Positions 1 to 45,934 of a stretch of 45,934 nt of DNA are shown here, one piece after another. This stretch comes from a virus. Lineage: Duplodnaviria > Caudoviricetes. Each line of letters opens with the position of its first letter. Positions within the stretch are counted from its first letter, which is position 1. A model generated the notes under the pieces. The model was given only the letters and a program-made list of their open reading frames with translations. It made no database searches and had not been told where the DNA came from. The translations under genes were made by a program, and so were the position numbers. Location of the stretch: positions 1 to 45,934 of the IMG/VR virus record IMGVR_UViG_3300037313_000916; one strand, written 5' to 3'.

Positions 1-18
1 GAAAGACCGGAGCGACTG

Positions 19-186
19 ATGGGGCACTCGCAGCGCTTTGCGGCCCAGGTCTACGTTGAGATGGCTGATGGTGTCAGCATCGAGTCGATCCTTATGGCGA
101 TGCGCGTGGAATTCGAGGGCGCGCAGCGCCACATGGAACGGCAGATCCGCGAATGGTTTCAGGAACGCGCCGTCAACGACGGTTGA
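19..186 (+). CDS. hypothetical protein (55 aa)
   Basis: Not in ORF track. MGHSQRFAAQVYVEMADG...AVNDG*, with GGAG 7 nt upstream and a TGATG overlap with an upstream gene cut off by the window edge. Confidence 0.55.
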   Translation: MGHSQRFAAQVYVEMADGVSIESILMAMRVEFEGAQRHMERQIREWFQERAVNDG

Positions 187-211
187 CAAACGAGTGCGGG
201 TATGACAGAAT
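183..211 (+). promoter_or_regulatory. sigma70/SigA-type promoter, probable late or sRNA promoter
   Basis: TTGACA (183-188), 17-bp spacer, extended TG at 203-204, CAGAAT (206-211). Confidence 0.75.
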
Positions 212-216
212 TGTGG

Positions 217-430
217 GTGGGAAGGTACGCCTTCTCTTGGTCGCGTCTGCGCGACGGTCTGCCGTGGCCTCCTCCCACCACGGGCACACCGAACCCCGCC
301 GCACAGGCCCTCAACTCTCCGCCCACCGTTCCAACCTCCTCCCAATGCGGACGGTACAGCGCGGTCATGGGCCGGCGCGACCTGGCCCCAAGCGCGTCGT
401 TTCCTCCCGGCGCCGCGCTTGGGGAGATTT
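217..430 (+). ncRNA. multi-hairpin RNA with CCUCCUCCC (anti-SD) loops, cuckoo/CcsR-like
   Basis: Hairpins 260-286 (loop CCTCCTCCCA), 325-355 (loop contains CCTCCTCCC) and 386-424 (11-bp stem, loop contains TTCCTCCC), plus short 5' hairpins. Lies directly downstream of a consensus promoter. Confidence 0.6.
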
Positions 431-460
431 CGCCTCAACCGGTCACCTTCGGAGCGGCCA

Positions 461-637
461 ATGCTGGACCTCTACACCAAGAACGTTCAGCGGCTCCTCA
501 CCCGAGAATTCCCCGTGCCCGCAGTCATTTGGCTTGGTGACGGCCATCCCATGACCGATAACGGGAAACGGCAGATCGCGGCGAACCTTGCGCACATGCT
601 GCACGGCGTGCTGCTGATCGACAAGGACGCAGCATGA
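461..637 (+). CDS. hypothetical protein
   Basis: ATG at 461 with GGAG upstream. First of a chain of overlapping small ORFs (634-783, 780-968, 1003-1185, 1178-1336) leading to terS. Confidence 0.5.
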   Translation: MLDLYTKNVQRLLTREFPVPAVIWLGDGHPMTDNGKRQIAANLAHMLHGVLLIDKDAA

Positions 638-1328
638 AACGCGTCCGTGTGTTTCTTCGGTGGCGCAGAGCTGGCGCCAGCCGACGTCTCGCGTGGATGG
701 TCGCAACGAGACGGCACCTGATCGACACGACCGACCGGGCCCCTACCAAGTCGCGGAGCGCACGCCGCTCGCGTGAGCGGTGAGCGAGCAACGGACCATC
801 CTGAGGCTCGAAGCCGAAATACGAGCACTGGAACGCGAGATCGCGCACTTACGATGGGTTACGAGCTCACAAGCCGACAGGTTATGCGCAGCAGAGCGTG
901 GTGCATCTACAGCCTCGCTCTCACGACCGTCGTGGCCTGGTATGCCGTCGAGTCCGTTCGATTTCTGAAGCAGATCGCTCGCGACTACCCAGACCTCCGC
1001 GCATGAGCGAACTTCAAGGCCTCAAGAACCTCCTCGCGTCCAGTGGCCCGCTGCACGGCATCGCCGCGTCACCCGCTCGCGACGTCTTCGCTACCGACGC
1101 CGACTACCAAGCCGCATACGACGCGTGGTGGCTGCGCACGCTCCGCTGGAATGCGACCTGGCGCGACATCCGAGTCGATGACTGAACTGATCGGCAAGCG
1201 CCTGGTCTACCCCGTGCTCCTGCCGTTCCCGATCTGGCGATTCGGGCCGCTGTACGGACGCCTTGACGGGCGTTACATCGGCGATGGCTGGTGGCCGGAT
1301 CGCTACGGGATACGCGAGGTCAAGCGCG

Positions 1329-1814
1329 ATGGCTGAAACGAAGCCCGCGAGGCGCTACACCCCCGAAGACAAACGACGCGGCCTCATCGCCCTCCTCGTC
1401 GCCGGCAACGGAAACGCCGCCTCAGAACAAACCGGCATCCCACGCCAAACCCTCGAGAACTGGCGCAACACCGAAACAGAGCTGTACGCCAAACTCTCCC
1501 AAGAACACGGCCAGCTCATCGACCACGCGATCACCGCACAAGTCCGAGAAGCCGTCGTCACATACGGCCAGATCGAACGCCAACTCCAAGAACGCGCGCT
1601 CGACAACATCACCCGCATCGACGCCAGAGACCTCCCGGCCGCACTCAAAAACATCAGCGCCGCCAAAGCCCAAAGCACAGACAAGCTCCTGCTGCTCACA
1701 GGCAGAGCAACAGACCGCATCGAACACGTAGACGCCAGAGACCTCCTCGCGGACATCCGCAAGATCGTCCAGCCCTACGCCATAGACAGCACAGCACAGG
1801 AACTCAGCTCCTAA
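1329..1814 (+). CDS. terS: terminase small subunit (N-terminal HTH)
   Basis: YTPEDKRRGL...AASEQTGIPRQTLENWR helix-turn-helix, then a helical oligomerisation-type region. Lies upstream of terL. Confidence 0.7.
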   Translation: MAETKPARRYTPEDKRRGLIALLVAGNGNAASEQTGIPRQTLENWRNTETELYAKLSQEHGQLIDHAITAQVREAVVTYGQIERQLQERALDNITRIDARDLPAALKNISAAKAQSTDKLLLLTGRATDRIEHVDARDLLADIRKIVQPYAIDSTAQELSS

Positions 1815-2267
1815 CGGCGATGAACGGGGAAGACGGCCACCCGCTGCCCGACACAAACAACGTCGTGCTGCGGCACATCCCCCCGCTATTTGGCTAGCTG
1901 AAGCGGGGTTCGTGCGCCCGAGTAACTAGGCGGCAGCCCCACGATCCTTGACCGCGAGCTCTCGCTGATCAAGGTTAGGTAGCTGTTTGGGTAGCAATGC
2001 CCGCTCTTTTGGCTTGAACACAGGTGTTTCGTCCTGCCCACATGGCAGCACACACCGTGAGATGCCTGTCCTGGCCGCAAAGAGCTCCTCTCGGCCGGCA
2101 AACACGGAGGGGGAGGGGAGTGTCGACCGCGACGCCACCCCCCTCAATCAATTTCTAGCTAGCCCGGGACATTCTGGGGTTCCCTAGGCCAAGTTGTAGG
2201 TCTACTGTGTCGCTCTCTGCGGGATTCCTCGCTTCGTTCCCTCCGGTCGGAAGGTCACATTCGTCTG

Positions 2268-2645
2268 ATGTGCAGCGTGGATGGGTGCGATCGGGCCGTT
2301 AAGACGCGTGGGATGTGCGGGAAGCACTACTTGCGGGCGTACAGGGCTGGTTTGGTTGAGATCAAGCGACATACGAAGTCGCATAGCAAGCCTCGTATCC
2401 GTATCCGCGTGAACGGTTGTTGGGATTGGCGCGGTACTCGGTTGAGGGGTCGGCCCGTTACGGGGCGGGGGGGGCGGATGTACCTGGCTTATCGGTGGGT
2501 GTGGGAGCAGACGCATGGCCCGATTCCCGAGGGCCATCAGTTGCATCACCTCTGTCACAACCGGCTGTGCGTGAACCCGGCCCATCTCCAGCCGATGGCG
2601 CCCGTTGAGCATCGTCTGGCTCATTGGGCTCCCGTGTCGCTCTAG
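2268..2645 (+). CDS. HNH endonuclease with N-terminal Zn finger
   Basis: CSVDGC...GMCGKHY Zn motif; CWDWRG...AYRWVWE...GPIPEG..LHHLCHNRLCVNPAHL is the HNH_3-type signature. Confidence 0.9.
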   Translation: MCSVDGCDRAVKTRGMCGKHYLRAYRAGLVEIKRHTKSHSKPRIRIRVNGCWDWRGTRLRGRPVTGRGGRMYLAYRWVWEQTHGPIPEGHQLHHLCHNRLCVNPAHLQPMAPVEHRLAHWAPVSL

Positions 2646-2656
2646 GCGCCCCCCGT

Positions 2657-4174
2657 ATGTCTTCTCTTGCGGTGCAGCTTCGGGAGCTTGAGGCGTTTCC
2701 TTTGGAGCGTTTGCCTGAGGAACAGCGGAGGCTTGTTCGGGAGAAGCTTGGGGTGTTGAGGGGGGTTTTGGCTGCGAATCCGTTGCAGTTGGCGGAGCCG
2801 TATCCGAAGCAGCGGGGGTTTCTGGCTGCGCGGGAGCCTTTGAAGGGGTTTTTTGGCGGGAATGGTGCGGGGAAAACCTGGATCGGCACGTTGGACGATT
2901 GCATCCAGCTTGTGGATCGTGTGGTGGTGCCTAAGCATCTTCAGGAGTTCAAGTTTTGGGAGCCGCCGTTTTTTTTGCGGGTGGTGGCTCCGAAGCAGAA
3001 GATTTTGGACACGCTGACGTTGCCGCAGTTCCGGGCGATGCTTCCTGCGTCGCAGTTGCGGGGCGGGTCGTTCGATAAGGCTTATAAGGGTTCTGAGGGC
3101 AAGCTGTACCTGGCGAACGGTTCGTGGGTGTTGTTCAACACGGCGGATCAGGATCGGGACGCGCACGCTGGCGTGGAGCTCCATCGTTGCCGGTTTGATG
3201 AGGAGCCTGAGGGCGAGCATGGTCGCGGGATCTACACGGAGAATGTGGCGCGTCTGCGCAAGTTTCTCCCGCATGCGCAGATCAGCTTCACGATGACGCC
3301 TCTCTTGGGCCTGACGTGGACGTTCGATGAGGTGTATGAGCGGCGTGACGACCCGACTGTTCATGTGACGGTCGCGTCGATGCTCGACAACCCTCATGTG
3401 AACGCTGAGGCGACGATCGCCCGGATGGGGCATTTGTCGGCGGAGGAGCGTCGTGCGGTGGTTGAGGGCGAGTTCGTCCATTTCCATGGTGCGGTGATCG
3501 ATCTTCGCGAGAAGCACATCGTTCCGACGCCGGAGAAGCTGCATGTTCGGGGCCTGGATGTGTATGTGGGGATCGACCCGGGTGTCGCGAGGGGTGGGGT
3601 GGTGTGGTGCGGCTTTGATCGCGACAACGTTCTGTTGGTGTTCGACGAGCTGTACCCGGAGGGGTTGACGGTCGAGCAGATCGCGGGTCAGATCCGCGCG
3701 AAGAACCGGGAGTGGGGGATCGAGCCGCAGTTTTTCGTGATCGATCCGTCGGCGAGGAACCGGTCGTTGGTGAATGCGCAGTCGGTGGAGGCCGAGTTTC
3801 AGCGTCATGGGATTTTTCCGATCCATGGTCAGAACGATCGCGCCGCAGGGATTTTGCAGCTTCGTGGCCGGCTGGAGCATGGTGGCTTGCTGGTCGCGGA
3901 GAACTGTCAGGCGGTGCGGTATGAGGCGAAGCGGTGGCTTGTCGCGAAGGACGAGAAGTCTTCGGAGGAGTCCGCGTCGGGCGATCAGTTCGTGACGAAG
4001 GGCCCGGATCACACGTGGGACCCGATTCGGTATTGCGCGATGGAGCGTTTGTGGTTTGAGCCGGTGCGGCCGAAGGTCCGTAGGGGTGGGCGTCATTGGG
4101 ATGAGATGCCGGCGTGGGATGGGCAGTCGTTGGTTGGTTCGGTGGACGCGCCGCCGTCTGGTGTTTGGTCTTAG
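2657..4174 (+). CDS. terL: terminase large subunit
   Basis: Walker A GGNGAGKT, Walker B RFDEEP, coupling motif TMTP, nuclease VYVGIDPG and DHTWDPIRY. ATG at 2657 preferred over TTG at 2624. Confidence 0.95.
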   Translation: MSSLAVQLRELEAFPLERLPEEQRRLVREKLGVLRGVLAANPLQLAEPYPKQRGFLAAREPLKGFFGGNGAGKTWIGTLDDCIQLVDRVVVPKHLQEFKFWEPPFFLRVVAPKQKILDTLTLPQFRAMLPASQLRGGSFDKAYKGSEGKLYLANGSWVLFNTADQDRDAHAGVELHRCRFDEEPEGEHGRGIYTENVARLRKFLPHAQISFTMTPLLGLTWTFDEVYERRDDPTVHVTVASMLDNPHVNAEATIARMGHLSAEERRAVVEGEFVHFHGAVIDLREKHIVPTPEKLHVRGLDVYVGIDPGVARGGVVWCGFDRDNVLLVFDELYPEGLTVEQIAGQIRAKNREWGIEPQFFVIDPSARNRSLVNAQSVEAEFQRHGIFPIHGQNDRAAGILQLRGRLEHGGLLVAENCQAVRYEAKRWLVAKDEKSSEESASGDQFVTKGPDHTWDPIRYCAMERLWFEPVRPKVRRGGRHWDEMPAWDGQSLVGSVDAPPSGVWS

Positions 4175-4197
4175 TTAGCTACCCCTGGAAGGGTTCC

Positions 4198-4521
4198 ATG
4201 AACGTTGTTGCTCGTCCGGAGATGGCTCCGGGCTTTTGCCTGTTGTCGTTGAAGGATGAGGACCCTGAGGGGTTCGTGGATTTCGCGATCTCGCCTGCGG
4301 TCGTCGATCCGCGGGTGTATGCGTCCGTGGGGTTTTTGAAGGAGTGCGGTCGCAAGCTTGGCCAGGTTGACGGTTCTGTCGTTGAGGGCTTGGAGCGGCG
4401 CATCGCGGATCTCGAGGCGCAGCTCGCGGAGGCCGACCGCGAACTCAACGCGGTCTACGTCTTGAAGAACGGCCGGTTCAATCCTGCGAGCAAGCCGGGG
4501 CGCCCGGCTAAGGCGGCGTAA
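4198..4521 (+). CDS. hypothetical protein, C-terminal coiled coil and basic tail
   Basis: ATG 4198; LERRIADLEAQLAEAD coiled coil; KPGRPAK tail. Confidence 0.6.
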   Translation: MNVVARPEMAPGFCLLSLKDEDPEGFVDFAISPAVVDPRVYASVGFLKECGRKLGQVDGSVVEGLERRIADLEAQLAEADRELNAVYVLKNGRFNPASKPGRPAKAA

Positions 4522-4824
4522 ATGGCGGACAGAAACACTCGGCCGGTCGTTCAGTCCGACACGGCGAAGACTCCTGCGTCGTCCGCGACTATCGGCGCGT
4601 CGTCCGCGACGGTAGTCGCTGCGAACCCGCAGCGGGTGTCCGTCACCCTATGCAACGATCACGCCACCCAGATCGTGTATCTCGCGCTTGGCGCGACGGC
4701 CGTCGCGAACACCGGCATTCGTTTGAACGCTGCTGGCGGCACGATCACGCTGACGTCATACACCGGGATCATCACTGGGATCGCGACGGGGGCCAGCACC
4801 GTTGTGACGTACAGCGAGGTCTAG
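4522..4824 (+). CDS. small all-beta virion protein, stand-alone relative of the shared appendage module
   Basis: VVAANPQRVSVTL...VYLALG...TGIRL.AAGGTITLT pattern parallels the N-termini of the next four genes. Confidence 0.6.
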   Translation: MADRNTRPVVQSDTAKTPASSATIGASSATVVAANPQRVSVTLCNDHATQIVYLALGATAVANTGIRLNAAGGTITLTSYTGIITGIATGASTVVTYSEV

Positions 4825-6308
4825 TGAGCACGATCATCGACGTTCCGTCGAGGTCCGCGGGCGGCCCGGTATATGTGGCGGCCGATGGTCGCACTGGTGT
4901 TTCGGTCACCCCGGTGTCCGGTTCGGTGTATTACGGGGCGGATAACACTGTGACGACCGGCTCGGGCACGGTGGTGCCGCAGGGCAAGGCTGTGTCGTTG
5001 TCGTTCGGTGCGTGGTTTGTGTCCGCTGCCGGGGCGAGGGTGTTGGTGGATGAGGCCGCGTCGTCGACGGCGGTGGCCCGGGGCAACCTGGTGGGTCAGC
5101 CCGCGATGCTGAAGATCCTTGCCGGGAAGGGCGCCACCGTTCTCGTGGTTGGGGATTCGACGGGCGACGGGACGGGCGAGTGGCCCGAGCAGATGTCGAA
5201 GTGGCTGGCAACCCTCGATTCGAAGGTGCGGGTCGAGTTCACGACGTGGGGTGATGGTGGCTCCACTTACCCGTCGACGACGGTGGTGCAGGCCGGTGAC
5301 GGCACGATGGGCACCGTTGTTGTTTACAACTGTTCGGTTGGCGGCAAAACGACGCAGTACTTTTTGGCGCCGTATTTCGGCCCGATGATTTCGGATGTGC
5401 AGGCCGACCTGGTGTTCGTGAACTTGGGTCACAACCACACCACGGGGGCGGCCGAGCCGTTTTTCCGGGATGACCTGACGGCGTTGGTGGAGCGCATCAC
5501 GTTGACGTCCCCGAACTCTGAGGTTGTGCTGCTGACGCAGAACCCGAGAACGGACTCCAGCGCAGTTCAGCAGGCCGATCGCCGGCACACGATCTACAAG
5601 ATCGCCGGCACGCTCGGTGTGGGTGTTATCGACACCTATCGGCTGTTCGTGTTGCCGGACGGTTCCGCGAACGCGTCGTATCTTTTGGACGCGTTGCATC
5701 CGAACCTGACGGCGGAGCAGTTGATGTGGTCGGAGATCCGTTCGCACTTGACGCCCGCTGCCGGTGAGGCGGCCCGCACCCAGGACGACAGTGCGTTGCT
5801 GTTCCCGGTGACGAACCTGTTGACGAACGGTGACTTCGCGAGCTTCTCGAGCCCGCCGACGCTGCCGAACTGGACCGCTACGAGCTGCACCCCGTCGAAG
5901 GATGTCACGAACTATGAGGGCCCGAACGGCTGGGCGGTCAGGCTGCAGTCGGCTGCCGCCGCCACTTCTTACATTGAGCAGGCGATCACCGGCAACGCTC
6001 TCCGTCCGCTGTTGGGGCAGTGGGTGACGTTGGCGGCAGTCGGCTACATCCCCTCCGGGCAGAACAGCAACGTTGGCCGTGTGCATCTGCGGACGACTGG
6101 TGCAGCTAATAACCCGTCGCAGAACTCGACGGCGACGACGCAGGGGCAGGGCGGCTTCAGACTGGTCACGACCAGCATTCGTGTCCCTCGGGATGCGGGC
6201 ACGTTGACCGCCCGGTTGTATTGCGAGAACGGCACCACGAACACGGGTGACGTGTCGTGGGATCGCGCCACTTTGGCGAAGGGCGCTCGTCCGAGGGACA
6301 TTCGCTGA
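4824..6308 (+). CDS. virion appendage: shared N-module + SGNH/GDSL esterase + CBM4/9-like domain
   Basis: GTG at 4824 overlaps the preceding TAG. SGNH blocks VVGDST, VGG, NLGHN and DALHP; NLLTNGDF begins a carbohydrate-binding-like beta sandwich. Confidence 0.8.
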   Translation: MSTIIDVPSRSAGGPVYVAADGRTGVSVTPVSGSVYYGADNTVTTGSGTVVPQGKAVSLSFGAWFVSAAGARVLVDEAASSTAVARGNLVGQPAMLKILAGKGATVLVVGDSTGDGTGEWPEQMSKWLATLDSKVRVEFTTWGDGGSTYPSTTVVQAGDGTMGTVVVYNCSVGGKTTQYFLAPYFGPMISDVQADLVFVNLGHNHTTGAAEPFFRDDLTALVERITLTSPNSEVVLLTQNPRTDSSAVQQADRRHTIYKIAGTLGVGVIDTYRLFVLPDGSANASYLLDALHPNLTAEQLMWSEIRSHLTPAAGEAARTQDDSALLFPVTNLLTNGDFASFSSPPTLPNWTATSCTPSKDVTNYEGPNGWAVRLQSAAAATSYIEQAITGNALRPLLGQWVTLAAVGYIPSGQNSNVGRVHLRTTGAANNPSQNSTATTQGQGGFRLVTTSIRVPRDAGTLTARLYCENGTTNTGDVSWDRATLAKGARPRDIR

Positions 6309-7171
6309 TGGGCACGTTGGTTGATATCCCAACCCGCCCGGTGTACATCCCGGCTGACGCGACGAGTGGTCATGCGTCGGTCACGGTCACCGCGGTCTCC
6401 GCGGCGGTGTATTACGGCGCGGACCCGAGTGTGACTGTTGGCGGTGGCACGTCGGTTGCGCAGGGCGCAACGGTGACGCTGACGGCTGGCCGCTGGTTCG
6501 TCAGTCAGTTTGGTGCTCGCGCGTTCGTGGAGGAATCGACTTCTACGACCGCCGCGTCACAGACCGACCTCAACACGCATACCGCGCTGACAACGACTGC
6601 GCATGGTGGATTGTTGGCGTCCACCGATTTCAAGGCGGTCAACCCGCGGCTTGAGGCGTACGGGTTCTGGCCCGCGGAGGACGTCCCGACGTCATCGCAG
6701 CAGTTGATCGTCAACCTGCTGTACTACAAGCGGTTCGTGCCGAAGCGGTCGATCACGGCTACCGGGATCGCGTTCGCGGTCACCACCGCGGCGAACAACA
6801 ACGACACCGTGGACGTGGCGCTGCTTGATGCGTCAGCTAACCGGCTCGCATCGTCAGGGCCGACCGCGAGCCTGTTGAACTCGACGGGCGCCAAAGAGCT
6901 CAGCTTCACGGCGTCTTACAGTCTTGTGGCCGGCACCGAGTATTTCGCGGCGATGGTCGCCGCGGTCGCGGGCACGGGCGCGTTTCTGGCGGCGTGGAAC
7001 TTCGGTAACGCGTCGCTGCCGATGCTGGGGTGCCAGACGGTCGGGACTCCCGACAAGTACGTGGTGGTCGGCGCGCGAGCGAACGGCTCGGCGACGATCG
7101 GCACTACACCGGGCCTGCCGAACTCGCTGACGACGACATACTGCCCCGGCATGTTCATCAGGGGGACCTAG
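6308..7171 (+). CDS. virion appendage: shared N-module + C-terminal beta-sandwich domain
   Basis: TGATG overlap. N-module VYYGAD...GRWFVS; C-domain YYKRFVP...LLNSTG...L.AGT.YF is also present in the next gene. Confidence 0.7.
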   Translation: MGTLVDIPTRPVYIPADATSGHASVTVTAVSAAVYYGADPSVTVGGGTSVAQGATVTLTAGRWFVSQFGARAFVEESTSTTAASQTDLNTHTALTTTAHGGLLASTDFKAVNPRLEAYGFWPAEDVPTSSQQLIVNLLYYKRFVPKRSITATGIAFAVTTAANNNDTVDVALLDASANRLASSGPTASLLNSTGAKELSFTASYSLVAGTEYFAAMVAAVAGTGAFLAAWNFGNASLPMLGCQTVGTPDKYVVVGARANGSATIGTTPGLPNSLTTTYCPGMFIRGT

Positions 7172-7172
7172 G

Positions 7173-9710
7173 ATGGGCACTTTCGTTCAGGTCGCGGCCC
7201 CAAAGTACGTTCCGGCGGACGGTTCGGCTGGGCATTCGATGGTTCGGGTGACCGCACAGTCCGGGCCGGTGTATTACGGCCCGGACAACACGGTGACGTC
7301 GGGGACCGGGACGCTGCTGTCGCAGGGGTCGTCGGTGACGCTGTCGATCGGCCAGTGGTTTACCTCAGGGTCGACGATCGCAGTGACGCTGTTCCTTGAG
7401 GAATCTCCGGTTGAGGTGGAAAGCAGCGGCGGCGTCTCTAGCGCGCTGACGTCCATTGGTGCGCCGTTGAACGTCAGGGACCCGGCGTTCGGCGCGAAGG
7501 GCGATTGGCAGGCCAACCAGTCCCTCGACGCCTCAATGACCTCGGGGTCCAACCAGTTGACCGTGACGTCGTACCAGTTCACCGGCAGCGACGTCGGCAA
7601 GATCGCGTGCGTGAAGGGCGCCGGGGCAGCCGGAGTGCTGCTGTCCGCCACGATCACCGGTGTCTCGGCCGGCAAGGCGGTCCTGAGCGCCAGCGCATCC
7701 ACGACGGTGTCGGGCAAACGTGCGTGCTGGGGGTCCGACGACACCGCTGCCCTGAACGCCGCGTTCGCCGCAGCTGCCGTGACGGGGAACCGCAACCGTG
7801 CGGTGTACATCCCGCAGGGCTGGTATCGCTTCACTCAGCTTGTCATTCCGTCCGGGATCAAGGTCAGCACCGCCGGATGGGGCAACCATTTCGGCGTGTT
7901 CTACGGCATGCAGGTCGGCAACATCGCCGGCACCCTCCTGCAGCAGCTTGAGGGCGCCGAGAAGAACGCCGTTGTGTTCACGCCGCAGTTCACGTCGTCG
8001 ATTCCGTTCATCGGCCCTGTCGACGTTGAGCTCGGCACCCTCGAGGGACCATTCAACGGCACGACCGGCAACGGCGTCTACTGCGGCCTCGCGGACGGCA
8101 CTGCTGCCAGGCCGCAGGACGGCTTCCGGTTGCGCGACACGCATGTGATCGGGTTCCCTGAGGATGGGGTGAAGTTCCCGTTGGGGCTCGTGCCGCTGAA
8201 CGTCCGGAACCTGCGGCTGTTCTACAACCGCAACTATGGCCTCAGCGTGTATCAGGAGGTCAACGGCCAGTCGCACATGGCGCTGCTCGACGGGCTGTCC
8301 GCGGACGGCAACGGCCTCGCCGGCCTGTACTTCAACGGCATTCAGCAGCCCACCAACGCGGGGCTGGTCGTCGTCAATGGCTTCAAGGCCGAGGCGCATA
8401 GCCTGGCGCAGCAGAACAGCGTGCACGAGTGGACGGAGACGGGGTATCAGGCCGACGCGATCGTCATCGAGGACTGCACCAACCATTTCGTCATCAGCGT
8501 TGATTGCGAGTCCGCCAAGAAAGACCTGATCGCTGATCCGGGCGGCACGATCTACTACGCGCCGCATGCGTGCATCGTGGTCAAGGGGACCGTTAGCCCG
8601 TCGATCGAGTTCAACGTGTCTACCCGCCTGCTGTCTGGCGGGTCGACGGACGCGTCGCTGTGCGTCGCGATTCGCGACGAGATCAACACGGTCAGCGTCC
8701 CGAAGGAAATCAAGTCGGGGTATTACACCGGCAAGAACGCCTCGAACTACGGCGGCGACAGGCAGGTCGTTGCCGGGCCGTTCGCTCGCCGGCTGCTGAC
8801 CGACTTCGGTGATTTCGTAGCGGCACAGAACGGGTTCGAGGCACCGGGGGATCAGGTCCGTGGGCCGGTGCCGTCACGGTCGTGGTACGAGACCGACGGG
8901 CCAACGGGATCGAAGCACTGGGGCCAAGTGCTGTCCGGCGGTCAGCTCACGACACGCGCGTGGGATGACACGGGCGCCAACCCGAAGGTGGTCGTCAAGT
9001 ACGACAACGCCTCAGGCATCCCGCGTCTGTCGCTGATGGACGACGCCACCGGCAGGGTTGGGTTCTACGGCACCACCCCCGTCGCGAAGCCGACCGTTAC
9101 CGGTCTACGGAGCGGCAACCCGGGGGTCGCGGCGCTGTTGACGCAGCTCGCCGCAACCGGGCTGCTGACGGACTCCACGACCGCTGGTGTCGTTCCCGGG
9201 GATCAGGGGCAGCCCGGCGTGATCGCGGCGAGCCTGTTGACGGGCCGCACGAACCTGACGGTGTCCGCGAGCCGCTCGTACTACGCCAGGTTCGTTCCGG
9301 TCAGGGACATGACGGTCACGATCGTCGCGTTCTGTGTCGTGACCGCCGCTGGTGCTGACGACGCGTGCGACGTCGGGATCTACGACTCGACGCTCACGAG
9401 GATCGTGTCGAAGGGCGCGACAACGGGCCTGCTGAACTCGACGGGGATCAAGGCCCCGACGATCACGTCCACCCCGTTGACGGCCGGAACGGTGTACTAC
9501 GCCGGGTTTTCCGTCGGCACCCTCGGCGGCTCCGCTGCGGTGCTGTTCGGGACCGCGAACGACTCGAACAACAACATCGTCGACATTTTCGGCACCGCGA
9601 ACGGCAAGCGCGAAGCCGGGTATCTCAACTCCGGCCATCCGCTGGGTGCTGGGCCGATCACGCTCGGTGGCGGCCTGGCTGTGCCAATCCTCGCGGTCCG
9701 CGAGTCCTAG
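7173..9710 (+). CDS. tailspike/depolymerase-like appendage: shared N-module + pectate-lyase-like beta-helix + C-terminal beta-sandwich
   Basis: NVRD..FGAKGD...DDTAALNAAF...VYIPQGWY is the Pectate_lyase_3-type entry motif, followed by G/N-rich beta-helix repeats. Confidence 0.8.
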   Translation: MGTFVQVAAPKYVPADGSAGHSMVRVTAQSGPVYYGPDNTVTSGTGTLLSQGSSVTLSIGQWFTSGSTIAVTLFLEESPVEVESSGGVSSALTSIGAPLNVRDPAFGAKGDWQANQSLDASMTSGSNQLTVTSYQFTGSDVGKIACVKGAGAAGVLLSATITGVSAGKAVLSASASTTVSGKRACWGSDDTAALNAAFAAAAVTGNRNRAVYIPQGWYRFTQLVIPSGIKVSTAGWGNHFGVFYGMQVGNIAGTLLQQLEGAEKNAVVFTPQFTSSIPFIGPVDVELGTLEGPFNGTTGNGVYCGLADGTAARPQDGFRLRDTHVIGFPEDGVKFPLGLVPLNVRNLRLFYNRNYGLSVYQEVNGQSHMALLDGLSADGNGLAGLYFNGIQQPTNAGLVVVNGFKAEAHSLAQQNSVHEWTETGYQADAIVIEDCTNHFVISVDCESAKKDLIADPGGTIYYAPHACIVVKGTVSPSIEFNVSTRLLSGGSTDASLCVAIRDEINTVSVPKEIKSGYYTGKNASNYGGDRQVVAGPFARRLLTDFGDFVAAQNGFEAPGDQVRGPVPSRSWYETDGPTGSKHWGQVLSGGQLTTRAWDDTGANPKVVVKYDNASGIPRLSLMDDATGRVGFYGTTPVAKPTVTGLRSGNPGVAALLTQLAATGLLTDSTTAGVVPGDQGQPGVIAASLLTGRTNLTVSASRSYYARFVPVRDMTVTIVAFCVVTAAGADDACDVGIYDSTLTRIVSKGATTGLLNSTGIKAPTITSTPLTAGTVYYAGFSVGTLGGSAAVLFGTANDSNNNIVDIFGTANGKREAGYLNSGHPLGAGPITLGGGLAVPILAVRES

Positions 9711-9732
9711 CAGTAGCTCGTCCCCCCTCTGA

Positions 9733-9763
9733 AGCACCCCCTCAGCCCCTTAGCTGGCCCCTA
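9733..9763 (+). promoter_or_regulatory. intergenic stem-loop
   Basis: CAGCCCCT...AGGGGCTG 8-bp stem within a C-rich spacer; no U-tract. Confidence 0.35.
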
Positions 9764-9793
9764 AGAGGGGCTGGCGTGTCCCTCAGGACCCGT

Positions 9794-11911
9794 ATGCCGC
9801 AGCCCGAACCGACCGTCCCGCGCCGATTCGTCTGGGTATCGACGACCCCTACCTTCGTTCACGCCGACGGAGGGTCCGAGGTCGCCGTCCAAAGCGCCGA
9901 CAACACCGTCTACTACGGCCCGACGAATACCGTCACCACTGCCACGGGAACAGCGCTGCCCGCCGGCAACACCGTCACCCTCTCGGCCGGCAGGTGGTTT
10001 GTTGCCGCGTCCCCGTCGCGGGTCCTCGTCGATGACGCGCAGTGGGTCCCCCGCGACTCCACGCATTTCGGTGGGACGATCTCGGTCGCCCCGGTCATTG
10101 ACACTGACCCGGGCGTGCTGTTCGTCGGGGACGCCGATTACACCGCTGACGCCCAGCAGATCGGCGGGGTTGTGGTCATGGCGCCCGCCACACGGCGCAC
10201 GTTCCGGATCGCGGCATTTCAGATCAGAGCGATCGACGGCGGGACACTCAAGGTCATCAACAGCCATGCCACCGGGGTCGTTGACGTCTCCATCGATTCG
10301 GCTGTGACGCCTATCCCGCCATCGTTGCGAGCGATCGGGCCGGGCGAGGCGATCGAGGTGGACTTCCTCGGCCCTAACCAGGTGTTCGTCGATGGTGGGC
10401 ATGTCGTCATTCCGACCGTCACGCCACCGACGAACCTGTTTGCGCCGGTCATCACGTTCGATGGCACGAACTTCAACGCTACGTCGACCGGCACGTGGAC
10501 CGGTGTCGCGGCGATCGTGTCATTCCGGCGCCAGTGGCAACGAGAGACCTCTGTCGGGTCGGGCACGTTCGCTGACATCGCCGGTCAGACCGGGGTGCTG
10601 TACGTCTACAACGCTGGCACGGACGCGAACAAGAAGATCAGGGTCAAGACGTGGGCGACTGACGCGAACGGCAACGAGAGCGCGGCAGCGACCAGCAACG
10701 AGCTGACGCAGACCAGCACCGCCGTCCCGGTGAACACGGTTGCGCCGAGCATTCTACTCGCGAACGGCTCGAGTCCCGGTGCGTCGGTGACGGTCGGGAC
10801 TGGTGTGAAGGTGGATGTGGGGACGTGGACGGGTGCGACGTCGTACACCGTCGAGATGCTGAACCCGGATAACTCGGTGCCGCAGGTGTATGCGTCCCGT
10901 GGGTTCCTGACCGCCCCGGACTACCTGTACACCACGATCACGGGTGACGCGGGGTCCGTCGCTCCCTATGAGCACATCCTCGGCCGCGTGGTTGGCGTCA
11001 ACTCGGTCGGGTCGTCCGCACCGGTAGATACCGCCCAGTTGTCCGTCGTGCCTGCTGGTGGCTCCCCGCCGTCCGGTGGCACGACGTTCGCCGCGACCGT
11101 CACCGCCGACATGACCGGTGCGGGGCAGACGTACGCGGCGTCCCCGACAAACGAAACCCCGACGCCGATGAACCCCGGCTACGGGCAGGCGTACGGCCCC
11201 AGGTACGGCCTTGGGTCGAACTCGCTGACGACCAACGCAACGAACATCGTTCAGAACTGGTTCGTCCTGTTCGAGCGCGCAGCGTCTCAGGGCACCGTCG
11301 GGATCAACGGGTCGGCGTGCAAGGCGCAGGTCGCCGACCTCCAAACGTGGGTTGACGATGTCAACGTCGGATGGGTGATGGTGCAGCACGACCAGGTCCC
11401 GGTGCTCGGCCAGATGCTCGGCGCGTGGACAACGTTCACCGGGTCGACCGCGTGGCCGTCCACGGAGTGGCGTTTGCCGTCGACCGCTGATGGTGGCGGC
11501 CGCTCATTCCATCTTGGTGAGCCCGGCCGCGTCCGCTCGGACAGCGACCACGGCGTTGGGTGGTGCGCGCACAGCTACCCCGCCGCAAGAAAGCACCTGT
11601 TCGGGACGGGCGCCCCGGTACTGAACACGAACGTCAGGGGCGTCGTGACGTTCTGCTTCGCCCGCCTCGACCCTGCGGACTCCACTACGTGGTCCACAGC
11701 GAAGTACGGCTTGTGTACCGGCTGCGACCTGAACAAGGACGTCGACACCGCCGCCGGCATCAAGGGCGACATGGCGATCGGCAAAGTCAAGATCCTGGAC
11801 TCCAACTGGCGGATGTTCTCCTGCTCGGATGTGCGTAACGCAGTGCATTCGGTGAGCAGCATCGTTCCGGTCACGCCGCCCGGCTACTCCGGCACCGGGG
11901 CGTACCGATGA
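9794..11911 (+). CDS. virion appendage: shared N-module + two Ig-like domains + C-terminal globular domain
   Basis: ATG 9794 preferred because the upstream ORF extension overlaps the previous gene. Two repeats of P.N..AP.I...GTWTG...; RQWQR...DIAGQTG..Y...KIRVKTWAT is an Ig-like pattern. Confidence 0.7.
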   Translation: MPQPEPTVPRRFVWVSTTPTFVHADGGSEVAVQSADNTVYYGPTNTVTTATGTALPAGNTVTLSAGRWFVAASPSRVLVDDAQWVPRDSTHFGGTISVAPVIDTDPGVLFVGDADYTADAQQIGGVVVMAPATRRTFRIAAFQIRAIDGGTLKVINSHATGVVDVSIDSAVTPIPPSLRAIGPGEAIEVDFLGPNQVFVDGGHVVIPTVTPPTNLFAPVITFDGTNFNATSTGTWTGVAAIVSFRRQWQRETSVGSGTFADIAGQTGVLYVYNAGTDANKKIRVKTWATDANGNESAAATSNELTQTSTAVPVNTVAPSILLANGSSPGASVTVGTGVKVDVGTWTGATSYTVEMLNPDNSVPQVYASRGFLTAPDYLYTTITGDAGSVAPYEHILGRVVGVNSVGSSAPVDTAQLSVVPAGGSPPSGGTTFAATVTADMTGAGQTYAASPTNETPTPMNPGYGQAYGPRYGLGSNSLTTNATNIVQNWFVLFERAASQGTVGINGSACKAQVADLQTWVDDVNVGWVMVQHDQVPVLGQMLGAWTTFTGSTAWPSTEWRLPSTADGGGRSFHLGEPGRVRSDSDHGVGWCAHSYPAARKHLFGTGAPVLNTNVRGVVTFCFARLDPADSTTWSTAKYGLCTGCDLNKDVDTAAGIKGDMAIGKVKILDSNWRMFSCSDVRNAVHSVSSIVPVTPPGYSGTGAYR

Positions 11912-12162
11912 CCGAAGTTCTCGTGTCGCTGCCGTGGGCCGTTCTGTGTGGCGGCCTTCTTTACGCCCTCACCCGCGTGCTTGAGCACGCCCGCGTTGAG
12001 CGCGCGGAACTGTTGCAGCGCATCCAAGCCCCCGAGGTTGCGGTCGCTCAACACGTTCAGCAGACCGACAGCGGTCCCGAAGGACTCGGATGGGTTCCCC
12101 CGCATGACGACGAGCTCGCCCGTCAGAACTACATGGAGTTGATGGGTGTCTCTGCTGAGTGA
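11908..12162 (+). CDS. small membrane-anchored protein
   Basis: N-terminal hydrophobic helix; ATGA-coupled to the previous gene. Confidence 0.6.
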   Translation: MTEVLVSLPWAVLCGGLLYALTRVLEHARVERAELLQRIQAPEVAVAQHVQQTDSGPEGLGWVPPHDDELARQNYMELMGVSAE

Positions 12163-14083
12163 CGCGATCGGGGCGGTCAGCACTAAGGTGCGCGCCGAAC
12201 CCGTCCCGCCCGACGTCAAGCAGAAAGTCACATCGGGACGAACGCGGCTCCGGCAGGTCGCGCCGGAGTGCAACGAGTGCCTGGAGATGTGGCGCGGCAA
12301 GCAGTACGTGTATCGCACCTCCAGCAACACCCTGACGGCGCAGAACACGACCGTCAATCGCAGCGACGGCACCGGCCATCGGATCAGGCAGTCGCGGAAC
12401 ATGATCAAGCCGATCGTCCGGCGTGAGGTGTCAGCGGCGACGCAGCGCGTCCCATCCTATGACGTTGCGCCGTCCACGAACGATCCGCAGGACGTGTCGG
12501 CCGCGAAGATCAGCGAAAAGGTCGCGTTGTTCGGCTACGAGGACTGGGGCATTGAGGCTGCCACCAAGCGCGTCGCGACCTACGCTGTTGTGACCCCCGG
12601 TGGCGGGTTCGCGTGGCCGTACTACGACGACAACGGTGTTACCGAGGGCACCATCAAGATCCGGGTGTTCGGTCCGACGGAGGTTGCGTGGGAGCCCGGC
12701 GTCCGGTTCGACGACTCCCGCTGGTACTTCGTCGATCAGGCAATGAGTATCGACGCGGTCAAGAACATGCCCGGGTTCGACGGGCTGCCGCTGACCCCTG
12801 ACGCCGACAAGGTCGAGACGCTCGGCGATCAAAAGCGCCGCGAGTCCGATCAGAATCTTGTGCTGGTCACCGACTTTCTCGAGCGGCCATGCCCCGATTA
12901 TCCGAACGGGCGCAGGCTAACGATCGCGAATAACCGTGTGATCGTGCCGCAGGAGGACTATCCGCTCAGGGACAGTCGCGGCGAGCCGATGGACGAACCG
13001 GTGCTTCACCCGCTGTCGTATGTCACCGACCCGGAAGCGGACCGTGACCTCGCGTTGGTGCCGGATCTCCTCGACCCGCAACGTTCGTATAACAACGCGA
13101 ACAACAAGCAGCAGCAGTGGGTTGACCTTGCGATGAACCCGCAGGTCATCGTCAAGAACGGCATCCTGAAGCAGCGACTCACGGACGCGCCGGGCGCAAA
13201 GTACGACTTCGTTGGGTCCGGTGACGTCGCGTGGCGACCTGTGCCGCAGATGCCCATGGATTTGGAGGCGGTCAAGCAGCAGGCGCTTGGTGACATGCTG
13301 CGGATCGCGTCGCAGAACGACATTCCCGCCGGCCTGGACTCCGGCGAGGCGCTGCAAACGTTCATCGAGAACGACCAGAACGTTCGCCAGGACTTCCTCA
13401 AGGGCATCGCAACGTTCCACGCCCGGCTGATGCGGCACTGCCTGATCCTTGTGCAGCTTCACTTCGACACCCCAAGGTTGCTGAGAATCAATGGGGAATG
13501 GGGTCCCGATCCAATCGAGAACTTCATCGGCGCGCAGCTCCGCGACCAGTCCGACGTCAGGGTCACTACAGCCAGTATCACGCCGCTGACGCGCGAGAGC
13601 ATGGCGCAGCGCATCGTCCTGTACATGCAGCAGGGCTGGGTTGATCCGATGAAGGGCATGGCCGCGATCGAGGACGGCACCCCCGAGATCATCATCGATG
13701 ACTATGAGCGTGACAAGGCGACCGCGCATCGCGTCATTCAGATGCTCGTCACGAACCCGGAGGTGTTCCTCAACGCCCCGACCGTCCTGGGCCCGAACGG
13801 TGAGCCGGGTGTGCCGCAGTGGATGCCTCGCCCGTTCGACAACCTTCCTGTTATCGAGCATGAGTTCACGAACTGGATGAAGTCCGATCAGTATTGGCGG
13901 GCTGACCCGGTGACGCAGGAAGCCGCGAACCTGTACTACGAGGGCATCCAGATGCTGAAGGCGCAGAAGGCGCAGGCCGAAGCGCTCGCGCAGGCTCAGC
14001 AGGCTGAGCAGCTTGGTGCTGAGAACGCGACTCGGCCGCCGACCGAGAAGGTTCTGCCGTCCCAGCCGAAGCTTGGTGGCTAG
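12146..14083 (+). CDS. portal protein (podovirus/P22-like size)
   Basis: 645 aa; RNMIKPIV..EVS, ALVPDLLDPQRSYN, MNPQ.IVKNG, C-terminal Q/A-rich helix. Position before scaffold and capsid. Confidence 0.85.
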   Translation: MSLLSDAIGAVSTKVRAEPVPPDVKQKVTSGRTRLRQVAPECNECLEMWRGKQYVYRTSSNTLTAQNTTVNRSDGTGHRIRQSRNMIKPIVRREVSAATQRVPSYDVAPSTNDPQDVSAAKISEKVALFGYEDWGIEAATKRVATYAVVTPGGGFAWPYYDDNGVTEGTIKIRVFGPTEVAWEPGVRFDDSRWYFVDQAMSIDAVKNMPGFDGLPLTPDADKVETLGDQKRRESDQNLVLVTDFLERPCPDYPNGRRLTIANNRVIVPQEDYPLRDSRGEPMDEPVLHPLSYVTDPEADRDLALVPDLLDPQRSYNNANNKQQQWVDLAMNPQVIVKNGILKQRLTDAPGAKYDFVGSGDVAWRPVPQMPMDLEAVKQQALGDMLRIASQNDIPAGLDSGEALQTFIENDQNVRQDFLKGIATFHARLMRHCLILVQLHFDTPRLLRINGEWGPDPIENFIGAQLRDQSDVRVTTASITPLTRESMAQRIVLYMQQGWVDPMKGMAAIEDGTPEIIIDDYERDKATAHRVIQMLVTNPEVFLNAPTVLGPNGEPGVPQWMPRPFDNLPVIEHEFTNWMKSDQYWRADPVTQEAANLYYEGIQMLKAQKAQAEALAQAQQAEQLGAENATRPPTEKVLPSQPKLGG

Positions 14084-14230
14084 GTGGCCCAGGTCACGAT
14101 AACCGACCAGGAGCGCTCGCTTCTGGAGCGCATATGTGAGCAGCAGGGCTGGGAACGGTTGCGACTCGCGTTGATGCGCGAGTGCGAGATATGCCGCGGG
14201 CTTCGGAAGGGCTTGTGCAGCCACAGATAG
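14084..14230 (+). CDS. small Cys/His protein (48 aa)
   Basis: Not in track. GTG immediately after the portal stop; MAQVTITDQERSLL...CEIC....GLCSHR*. Confidence 0.5.
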   Translation: MAQVTITDQERSLLERICEQQGWERLRLALMRECEICRGLRKGLCSHR

Positions 14231-15084
14231 TCGCGCTGCTGTCCTACTACCAGGAGCCTGACCGCTTCCTGAGGGACTGCGTAAAGAGCCTCGCGAAGAT
14301 TGGTGTGACGAAGCTCGTCGCTCTCGATGGCGCCTATGCGCTGTACCCGGGCGCGAAAGCTTCGTCCCCGGTCAGCAACCATAGGGCGATCGAGAAGACG
14401 GCCGCCAAGGCGGGGATCGAGACGCATCATTTCGTTCCCGACGAGCCGTGGTCCGGCAACGAGGTTCACAAACGCTGGACGCTGTTCGATCTCGCCGAGG
14501 AGATCACGGACCCTACGGACTGGTGGTTCGTGGTCGACGGCGACGAAATGGTCACCCACGCCCCCGATGATCTGCCGCGAAGGCTCGCAGACACCGCGTG
14601 CGGGGCGGCTACGGCCACGCTGTGGTCCGCCGATGAAGAACAGCCCCTACGCATGTTCTTTCGCGCAGAACGCGGCCTACGACCCCGCGGGAACCATTAC
14701 ACGTACGCAACGGAGGATGGGCGCGTGTTCTGGGGCGGGTATCTCGCGGAGACCGAGCCCGCGCTAGATCTGCCGGTGAAGGTGGAACACCGGACGTTTC
14801 AACGTCCCGAATCGCGACGTTCAGCGTCTCTCGCGTTCTACGACAAGCGGGACGCGAAGGGTGCGGAGACCCACAAGTGCGCGTGGTGCGGCACCGGCAC
14901 CCAGGTAACGATCCCGTTCGGGTGGGAGCGCGTCAACGCAGGGAAGGGCGCGACCGCTCAAAGAGCCGGGGTGTGCTTGGAGCACCTTCGCCCCCGGTTG
15001 GAGGAATCAGTGAGGCAGGCCGCAGCGTTGGGATACGACGCGCTGCCTCACATGAAGTCGCTGATTCAGCACATCAGCGCCTAA
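14215..15084 (+). CDS. GT-A fold (family 2-like) glycosyltransferase
   Basis: IVALLSYYQE..FLRDCVKSL...LVALDG start, DWWFVVDGDE DxD motif, C-terminal CxxC. GGAAGG precedes GTG 14215. Confidence 0.8.
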   Translation: MQPQIVALLSYYQEPDRFLRDCVKSLAKIGVTKLVALDGAYALYPGAKASSPVSNHRAIEKTAAKAGIETHHFVPDEPWSGNEVHKRWTLFDLAEEITDPTDWWFVVDGDEMVTHAPDDLPRRLADTACGAATATLWSADEEQPLRMFFRAERGLRPRGNHYTYATEDGRVFWGGYLAETEPALDLPVKVEHRTFQRPESRRSASLAFYDKRDAKGAETHKCAWCGTGTQVTIPFGWERVNAGKGATAQRAGVCLEHLRPRLEESVRQAAALGYDALPHMKSLIQHISA

Positions 15085-15091
15085 CAAGCTT

Positions 15092-15152
15092 GGACCCATG
15101 GGGGTCCCTGCGCGGTCAGTGACCGCGACCCATCCGCCGGCACCGTCCGGCC
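15092..15152 (+). promoter_or_regulatory. three inverted repeats upstream of scaffold gene
   Basis: GGACCC-atgg-GGGTCC (15092-15107), perfect CGCGGTCA-g-TGACCGCG (15111-15127), GCCGG-N6-CCGGC. Confidence 0.45.
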
Positions 15153-15175
15153 ACATCACAGGAGACCCAGACGAG

Positions 15176-15826
15176 ATGTCTGACGACCTGACCGATCCGG
15201 CTGAAGTGCCGGTTGAGACCGCGCAGGACGCGGTCGAGCCCAACGAGCCTGTCGCGGAAGCTCCCGCCCCCTGGGGCGACGACTTCAACCCCGACCGAGC
15301 GTGGCGAACCATCACCCACCTCCGGGACCGCGAAAAGGAACTCGAGAAGCAGGCCAAGGAGTTTGAGCGCCTGCGCAACGACCCCGACGCCTTCCGAGAG
15401 TTCGTGTCCGAACTGGGCTACGAACTCCCCGAAGACGACGACGAGCCCGACACCCACGAGCAGCCCGACTTCCGGGACCCGCGCGTCGACCAGATCCTCG
15501 CAGAGCGAGACCAGGAACGACGCAACCAGCAGGTCATGGAGCAGGCCGCGAAGGACGTCACCGCCATCCAGAGCGAGATCGGACGAGATCTCACTCAGGC
15601 GGAACTAGAACGGCTCGGCAAGCTCGCGATCCCCGACGACAAGGGCATCCCTCGCGTTGCTCTTGCTTGGGCGGAGATCAAGGAGCTAGAGCTCGCGAAC
15701 CGCAAGCCGCAGAAGCCTGCGCGCCCACCGGCCACCGGCTCGCAAGGGGTCGAGAAGTTCGACATCAGAGACCCAGAGCAGCGCATCAAGCGCATGGCCG
15801 CCATTCTGGAGGCCAGCTCCGGTTGA
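15176..15826 (+). CDS. capsid scaffolding protein
   Basis: Acidic, helical, coiled-coil protein directly before the major capsid gene; AGGAG upstream. Confidence 0.75.
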   Translation: MSDDLTDPAEVPVETAQDAVEPNEPVAEAPAPWGDDFNPDRAWRTITHLRDREKELEKQAKEFERLRNDPDAFREFVSELGYELPEDDDEPDTHEQPDFRDPRVDQILAERDQERRNQQVMEQAAKDVTAIQSEIGRDLTQAELERLGKLAIPDDKGIPRVALAWAEIKELELANRKPQKPARPPATGSQGVEKFDIRDPEQRIKRMAAILEASSG

Positions 15827-15852
15827 CCCCCTCCCCCTAGAAGGACATCATC

Positions 15853-17070
15853 ATGGCAGGAGCCACCCTTACCACGGTGGACGCTGCTCTCAAGGAGACC
15901 TGGACCGAGTCCGATCTCGCGGAGCAGATCTACCAGGGCAACCCGTTCCTGGAGCGCGTCAGGCGCATCAAGAGCACTCAGGTCGGCCAGCAGGCCGTCA
16001 CCCCGATCCACGTCTCCCGCAACGCCGGTTACACGGCGTTTCCCGCCTCCGGTGCCACGCTCAACGCGGCCGGCAACCAGGGCATGGCGCAGGCGACGTG
16101 GCAGTACACCCACCACGCGCAGCAGGTCCGCATCGAGGGTTCCGCGATCGACGGCACGTCCTCGGATGCGCTGTCCGTCGCCGAAGTCGTCGACACCGAG
16201 GTCTCGGGCGCACTGGACGACCTCAACCGGCGACTGACTCGCCAGTTGTTCGGCAACGGCGACGCGCTGATCACGGCGTGCGGCACGACCACGTCCAGCA
16301 CGACCGTTGTGCTGAACGTGACCGATGGCTGGAACGCCATCGAGCGCGGCTGGCTGGGTGTCGGCGACCCCATCGACATCGGTACCACCGCGAACGAGGT
16401 GTCCGTCGCGGACGCCGTCACCATCACCGCGGTCACCGAGTCGCCCACCGCCCCGACGATCACGATCTCCGGGTCGGCGGTCACGACGTCGTCGGCGAAC
16501 TACGTGTCGCTCGCGAACTCGCGGTCCGGCACCACGTCGTACGAGATGAACGGCCTGACGAACATCGTGTCGACGTCGGCGACGCTCGGTGGCCTTACGG
16601 TCGCGTCGAACCCGACGTGGGCCGCTGCCGGTGTCGACAGCACGTCGCAGGCGCTGACGCTCGCGCTGATCTACGGCAAGGATCGCCAGATCCGTCAGAA
16701 GACGGGCAAGGACAGCACGATGAAGCTGACCGGCCTCAAGCAGGCCGAGGCGGCGTACAAGCTCGGCCAGGCACAGGTCCGGTTCGCCGGCGATAGCAAG
16801 GTGTCGGTCGGCAACATCGACGCGTTCGACATCGCCGGGATGACGGTCGCCCGTCACCCCGACTGCCAGAACGAGAAGTTCTACTTCCTCACCATCGAGG
16901 ACTTCCGGCTGATCACGGCCGGCGACCCGTACTGGCAGTCCAAGATCACCGGCGGCAAGACCCTGGAGTGGATTCAGGGCACGGACGCGTACGGCGCGAA
17001 GATCGTCTGCCGTATGCAGCTCGGTCTCGCTCGGCGCAACAGCCAGGCCGCCCTCACGGGCCTCAGCTAG
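15853..17070 (+). CDS. major capsid protein (HK97 fold, with Ser/Thr-rich insertion)
   Basis: 405 aa; ALKETW...FLER, RQLFGNG, EMNGLTNIV and RRNSQAALTGL patterns. Strong AAGGA RBS and highly biased codons. Confidence 0.88.
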   Translation: MAGATLTTVDAALKETWTESDLAEQIYQGNPFLERVRRIKSTQVGQQAVTPIHVSRNAGYTAFPASGATLNAAGNQGMAQATWQYTHHAQQVRIEGSAIDGTSSDALSVAEVVDTEVSGALDDLNRRLTRQLFGNGDALITACGTTTSSTTVVLNVTDGWNAIERGWLGVGDPIDIGTTANEVSVADAVTITAVTESPTAPTITISGSAVTTSSANYVSLANSRSGTTSYEMNGLTNIVSTSATLGGLTVASNPTWAAAGVDSTSQALTLALIYGKDRQIRQKTGKDSTMKLTGLKQAEAAYKLGQAQVRFAGDSKVSVGNIDAFDIAGMTVARHPDCQNEKFYFLTIEDFRLITAGDPYWQSKITGGKTLEWIQGTDAYGAKIVCRMQLGLARRNSQAALTGLS

Positions 17071-17086
17071 GCCCCAGGTTGACAGC

Positions 17087-17118
17087 AGCCCCGTCCCGGG
17101 TCACGCCGGGGCGGGGCC
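17087..17118 (+). terminator. GC-rich stem-loop after the capsid gene (terminator or mRNA stabiliser)
   Basis: GCCCCGTCCCGG...CCGGGGCGGGGC stem; no clear U-tract. Confidence 0.5.
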
Positions 17119-17152
17119 ATCCGTCGTACCCCTTCTCCCCAAGGAAACCCTT

Positions 17153-17476
17153 ATGGCCCTCTCCTTCTCCGCTGTCGACTGGGCTGGTGTGTCCGGCACG
17201 CAGCGCAAGACCGTCACGAACGTGACGTTCGACTCGTCGTACCTGTCGGGCGGCGAAACCGTCACGGCCGCCCAGCTTGGTCTGTCGTCGCTCGACTACG
17301 GCACCTGTCAGATCAAGGCGGTTGGCGGCACCGTCAACGTCGCTTCCGCGTTCCTCGAGTGCGTCGCCGACCCGGCCGCCAACAAGATCCATCTGTGGGA
17401 CGAGACGCCGGCCGAGGTGACGTCGACCGCGGACGTGTCTGGCATCGTCGTTCAGGTCACGGCGTTCGGGCACTGA
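17153..17476 (+). CDS. small virion protein (possible capsid decoration/cement)
   Basis: All-beta, 107 aa, VTFDSSY.SGGE; AAGGA RBS; immediately follows the capsid gene. Confidence 0.55.
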   Translation: MALSFSAVDWAGVSGTQRKTVTNVTFDSSYLSGGETVTAAQLGLSSLDYGTCQIKAVGGTVNVASAFLECVADPAANKIHLWDETPAEVTSTADVSGIVVQVTAFGH

Positions 17477-17478
17477 GC

Positions 17479-17970
17479 ATGAGTTCGCTGATCTTGCCAC
17501 CGACCGCGCTGTACAACCTGGAGCGCGAAGCGATGGCTGAGCGTCATGGGGCGTTGCGCTGGTTCGATCAGCAGCTCAAGCAGATCGACCCTGCGCTTGA
17601 CCTGGTTCGTGCGGCCCCGCACGCTTCGGCGCCCGGCATGGTGCCGGACTTCTGGCATGTGCGTCGTCGTAACGGCCCGGGGGTCATCGACTCGTACATC
17701 GCGATCACGGGCGATGACGGCGGGTTCGTGGAGCCTGCGTCCTGGTGGCTGGAGCGGTTCCGTGCGGATGACGCATGGACGAACGGTGGCTGGGATGCGA
17801 TGAAGAAGCGCTGGGACGCTCGCGAGGCGTCCCGTGCCCGCGACAAAGAGAACCGCAGGGTCGCGAGGGTTGAGGAGATCGCCGGCCGCATCAAAGCGAT
17901 CGATAGCCCCGGCGTCTCGATGACCGATGCGGGCGCGTGGCGGTATCGGGCTAGGGCTCGTCGTGGCTGA
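17479..17970 (+). CDS. hypothetical head-module protein
   Basis: ATG 17479 three nt after the previous stop; tightly packed. Confidence 0.6.
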   Translation: MSSLILPPTALYNLEREAMAERHGALRWFDQQLKQIDPALDLVRAAPHASAPGMVPDFWHVRRRNGPGVIDSYIAITGDDGGFVEPASWWLERFRADDAWTNGGWDAMKKRWDAREASRARDKENRRVARVEEIAGRIKAIDSPGVSMTDAGAWRYRARARRG

Positions 17971-18220
17971 TTACCAGCTCACGCACACCCCGATCGAAGT
18001 GGTGCCCGATGCGGGGTGCCGCACATATGTGGTGTCGGTCGGCGGCGAAGCGTTCTACGGCCGCTCGCATGTGTTGGAGCCCGCCACGATCGTCGGCAGC
18101 CTCTCCCACGATGAGCGCGTCACGATCGATGAGCGCATGTGGTTCATGTCGGGTGACGGCGCCCGTTTGCATGTGGTTCAGCAGCGGTTCTGTCGTCGGT
18201 GTGGGTGGGTTGACGGATGA
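17963..18220 (+). CDS. hypothetical protein with C-terminal CxxC
   Basis: GTG start overlaps the previous gene; FCRRCGW. Confidence 0.5.
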   Translation: MADYQLTHTPIEVVPDAGCRTYVVSVGGEAFYGRSHVLEPATIVGSLSHDERVTIDERMWFMSGDGARLHVVQQRFCRRCGWVDG

Positions 18221-18837
18221 ACTTGGGCACCATGCGAACCGAGCTCCAGGCCCGAGGTTTCGATGGCCTGTCGACGACGCGCGCCAACCAGTTCATTGTC
18301 GAGGCCTACCACGCGATCTGCGAATGGGACGGCACGCCCTGGCCGTTCCTTGAGACGACGACCACCGGGACCGCGCCGGTCACGATCAGCGACCTGCGAG
18401 AGATTCTGTACGTCATTGACACCGCCACCTTGGACCGGTTGGAGCAGGCGGACAGTCGAGACATCGTGGATCTTGACCCTGCGATCACGACCGCCGGCAC
18501 ACCGTACCGCTACTGGCTCGACGGCCTCACGACGCTAAAGGTCTGGCCGACGAACACCTCACAAACCCTCAGCATCCGGTACCTAAAGGTACCCACCGAT
18601 CTGTCGTCGGACTCCGACACGCCGGTGGTGCCGACGCGCTACCACCCGCAGATCGTGGACATGGCCGAAGTGCTGGCGTGCCAAGACGTGTCGGACTTCC
18701 AGAAAGCGGAGGCGAAGCGCCAGCTCCTCGAGCTGAAGTTGCGCCGGATGCAGGACACGCTCTGCAAACGCAACGACGACGACCCCGACTACATCGTTGT
18801 GACGAACACGGACCTCATATCGGGGTCTTGGTGCTGA
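18217..18837 (+). CDS. head-tail adaptor protein
   Basis: MNLGTMRTEL...WPFLE...GTP..Y...LKVWP...Y...P.DL....DTP..P.RYH..IV is typical of podovirus adaptors. Confidence 0.75.
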   Translation: MNLGTMRTELQARGFDGLSTTRANQFIVEAYHAICEWDGTPWPFLETTTTGTAPVTISDLREILYVIDTATLDRLEQADSRDIVDLDPAITTAGTPYRYWLDGLTTLKVWPTNTSQTLSIRYLKVPTDLSSDSDTPVVPTRYHPQIVDMAEVLACQDVSDFQKAEAKRQLLELKLRRMQDTLCKRNDDDPDYIVVTNTDLISGSWC

Positions 18838-19280
18838 GCAAGGAAGTCGCGGCCGCGATGATCGCACCGCCGGTCGGTGTCCCACGCGATGACGGTGCGG
18901 CCATGCTTGTGGATCGACGCGCGAGCAAAGACATGGTTGGCGTACATGACGGATCGCGGGTTGGTGGAATGCTCAGGGTCCAGTGTATTCGCCGGGTCGC
19001 GAAACCCAGCGAGATGCCCATACTCGTGGATCATTGTGGTGCAGAACACTGGCCATGGTGCGTGACGAGCGACAATGATCTGACAGAGATCGGGGCTGGC
19101 TGCTGCGAGCCCGTCCCCGTCGTCACCTGGGATGGCCTGCCAAGTGACGTGGACGCCGCTGGCGCACGGGTTGTGCCAGACGATCTGCGCGATCAGCTTC
19201 GCACGGTCGATCCTCCAGCCGGCATGGGCCGGGGTCGCGAGGACCGCGAGGAGCGCCGCGACGATCAGACCCAACCGCAC
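18789..19280 (-). CDS. secreted metzincin/matrixin-like metalloprotease (moron)
   Basis: Signal peptide ending PAHA, HEYGHLAG zinc motif, Met-turn SVMY. TACCGT lies 7 nt upstream of the GTG start. Confidence 0.8.
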   Translation of the reverse strand: MRLGLIVAALLAVLATPAHAGWRIDRAKLIAQIVWHNPCASGVHVTWQAIPGDDGDGLAAASPDLCQIIVARHAPWPVFCTTMIHEYGHLAGFRDPANTLDPEHSTNPRSVMYANHVFARASIHKHGRTVIAWDTDRRCDHRGRDFLAQHQDPDMRSVFVTTM

Positions 19281-19297
19281 ACCACCGACGGTACACC

Positions 19298-20791
19298 ATG
19301 GTAAACGCAGAGGTCGGCCAGTTCGGGGGGCTGCAGCTTCTCGCGGACCCGCAGGACGTGGGGATGCGCGGCGCGACCTCGATGCTCAACGCCGATATTG
19401 GGCGTGGCCGGTCGATCGTTGGTTCGCGCGCTGGCCTGTCGCGTCTCGGGACGGGTTCCGGCACCTATCATCGCATCGCGGCGGTCAACGGCGCGAAGCT
19501 GGTGGTCGCGAAGAACGCCGGGTCGGGCATCGCGGCCCAGTACATCACGATCAGCTCCGGGTCGTTTTCGACAGCTTCGTCCCCGACGTGGGGTAGCTCG
19601 TCCACGATCGTGACGAGCATCCTGGGGTTCTCTGCATCCGGGACCATCGGCATCGCGTCCCGCAACAGTTCAAGCAACGAGGAACTGAAGGCGTGGGACG
19701 GGACCGGTGCGGCACCTACGGGAGCGACGTACAACCCTAGGTATATCGCGATCACGCCTACCGATCAGCGGTTGGTAGCGGCGCACTACACGTCGTCAAC
19801 TGCCACCCCGTCGGGCGCTAACGGAACGACGTCAACCGTCTTCTTCTCCAACGCCGGGGACCTCAGCGGTATCCCCGCCTCGTTCCCCGCGAACAACTGG
19901 GTGCAGCTTTACCCGTACGACGGGGAAGAGATCACCGGGGTCGTGACATGGCGGGAACTCACATTCGTCATCAAACGTTCCGCGCTGTACGTCTTTTACG
20001 GCAACTCGGTCGACGGGCAGGGGAACGCCGTTTTCAACTTCCGGCGAGTGACTCTCCCCGCGCTGGCGCGCGCCACCGCTAACCGTGGTGGCGAGAACAT
20101 GGTCGCTGGCCCCGACGGGGTCTACCTCCTGTTGACAGACGGCGTGTATCGCACCACGGGTGGCCAGCCCGAAATGCTGTCCCGCCAGATCAGCCCGCTG
20201 TTCGACAGCACTGGCGACAGCGCCATGGTGTTCCCGAACACGTCCACCGATTGGATGTTCGGCTCTCACGGCAACCGCGTCTACCTCTCCTACCCGAACG
20301 GCGCGAACTACCGCACCCTCGTGTACGACTCTCTGCTTGGAGAGTGGCTGCTGTGGGACATCACGGCCGGCACGTCGGCGCTACCTACCAACGTCATCAC
20401 CTGGCTGGACACCAATGGGCTGCCGGTCGGCTACTTCGCCGCGGGCTCCAAGGTGTTCTCGTTCTCGCCCACCGCAACGTCGGATGACGGGACCGCGATC
20501 ACGTCGTCGTACCGCACGGGGTTTTGGACACCCGCCGTCGGGACGGTGCGGGCTTCCGATGATCAGCGTCAGGTTCGCTGCTGGAAGCTTGATGGCGTTG
20601 GCGCGGTGAGCCTCAAGACCGCCATGAACGATTCGACCACCCTGGGTTCGGCGGCGACGGTGACGATGGGCACATCACCGGCTGTGGCGCGCGGACAGGA
20701 CTGGCGCGGCGTCGTCGGACGCAACTTTAGCGTCGAGCTCTCGAGCACCGCCGCGTGGTCGGTGTCCCGCATGCTCGCGGGGGTGGAGTAA
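19298..20791 (+). CDS. tail nozzle / tubular protein B-like (beta-propeller)
   Basis: FGGL start, STVFFS..GD, DGEEITG, DGVY...G...LS..I, TLVYD...W..W propeller patterns; follows the adaptor. Confidence 0.75.
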   Translation: MVNAEVGQFGGLQLLADPQDVGMRGATSMLNADIGRGRSIVGSRAGLSRLGTGSGTYHRIAAVNGAKLVVAKNAGSGIAAQYITISSGSFSTASSPTWGSSSTIVTSILGFSASGTIGIASRNSSSNEELKAWDGTGAAPTGATYNPRYIAITPTDQRLVAAHYTSSTATPSGANGTTSTVFFSNAGDLSGIPASFPANNWVQLYPYDGEEITGVVTWRELTFVIKRSALYVFYGNSVDGQGNAVFNFRRVTLPALARATANRGGENMVAGPDGVYLLLTDGVYRTTGGQPEMLSRQISPLFDSTGDSAMVFPNTSTDWMFGSHGNRVYLSYPNGANYRTLVYDSLLGEWLLWDITAGTSALPTNVITWLDTNGLPVGYFAAGSKVFSFSPTATSDDGTAITSSYRTGFWTPAVGTVRASDDQRQVRCWKLDGVGAVSLKTAMNDSTTLGSAATVTMGTSPAVARGQDWRGVVGRNFSVELSSTAAWSVSRMLAGVE

Positions 20792-21169
20792 ATGCCGATC
20801 CCGCTTGAGCGAGTTGACCACCTTGGCGACGGAACCATCGACCCCGCGACTACGCAGCGTAACTTCAACAAGCTTGCGCAGCTCGTCCCGGGGTTTGGCG
20901 GCAAGTCCGTAGAGATTCGCTATGGACGCACGAACACTGGTGGGTTCGGCGGCGGCGTGGTCCTTACGCAGTCGGTCACGCACGGTCTGGGAACGACGCC
21001 CGTAGCGATCCTCGGCACCGCCGACTCCGTGTCCTACACCGGGGTGTTGCGCCCTGTCGTTTGCTCTGTCGACTCGTATAGCGCAACGACCGTCACGTTC
21101 CGATGCTATCTGCCGGACGGCTCTACCCCGGCTATCGGAACTGTCATCAACTGGACCGTGATCGGCTGA
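20792..21169 (+). CDS. small tail-associated protein
   Basis: VTHGLGTTP...SATTVTF...INWTVIG C-terminal pattern seen in tail fibre or lectin-like domains. Confidence 0.5.
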   Translation: MPIPLERVDHLGDGTIDPATTQRNFNKLAQLVPGFGGKSVEIRYGRTNTGGFGGGVVLTQSVTHGLGTTPVAILGTADSVSYTGVLRPVVCSVDSYSATTVTFRCYLPDGSTPAIGTVINWTVIG

Positions 21170-21171
21170 AT

Positions 21172-21825
21172 ATGGCAAGTAACCATGGTGGGGTCAACTC
21201 GAAGACGCGGAAGCTTCAGCGAAACAAGCCCGTTGCGCCTCCCCAGGTGCATACGGACACGGCTGCGTGGCAGGCGTTCGCCGATGGGCTGAAGGCCAAG
21301 CAGTCGCAGCCGCCCGCGGAGGACCCGGCGACCGCGCAGTACAAGTCGCTGCTTGGCGACGCGACGACCAACGCGAATCGCACATATGGCACTACGCTCG
21401 TCGATTCGGTCGGCAACGAGTCGTCGTTTGCGAGCGATCTCGGTGCGACGCTGGCCGATCGTCCCAAGGACGCGGATGGCGCGTACCTGGACCCGTCGGC
21501 GGTCACTACCGGGACGTTTGACTGGGGCGGCGTTCAGGCGTCGAACCCGTTCAGCAAAGCTGCGCTGCTCGTCCGCAACTACCAGCAGCAGCGGGGGCGC
21601 ACCACGAATGGCTACGCAGCACAGGGGCAGCTTTACTCCGGCGCTATCCAGAACCAGCGCGGCCAGGACACCTTCGGCTATCAGCAGGGCCAGGACACGC
21701 TGCAGAAGGCGTTGCAGGAATACCTCACCGGTCAGTCGCGTTCTCGTCGCGACGCTGGGGTTACGCGCGACGACACGATCAACAACGCCGGCCTTACGGG
21801 TCTCGGCTCGCTCCTCGGAGGCTAG
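21172..21825 (+). CDS. putative internal virion/ejection protein
   Basis: Q/G/A-rich with YAAQGQLYSGA motif; position after the nozzle. Confidence 0.55.
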   Translation: MASNHGGVNSKTRKLQRNKPVAPPQVHTDTAAWQAFADGLKAKQSQPPAEDPATAQYKSLLGDATTNANRTYGTTLVDSVGNESSFASDLGATLADRPKDADGAYLDPSAVTTGTFDWGGVQASNPFSKAALLVRNYQQQRGRTTNGYAAQGQLYSGAIQNQRGQDTFGYQQGQDTLQKALQEYLTGQSRSRRDAGVTRDDTINNAGLTGLGSLLGG

Positions 21826-21827
21826 AG

Positions 21828-22007
21828 ATGGCACTTCCCCCTGAAGCACAGCGCGCGATTGCCGAGGGCATGAAGAAGCGAAAGAAGCGTCAGCCTGCCG
21901 AGGATGAGCCGGGCTGGGACCCGAAGACGATGGGCAACCGTCGCACGAAGCGACCGCTTCGGAAGATCACGCCGCAGGAGTTCGCGGCTGGCAAGCGGAT
22001 GATTTGA
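21828..22007 (+). CDS. small basic protein (59 aa)
   Basis: Not in track. MALPPEAQRAIAEGMKKRKKRQPAEDEPGWDPKTMGNRR...MI*; GGAGG upstream; fills the gap exactly. Confidence 0.65.
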   Translation: MALPPEAQRAIAEGMKKRKKRQPAEDEPGWDPKTMGNRRTKRPLRKITPQEFAAGKRMI

Positions 22008-22014
22008 GAACCGC

Positions 22015-23352
22015 ATGAGCAACACTCCTCGTGTCACCGGCCAAAGGCCTCAGCCGACGACCGGCAAAACCGTCATCAAGAAGCCGAAGAAGCCTGCGAA
22101 GCCGCATGGCATCCCGACCGAGGGCGAGCGCTTGGCTATTTGGCTCGCCAACCCGGGCCTGCGGTCCAAGCTCCCCGATTCGGCGTTGACCGAGGGGCAG
22201 TTGGCGCAGCGCAAGACGAACGCGTTCAATGCTGCCCCCGCGGCCCCGGGGTCGAGCTACACCAACGGCTCCCTCAACCAGCTACTGGACATCCTGACGC
22301 GTCAGAAGTTCGGTCCCGAACAGCAGGCGCTCGATCAGCGCGGCCACGACATGCCGCTATGGTTTCAGGCGTACCGCAAGCAGGTGGATGATGCGCGCCT
22401 CGCGGAGAACGCTGCGGTGGGCCAGCAGGTCACGTCGCTGAACAACTTTGCGACGCAGGCCAGCGGCGATCTTGGTTACACGGGGGATGGCAGCGATCCT
22501 GCGGCCGCTCAGCGGGCCCAGGCTGCCGCTGCGGTTCGAGCCTCCGGGATCACCAACCAGGCTGCGATTGCGCAACAGCTCGGCGGAATCCAGAACTCGT
22601 TCTTGACGAACACGGGTCTCAACAGCTTCGGGTTGCAGAACGGTGCGATGGCACAGCTCGGGCAGCAACGCCAGCAACTCGCTCGGGACCGGGGTGATTT
22701 TCGTGTGACGCAGCGCGGTCAGATCCTGTCGGATGAGGCTGACTCCGCGTTGAAGAACGCGCTGACGGCGTCGCAGATCGGCGAGAACGAGGCGCAGACG
22801 AGCGCAACGCAAGCGACGACTGCGAAAACTAAGGCCGATACAACGAAGACGAAGGCCGAGAACGCGTACTTCAAGAAGTACGGGCATTACCCGAAGCGGG
22901 GTGGTACGTCGGCTGCGGACAAGGTTGCCGAAGCGCGCCTGAAGTTCTTCAACGAGCATGGGTATTTCCCGCCGACCGGGCCGCCGAAGACCGGCAAGGG
23001 TGGCGACAAGGACGAGTTTGGCAACACGCCGAAACAGCGCCAGGCTGCGCAGGATTCGTTCGATAAGGCGCGTCGTCTCGCGAAGCAGTACAAGCCATCG
23101 GTCAAGACCGAGAGTGAGCTGGTGGACTTCCTCGTTGGCGCGAAGAACGTGAACATCGCTATGGCGAGAGCTGCGGCGCAGGCAGCGTTTCATGAGGGGC
23201 GCGTCGGTCCGAAGACCAAGGGTCGTTTGAAGCGTCGTGGTGTCACGAAGTTTCCGAAGGGCACCCCGACGGTTTCCAAGGACACCGCTGATACGGTGAA
23301 TAGTGCGATCAGTGGTGTCGGGGCGTTGTTGTCGAACCTGCCGGGGAGCTAG
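22015..23352 (+). CDS. putative internal virion/ejection protein
   Basis: A/Q/K-rich and helical; internal repeat YFKKYGHYP / FFNEHGYFP. Confidence 0.55.
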   Translation: MSNTPRVTGQRPQPTTGKTVIKKPKKPAKPHGIPTEGERLAIWLANPGLRSKLPDSALTEGQLAQRKTNAFNAAPAAPGSSYTNGSLNQLLDILTRQKFGPEQQALDQRGHDMPLWFQAYRKQVDDARLAENAAVGQQVTSLNNFATQASGDLGYTGDGSDPAAAQRAQAAAAVRASGITNQAAIAQQLGGIQNSFLTNTGLNSFGLQNGAMAQLGQQRQQLARDRGDFRVTQRGQILSDEADSALKNALTASQIGENEAQTSATQATTAKTKADTTKTKAENAYFKKYGHYPKRGGTSAADKVAEARLKFFNEHGYFPPTGPPKTGKGGDKDEFGNTPKQRQAAQDSFDKARRLAKQYKPSVKTESELVDFLVGAKNVNIAMARAAAQAAFHEGRVGPKTKGRLKRRGVTKFPKGTPTVSKDTADTVNSAISGVGALLSNLPGS

Positions 23353-26300
23353 GTGCGCGGCATCGAGTCCGGTGGCGGCAAGCCCCGGAAGCCCCTGAAG
23401 AAGAAGCCCCCAACGCCCGCGCCTCGTCGGGGTGGTGCTGCCGACACGTGGAAGCAGCCTGGGTACACGCCACCTAAGTCCCAGACGCCTACAAAACCGC
23501 ACCCGCCGAAGCCCCATCCGTCGGAGGTCAAGGACGTCAAGTCTGACGCTGACCGTAAGCGTGCCGAGCCGACCGTTCGCCGCGAGCTGAAGCTGATCCG
23601 TCAGCGCGAGGCCGCCCGCAAGGAGGCCGCAAGGATCAACGCTGCCGCCAAGGGCAGGACGCTGACCGTCAAAACACACCGTGACAGTCCCGTCAAGGAC
23701 GTCGCGCACGCTGCCGACAACGTGCTACGAGTCGTTTATCCAAGGGGTAAGAAGGGCGGCAAGGGCGCCCCGGCGGGTTCCGCTGTGTCCTCCGTGCCGA
23801 TGGTCGCGACCGGCGGGCCGGCACGCCGCGCCAAGAACATCGGTACCGCACTGTATCTCGATCCCGTCGGGGTCCCGAAGAACACCATCAAGTCGCTTCC
23901 GTCGATCGCTGCTGGCGCTGTTGGTGCCACGGGTTCGATCATCAACGACGCCGCTCATGGTCGCGCGACGACGCTCAAGAAGCTCCCGGGTGAGGCGGCG
24001 AAGGGCTACAAGCGGCGGTACGGCGCGTCGGACGCAGAACAGATCCGACAGATCCGTAAGGAGGGCGCGGCGTCGGACGTGTCGGACGCTGCGGCGGTGC
24101 TGGGTGGCGGTGGTGCGGTCATCGGTCGCGCGCTGACGCCCATCGCGAAGACTGGTGCGCTTGGCGAGAAGGCCGCCAAGGTCGCGTCTGAGGCTCGCCC
24201 GAAGTTGCGTGTGCTGCCTGGTGAGGGTGGCGCCAAGACACAGCCGAAGTCCAAGAACCTGTTTGTCGCGGGTGTTCAGGACGCACGCGATCAGCGCCGC
24301 GCAAAGAAGATCGCGAAGCAGCAGGCTCGTCACGAGGCTGAGGGCACCCCGGTCCGGGGGGTCGTGCCGGAGGGACCCGACGAGGTTGTGCGTACGTCGC
24401 TGCGGCGCCAGCGCCACGAGCAGCACAAGGCGACGGCCGGTCAGGTGTCCCGCGGCCACATCCGGTTGAAGAACAAGCAGGACCGCGAGGTCCGCCAGGG
24501 GATCGAGCGTGAGCGCAGGACGTTGCGCAAGGCGACGCCGAAGAACGCCCGGGGTGTTGTCGCTGATGCTGAGCAGTTGGCGCTCGAGGGGCACATCAAC
24601 TTCGATGATGTTGCGAGGACTCGCGAGCTGCTGACGGCCCGGCGCGCCGCGATCGTTTCGCACCGCGCCGAGCACAAGACGAAGGTGCCGAAGACGCGCG
24701 GGAAGTCGAACGACGACCTCGCAAGAATTGACAGGGTTCTCAAGGCGCTTGATGAGAACCCGTCGTCTGTGTTGTCCCCGGCGCTCCGCGACTTCCACGC
24801 CAAGCAGGTCGACCGGTACCACCGTTTGCGTGGTGACGAGCAGATCGTCGATGCGCTCACCGCCGATGTGCGTCGGTACATGCCGCTCGCGCGCACCACT
24901 GGGGACGCTAAGGCGTTCGAGGCGAAGGTCGCACGCATCGAAGAGAAGCACGCCAACGGCGACTTCGGGGCACCGGAGAGCAGCACGGCTGCGGCCAAGG
25001 CGAACGAGCTCGTCGATCGTGCCCGCACCCAGTTCGTCGCGACGGTCAAGGCGAAGGCTACGCATATGGGTGTCGGGGAGCCGGTGTACGTGCTGCATCG
25101 CCCCCGACCGACCGCCGGGTACGCCGACTACGCAGCCGGTGGGTCACGCGCCGTCGCTGGTCCCAAGAAAACCAGCTACAAGCTGCATGACACCGGGACG
25201 CAGGACGTCACCCCTGGCGCGTACACACAGGGCGTCGCGAAGACGATCAAACGCAACGTCAACTGGAACACCGTTGCTGACGTGCTTGAGCGTAACGCGG
25301 TGCCGTGGTCGCGCGGCACGGCCGGCGGTGGGCGGACCGTTGAGAAGTTGCGCCAGGAGATCGACACTCGCGGTCTCGACGAAAGGGACTGGGCCGTCGT
25401 CGATCTCGGCGTGTACCGCAAGAACCTTGAGGCGGCGACCGTCGGCCGCGGCGACGACCTCATCTCTACTGGCGAGGCCGGTCTGCACGATGCGCTGACG
25501 AAAGCAACGTATGATCTGGCGGGCGCCGAGTCCCAGTTCGTGCGAACCAACCGTCGTTTCGTGGTGGTTCCGCGCGCTGTCGCGAACGAGCTGCGCGACA
25601 TGACGAAGCCCGCTGGCACCATCCGTCGTGGCGCTCAGAAGTTCCAGGGATGGCAGTCCCGCGTTCTGCTGAACCTCAACCCGACGTTCGTCCCGATCCA
25701 GGTGATCGGGACCACCCCGCTCGCGATCTACGCTCTCCGTGGCAACGTCAAGGACTTGCTGGCCGCGCAGGGCTGGTATAAGGATCTCGACACTGCGAGC
25801 CGCGACGTGGTTGACGAGCGCCTCGGAATCAGCCCCGCCCGGTCCGCTACGCAGTCCCCGCGGCTTGGTGCTGCATCGCCGGACAACCGGCTCATCCGGT
25901 TCTTCCAGGCGGTCGTTGACAGCGACCGTGCGCAGCGCATCAAGGGTTCGTGGGCGAACCCACTGAACTGGAACCCCATCTTCGATGACGCCCAGAACGG
26001 GTTCTTCCGCAAGGCCGTGTTCTACAACCAGGCGAAGCGGCAGGCCGCGCAGGGCATGGGCCGCTCCGCCGATGCCATCCGCAGCGACGCCGCTCCGTTG
26101 ATCGACATTCTCAAGATGCCGGCCGGCGAAGCGAAGATCCGTGCTCTCCGTCGCGCCGAACCGCAGATCGAGCAGGTCGCGCAGCATGTCGACGACTGGC
26201 TCGGCAACTATTTGCGGTTCACCGCTCGTGAGCGGCAGTACCTCAAGACGGCGCTGCTGTTCTACGGCTTCCTGCGCTGGTCGCTGAAGTTCACGCTGTA

Positions 26301-27267
26301 CACGCTGCCGGTCAAGCATCCGATCGCTACGTCGATCCTCGCGAAGCTCGGGGAGCTCCACAACGACGAGGTCATCGACCTACTGGCGTTGCAGGCGGTC
26401 AACGAGTCTGGTGGGCGCATCACGAAAGAGCAGGCCGCCGATGAGTTGCGTAAGGGCGGCTACTCCGGTGTGTTCGGTCGCGTCTGGATCGCGAGCGACG
26501 GCAAGCTGAAAAGCATCGATCTTCAGCGCGTCAACCCGTTCACCAACGCTCTCGCTGGCGTTCTCGATGGTGGCGTGCGCGCGCTGCCCGGCTTGTTGTC
26601 CCCGGCGCTCCAGGCCGTCTCCGACCTTGCGTATGGGCGGTCGGCGTTCCAGGACCGCCCGCTGAACTTCGGCGGCAAGGACGTCGAGCGGGCGGCAGAC
26701 ATCACGCTTGGGCAGGGCGCAAGGTACGTTGGGCGGACGCTGGCGCGTACCGCGTTCCCGATTCGTGCTGCCGACAACATCCTCAACCCGGGGTCGCAGA
26801 GCGACGACAGCCTCCCGGTTGTGGGGGACCGCCCGCGAGTCCCGCAGACCGATACGCAGGCGAAGCGCGAAGCGCAGAAGGTTCGCGACAAGGGACCGTT
26901 CTCGCAGCGACTCGCGAGCCAGGTCCTGCCGTTGCAAGCCAAGCCGGATAACACCGCTCGCGGGGTCTCCGGCCGCGTCTTGCATGAGCGGATGGCCGCA
27001 CTGGACGCCCGCAAGAACCAGCTTGAGCAGGCTGGCAAGAAGTTCCGGCCCGGGTCGCGTTTCTTTACCCCGGAGTATCAGAGCCTGTTGGATGAGGAGA
27101 AGCGGCTGCGGACTACGCCTGGCGAGACGCCGAAAAAGGTCGTTCGCGGCAAGCGGTACCTCACTCCGGCGCAGAAGTTCCAGAAGGAAGTCGACGATTT
27201 CCGGAAGCAGGCGAACAAGACGCCCGAGGAGATGCGTCAGGAAGTCAACGCGTACTTTGGTCGCTAG
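23353..27267 (+). CDS. large internal virion/ejection protein (1304 aa)
   Basis: Largest ORF, helical and basic, no tape-measure periodicity; position typical of podovirus ejectosome proteins. Confidence 0.6.
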   Translation: MRGIESGGGKPRKPLKKKPPTPAPRRGGAADTWKQPGYTPPKSQTPTKPHPPKPHPSEVKDVKSDADRKRAEPTVRRELKLIRQREAARKEAARINAAAKGRTLTVKTHRDSPVKDVAHAADNVLRVVYPRGKKGGKGAPAGSAVSSVPMVATGGPARRAKNIGTALYLDPVGVPKNTIKSLPSIAAGAVGATGSIINDAAHGRATTLKKLPGEAAKGYKRRYGASDAEQIRQIRKEGAASDVSDAAAVLGGGGAVIGRALTPIAKTGALGEKAAKVASEARPKLRVLPGEGGAKTQPKSKNLFVAGVQDARDQRRAKKIAKQQARHEAEGTPVRGVVPEGPDEVVRTSLRRQRHEQHKATAGQVSRGHIRLKNKQDREVRQGIERERRTLRKATPKNARGVVADAEQLALEGHINFDDVARTRELLTARRAAIVSHRAEHKTKVPKTRGKSNDDLARIDRVLKALDENPSSVLSPALRDFHAKQVDRYHRLRGDEQIVDALTADVRRYMPLARTTGDAKAFEAKVARIEEKHANGDFGAPESSTAAAKANELVDRARTQFVATVKAKATHMGVGEPVYVLHRPRPTAGYADYAAGGSRAVAGPKKTSYKLHDTGTQDVTPGAYTQGVAKTIKRNVNWNTVADVLERNAVPWSRGTAGGGRTVEKLRQEIDTRGLDERDWAVVDLGVYRKNLEAATVGRGDDLISTGEAGLHDALTKATYDLAGAESQFVRTNRRFVVVPRAVANELRDMTKPAGTIRRGAQKFQGWQSRVLLNLNPTFVPIQVIGTTPLAIYALRGNVKDLLAAQGWYKDLDTASRDVVDERLGISPARSATQSPRLGAASPDNRLIRFFQAVVDSDRAQRIKGSWANPLNWNPIFDDAQNGFFRKAVFYNQAKRQAAQGMGRSADAIRSDAAPLIDILKMPAGEAKIRALRRAEPQIEQVAQHVDDWLGNYLRFTARERQYLKTALLFYGFLRWSLKFTLYTLPVKHPIATSILAKLGELHNDEVIDLLALQAVNESGGRITKEQAADELRKGGYSGVFGRVWIASDGKLKSIDLQRVNPFTNALAGVLDGGVRALPGLLSPALQAVSDLAYGRSAFQDRPLNFGGKDVERAADITLGQGARYVGRTLARTAFPIRAADNILNPGSQSDDSLPVVGDRPRVPQTDTQAKREAQKVRDKGPFSQRLASQVLPLQAKPDNTARGVSGRVLHERMAALDARKNQLEQAGKKFRPGSRFFTPEYQSLLDEEKRLRTTPGETPKKVVRGKRYLTPAQKFQKEVDDFRKQANKTPEEMRQEVNAYFGR

Positions 27268-27455
27268 TCGAACAGTGCGTGCGCGTCGATCTGCCCGGCG
27301 GCGAGAAGCACACCGAGGATGACCGCCCACGCAGCGAACGTCGCGAATGCTGCGGCAACGAGGCGGCTGTCGCCGCGATCAGAGCCGTATCCGGCGGTCA
27401 TCCCACAAGCGGCCCATGGCCCGAATATCACTGCTAGCTGAGCCCATCCCGGCAC
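27264..27455 (-). CDS. small two-TM membrane protein (moron)
   Basis: Two hydrophobic segments; fills the intergenic gap in antisense; TAAGGT 8 nt upstream of the GTG. Confidence 0.6.
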   Translation of the reverse strand: MPGWAQLAVIFGPWAACGMTAGYGSDRGDSRLVAAAFATFAAWAVILGVLLAAGQIDAHALFD

Positions 27456-27486
27456 AGCCGTTCACCTTACCGCCCGGAGCGTCCCT

Positions 27487-28452
27487 TTGCCGAACTATCG
27501 TCTAGCTGCGGAGCGGGCCGCTCGCAAGTACGGCATCGATCCGAAGATCTTCCTGGCGATGATCAACCAGGAGTCGGGGTTCAACCCGACAGCTCGATCG
27601 TCTGCGGGCGCGCAGGGTATCGCGCAGTTCATCCCGCCGACCGCCAAGGCGTATGGCGTGGATCTGAACGATGGGCGCGCAACCGATGATCTTGAGGGCG
27701 CCGCAAGGTATCTGCGGGACAATCTCGCGAAGACCGGCGGGAACTATCACCAAGCGCTGTCGATCTACAACAGTGGTCGTCCGGATGCGTATCGCGATCC
27801 GACTTTCGCGAAGGGCCAGACGTACAACTATGTGCGGTCGATCCTGGCCGCTGCGGGCAACGGGAAGCCGCAGGGCCGGGGTACCGCCAGCTCTAGGGCT
27901 GGGGGCGCGTCTACGACCACGACCACGAAGACGATCCCGGGGGTCGACAACTCTGAGCAGCGTCGCGCGCTCGTCGCCGCGTATCTCGCTAACACGCACA
28001 ACCCGAGCGCGCTGACCGCGCTTGCGGCTGGGCTGTTGGGCGCGAAGGACACCCCGGCGCAGACCGTCACGTCCACCAAGACCACTAAGGGCGCCAGTAC
28101 GGGTAGTTCGGGGGCGAAGGGTCGTTCGCCGCTGCTCGAACTGTTCTGGCAAGGACAGGGCGGCATCAACGTCAAAAACGGCAAAAAGGTCCCACAAGGC
28201 TTCGTGGAAGGCCACGCCGACCACGTACACGTCGCGGCCGGCCCGAAGACCGTGGTGGAACTCGGGAAGCTCGCGCAGGCGATGGGTCTCCGGGTGGGGG
28301 AGAACAGCCACTTCGATGGCGGCCGGCGAATCATAACCGGCCACGCCCCCAATTCGTATCACTACAAGGATGAGGCGATTGATGTGTCGGGAGACCCGGC
28401 CGCTATGCGCGCGTTCGCTCACAGGGTCGCAGCCCTCTACAAAATCCGATAG
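27487..28452 (+). CDS. virion-associated peptidoglycan hydrolase: SLT lytic transglycosylase + permuted M15-like peptidase
   Basis: QESGFNP.A.S.AGA.GIAQF...ARYL...YNSG SLT motifs; C-terminal HADHVHV and SYH...AID. Confidence 0.85.
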   Translation: MPNYRLAAERAARKYGIDPKIFLAMINQESGFNPTARSSAGAQGIAQFIPPTAKAYGVDLNDGRATDDLEGAARYLRDNLAKTGGNYHQALSIYNSGRPDAYRDPTFAKGQTYNYVRSILAAAGNGKPQGRGTASSRAGGASTTTTTKTIPGVDNSEQRRALVAAYLANTHNPSALTALAAGLLGAKDTPAQTVTSTKTTKGASTGSSGAKGRSPLLELFWQGQGGINVKNGKKVPQGFVEGHADHVHVAAGPKTVVELGKLAQAMGLRVGENSHFDGGRRIITGHAPNSYHYKDEAIDVSGDPAAMRAFAHRVAALYKIR

Positions 28453-28460
28453 GTCCAGCG

Positions 28461-28664
28461 ATGACTCCAGCCGAGATCACGACGATCTTGTATCGCCTCG
28501 ACAAGCAAGACGAAGTGCTGGGAGAGATCCAGCACCACGTCTCGAAAACCAACGGGCGGGTGATGAAGCTCGAGATCTGGCAAGCCCGCGTGATCGGGGC
28601 CGTCGCTGTGCTGGCGTTCTTGCTGAGCGCCGTGGCTCTCCCGGTGCTCGTCGCCGTGCTTTAG
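28461..28664 (+). CDS. holin-like / XhlA-like membrane protein
   Basis: Coiled coil, TNGRV..LE, C-terminal TM helix; precedes the endolysin. Confidence 0.6.
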   Translation: MTPAEITTILYRLDKQDEVLGEIQHHVSKTNGRVMKLEIWQARVIGAVAVLAFLLSAVALPVLVAVL

Positions 28665-28724
28665 CCCGCTCGCTGCGGGATTCCTCTTTCTAGTCTGTCC
28701 TCACGTCCGCCCAAGGTGGTCCAT

Positions 28725-29270
28725 ATGGTTGTGCTTCCGAACACGCGACAGTCCTACGAGTCGCAGGTCGTTCACGGCAAGCGCGCCCGCACAAAGGGCG
28801 TCGTCATTCACACCATCGAGGGCACCGACGAGGGCGCCGTCTCATGGTTCGCGAATCCGTCGGCTGGTGGTGTCGGGGCGCACATCGTCGTTGGTCATGC
28901 CCCGCCTCGGGTGGTGCAGCTCTGCGACCTCGATGCCGTGTGCTGGCATGCCGTCGGCGCGAACAGCGAGTACATCGGCATCGAGCACGAGGGATGCGCA
29001 GCCGACTCGAAGGTGACGTGGATGCGTCGCCGGAAGCAGCGCATCCTGTCCGCGAACCGTGTCGCCTACATCTGCTGGCACTACGGCCTTGGTACGCCGC
29101 GCAAGGGTTTCAACGTGTTCGGGCACATCGACTTCCCACGGGGTGGCCACCACGACCCGGGTCCCGGGTTCTGGGTCGGCGGGCTGTACATGGCGGCATG
29201 TCGGCGGGCCCACAAGAACCTGCAACGCTCGAACGGTCGGCGCTGGACCCGATTCGGAGGTAACAAGTGA
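28725..29270 (+). CDS. endolysin, N-acetylmuramoyl-L-alanine amidase (Amidase_2)
   Basis: VVIHTIEG, GAHIVV, CWHA.GAN...IGIEHEG, GH.D...H.DPG. Confidence 0.9.
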   Translation: MVVLPNTRQSYESQVVHGKRARTKGVVIHTIEGTDEGAVSWFANPSAGGVGAHIVVGHAPPRVVQLCDLDAVCWHAVGANSEYIGIEHEGCAADSKVTWMRRRKQRILSANRVAYICWHYGLGTPRKGFNVFGHIDFPRGGHHDPGPGFWVGGLYMAACRRAHKNLQRSNGRRWTRFGGNK

Positions 29271-29428
29271 AAGCATCGAATCATCCGACCGGCATCGCTG
29301 CTGCGGTCGCCATGATTATGGTTATCGTCGCGCAGCAGTTCAGTATCGATCTGAGCCCGGAGGTTGCGGCAGGGATCGTCGGGTTGGTAGCCGCGATCGT
29401 CAGCAAGTTCACGCCGCGCCATGCCTAG
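29267..29428 (+). CDS. holin (53 aa, two TM)
   Basis: Not in track. GTGA overlap; MKASNHPTGIAAAVAMIMVIVAQQFSIDLSPEVAAGIVGLVAAIVSKFTPRHA*; GGAGG RBS. Confidence 0.7.
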   Translation: MKASNHPTGIAAAVAMIMVIVAQQFSIDLSPEVAAGIVGLVAAIVSKFTPRHA

Positions 29429-30341
29429 CAGTTCGTCGCTTGCGCCTCATGCGCGCGAGGTGACCGCCCTGGTCTCACAGGGCGTACCGAACCGGCAGAT
29501 CGCTGTTCGCTTCAACGTGGACGAGGCGACCGTCCGCCGGTTCCGCGCAAAGGCTGGCATCGGCGAACCCGCACCACCGGACCCGCTGACCGCAGACATC
29601 GAGGATCGCGAGATCCCTCTGTTCGTCAGGGACTACTCGCACTGCGATTCGCTGTACCTGTACGCCCTTGGTGACGTTCACAAGGGCGCGCGCACCCACA
29701 AGCGCGAGCAGTGGCGACAGTGGATCGACTACCTTGCGCACACCGAGCGGACCGCCATGATCGGCACAGGCGACATGCTGAACGCCGCGATCCTGGGCTC
29801 CAAGTCCGACGTGTATGACGAGGTGCTTTCGGTCGGTAAAGCGAAGCGCGAGATCCGCGACGAACTCCGGCCGTTGGCTGACGCCGGCCGCCTCGATCTG
29901 CTGATGCCAGGCAACCATGAAGATCGCATCTCCCGCGCGATTGGTGATTGCCCGATCGAGGACATCGCCGATAGCCTGAACGTGAACTACGCGGCGGCAG
30001 CGGCATGGATGGTGTACCGCGTCGGCGATGTTGAGTACGACGTGTACCTCCGTCACGGCACCGGCAACGGCCAGTCGTTGGTGACGTTGTCGAAGGGCGG
30101 GATGGTCGCCGAAGCAGATCTATACATAACTGGTCATACCCATCGGATGGCGGCCACTGCCGATGAAATCTTCTGTCGTCGCGAGGGCCAGGTTGGGCGT
30201 CGTCGTCGCTATTACGTGTCTTCTGGTAGCTGGCTGGGCTATGAGTCCTATGCGGCGCAGCGTGGTTATCCGCCTTCGCGGATCGGGGCGCCGAGGGTGT
30301 ATCTCTCGGGCCGCAAGCACGACATCCACTGCTCAATCTGA
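29421..30341 (+). CDS. HTH + calcineurin-like metallophosphoesterase
   Basis: N-terminal NRQIAVRFNVDEATVRR HTH; GDVH, GD, GNHE, HG and GHTH motifs. Confidence 0.85.
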   Translation: MPSSSSLAPHAREVTALVSQGVPNRQIAVRFNVDEATVRRFRAKAGIGEPAPPDPLTADIEDREIPLFVRDYSHCDSLYLYALGDVHKGARTHKREQWRQWIDYLAHTERTAMIGTGDMLNAAILGSKSDVYDEVLSVGKAKREIRDELRPLADAGRLDLLMPGNHEDRISRAIGDCPIEDIADSLNVNYAAAAAWMVYRVGDVEYDVYLRHGTGNGQSLVTLSKGGMVAEADLYITGHTHRMAATADEIFCRREGQVGRRRRYYVSSGSWLGYESYAAQRGYPPSRIGAPRVYLSGRKHDIHCSI

Positions 30342-30342
30342 C

Positions 30343-30651
30343 ATGTTCGGTACTCCCAAGCCGGCGGCTGACGACCATACGTTCGTCGCGGAACTCACGC
30401 CTTATCAGCGCCTCGAGCTGCTGTCGATCATGCGTAAGCAGTCCTCGAACGCCGTCAACAAGGGGATCATCGAGGCGTTGGAGTTGGCGGAACGTTTGGA
30501 TCTCCCCCCGATCAAGCGTGAGGACTGGGACCGCAGGGAGCGCTGGGCGCAGGCCGGTTATTCGCTGATCGATCAGTTGATCGACGGCTTCCACCCGAAG
30601 GAAGACCCGTCGCCGAAGCCCACGCTCAAACCACCGGGAGAAACAGCGTGA
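30343..30651 (+). CDS. hypothetical protein
   Basis: ATG two nt after the previous stop; coupled to the next gene. Confidence 0.55.
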   Translation: MFGTPKPAADDHTFVAELTPYQRLELLSIMRKQSSNAVNKGIIEALELAERLDLPPIKREDWDRRERWAQAGYSLIDQLIDGFHPKEDPSPKPTLKPPGETA

Positions 30652-31124
30652 TCATCCAGGACCACCCGTTCGAGCCGTCCGCGGCCGCCAACCCGAGGCT
30701 GCACCGGTCGTGCGGGAAGTGCTCACGCATCCCGGAGGCGCACCCCGTCGGCCGCGACCCCCAGGCGGAGCGGCAGTTCCTCGCCGACGCCGTGGAACTC
30801 GTCGGGCTGGTCCGTGGAATGTCTCACAACCCAGGCGCTACCGCTTCGTTTGTGAAATCGGTGTGGGCGAGGCTTGAGGCCGGCGCGCGTACGTACGGCG
30901 AGAACGAGTACCTGAACCGGGACAACCTCGAGGAGGCGTTGGAGGAGGGGCCGGACATCAGCGGCTACTCGATGCTCGAGCTGGCGCGGTTGGCGTTCGA
31001 GGGAGCATCCGATGATGACCTGTCGGAGATCCGGGTGGATCTCGTGTCCGCTACGGCTCATGCGGCGATCGCGGATCAGTACCTCAGGGCTGCTCGGGAG
31101 AAGCGGCAGGAGCTCGGGCTGTGA
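30648..31124 (+). CDS. putative all-alpha nucleotide pyrophosphatase (MazG/dATP-dGTP diphosphohydrolase-like)
   Basis: RLEAGARTYG...LEEALEE..D...Y acidic helical motif; N-terminal H..CxxC..H. Confidence 0.5.
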   Translation: MIIQDHPFEPSAAANPRLHRSCGKCSRIPEAHPVGRDPQAERQFLADAVELVGLVRGMSHNPGATASFVKSVWARLEAGARTYGENEYLNRDNLEEALEEGPDISGYSMLELARLAFEGASDDDLSEIRVDLVSATAHAAIADQYLRAAREKRQELGL

Positions 31125-31369
31125 AGTGGGCTGTGAAGTGTTTGCGGTGCGACAACACGTTGGTTGGCGGGAAGTGCCCGGGGTGTTCGAACATCGAGGC
31201 GCGCTGGGGCGACTTCCTGGAGCATTTGGAGGGTGGTGGCGCCCCGTTTGGTGGCGAGTTCAACGCGAGCATCAGCGAGGTTGTCGACGGGTACTCAGAG
31301 GTGATCCGCCGGTTGAAGGCTGACGTTGCGGCCTGGGAAGATCAGCACGGGGAGTCGCGGCCGGAGTGA
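31121..31369 (+). CDS. Zn-ribbon hypothetical protein
   Basis: CLRC...CPGC; GTGA overlaps on both sides. Confidence 0.5.
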   Translation: MKWAVKCLRCDNTLVGGKCPGCSNIEARWGDFLEHLEGGGAPFGGEFNASISEVVDGYSEVIRRLKADVAAWEDQHGESRPE

Positions 31370-31698
31370 GCCGGTTTTGGACGTGTCGGCGGTGCCGGGT
31401 CCGGCTGCCGAGGATCAAGCAGAAGTGCCCGGAGTGCGGGGCCGCGAGGCCGGTGCGGCGTACGGCCGCTCAGAAGGCGCTCGCGGACGAGTACGGCGTG
31501 TGGGAAGCCCGGTTCGGAGCGGCCTGCGGGATCTGCGGCAGGGGGGCGTCGGAGCGCCGCCGGCTCGATCGTGACCACGATCACAAGACCGGGGAGGCGA
31601 GGGGGCTCTTGTGCGCGAGATGCAACCGGGCGTTGCCGTCGTGGATGACGGCGGAGTGGCTGACGAAGGCCGCTGCGTACCTGTCTCGCTGCGCGTAA
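31366..31698 (+). CDS. endonuclease VII-family protein
   Basis: CGICG...LDRDHDHKTG.ARGLLC.RCN.AL signature; N-terminal Zn ribbon. Confidence 0.85.
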   Translation: MSRFWTCRRCRVRLPRIKQKCPECGAARPVRRTAAQKALADEYGVWEARFGAACGICGRGASERRRLDRDHDHKTGEARGLLCARCNRALPSWMTAEWLTKAAAYLSRCA

Positions 31699-31724
31699 CG
31701 ACCCGAAACCTCCATCGTTTCTGC

Positions 31725-31759
31725 GCGGCCCGCCCCTCAGGCGGGCCGTTTTGTCGTTT
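31725..31759 (+). terminator. intrinsic terminator ending the late operon
   Basis: GCGGCCCGCC-cctca-GGCGGGCCGT followed by TTTGTCGTTT. Confidence 0.8.
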
Positions 31760-31999
31760 CAATGACCGCGAGGCTCCAGCAATCGGCTATTCGTCCGATC
31801 AGTCCTTATGGAGCCCCGGGAATGCAGGACGATCCCCCCGTCAGGGATTGGCGAGGGATCGTGATCGGTCCAGTACGTTCCCAGGAAGAAGGAAAACGGT
31901 TGTTGCTTTCGGCAAGGCAGGCCAGCGGTGTGCGGATCATCCTCGAGGCGCTCGAGGACGCTCTGCCATTGCTGGAAGGCTGCGCGTTGCAGCCGGTGG

Positions 32000-32437
32000 C
32001 TAGCGCGGCTTTGGGCGCTTTCGCCCGGTTGGAGGCTGCGGCGTCATCTGATCCGCAGTCGTTGCGAGGTTAGCTAGGGCCTCTACGGCCTTGGAGAGGG
32101 CATCGAGCTGGGCCACGATGGCCTGTTGTCCAGTCTCGATGCTCTCCAAACGCTCCTCCACGCCGTCGCCGTCGCCGGAGAACGCCCCCATGAGGTCTGG
32201 GGTTTCCCTCGGCTCGTCGTCGCGGGCGTAGAAGTAGCTGACGTCCACATCAAGCGCCTCGGCGAGCTTCTCAAGGTACCGCTCGCTCGGCTTGTAGACG
32301 CCGCGCTCCCAGTTCGAGACGTGCTGGTTACTGACGGCCGCCGGCATCCGGTCGGCTAGCTCGCGCTGGTTCAGACCGAGTTCTTCCCTGCGTGCGCGCA
32401 GGCGTTCGCCGATCCGTACGGCGATCTCGCTGGCCAT
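32000..32437 (-). CDS. CI-like XRE repressor
   Basis: IGERLRARREELGLNQRELA...VSNWERG...P....LEKLAEALDV. Start at 32437 supported by a leaderless promoter. Confidence 0.85.
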   Translation of the reverse strand: MASEIAVRIGERLRARREELGLNQRELADRMPAAVSNQHVSNWERGVYKPSERYLEKLAEALDVDVSYFYARDDEPRETPDLMGAFSGDGDGVEERLESIETGQQAIVAQLDALSKAVEALANLATTADQMTPQPPTGRKRPKPR

Positions 32438-32444
32438 GAGCTGC

Positions 32445-32473
32445 AACCTAAGCGCTTCTAGCTGCGCTGTCAT
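32445..32473 (-). promoter_or_regulatory. leaderless repressor promoter (PRM-like)
   Basis: Minus strand ATGACA-17 bp-TAGGTT, then 7 nt to the ATG at 32437. Confidence 0.65.
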
Positions 32474-32492
32474 CGCTGTTCCGTTAGGAGAC

Positions 32493-32520
32493 TTGACACT
32501 AGTCGGCATGCTGCTAGAGT
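32493..32520 (+). promoter_or_regulatory. early lytic promoter (PR-like), leaderless
   Basis: TTGACA-16 bp-TAGAGT with extended TG, 8 nt before ATG 32529. Palindrome TGTAGCTACA at 32520-32529 covers the start region. Confidence 0.7.
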
Positions 32521-32528
32521 GTAGCTAC

Positions 32529-32774
32529 ATGACGACTAATGGCAAGCCTACCCGTCTCGCCGCTACCGTAGGCCGCAACATTCGGGCTGCGCGGCTCTCC
32601 ATGGGCTTGCGGCAGCACGATCTCGCGGTGGCGCTCGGGACCGGCGATGCGATGCGCATCAGCCGGTGGGAGCGCGGCGAGCATCGCCCGAAGGACGACA
32701 ACCTTCTGCACCTCGCCCAGGTGCTCGGCCGCGACGTGGCGTGGTTCTACACCGACCACGAGATGGCGGCATGA
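32529..32774 (+). CDS. Cro-like XRE regulator
   Basis: VGRNIRAARLSMGLRQHDLA...ISRWERG..P....L.HLA..LG; divergent from the repressor. Confidence 0.85.
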   Translation: MTTNGKPTRLAATVGRNIRAARLSMGLRQHDLAVALGTGDAMRISRWERGEHRPKDDNLLHLAQVLGRDVAWFYTDHEMAA

Positions 32775-32993
32775 ATCTTCCTGATCAGGGGAAGCGGCGG
32801 TCGGGGGGCCCGGGGCTCCAACTCCACCCCTCGGCCGCCACTGATTCGAGGTCCTCATGAGCTACGTGCTGCCGTGCGCCGTCTGTTTCGCCGGGCCCAC
32901 GCTGATGATCTTCATGACGTGGGTGTGTGACTGGTCCGCTCGCCAGACCCCGGTCTGGACCGACGTGCCGGTTTGGGGCGAGGAGGAGGAAGC

Positions 32994-33791
32994 ATGACCG
33001 ACGCGATCGACACGACCGCAGTTGAGGTCGGCACCGAGGTCGCGGTCGTCGAGCATCATCAGCCCGCTGGCCTGTTCCGCACCGAGGACCCCGTTGAGGT
33101 CGTCGAGAAAGCCGTCCGTGTCGCTGACGCCCTCAAGGCGGTGATCGTGAGCAAGCAGTTGTTCACGATGATCCAGGGCAAGGCGCACGTCGGTGTGGAG
33201 GGATGGACTCTGCTCGGGTCGATGCTCGGCGTGACCGCGGTTTGCACGCACACCGAGAAGCTCGACGACGTGACGTGGAAGGCGACCGTCGAGGCGCGCG
33301 ATCAGCACGGCCGGGTTGTCGGTCAGGCGGACGCGTTGTGCTCCGGTCGCGAGAAGCGTGGCCCGTGGAAGAACGCCGACGACTACGCGCGCTGCTCGAT
33401 GGCGCAGACCCGCGCGACGTCGAAGGCGTTGAAGGGGCCCCTTGGCTTTGTGTTGTCGCTCGCGGGGTACGCGACGACCCCGGCGGAGGAAATGACCTTC
33501 GCTGAACCCGACTTGCCAACGCCGGTTTCCTCCTCTCCGGCGCAGGCAAGTGGCGGCCGGCCCGTGCCCCCCGCGGGACCGGCCGCCCAATCTTCCGAGG
33601 ACCCGTGGCCCGATCGGACGGTCGCGAGGGTCAAGAAGCTCGGGATGCAGACTGACATTCGCGACAAGCTCGCGAACATCGGTGTGGTCATCCCGAAGGG
33701 CGCGCATGTCGCGCCTGTGCTGCCGCGCCTGACCGGCAAGCAGCGCCAGGAGATCGACGGGTGGCTCGGGCTGTTGGAGCGGGCGGCATGA
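32994..33791 (+). CDS. putative single-strand annealing recombination protein
   Basis: IQGK.HV.VEGW, SMAQTRA.SKA, TPAEEM; strong RBS; early-arm position. Exact family uncertain. Confidence 0.55.
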   Translation: MTDAIDTTAVEVGTEVAVVEHHQPAGLFRTEDPVEVVEKAVRVADALKAVIVSKQLFTMIQGKAHVGVEGWTLLGSMLGVTAVCTHTEKLDDVTWKATVEARDQHGRVVGQADALCSGREKRGPWKNADDYARCSMAQTRATSKALKGPLGFVLSLAGYATTPAEEMTFAEPDLPTPVSSSPAQASGGRPVPPAGPAAQSSEDPWPDRTVARVKKLGMQTDIRDKLANIGVVIPKGAHVAPVLPRLTGKQRQEIDGWLGLLERAA

Positions 33792-34645
33792 CTGTTCTCG
33801 TCTCGGATTGCTGCAAGTCGTCGTGGTGCGCGATCGATGGTTGGCCCGAATGCGACTCATGCTTGCGGGTCTGCGGCTTGGTGAGTGCGGCATGAGCGAC
33901 CGCACGGTTGAGATCCATGTGCGTGAGGCGTTCAAGCTCGCTCGTCGCCACGCGTACGACATGTGGAAAGCGGAGCGGTCGTGCGAACTGCGGGACCGCA
34001 TCTATAAGAAGTATGACGGCCGCGGCTTTCATTCGGTGTCGCTTGAGGTGGGGCGCATGTATGCGCTGTCCGAGTTGACGCCCGGGTTGCATGACGAGTT
34101 CTCGGACCTCGCGACGCTCCGGCAGGCCGCTCGCGATGACGCAACGGCCGAATGGCGCGCCGAGACGTTCAAGCAGTTTCTCCCGAACGAGGAGGCGGCA
34201 TGACCGACGCTCAGCGGGGCTTCCTGCACGCCGTGTCCTACCTCGACCTCCTCGACTACTGGACAGATGAGCCGTCCCTGACGATCTGGCTCAAGGACGG
34301 AACGGAAATAGAGGTTGACGAGCAGGGGTTCGCCGATACGGAGGCTGCGGCATGACTGCTCGGTTGGGGAAGGCGAGGCGCCAGGGTTACGCAGCGCACA
34401 CAGCGAACCACCTCGCCTTCCCCAAGCGAGCAGCTCGCTTCCTGCGGCTGCTCGCGTACACGATCGTCGTGTGGGCTGTCGTTGGGCTCATGAACGTCGC
34501 GCTCGTCGGCATGAAGCTGTGGCGGCGATTCGGTGGGTAGCGTCATCTCCAAGCTGCTCGAGCGGCTGTTCCTGGGCGGGAAGCCGTATGAGCAGGCCAG
34601 CGCAGAGGTAGCGGCATGGTGGGCGGTCCTTGACAAGGACCCCGC

Positions 34646-35011
34646 GTGAGCCTCAGCCACCCCGGGCTGGTCCTTCGGCGCCTTGAGGAGATCGAGCGGG
34701 ACCTCGCCGATCGACAGAACACCCTTGAGAACGCTGCGATGGCGTGGCATCGCCTCAAGCGCGACAAAGAGCGTGCTCGCGCGGAAGCGTTCCTCGGAGC
34801 GCAAGGGACCGTCGCGGAACGCACCGCCCAAGCGGACAAGCAAACCGCGCTGATGGGCGTCGAAGAAGAAGCCACCTACGAAGCAGTGAAGGCAGTCGTC
34901 CGTGTGCTGGAGACAAGGGCCAGTATCGGGCAGTCCATTTTGCGCTCGCAGACGCGGGAGGCGTTCGCGCGTAACGACCAGGCGCAGCCCGCCTGGTCAG
35001 GGAGGTCATGA
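34646..35011 (+). CDS. coiled-coil protein (possible recombination mediator)
   Basis: All helical; GTVAER.AQA...RVLE...SIGQSI. Confidence 0.4.
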   Translation: MSLSHPGLVLRRLEEIERDLADRQNTLENAAMAWHRLKRDKERARAEAFLGAQGTVAERTAQADKQTALMGVEEEATYEAVKAVVRVLETRASIGQSILRSQTREAFARNDQAQPAWSGRS

Positions 35012-35339
35012 CGTTGCTCGCACACATCCTCATTGGCGCCGGGATCGGGTTCACGATCGCCGCGCTCATCGTTCGCCCCAGAACCCCTCCGGTCGCTCCT
35101 GCTGCGCCGTGCTACCTGAACGTCGCGTACGAGCTCGGCTCGATGGCTGGCAGCGAGCTTTACATACTTGAAGCTCTCAGTAATCCGCCGAAGCTAATCA
35201 AACGGGCGGAGGACTGGCAGCCCGATCCCACCTTCGTCGACACGATCGACGTTGACCAGGCGTACATGATCCACGTGTCGTACTCGAAGGGCCGGCACGA
35301 TGGTTGGTGGCGCGCCGCAGATGGAGAGGCCGCGTAATC

Positions 35340-35720
35340 GTGGCCTGGGTGAAGATCGATGACCAGCTCTACACCCATGAGAATCGCTGGGAAATCGGTC
35401 TCGACGGCATCGGGTTGTTCGTGGTGATGCTCTGCTACTGCAACCACAAACTGACGGACGGGCTGGTGCCGCGTGCGTTCGTTCAGAGCCAGGTGTCGCG
35501 GCCGGACCGGCGTGGTGCGCTCAAGTCGCTGTTGAAGGTCGGGATGGTCGCTGAGGTGGAGGACGGCTACGAGGTCGTGGGCTACTTGAGGTTCCAGCCG
35601 TCGAAGGAAGACGTGTTGAAGCGGCGTGCTGACCGGTCTGCCGCTGGTCGTAAGGGCGGCGAGAAAAAGGCCCAAAACCGTCTAGCTGTTGCTAAGCAAG
35701 GTGCTAAGCATGCTGCTTAG
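35340..35720 (+). CDS. replication initiator (short, N-terminal winged-helix type)
   Basis: MAWVKIDD...GLF...YC...LTDG.VP...YL.FQPS...R...GRKGG pattern of actinophage RepA-like proteins; ends inside the iteron repeats. Confidence 0.7.
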   Translation: MAWVKIDDQLYTHENRWEIGLDGIGLFVVMLCYCNHKLTDGLVPRAFVQSQVSRPDRRGALKSLLKVGMVAEVEDGYEVVGYLRFQPSKEDVLKRRADRSAAGRKGGEKKAQNRLAVAKQGAKHAA

Positions 35721-35825
35721 CAAGGTGTCTAGCTGCATGCCTACCCCGTATCCCGTAGAGGTAGTTGGTACTTCAAACGCTAGTGATTCCTCAAAACAAT
35801 CCTCTTTTGTTACGCCAACTGATAA
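35681..35825 (+). repeat. putative replication origin: iterons + AT-rich tract
   Basis: TGCTAAGCA twice, inverted TGCTTAGCA, TCTAGCTG twice, AGCAAGGTG twice, then an AT-rich stretch at ~35770-35825. Confidence 0.65.
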
Positions 35826-35877
35826 AGCCTCCGACGGCCTAAGCCTGAAAATGGGGAAGGTGGCTTAGATGGGACGG

Positions 35878-36225
35878 ATGACCGAAGTCCCGATGGAAGC
35901 CGCAACGCATGGGTCGAACACTGCTGCCGTTGCTCGTCAGCACCGAGAGGCGAGAGCAAGGGAGATCAGTGAGCGCGCCGCTCGAAGCCTTGAGCGGCTG
36001 AACGCCGCAGCGGCCTGGGTTCGTGCTCGTCGGGAGTTGTGCGTCAACGGAGATGCCTGCCCGCACGCCGTTGTTGGTGCTTTGTGGTTGCGCAACGAGA
36101 ACAACACGAACGCCGATCTCTTCTCGGCGGTCCAAGCGTTCCGGCGCGACAAGTACGCGAAGCAGGTCGCGAAGGGCGACCTGTCGCAACACGAGGTAGA
36201 TCAGATCATGGGAGTGAATCGATGA
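35878..36225 (+). CDS. hypothetical protein
   Basis: ORF after the origin; ATGA-coupled to the next gene. Confidence 0.5.
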   Translation: MTEVPMEAATHGSNTAAVARQHREARAREISERAARSLERLNAAAAWVRARRELCVNGDACPHAVVGALWLRNENNTNADLFSAVQAFRRDKYAKQVAKGDLSQHEVDQIMGVNR

Positions 36226-36896
36226 ACGATCAGCGCACGAAGGCGCTAGGGATCGCGAACCAGAAGCGTCGCCAGATCCGCAACCTGCGGCTGGGGATCG
36301 AGGCGGGAACAACGACGTTCCGCGAACTCGTTCTCCCCCGGCCGTTGAAGACGATCGAGTCGATCCCGATGGTGGACGTCGCTCGGTGGGTGCCGGGTTT
36401 CCAGGCACGCGCCGAGGTCAGGCAGGCAAGGCTTGGCGCTGCTGCGCTCGTCGCGGACGTCAACCTCCTCCAGACGGTCGGCGAGATGCCGCGAGAGCAT
36501 CGGGAGTGGGTCGCCGAGTTCGTCGCTCGGCCAGCGATGTCGTCGGCGGAACGCTCGCAACGGTCACGCGAGCGCGACCGCATAGGGTCGGACGAGGTTG
36601 TGGAGCTGCGGATGGCGTTGGATGGCTGCCGGGCGTCGCTGAGGAGAGCGGAGCGTGAGCGGGACATCGCGCTGGGAAAGATTCGCGATCTCGAGGCCCA
36701 AGTCGCGGGTCACCAGTTCGTGATGCCGACCGTCGTTGCCGAGCGGATGCTGATCGAGCTTGCCGACGCGGTGGAGGAGCACAAGCGCGGCCTGTCGAGA
36801 GGAGCGCCGAATTTCGCGAATGCTGATCAGGCGCTGTGGGCGAAGAAGGACGAGATCCTGATGAGCGGCGCGCCGAATCTCCGGAGCGCAGCATGA
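36222..36896 (+). CDS. actinobacterial IHF (mIHF/sIHF, H2TH)-like domain + coiled-coil extension
   Basis: QR.KAL.IAN.KR...R.L...G...ELV...I....DV...VPG...R..R...TVG.M...R..V parallels the aIHF pattern. Confidence 0.6.
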   Translation: MNDQRTKALGIANQKRRQIRNLRLGIEAGTTTFRELVLPRPLKTIESIPMVDVARWVPGFQARAEVRQARLGAAALVADVNLLQTVGEMPREHREWVAEFVARPAMSSAERSQRSRERDRIGSDEVVELRMALDGCRASLRRAERERDIALGKIRDLEAQVAGHQFVMPTVVAERMLIELADAVEEHKRGLSRGAPNFANADQALWAKKDEILMSGAPNLRSAA

Positions 36897-37052
36897 CCCC
36901 GGCCGAGGTCGACTTGTTCGCCAGGATGTCGCGCCTTGAGCGGGACATCCTGGAGCTTCGCCACGACTTGAACCGGGCGACTATCGAGATCGACTCTGCG
37001 CAGCAGCGCGCCGCCTACCTCCTCGAGAAGTTCTTCCAGGAGGGCCGCCGCG

Positions 37053-37277
37053 ATGGGTGATCTTGTCTCGTTCCCGGTCGCTCGTGCGGCCGGCGCCCTG
37101 AACTTCGAGGTTACGAAGGCGGAGCTCGCTCAGCGGTGGCGCGTGTCGGAGCGGTGGATCGAGCTTCGCGTCCGTGATGCGGGTTTGCCGCGTCGCAAGG
37201 ACCCACATAGTCGTCTTGTCCGGTTCAATCTCGCTGAGTGCGAGCTTTGGCTGGAGCGACGGAGGAGGGCGAGCTAG
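37053..37277 (+). CDS. xis: excisionase-like winged-HTH protein
   Basis: VTKAELAQRWRVSERWIE....GLP......VRFNL..CE.WL; abuts the integrase. Confidence 0.75.
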   Translation: MGDLVSFPVARAAGALNFEVTKAELAQRWRVSERWIELRVRDAGLPRRKDPHSRLVRFNLAECELWLERRRRAS

Positions 37278-38432
37278 ATGGCGATCGGTAAGCCGAGAGG
37301 CAAAGACAAGATGGTGCCGGTCTTTGTCTACGACCCGGCGACCCAGAAGAAGCGGTACGTCGGCTCCGCGCCGAACCCGCGCGCAGCGCGCCTCCTCGAG
37401 GCGAAGAAGAAGGTCGAGTTTTCCGAGCGCGCCGGGAACGTTCAGGGCACCAAGGACTGGACGGTCGCCGGGTGGGCTCAGCACTGGCTTGATCAGCACC
37501 ATGGCGAGAACACGCCGCGCCCGGAGATCACGACGTGGCGCAATAACGAGCAGCTCCTCAGGCGGTTCATCGCCTTGTATGGCGGCCGGAAGGTCCGCTC
37601 GATCACTAGGGATGAGGCGCACGCGTGGGCGAAGACCAAGCCGCACGAGGCGAAGGCGATCGCCGCGATGTTCAACGACGCCGTGAGGCAAGGCCATCTG
37701 GACGTCAGTCCGTTCAGCAAGCTGGGGCTGTCGCGTGGCAAGGGCCGTGCTGACATCCATCCGTTGGGCGAGCAGGAAGTCGTGGCGCTCGCCGATATCG
37801 CTCGTCGCTCGCTCGGAAGCTACGGCGAAGAGTTCGCCCGGTTCATCACGGTCGCCGCGTGGACGGGGATGCGCCCCGGCGAGCTGTGCGGCCTCGACTG
37901 GCATGAGGTCGATCTTCCGTGCCGCGAGATCAAGGTGTGGTTCGCTCGCCGCAACGACGGCTCGAGGGTGCGAACGAAGACGAAGGAGAACCGCGAGATC
38001 GAGCTTGCGGACGCCGCCGCCGAGGCTCTCGCGATGACGCCTCCGCAGCAGCGGACCGGCCCCGTGTTCCTGTCGCGCACTAAGAAACCGATCCGGCCGA
38101 ACAGCCTGCGGACCGACTGGCTGACCGTCCGCTCCGCGTTCACCGCCAGCCTGCCGGGCGACCACTGGCTACCCCGCCGGCTGCGGCAGAACCCTGACGA
38201 CCAGCTCGACCCGTATGAGCTGCGGCACTTCTGCGGGTCGTTCCTCGCTGATCAGGGCTGCACGATCGAGGAGATCGCCGAGCACCTCGGGAATACCCCG
38301 GAGGTCTGCCGGGTGTACGTCCATGCGCACAAGGATCGCGTCAGGGCCAGGATCAGAGCCGCGTTCGGCAACAACGTCAGGACCATCCGGCCCGCCGACG
38401 ACCATGGGTTTGGGGAGCAGGTGGGTAGCTAA
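37278..38432 (+). CDS. int: tyrosine integrase
   Basis: TGMRPGEL.GL.W..VD, RTKT, YELRH, EHLGNT, VYVH; N-terminal arm-binding domain. Confidence 0.93.
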   Translation: MAIGKPRGKDKMVPVFVYDPATQKKRYVGSAPNPRAARLLEAKKKVEFSERAGNVQGTKDWTVAGWAQHWLDQHHGENTPRPEITTWRNNEQLLRRFIALYGGRKVRSITRDEAHAWAKTKPHEAKAIAAMFNDAVRQGHLDVSPFSKLGLSRGKGRADIHPLGEQEVVALADIARRSLGSYGEEFARFITVAAWTGMRPGELCGLDWHEVDLPCREIKVWFARRNDGSRVRTKTKENREIELADAAAEALAMTPPQQRTGPVFLSRTKKPIRPNSLRTDWLTVRSAFTASLPGDHWLPRRLRQNPDDQLDPYELRHFCGSFLADQGCTIEEIAEHLGNTPEVCRVYVHAHKDRVRARIRAAFGNNVRTIRPADDHGFGEQVGS

Positions 38433-38649
38433 ATGCCTGCATCTTGGCTCTATCGCTTGGTCTGCGCCTCGTTTCACCCTGCCGGGGGCGCTACACCGAA
38501 CGGGACGCATCCCTTGTGTTCATCGGGCGTTACGGCCTGTTTCGGCGGGTGGCGTAGCGAAGGGACACGAACCGGTGCGAACGGGAATTCGCGGGTCGCT
38601 CGCTCCCTAGGGCAGCAAGTTGGGAAGCGAGTTGCTACCCAGCTACCCA
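38411..38649 (+). other. attP: tRNA-3'-end-like core plus arm-type repeats
   Basis: Core CCTGCCGGGGGCGC (38478-38491). (T/A)GGGNAGC at 38411, 38422, 38609 and 38621; inverted GCTACCCA at 38634 and 38642. Confidence 0.7.
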
Positions 38650-39128
38650 AGGTCGCTCTCTCCGCGACCCCGCTGCTCGGCGCGTCCGGGTGGCGGCACA
38701 CCGTCGATCCCGTGGAGGGAACGCGTGCCTGATCTCGACAAGATCGCGCTGCTGCCGATGAAGGGCTCGCCGCTCCCCGAAGGCGGCGTGCTCGCAGCGG
38801 ACTGCGTTCACGCACAGATCGTCAAGGCCGCGCCGTGGGCGCCAGCCAAGCCCGTGCTGGACCTTTACGGCGGCGACGCGGATCTCGTGCTGCTCGCCGT
38901 GCCCGTGGGCCTCGGGCCGGTGTTGGCGGCGTGGATCGCCGAGCAGACGATCGCGGTCGAAGACCCGGGAGCGAACTCGGTGAGCGCCGTTGTGCCTGGC
39001 GTGGACCCCCCGGCCCCGGACGCGGGGAACAAGGCGGCAACTCCTGGTAGCTCGGAAGCCGCGGGCGCTACCCCGGGCCGGTCCGCGTCAGGCAGAGCGG
39101 CGAATGCTCCGGAAGGAAAGGAAAAGCC

Positions 39129-39428
39129 GTGAGGGTCGTCCCCAAGCTTGAGTGCGAGTGCGACCCCACCGGCACGGGACCGCACCTGATCGGCTGCCCG
39201 CTGTTCGTCCAGGGCAAGTACGCGACGGCCGACCTCATCGACGCCATCCATGGGCTCGATGAGTACCGCGCGGCGCTCGTGCAGGCCGAGGAGGCGCTGT
39301 CGCGTGCTCAGACGTATATCGGGCTCCTGCGCCAGTACGACCCGGAGCTGTCGATGCTCGTCGCTGCTGCCCGCGAGAGAGCGAACAAGGCGCTGGCTAC
39401 CCCTCAACAAGCGCGGGAGTCCGAGTGA
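39129..39428 (+). CDS. hypothetical protein (CxC...H..C)
   Basis: GTGA-coupled ORF. Confidence 0.5.
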   Translation: MRVVPKLECECDPTGTGPHLIGCPLFVQGKYATADLIDAIHGLDEYRAALVQAEEALSRAQTYIGLLRQYDPELSMLVAAARERANKALATPQQARESE

Positions 39429-39976
39429 CTCGCTACCGCACGATCGTAGCTGACCCGCCTTGGCCGTACGAAGACGGCTTCATGGTCGGCCATGGGCGAG
39501 GCAATCTCGAACGCCGGCCGTTGCCCTACGCCGCCATGACGCTGGAGCAGATCGCAGCCCTCCCGGTCCACGAGATCACCGACCGAAATGCAAGGCTGTT
39601 CGTCTGGACGACAAACCGCTATCTCCCCGCCATATTCGAGATCATTGAGGCGTGGGGTTTCGAATACCGGCAGACGTTGGTCTGGCACAAGCTCGATGCC
39701 AACATGCCGGGCTCCGTGGCCCCCAACAGCGAGTTTCTGCTTGTCGGCCAGCGCGGGACCCCCGGTCGTCTCGCCACGCTGAAGTCGTCGGTCATCGCTG
39801 CGCACACTCACTGCGCTTGGAACAGCAAGGGACACAGCCGCAAACCGGAGTGCTTCCTCGATTACATCGAGCAGGTCAGCCCCGGACCTTACGTGGAGCT
39901 GTTCGCGCGTCGTGCTCGCTTCGGCTGGGATTACTGGGGCGACGAGTCGCTCGGGACGGCGGAGGTCGCAGCATGA
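39425..39976 (+). CDS. MT-A70 family adenine methyltransferase
   Basis: YRTIVADPPW, LFVWTT, WGFEY...LVW.K, HSRKP, ELFAR...GWD.WG.E. Confidence 0.92.
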   Translation: MTRYRTIVADPPWPYEDGFMVGHGRGNLERRPLPYAAMTLEQIAALPVHEITDRNARLFVWTTNRYLPAIFEIIEAWGFEYRQTLVWHKLDANMPGSVAPNSEFLLVGQRGTPGRLATLKSSVIAAHTHCAWNSKGHSRKPECFLDYIEQVSPGPYVELFARRARFGWDYWGDESLGTAEVAA

Positions 39977-40635
39977 TCATCCTGTTCTGCAAGGACTGCG
40001 GCACCGACACCGGCGTGCGCATCAACTATGTGCGTCCGCTGATCCGGTGTCTGCGGTGCGCCGTTCGGGCTACCGCTTCTCAACAGATCGATTCGCAGGG
40101 AGAGACGAAGTGAGCGACCTTCTGATGGTCACCGAGAAGCTCGAGGGCTGTCACTCGATCCACACCGAGTACCCCTTGCTACCTGGTGACGTCCTGACGC
40201 GCGATGAGGACGGCACCTACCGAAAGCACACCGGGGTCGGCATCTGGGGCTTCGAGTTGACGCCTGACCAAGAGTCGACGCTCAAGCCTGTCGCCGGCCA
40301 GATCGTCATGTGCGGCTGGGGCGATTACGAGCATGGCGACCCCGCGGCTACTCCTTCCTTGGATTCGGAGAAGTCCTGATGGAGTTGATGACTCTTCACA
40401 CCGTGTGGATGTACTGGCCGGGCGATGACGCCATCGAGCTGTGCGGTGCCCTCGACGACCACACCGTCGCAGAGAACCATGATGCTTGGGTCAAGCTCAT
40501 GGACGAGGCTGCCGGGCGCGTGGGACCCGAGAACGTTCGGGCGATCAGGGTCGAGGTGAATTGGGCGGACATCTGCCGACCGTTCGAGACCCCTGTCGTT
40601 GAGGGGACTGTCGCATCTTCAACGAGGGAACCGTC

Positions 40636-41022
40636 GTGAGTCGCAACCCGTACCAGAAGATCCTCTTCTGTGGATCGCGCGACTGGACCGATGAGCAGCC
40701 GATCGCTTCGGCGATCCACGGGCTGAGCAAGGGCAGCATCGTGATTCACGGAGGCTGTCGCGGCGCCGACATGATCGCCGACAAGTACGCGCGCGCTCGC
40801 GGCCTTCACGTCGCCCGCGTGGACGCTCTGTGGAGCTACTACGGCCACTACGCCGGCCCGAAGCGCAACGAGGCGATGTGCTTGCTGGGCATCGACTTCG
40901 CGTTCGCCTATCCGCTCAGTGGCTCAGGAACGCAGGGGATGCTCGATCTCCTGGCGCAGTGGAACGTTCCGCACTACATCCACGGTGGGGCTACAGCTTT
41001 GCCTTCCAAGGACCCGTCGTGA
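40636..41022 (+). CDS. SLOG-family (YspA/DUF2493-like) protein
   Basis: ILFCGSRDW, VIHGGCRGAD..A, AGPKRN..M, SGT..M. Confidence 0.85.
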   Translation: MSRNPYQKILFCGSRDWTDEQPIASAIHGLSKGSIVIHGGCRGADMIADKYARARGLHVARVDALWSYYGHYAGPKRNEAMCLLGIDFAFAYPLSGSGTQGMLDLLAQWNVPHYIHGGATALPSKDPS

Positions 41023-42096
41023 AGCTCGAGGACGCCCAGCGCTGGCGGCACGACACGGAGAACGCTTCCGCGCCCGTGCGCCATCGCGCCGTCCTGGAGC
41101 TCATCGCGGCCGGTGAGTACCTCTCGTACTCCGACGCCAAGCATGCCGCCCGCCTGGCGCTCTCTGGCGCTCACAAGCGGTGCGGAGAGACCAACACCGG
41201 AGGAACACCATGAGCGACTACCACCGTCATAACCCCGAGCTGGCCGAGGCGATCGATCGCATCTTCGGTGTTCACGTCACGCCGCTGCCCGACGTTGAGC
41301 AGGACTACGACGTCGAGCAGCTCGAGCGGGACATCGAGACGTGCAGCGAGGCAGCACTGACCCCGGAGGATGAGGCGTACGAGCGGGCTGCGTTTCGGTG
41401 GGGCATGGACGGCAAGGGCGCGCTGTGACCATCGCATCGTCACCGAAGCCATGACCCGCCGGATCAAAACGGGCGAGGAGGAAGACGTTCACACCCATTG
41501 GCGACGCGTGCTGTGCTGGACGCAACGCGCGGGTGCTTGTGTGGCTGTGAAGCGTCGCACGAACCGGCGGGAGCGCCAGGAAGCCAAGGCCGCGATGCGC
41601 GACGAGCTGGCTATGCCAAACATCTCGGAGCCCGAATGAGCGCGTCGCAAGATTCGCATAACGTCACCGACACTGCGGCGAGCGCGGCCTTGCAGCGTCA
41701 GCTCGCTCACCGCGACTACCTCCTGGAGGAAGCGCGCGCAGAACGCGACCGCTGCAAGGCCGCGCTCGCTGAGGCGCAGCGCAACGCGAGGGAGCAGGGC
41801 GACCTGAAGGCGGCTGCGTGGCGCGATGCCGATCGGTTGCGCGAGGAGGCTGACCGCTACCGCGATGCCCTTGAGGATGTCGTGGCGTTGAAGGACTGCC
41901 CCGAGAGCGTCGCGGCTGCCGCGGCTGCCGCGTTGCATTGGAAGGACCGACCCGAGGGAGAGAACGCATGCTGATGGTCTACATGATCGCTTTCCAAGTG
42001 ATGGTGGTTGACGTGGGTGAGATAATGTGTAGGACAAAGAAATCGCCCCCGCGTCGCGCTAACGACCGGGGGCATGGCGCCGAAGGGAAGACTTCG

Positions 42097-42288
42097 ATGC
42101 AGGCCAAGCGTAACGGTCCGGCCAATCTGTTTGTCCGCAAGGGCGCCGATGGCTGGGTAGTGGAAGAGCGCCATCCTGGTGATGTGGCGGGGATCTGGCG
42201 CGGCGGCTACTTCCGCACGAAGGCCGAGGCCACGTCGCACCAGCGACGCCTCTTGGCTGAGCGTGACGCGCAGGGGCGTGAAGCATGA
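42097..42288 (+). CDS. small hypothetical protein (DUF2188-like pattern)
   Basis: V....DGW.VE...F.TKAEA; start codon lies inside a stem-loop. Confidence 0.45.
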   Translation: MQAKRNGPANLFVRKGADGWVVEERHPGDVAGIWRGGYFRTKAEATSHQRRLLAERDAQGREA

Positions 42289-42391
42289 GTCGGTTGTGGT
42301 GGCGGCGGTGCAAAAGCCGGGGTAGGGCGCCTAGCTGCCCGGACATCGCCGCCACCAGAGCTGACGCTGCTGGCACGGAGGCCGATGCAAC

Positions 42392-42676
42392 GTGACGTTA
42401 CGAGTTGGACTCGATGAACTGCTCCCGATCAAGACGGCAGCCCGCGGACTGCCCGCTCAAATCGACCGGCTCACCAGTGGCGACGTGGACCAGCTCGTCG
42501 TCACGCGCCGTGGCGAGCCTCGGGCAGTCCTCATCACAGTCGAGCGGTTCGAGGCCCTGCTTGCGCTGCAAACGGTGATAGATCCCGAGATGGTGTGCAC
42601 TTGCACACCCGAGACTTCGGAGGGCTGCTCGAGCTGCAAGCCGACCGATGCTCTTGCGGAGGAGCCGTCGTCATGA
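42392..42676 (+). CDS. Phd/YefM-family antitoxin-like protein with C-terminal Cys cluster
   Basis: LPIKTAAR.LP..ID......LVVTRRGEPRAVLITVERFEAL; CTC...CSSC tail. Confidence 0.75.
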   Translation: MTLRVGLDELLPIKTAARGLPAQIDRLTSGDVDQLVVTRRGEPRAVLITVERFEALLALQTVIDPEMVCTCTPETSEGCSSCKPTDALAEEPSS

Positions 42677-45191
42677 CCGGACCATCGCCTCGTATCGAGA
42701 GCGACGTTCTGCGGATCGCCGGGGAGCACGCGAGCGAGCTCGCAGACATTCTGAGGGCCACCCGCCAGGACCGAAGGGCTGACCTTGTGGACGAGTTCGC
42801 GGATGCGCTGCTCGAGGCCGCCGACGGTCGCCCATACGGCGACGACGACTGGGCGGCACTCCTCGATGATCTTGCTTCGCGCGAGACGGCCGCTTTTGGT
42901 CAGGAGGAGGAGTGATGGCCTGCAATATCTCCATGTCCTGCGTCATCGAGCAGGTCCACGGATTGCCGCAGGGAACGATCGCCAAGATCGGCGGCGAGGC
43001 TGCGGCAGAACTTGCGCTGGCGATCCGTAGGGACCCGAGCGATCCGCTCGTCGTGGCGATGGTGGACGCTCTTACGAGGGAGCAGAAGCCGTGAACTATC
43101 TCTTCGCCATCGTCGCCGGCGCGTTCACGCTCTTGGCCGTGTCGGTCGACCCGCTATGGGCTTCGCCCGCCGTCATCGCCGTGTGCGCGTCCGTGGACTC
43201 CTCGGTGCGGAAGGCGGGTGGCTGATGTCCCAGCAAACGAGCAGCTACCCGAAGGTTCCGCCGCGCGGGCCGGTGCCCGATGAGGCGCTGCCAGCGGTGC
43301 GGCTGATAAGCGACATGGTGTGGGGCGCTCGGTATGTGCCCGGCGAAGGGCCAGTGCATCACGCGGGCGGTTCGTACTGGCACGACCGGCTGCTGCACCT
43401 CGCCGACCAATGGGAGAAGCAGGCCGCTGCCGCCCGAGTCGTCGCTGCGCTGCTGCCCGCCGCCGATGCTCAGACCGGGGCGGCGAGGTCGTGAAGCACA
43501 CGGACGATGAGATCGAGGCTGGCCTCCGCTCTGTCAAGGACCGCTTCGTGGCAGGAACGCTGACGCTTGAGGAGGCGCGAGACGCAGACCGCTACTGGCG
43601 CGCGCAGAAGTGCGTCAACCGTGGCTACGTCAAGCCCGAGACGGCTGGCGTGATCGCCCCGATGCCCTTCAGTGAGATGGCAGCTTTGACCGGAAAGGGG
43701 TCGTCGTGAGGGTGCTGCCGTCGCGGGTTCGCAGGCGGCTCCCCCGCCGCTACCTGGTCTGGAGCTACATGCGCGCCTTCAAGCGCGAATACCGACGTCT
43801 GGAGAACGAACGATGAACACCCTGAACCGTCTCGGCGCTCGTCTCGGCAACTGGAACGATCGCGTCCACCCGTACGACATGCGCAGCGAGCAGAGCCGAC
43901 GCCACAGGACCATTGACCGCATCGCCTCATGGCTCTGTCTGCGATGAGCCGCGCCCCTGCTTTGAGCCGGGAGCGGTCGTGAGCGGGCAGCGGCAGGACT
44001 CGCTGCTCGAACAGCTCGCCGACGTCGCCGACGAGGCCGACCGCATTGGCTGCCGGGACGCCGCAGACTGGATTCGCCGACAGATCAAGCTCAAGCGCAT
44101 GATCACGCCGGAGATGCGCCAGCGCACGATCGACTTCCTGAGGGAGTACCGAGACTGATGAGTTCAGGCCAAAACGACGGCGCTGTCGCGACCAAGATCG
44201 GCACTGCGCCGATCTGGACATGGTACGAGCGAGATGGCGCCAACTGGTTCTCGGTGCTGTTCGTCGATGGCTGGAAGTTCGAGTACATCGGGCAGAACTC
44301 CTCGGTTGAGCTCTTCCCGGGATGCACGATCACCGGGCTATGCATGGCTTATCCGGCGCCAACGGACCTCGATCGGTGGCTCACGCAAGGCGGGGTCACG
44401 ATCGCAGAGCACACTCTTGAGGACCTCGTACACATCGCCGAGTTGGAGGCTAGGACAGATGCCTCGTGATCCAAGCGGTAGCGAGATGAACGGCTTGCGC
44501 GAGATCATCAGCGCATCGGCCGGCCAAATCCACTCGATCGAGATGCCGCCCGAGAATGCCACCCAGGAGGAGTACAACGCCTGGTGGGCTCGTACGCACT
44601 GCTGGCGCGTCGAGATCAGGGACGTGCAGAACTGATGCCGTCACACGAAAGCAAGGGTCGCGATGCCTGAGTTCGAGCACATCGACGACACCCGCCAGCG
44701 TCTTCTCGCACGCCTGAACTACATGCTGCGCAGCCGCCCGGTGATGGAGAGCGACGACATCCTCATGGAGCAGATCCTTGACGCGAACGCCTGGGCACTG
44801 TGGACCGACTTCAACCGCGACGTGATCGCCCAGTACATCGTCCGGCAAATCGAAGACGAGTTCGGCATCGACCTGATCGAGGCGATCAAGGCCGCACGAT
44901 GACCGGACGAGTGCGTCTCTCTACTTGCGGTAGCCCGTGAGCGGCCAATTCACAGAGGACGACATCGGTGCCCCTCAGCCGGTGATCGACAAGGACGACT
45001 GGCCGGAGATCGACTTCGACGGAGCGGTCTTTAGCTGGGTGCCGCATACCGGCGATTACATCGTCGTGACGGCCCATATGCCAGCAGCGCTGATCTCGCG
45101 GCAGGAACTAGAACGCCAAGCGTCAGCCACGGGCCGCAAATGGAAGTCCTGCCGCTTCAGGTTCTTCTTTTCGGCGAGCCAAAGTGGCTAG
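42673..45191 (+). other. run of small, translationally coupled hypothetical genes
   Basis: Chain of 55-105 aa ORFs, many with ATGA/GTGA overlaps (e.g. 42673-42915, 43491-43709, 43913-44158, 44158-44469, 44663-44902, 44937-45191); no recognisable motifs. Confidence 0.5.
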
Positions 45192-45513
45192 GCGCAACTG
45201 GTCGCAGATGCGCGCCAAAGTGGGCGAGGAGAACCGCTGTCGCGTCTGCGCGATACCAGACTCGGTGAAGCCTCTTGAGGCCGCGCACATCATCGCTCGC
45301 GCTCACGCCCGACCCGGGTTGGATTGGGCGGAGCATGAGCACAACTGCGTTCCGCTCTGCCGAAACTGCCATAGCGCCTACGATTTCCGTGAGCTGGATC
45401 TCCTGCCGTTCCTGTCACGGGAGGAGCAGGCGCATGCGGTGTTGTTGGCCGGCGGGATCATCACGGCACTCGAACGGCTTTCTGGGCGCTCGCTGCGAGA
45501 TTCCGGCGCATAG
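45184..45513 (+). CDS. HNH endonuclease
   Basis: CRVC...LEAAHII...NCVPLCRNCH.AYD. Confidence 0.85.
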   Translation: MARRNWSQMRAKVGEENRCRVCAIPDSVKPLEAAHIIARAHARPGLDWAEHEHNCVPLCRNCHSAYDFRELDLLPFLSREEQAHAVLLAGGIITALERLSGRSLRDSGA

Positions 45514-45543
45514 ATCGTCCGCGACCGCTGCCAGTTTCGTGGC

Positions 45544-45934
45544 ATGGGCGACGAACTGCTCCAGCGCGCCATACAAGTTCTCACTGCCCTGCGCACCCTC
45601 AGCGAGGTACCGGCGCATACCTATGACCGTGAACAGAGTTCGCATACCGCGGAGTCGACGGTCCTGGTGAAGTTCACGACAGCGGGGGATCTCGCGCCTG
45701 CTGAACCTTCGCTGTTTGAGTACCACCGCGGCCAGATCAACGCCTCGAACACGGCTGACGAACTTGAGCTGCGCATTCTGGTCGCGGAGGAGGCCCTACG
45801 GGGCGCTAGGAAGCGTTCTGGGGCGGTCACCCAACGGATGACCCCAGAAGACATGCGTGAGCACGTACGCGGCCTTTATGGGCTTGGGCTGTCGGCGGTG
45901 GAGATCGCGTATCGCGAGGATCTCCCGATCAAGT
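45544..45934 (+). CDS. putative late transcription regulator with C-terminal HTH (truncated by window end)
   Basis: Open frame MGDELLQRA...VRGLYGLGLSAVEIAYREDLPIK runs off the end; it is the last early gene before the late promoter on a circular map. Confidence 0.5.
   Translation, partial: MGDELLQRAIQVLTALRTLSEVPAHTYDREQSSHTAESTVLVKFTTAGDLAPAEPSLFEYHRGQINASNTADELELRILVAEEALRGARKRSGAVTQRMTPEDMREHVRGLYGLGLSAVEIAYREDLPIK

Follow-up and report, generated by a model that had tools for sequence, protein, structure and literature searches.

The window, by which we mean the whole stretch of DNA analysed (45,934 nt), is a 45.9 kb phage genome with a GC content of 64.6%, present in soil and rhizosphere DNA runs. 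Contigs from two runs bridge position 45934 to position 1, and the record lacks 28 bases at this junction, inside the likely late-regulator gene. Because contigs cross the 45934/1 junction, the genome is circular and the locus described here lies at the border between the early operon and the packaging and structural genes. The source is a circular temperate phage. Genes for terminase, portal, scaffold, capsid, tail adaptor and lysis proteins are found at 2.6 to 31.7 kb, and the early operon, which includes the integrase gene, runs from 32.5 kb to the end of the window. In circular order, the border consists of the likely activator gene, a 55-aa gene, a promoter, a leader and small genes, followed by terS and terL. 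The features are listed below.

45544..45934, plus strand: likely late transcriptional activator, last but one of the early genes, its role assigned by position; reads on across the window end, where the TGA at 17-19 would be its stop codon
19..186, plus strand: 55-aa gene; stop codon overlaps the -35 box; TGATG coupling at 17-21, GGAG upstream, positive codon score
183..211, plus strand: near-consensus promoter of the sigma-70/sigma-A type; TTGACA at 183-188, 17 nt, TG before CAGAAT at 206-211
217..430, plus strand: predicted RNA of ~210 nt; start placed from the -10 box and end from hairpin 3; fold predicted
219-236 and 240-255, plus strand: two short 5' hairpins without the motif, predicted fold
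255..290, plus strand: predicted anti-SD hairpin 1; 10-nt loop 268-277, CCUCCUCCCA; opening cost 0.01 kcal/mol
325..354, plus strand: predicted anti-SD hairpin 2; 12-nt loop 334-345 with CCUCCUCCC; caps a longer weak stem
386..424, plus strand: predicted anti-SD hairpin 3; loop 402-408, UCCUCCC; strongest stem, -25.6 kcal/mol
461-637, plus strand: first gene of the likely late operon, 58 aa; GGAG site at 451-454; codon score +0.17

Four properties of this locus had been proposed in the initial annotation from the sequence: a near-consensus promoter (TTGACA-17-TGnCAGAAT), a position at the early-to-late boundary, ~240 nt without a credible ORF, and three hairpins exposing anti-Shine-Dalgarno (anti-SD) loops. 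All four were borne out. In a consensus scan the promoter was the sole promoter-like site in 1-3000 and one of six genome-wide; a score of 10/12 consensus positions plus TG was reached by two genome sites only, 183-211 and the cro promoter. It follows the likely activator gene, and the circular order leads from the early operon into terS/terL. We regard it as the likely late promoter, probably driven by an activator. A search of 100-217 for a repeat array showed nothing beyond one 6-mer. The product of the activator gene had no Pfam, PHROG or NCBIfam match; its homologues were found in related phage records, in G009 (1 of 2000 shuffles as good), in G007 (27 of 2000), and also in G004 and G012, and BLASTP against G007 alone was weak (E 0.042). 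For the product of gene 461-637 the only match found was itself, and the SD of this gene is predicted to be partly paired in a local hairpin.

The leader behind the promoter is 244 nt long and non-coding. Two overlapping ORFs, 202-540 and 153-554, were rejected as products on scores of -0.23 and -0.26 per codon and GC3 values of 0.64 and 0.67, near the genome GC; this codon model is weak, as a real small-terminase-like gene scores -0.06. Neither ORF had a PHROG match. When the region was folded, the motifs lay in hairpin loops at the positions first described, CCTCCTCCC at 268-276 and 335-343 and TTCCTCCC at 401-408. The predicted unpaired probability was 0.94-1.0 across the first two loops and 0.89-1.0 over 402-408, with U401 mostly paired (0.34). 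The loops are predicted to remain open (mean 0.83-0.99 unpaired) when folded together with downstream sequence. No terminator with a U-tail was found 3' of the hairpins, the stem of hairpin 3 being followed by only three U. An assembly artefact was ruled out by identical contigs from two further soil/rhizosphere runs, which cover 184-334 and 199-569 with 0 differences.

In order to determine whether such an arrangement arises by chance, the motif was counted and simulated. TCCTCCC occurs three times on the plus strand of the genome, always in this cluster, and once on the minus strand. Among order-4 Markov genomes, three TCCTCCC within 160 nt were found in 0 of 1000, and two within 80 nt in 28 of 1000. 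The genome holds 24 close 7-mer triplets, and this is the only one with all copies in hairpin loops; as a look-elsewhere control, 60 genomes were simulated, and a triplet of any 7-mer lying wholly in loops was present in 2 of them. The triple motif is thus non-random, far beyond chance. Folding energy by itself was just modestly unusual overall, with z of -1.42 for 210-460, -2.62 for 217-430, -0.5 to -1.1 for three sub-pieces and -3.6 for hairpin 3 (384-426).

We compared the leader RNA with known RNAs and phage modules. With the cuckoo/ar14 RNAs of Alphaproteobacteria (RF02344, NfeR1; CcsR1-4, RF02791) it shares CCUCCUCCC loops borne by three hairpins whose stems are unrelated, and the cuckoo-like anatomy noticed at the outset stands; a UTR origin is a further possible likeness. 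Measured against the published description (PMC4615179), which has 2-4 hairpins with a CCUCCUCCC loop, the leader contains two exact motifs and one UUCCUCCC, all predicted to be unpaired. Its hairpins of 36, 30 and 39 nt with 11, 8 and 15 pairs fall within the described size of 24-50 nt and at least 6 bp. The loops are 10, 12 and, for the third loop in the lowest-energy fold, 7 nt, with a described range of 9-27 nt (PMC4615179). The spacing departs from the description: 34 and 31 nt lie between hairpins, compared with 10 nt or fewer, and the motifs are 58 and 57 nt apart, compared with 12 plus 12-34 nt in the skeleton matcher (PMC4615179).

Membership of the cuckoo family, which the initial annotation had cited for comparison, had to be given up. 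Rfam gave 0 matches in the whole window at the gathering cut-off. The ar14 model (RF02344) scored 14.1 bits (E 3) against a cut-off of 58.8, while true ar14 members in viral contigs score 72-109 bits, and CcsR1 (RF02791) had no match up to E 10. The linkers of 31-34 nt instead of 10 or fewer also argue against membership, as does the lack, among the 76 proteins scanned, of the DUF1127 neighbour typical of the CIN1 cuckoo subgroup. The leader RNA further differs in its two extra 5' hairpins, its missing U-tail and its origin in a phage that probably infects an actinobacterium. Up to E 10, Rfam returned four weak matches, including miRNA, malK-III and ar14, the last being the sole sRNA family; we took these three as chance or motif-only. 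C-rich loop RNAs have been argued to arise convergently (PMC4615179), which fits a cuckoo-like RNA outside the family.

Three other systems share part of this design. The loops of the 6C sRNA are C runs, while those of the leader RNA are CCUCCUCCC. The two are alike in their C-rich hairpin loops, in pairing that would need no chaperone and in likely host phylum (PMC6486639); they differ in that the leader RNA is phage-encoded and had no Rfam 6C match at gathering or up to E 10. The c4 antisense RNA of P1/P7 is a phage RNA that blocks a ribosome-binding site via loop sequences (PMC12197685), as the leader RNA would. It has a specific target, the ant mRNA, and acts in an immunity circuit, whereas the leader RNA carries a generic anti-SD seed with many candidate targets and has no Rfam match. 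In the Ltr (RinA/ArpU/LtrC) modules of Gram-positive phages, a small regulator is encoded close to where the early cluster finishes, and a promoter follows ahead of terS (PMC3753634), as here. In the window, however, the upstream protein lacks a family match, no repeat array was seen and a long structured leader is added. The element in the leader is real and non-random, and it would work like cuckoo/ar14 or 6C RNAs. What would make it special is an exact cuckoo seed outside the Alphaproteobacteria and a placement in a late leader that relatives appear to have without it.

Relatives of the RNA were sought by several routes. Single-protein locus searches of viral contigs with terL or terS gave no relative, and one with P0003 gave seven distant viral relatives. 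Terminase and capsid alignments yielded 35 loci from metagenomes, 11 and 9 from viruses (3 new records) and one from a genome, so that the phages reached are distant, sharing 27-67% identity; the closest terminases, 82% (P0002) and 71% (P0003) identical, belong to contigs of up to 44 kb. No homologue of the anti-SD RNA was seen in the retrieved terminase/capsid loci listed, and most of the metagenome loci end short of the promoter. The scan of terminase records covered 9 of 11 (G005 and G008 left out), with G010 scanned over 20,000 of its 21,220 bases. Loose motif triples in G004, G007, G009 and G010 were judged by eye to be chance. A stricter hairpin scan of the relatives found none alike, at low power, as it missed two of the three anti-SD hairpins in the window itself. 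Motif scans of viral contigs (23 of 64 parts) returned repeats, either coding or tandem, along with canonical ar14 RNAs; a promoter-anchored scan of viral contigs gave eight loci, none alike, and blastn against cultured phages gave 13 short matches at chance level. With no homologue found in these searches, the case is weaker than that of candidates for which homologues are available.

These scans also brought up RNAs of separate interest. Canonical ar14 RNAs (72-109 bits) are present on IMG/VR viral contigs (L004, L089, L096, L115 and similar). Strong CCUCCUCCC-loop hairpins scoring below the ar14 cut-off (26-44 bits) occur on viral contigs at L013:1481-1587, L110:278-362, L067:1452-1583 and L048:1485-1606, some of them with spacer hairpins between the motif hairpins, as in the leader RNA.

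The corresponding border could be compared in related phages. In both G007 and G012, the stop codon of the activator homologue overlaps a -35 box, which lies 17 nt before a TG-extended -10 box. The leaders behind these promoter-like sites are 68 nt in G007 and 55 nt in G012, and in both a CCUCC-type word is absent and no terminator-like U run was seen. After the leader comes a Cys-rich first gene, with terS further on. G007 has two hairpins behind its promoter-like site, as the window has two short 5' hairpins. Compared with both relatives, the window has the extra 55-aa gene between regulator and promoter, a leader of 244 nt and a promoter nearer consensus. No clear promoter was seen at the corresponding place in G009 and G004. 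The anti-SD loops are missing from the same-position leader in G007 and G012, and they therefore look like an add-on; the module may have been either gained in the window phage or lost in the relatives. Relatives with the same promoter position and no module indicate that phages can acquire or shed modules of this kind.

Capsid matches among cultured phages were to phages of Microbacterium, Cellulosimicrobium or Arthrobacter in 11 of 12 cases, at only 24-30% identity. A host search by integrase found no named close relative, and in the Atlas the integrase fold leans to Actinomycetota and is otherwise uninformative on the host. The capsid relatives, mostly actinophages (11/12 records), and the apparently leaderless cI and cro genes indirectly support the actinobacterial host first suggested; it is probably a member of the Actinomycetota. 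Leaderless genes are common in Actinobacteria (PMC3160421). The two immunity genes are as follows.

32509 to 32000, minus strand: cI-like gene; HTH_3 match; start 8 nt after a -10 box
32529-32774, plus strand: cro-like gene; HTH_3 match; start 8 nt after a -10 box

With this 8-nt spacing from the -10 box, cI and cro are likely leaderless and would lie beyond the reach of the predicted RNA, in agreement with the earlier proposal that leaderless mRNAs are spared. Their promoters are back-to-back and overlapping (32493-32545), in a region that by eye seems rich in short palindromes. G009 has a related cro region.

We also calculated how well the loops would pair ahead of early and late genes. The test used our own gene calls with starts chosen blind to the SD, comprising 41 early and 38 late genes, to the exclusion of the junction-crossing gene, gene 19-186, cI and some very small ORFs. 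Median predicted loop pairing was -10.7 kcal/mol for early and -6.95 kcal/mol for late genes (p 0.0013; p 0.010 with coupled genes only). Perfect 7-8-nt matches to the loops preceded 6 of 41 early genes and 0 of 38 late genes. With match-favouring starts and unpaired loop bases only, matches of at least 6 nt were found in 11/41 early versus 1/38 late genes, one of the 11 being probably a false start. Early-gene matches of at least 7 nt numbered 6/41 to the loops versus 1/41 to the 16S tail. The early/late bias was equally strong against the 16S tail (p 0.0004), and in two annotated lytic actinophages it was absent (p 0.54 and 0.50). When run automatically, the test gave an early-over-late bias in G009 (p 0.0012; 9/56 versus 2/45) and in G007 (p 0.00035; 9/42 versus 0/35), neither of which was found to hold such an RNA; this version takes in false junctions, so the contrast is inflated in all three genomes. 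In G007 and G009, sites of the GGAGG(AG) type are commoner ahead of early genes than ahead of late ones. The best predicted targets are listed below.

37261..37268, plus strand: best of 17 predicted sites; GGAGGAGG ahead of integrase (gene start 37278); duplex energy -17.5, net -15.6 kcal/mol with opening included
32982..32989, plus strand: second-best predicted site; GGAGGAGG before a 265-aa early gene at 32994; net -11.5 kcal/mol
42903..42910, plus strand: predicted site by sequence match; GGAGGAGG before an early gene at 42915

Among the 17 sites tested with opening costs, those of the capsid and scaffold genes had net energies near -1.5 kcal/mol. Once mRNA structure was counted, the net energy was near zero at 2 of 9 early sites, and the late site 29267 reached -7.8. 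In the stretch 37053-38432, the integrase gene, which has the strongest anti-SD match, lies on the same strand inside the early operon, behind a small HTH_17-like (excisionase-like) gene.

The suggestion that early ribosome-binding sites are favoured over late ones therefore holds in part. Complementarity to early genes is stronger, but the same bias in two relatives without the RNA led us to reject it as specific proof of targeting; as these relatives caution, targeting does not follow from an SD match at an early gene by itself. The bias may be a lineage trait or a gene-calling effect. The matches show that there are targets and that the late genes would be spared; they do not tell us that the RNA has shaped the sites.

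We believe, with confidence a little better than even, that the leader releases a trans-acting, cuckoo-like anti-SD small RNA that blocks the ribosome-binding sites of early genes. Late transcription would start from 183-211 under the upstream activator, and the ~210-nt species would result from processing or from incomplete termination at hairpin 3. Ribosome-binding sites of the GGAGGAGG type would be bound by its open loops of the CCUCCUCCC type, shutting down early-gene translation once late transcription begins. The leaderless cI and cro and the weak-SD late genes would escape, and strong host SDs would be hit too. Several features of this scheme have precedents. In NfeR1 the same exact loop motif silences mRNAs, with three redundant loops and without Hfq (PMC10746234). 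The 6C RNA of high-GC Gram-positives pairs through C-rich loops without chaperones (PMC6486639), and pairing here may likewise need none. Some cuckoo RNAs derive from a 5' UTR (PMC8034643).

A fuller version, in which a temperate phage of Actinomycetota gained the cuckoo-motif module in its late leader, is more tentative, and we place it somewhat below even. In that account the module would couple late transcription to shut-off of the early operon and integrase, with leaderless cI/cro and SD-poor late genes escaping; it would be convergent on the alphaproteobacterial CCUCCUCCC seed and would have been added to a lineage whose early GGAGG sites were already strong. Anti-SD loop RNAs are known from cellular bacteria. 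If the account is true, temperate phages have an early-to-late (or lysogeny) switch at the level of translation, and the split among leaderless, strong-SD and weak-SD genes has a use. In the portions of the literature covered, including a 2025 review of phage sRNAs (PMC12197685) and PMC3765725, no phage RNA was found that silences a whole gene class in this way; most subscription journals lay outside that coverage.

The promoter itself suggests an alternative, since being nearer consensus than the relatives' sites it may not be restricted to late expression. At 10/12 plus TG, it is as strong as the cro promoter. The same anti-SD RNA could then be constitutive: the promoter would fire in the lysogen, transcription would stop at hairpin 3, whose stem reaches -25.6 kcal/mol, and the RNA would silence leaky early or lytic mRNAs including integrase, until the regulator drives read-through. 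The lambda Q/pR' layout offers an analogy for regulator-driven read-through into late genes. The cI gene looks leaderless and would be spared, and the c4 RNA of P1/P7 is an example of a loop-pairing immunity RNA (PMC12197685). We nevertheless consider constitutive synthesis unlikely. Only three U follow the hairpin 3 stem, no terminator-like U run was seen in the relatives' leaders of 55-68 nt, and a general anti-SD RNA that is always made would be expected to tax the host.

A leader that acts in cis is also unlikely, and we rate it below constitutive synthesis. The hairpins might determine whether the late transcript terminates, how it is processed or how stable it is, or they might be recognized by a protein specific for C-rich loops, with the anti-SD appearance being secondary. 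An antitermination leader, the alternative offered in the initial annotation, keeps some probability because hairpin 3 is not followed by a U-tailed terminator. They do sit between the promoter and the first late gene with no terminator found, the SD of gene 461 is predicted to be partly paired, and the early/late bias needs no RNA. However, a near-identical loop on each of three unrelated stems is the hallmark of redundant pairing seeds, the loops are predicted to stay open when folded with downstream sequence, and the module is missing from the corresponding site in G007 and G012.

The RNA could instead act mainly on strong-SD mRNAs of the host, giving partial host shut-off, with the phage early sites incidental. 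Its loop is a generic one, cuckoo and 6C RNAs act on numerous targets in the cell, and late phage genes with weak SDs would benefit. The perfect 8-nt matches at the phage's own early genes speak against this reading, which we hold to be improbable. That the leader has no RNA function, being chance C-rich repeats in a spacer or encoding ORF 202-540, would agree with the missing homologue and the modest folding z, but is very improbable given 0/1000 and 2/60 in the simulations and an ORF that scores as non-coding without a family match. We thus retain the released trans-acting RNA as the preferred reading of the locus.

Other parts of the genome gave minor observations. Clusters of CTAG/TAGCTA words, mostly intergenic, were found at 1890-2170, before the HNH/terminase genes; at 32070-32530, in the immunity region; at 35680-35790, after a putative replication gene; and at 38430-38640, after integrase. 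They are possible operator, origin, packaging or att sites. In the early region, 41990-42100 contains TTGACG and an AT-richer patch followed by a GC-rich hairpin, which the consensus promoter scan missed; this is possibly a second promoter or small RNA. Early accessory genes at 39425-39976, 40636-41022 and 42392-42676 encode an MT-A70 methyltransferase, a SLOG-family protein and a protein with a weak Phd/YefM antitoxin-like match, respectively.
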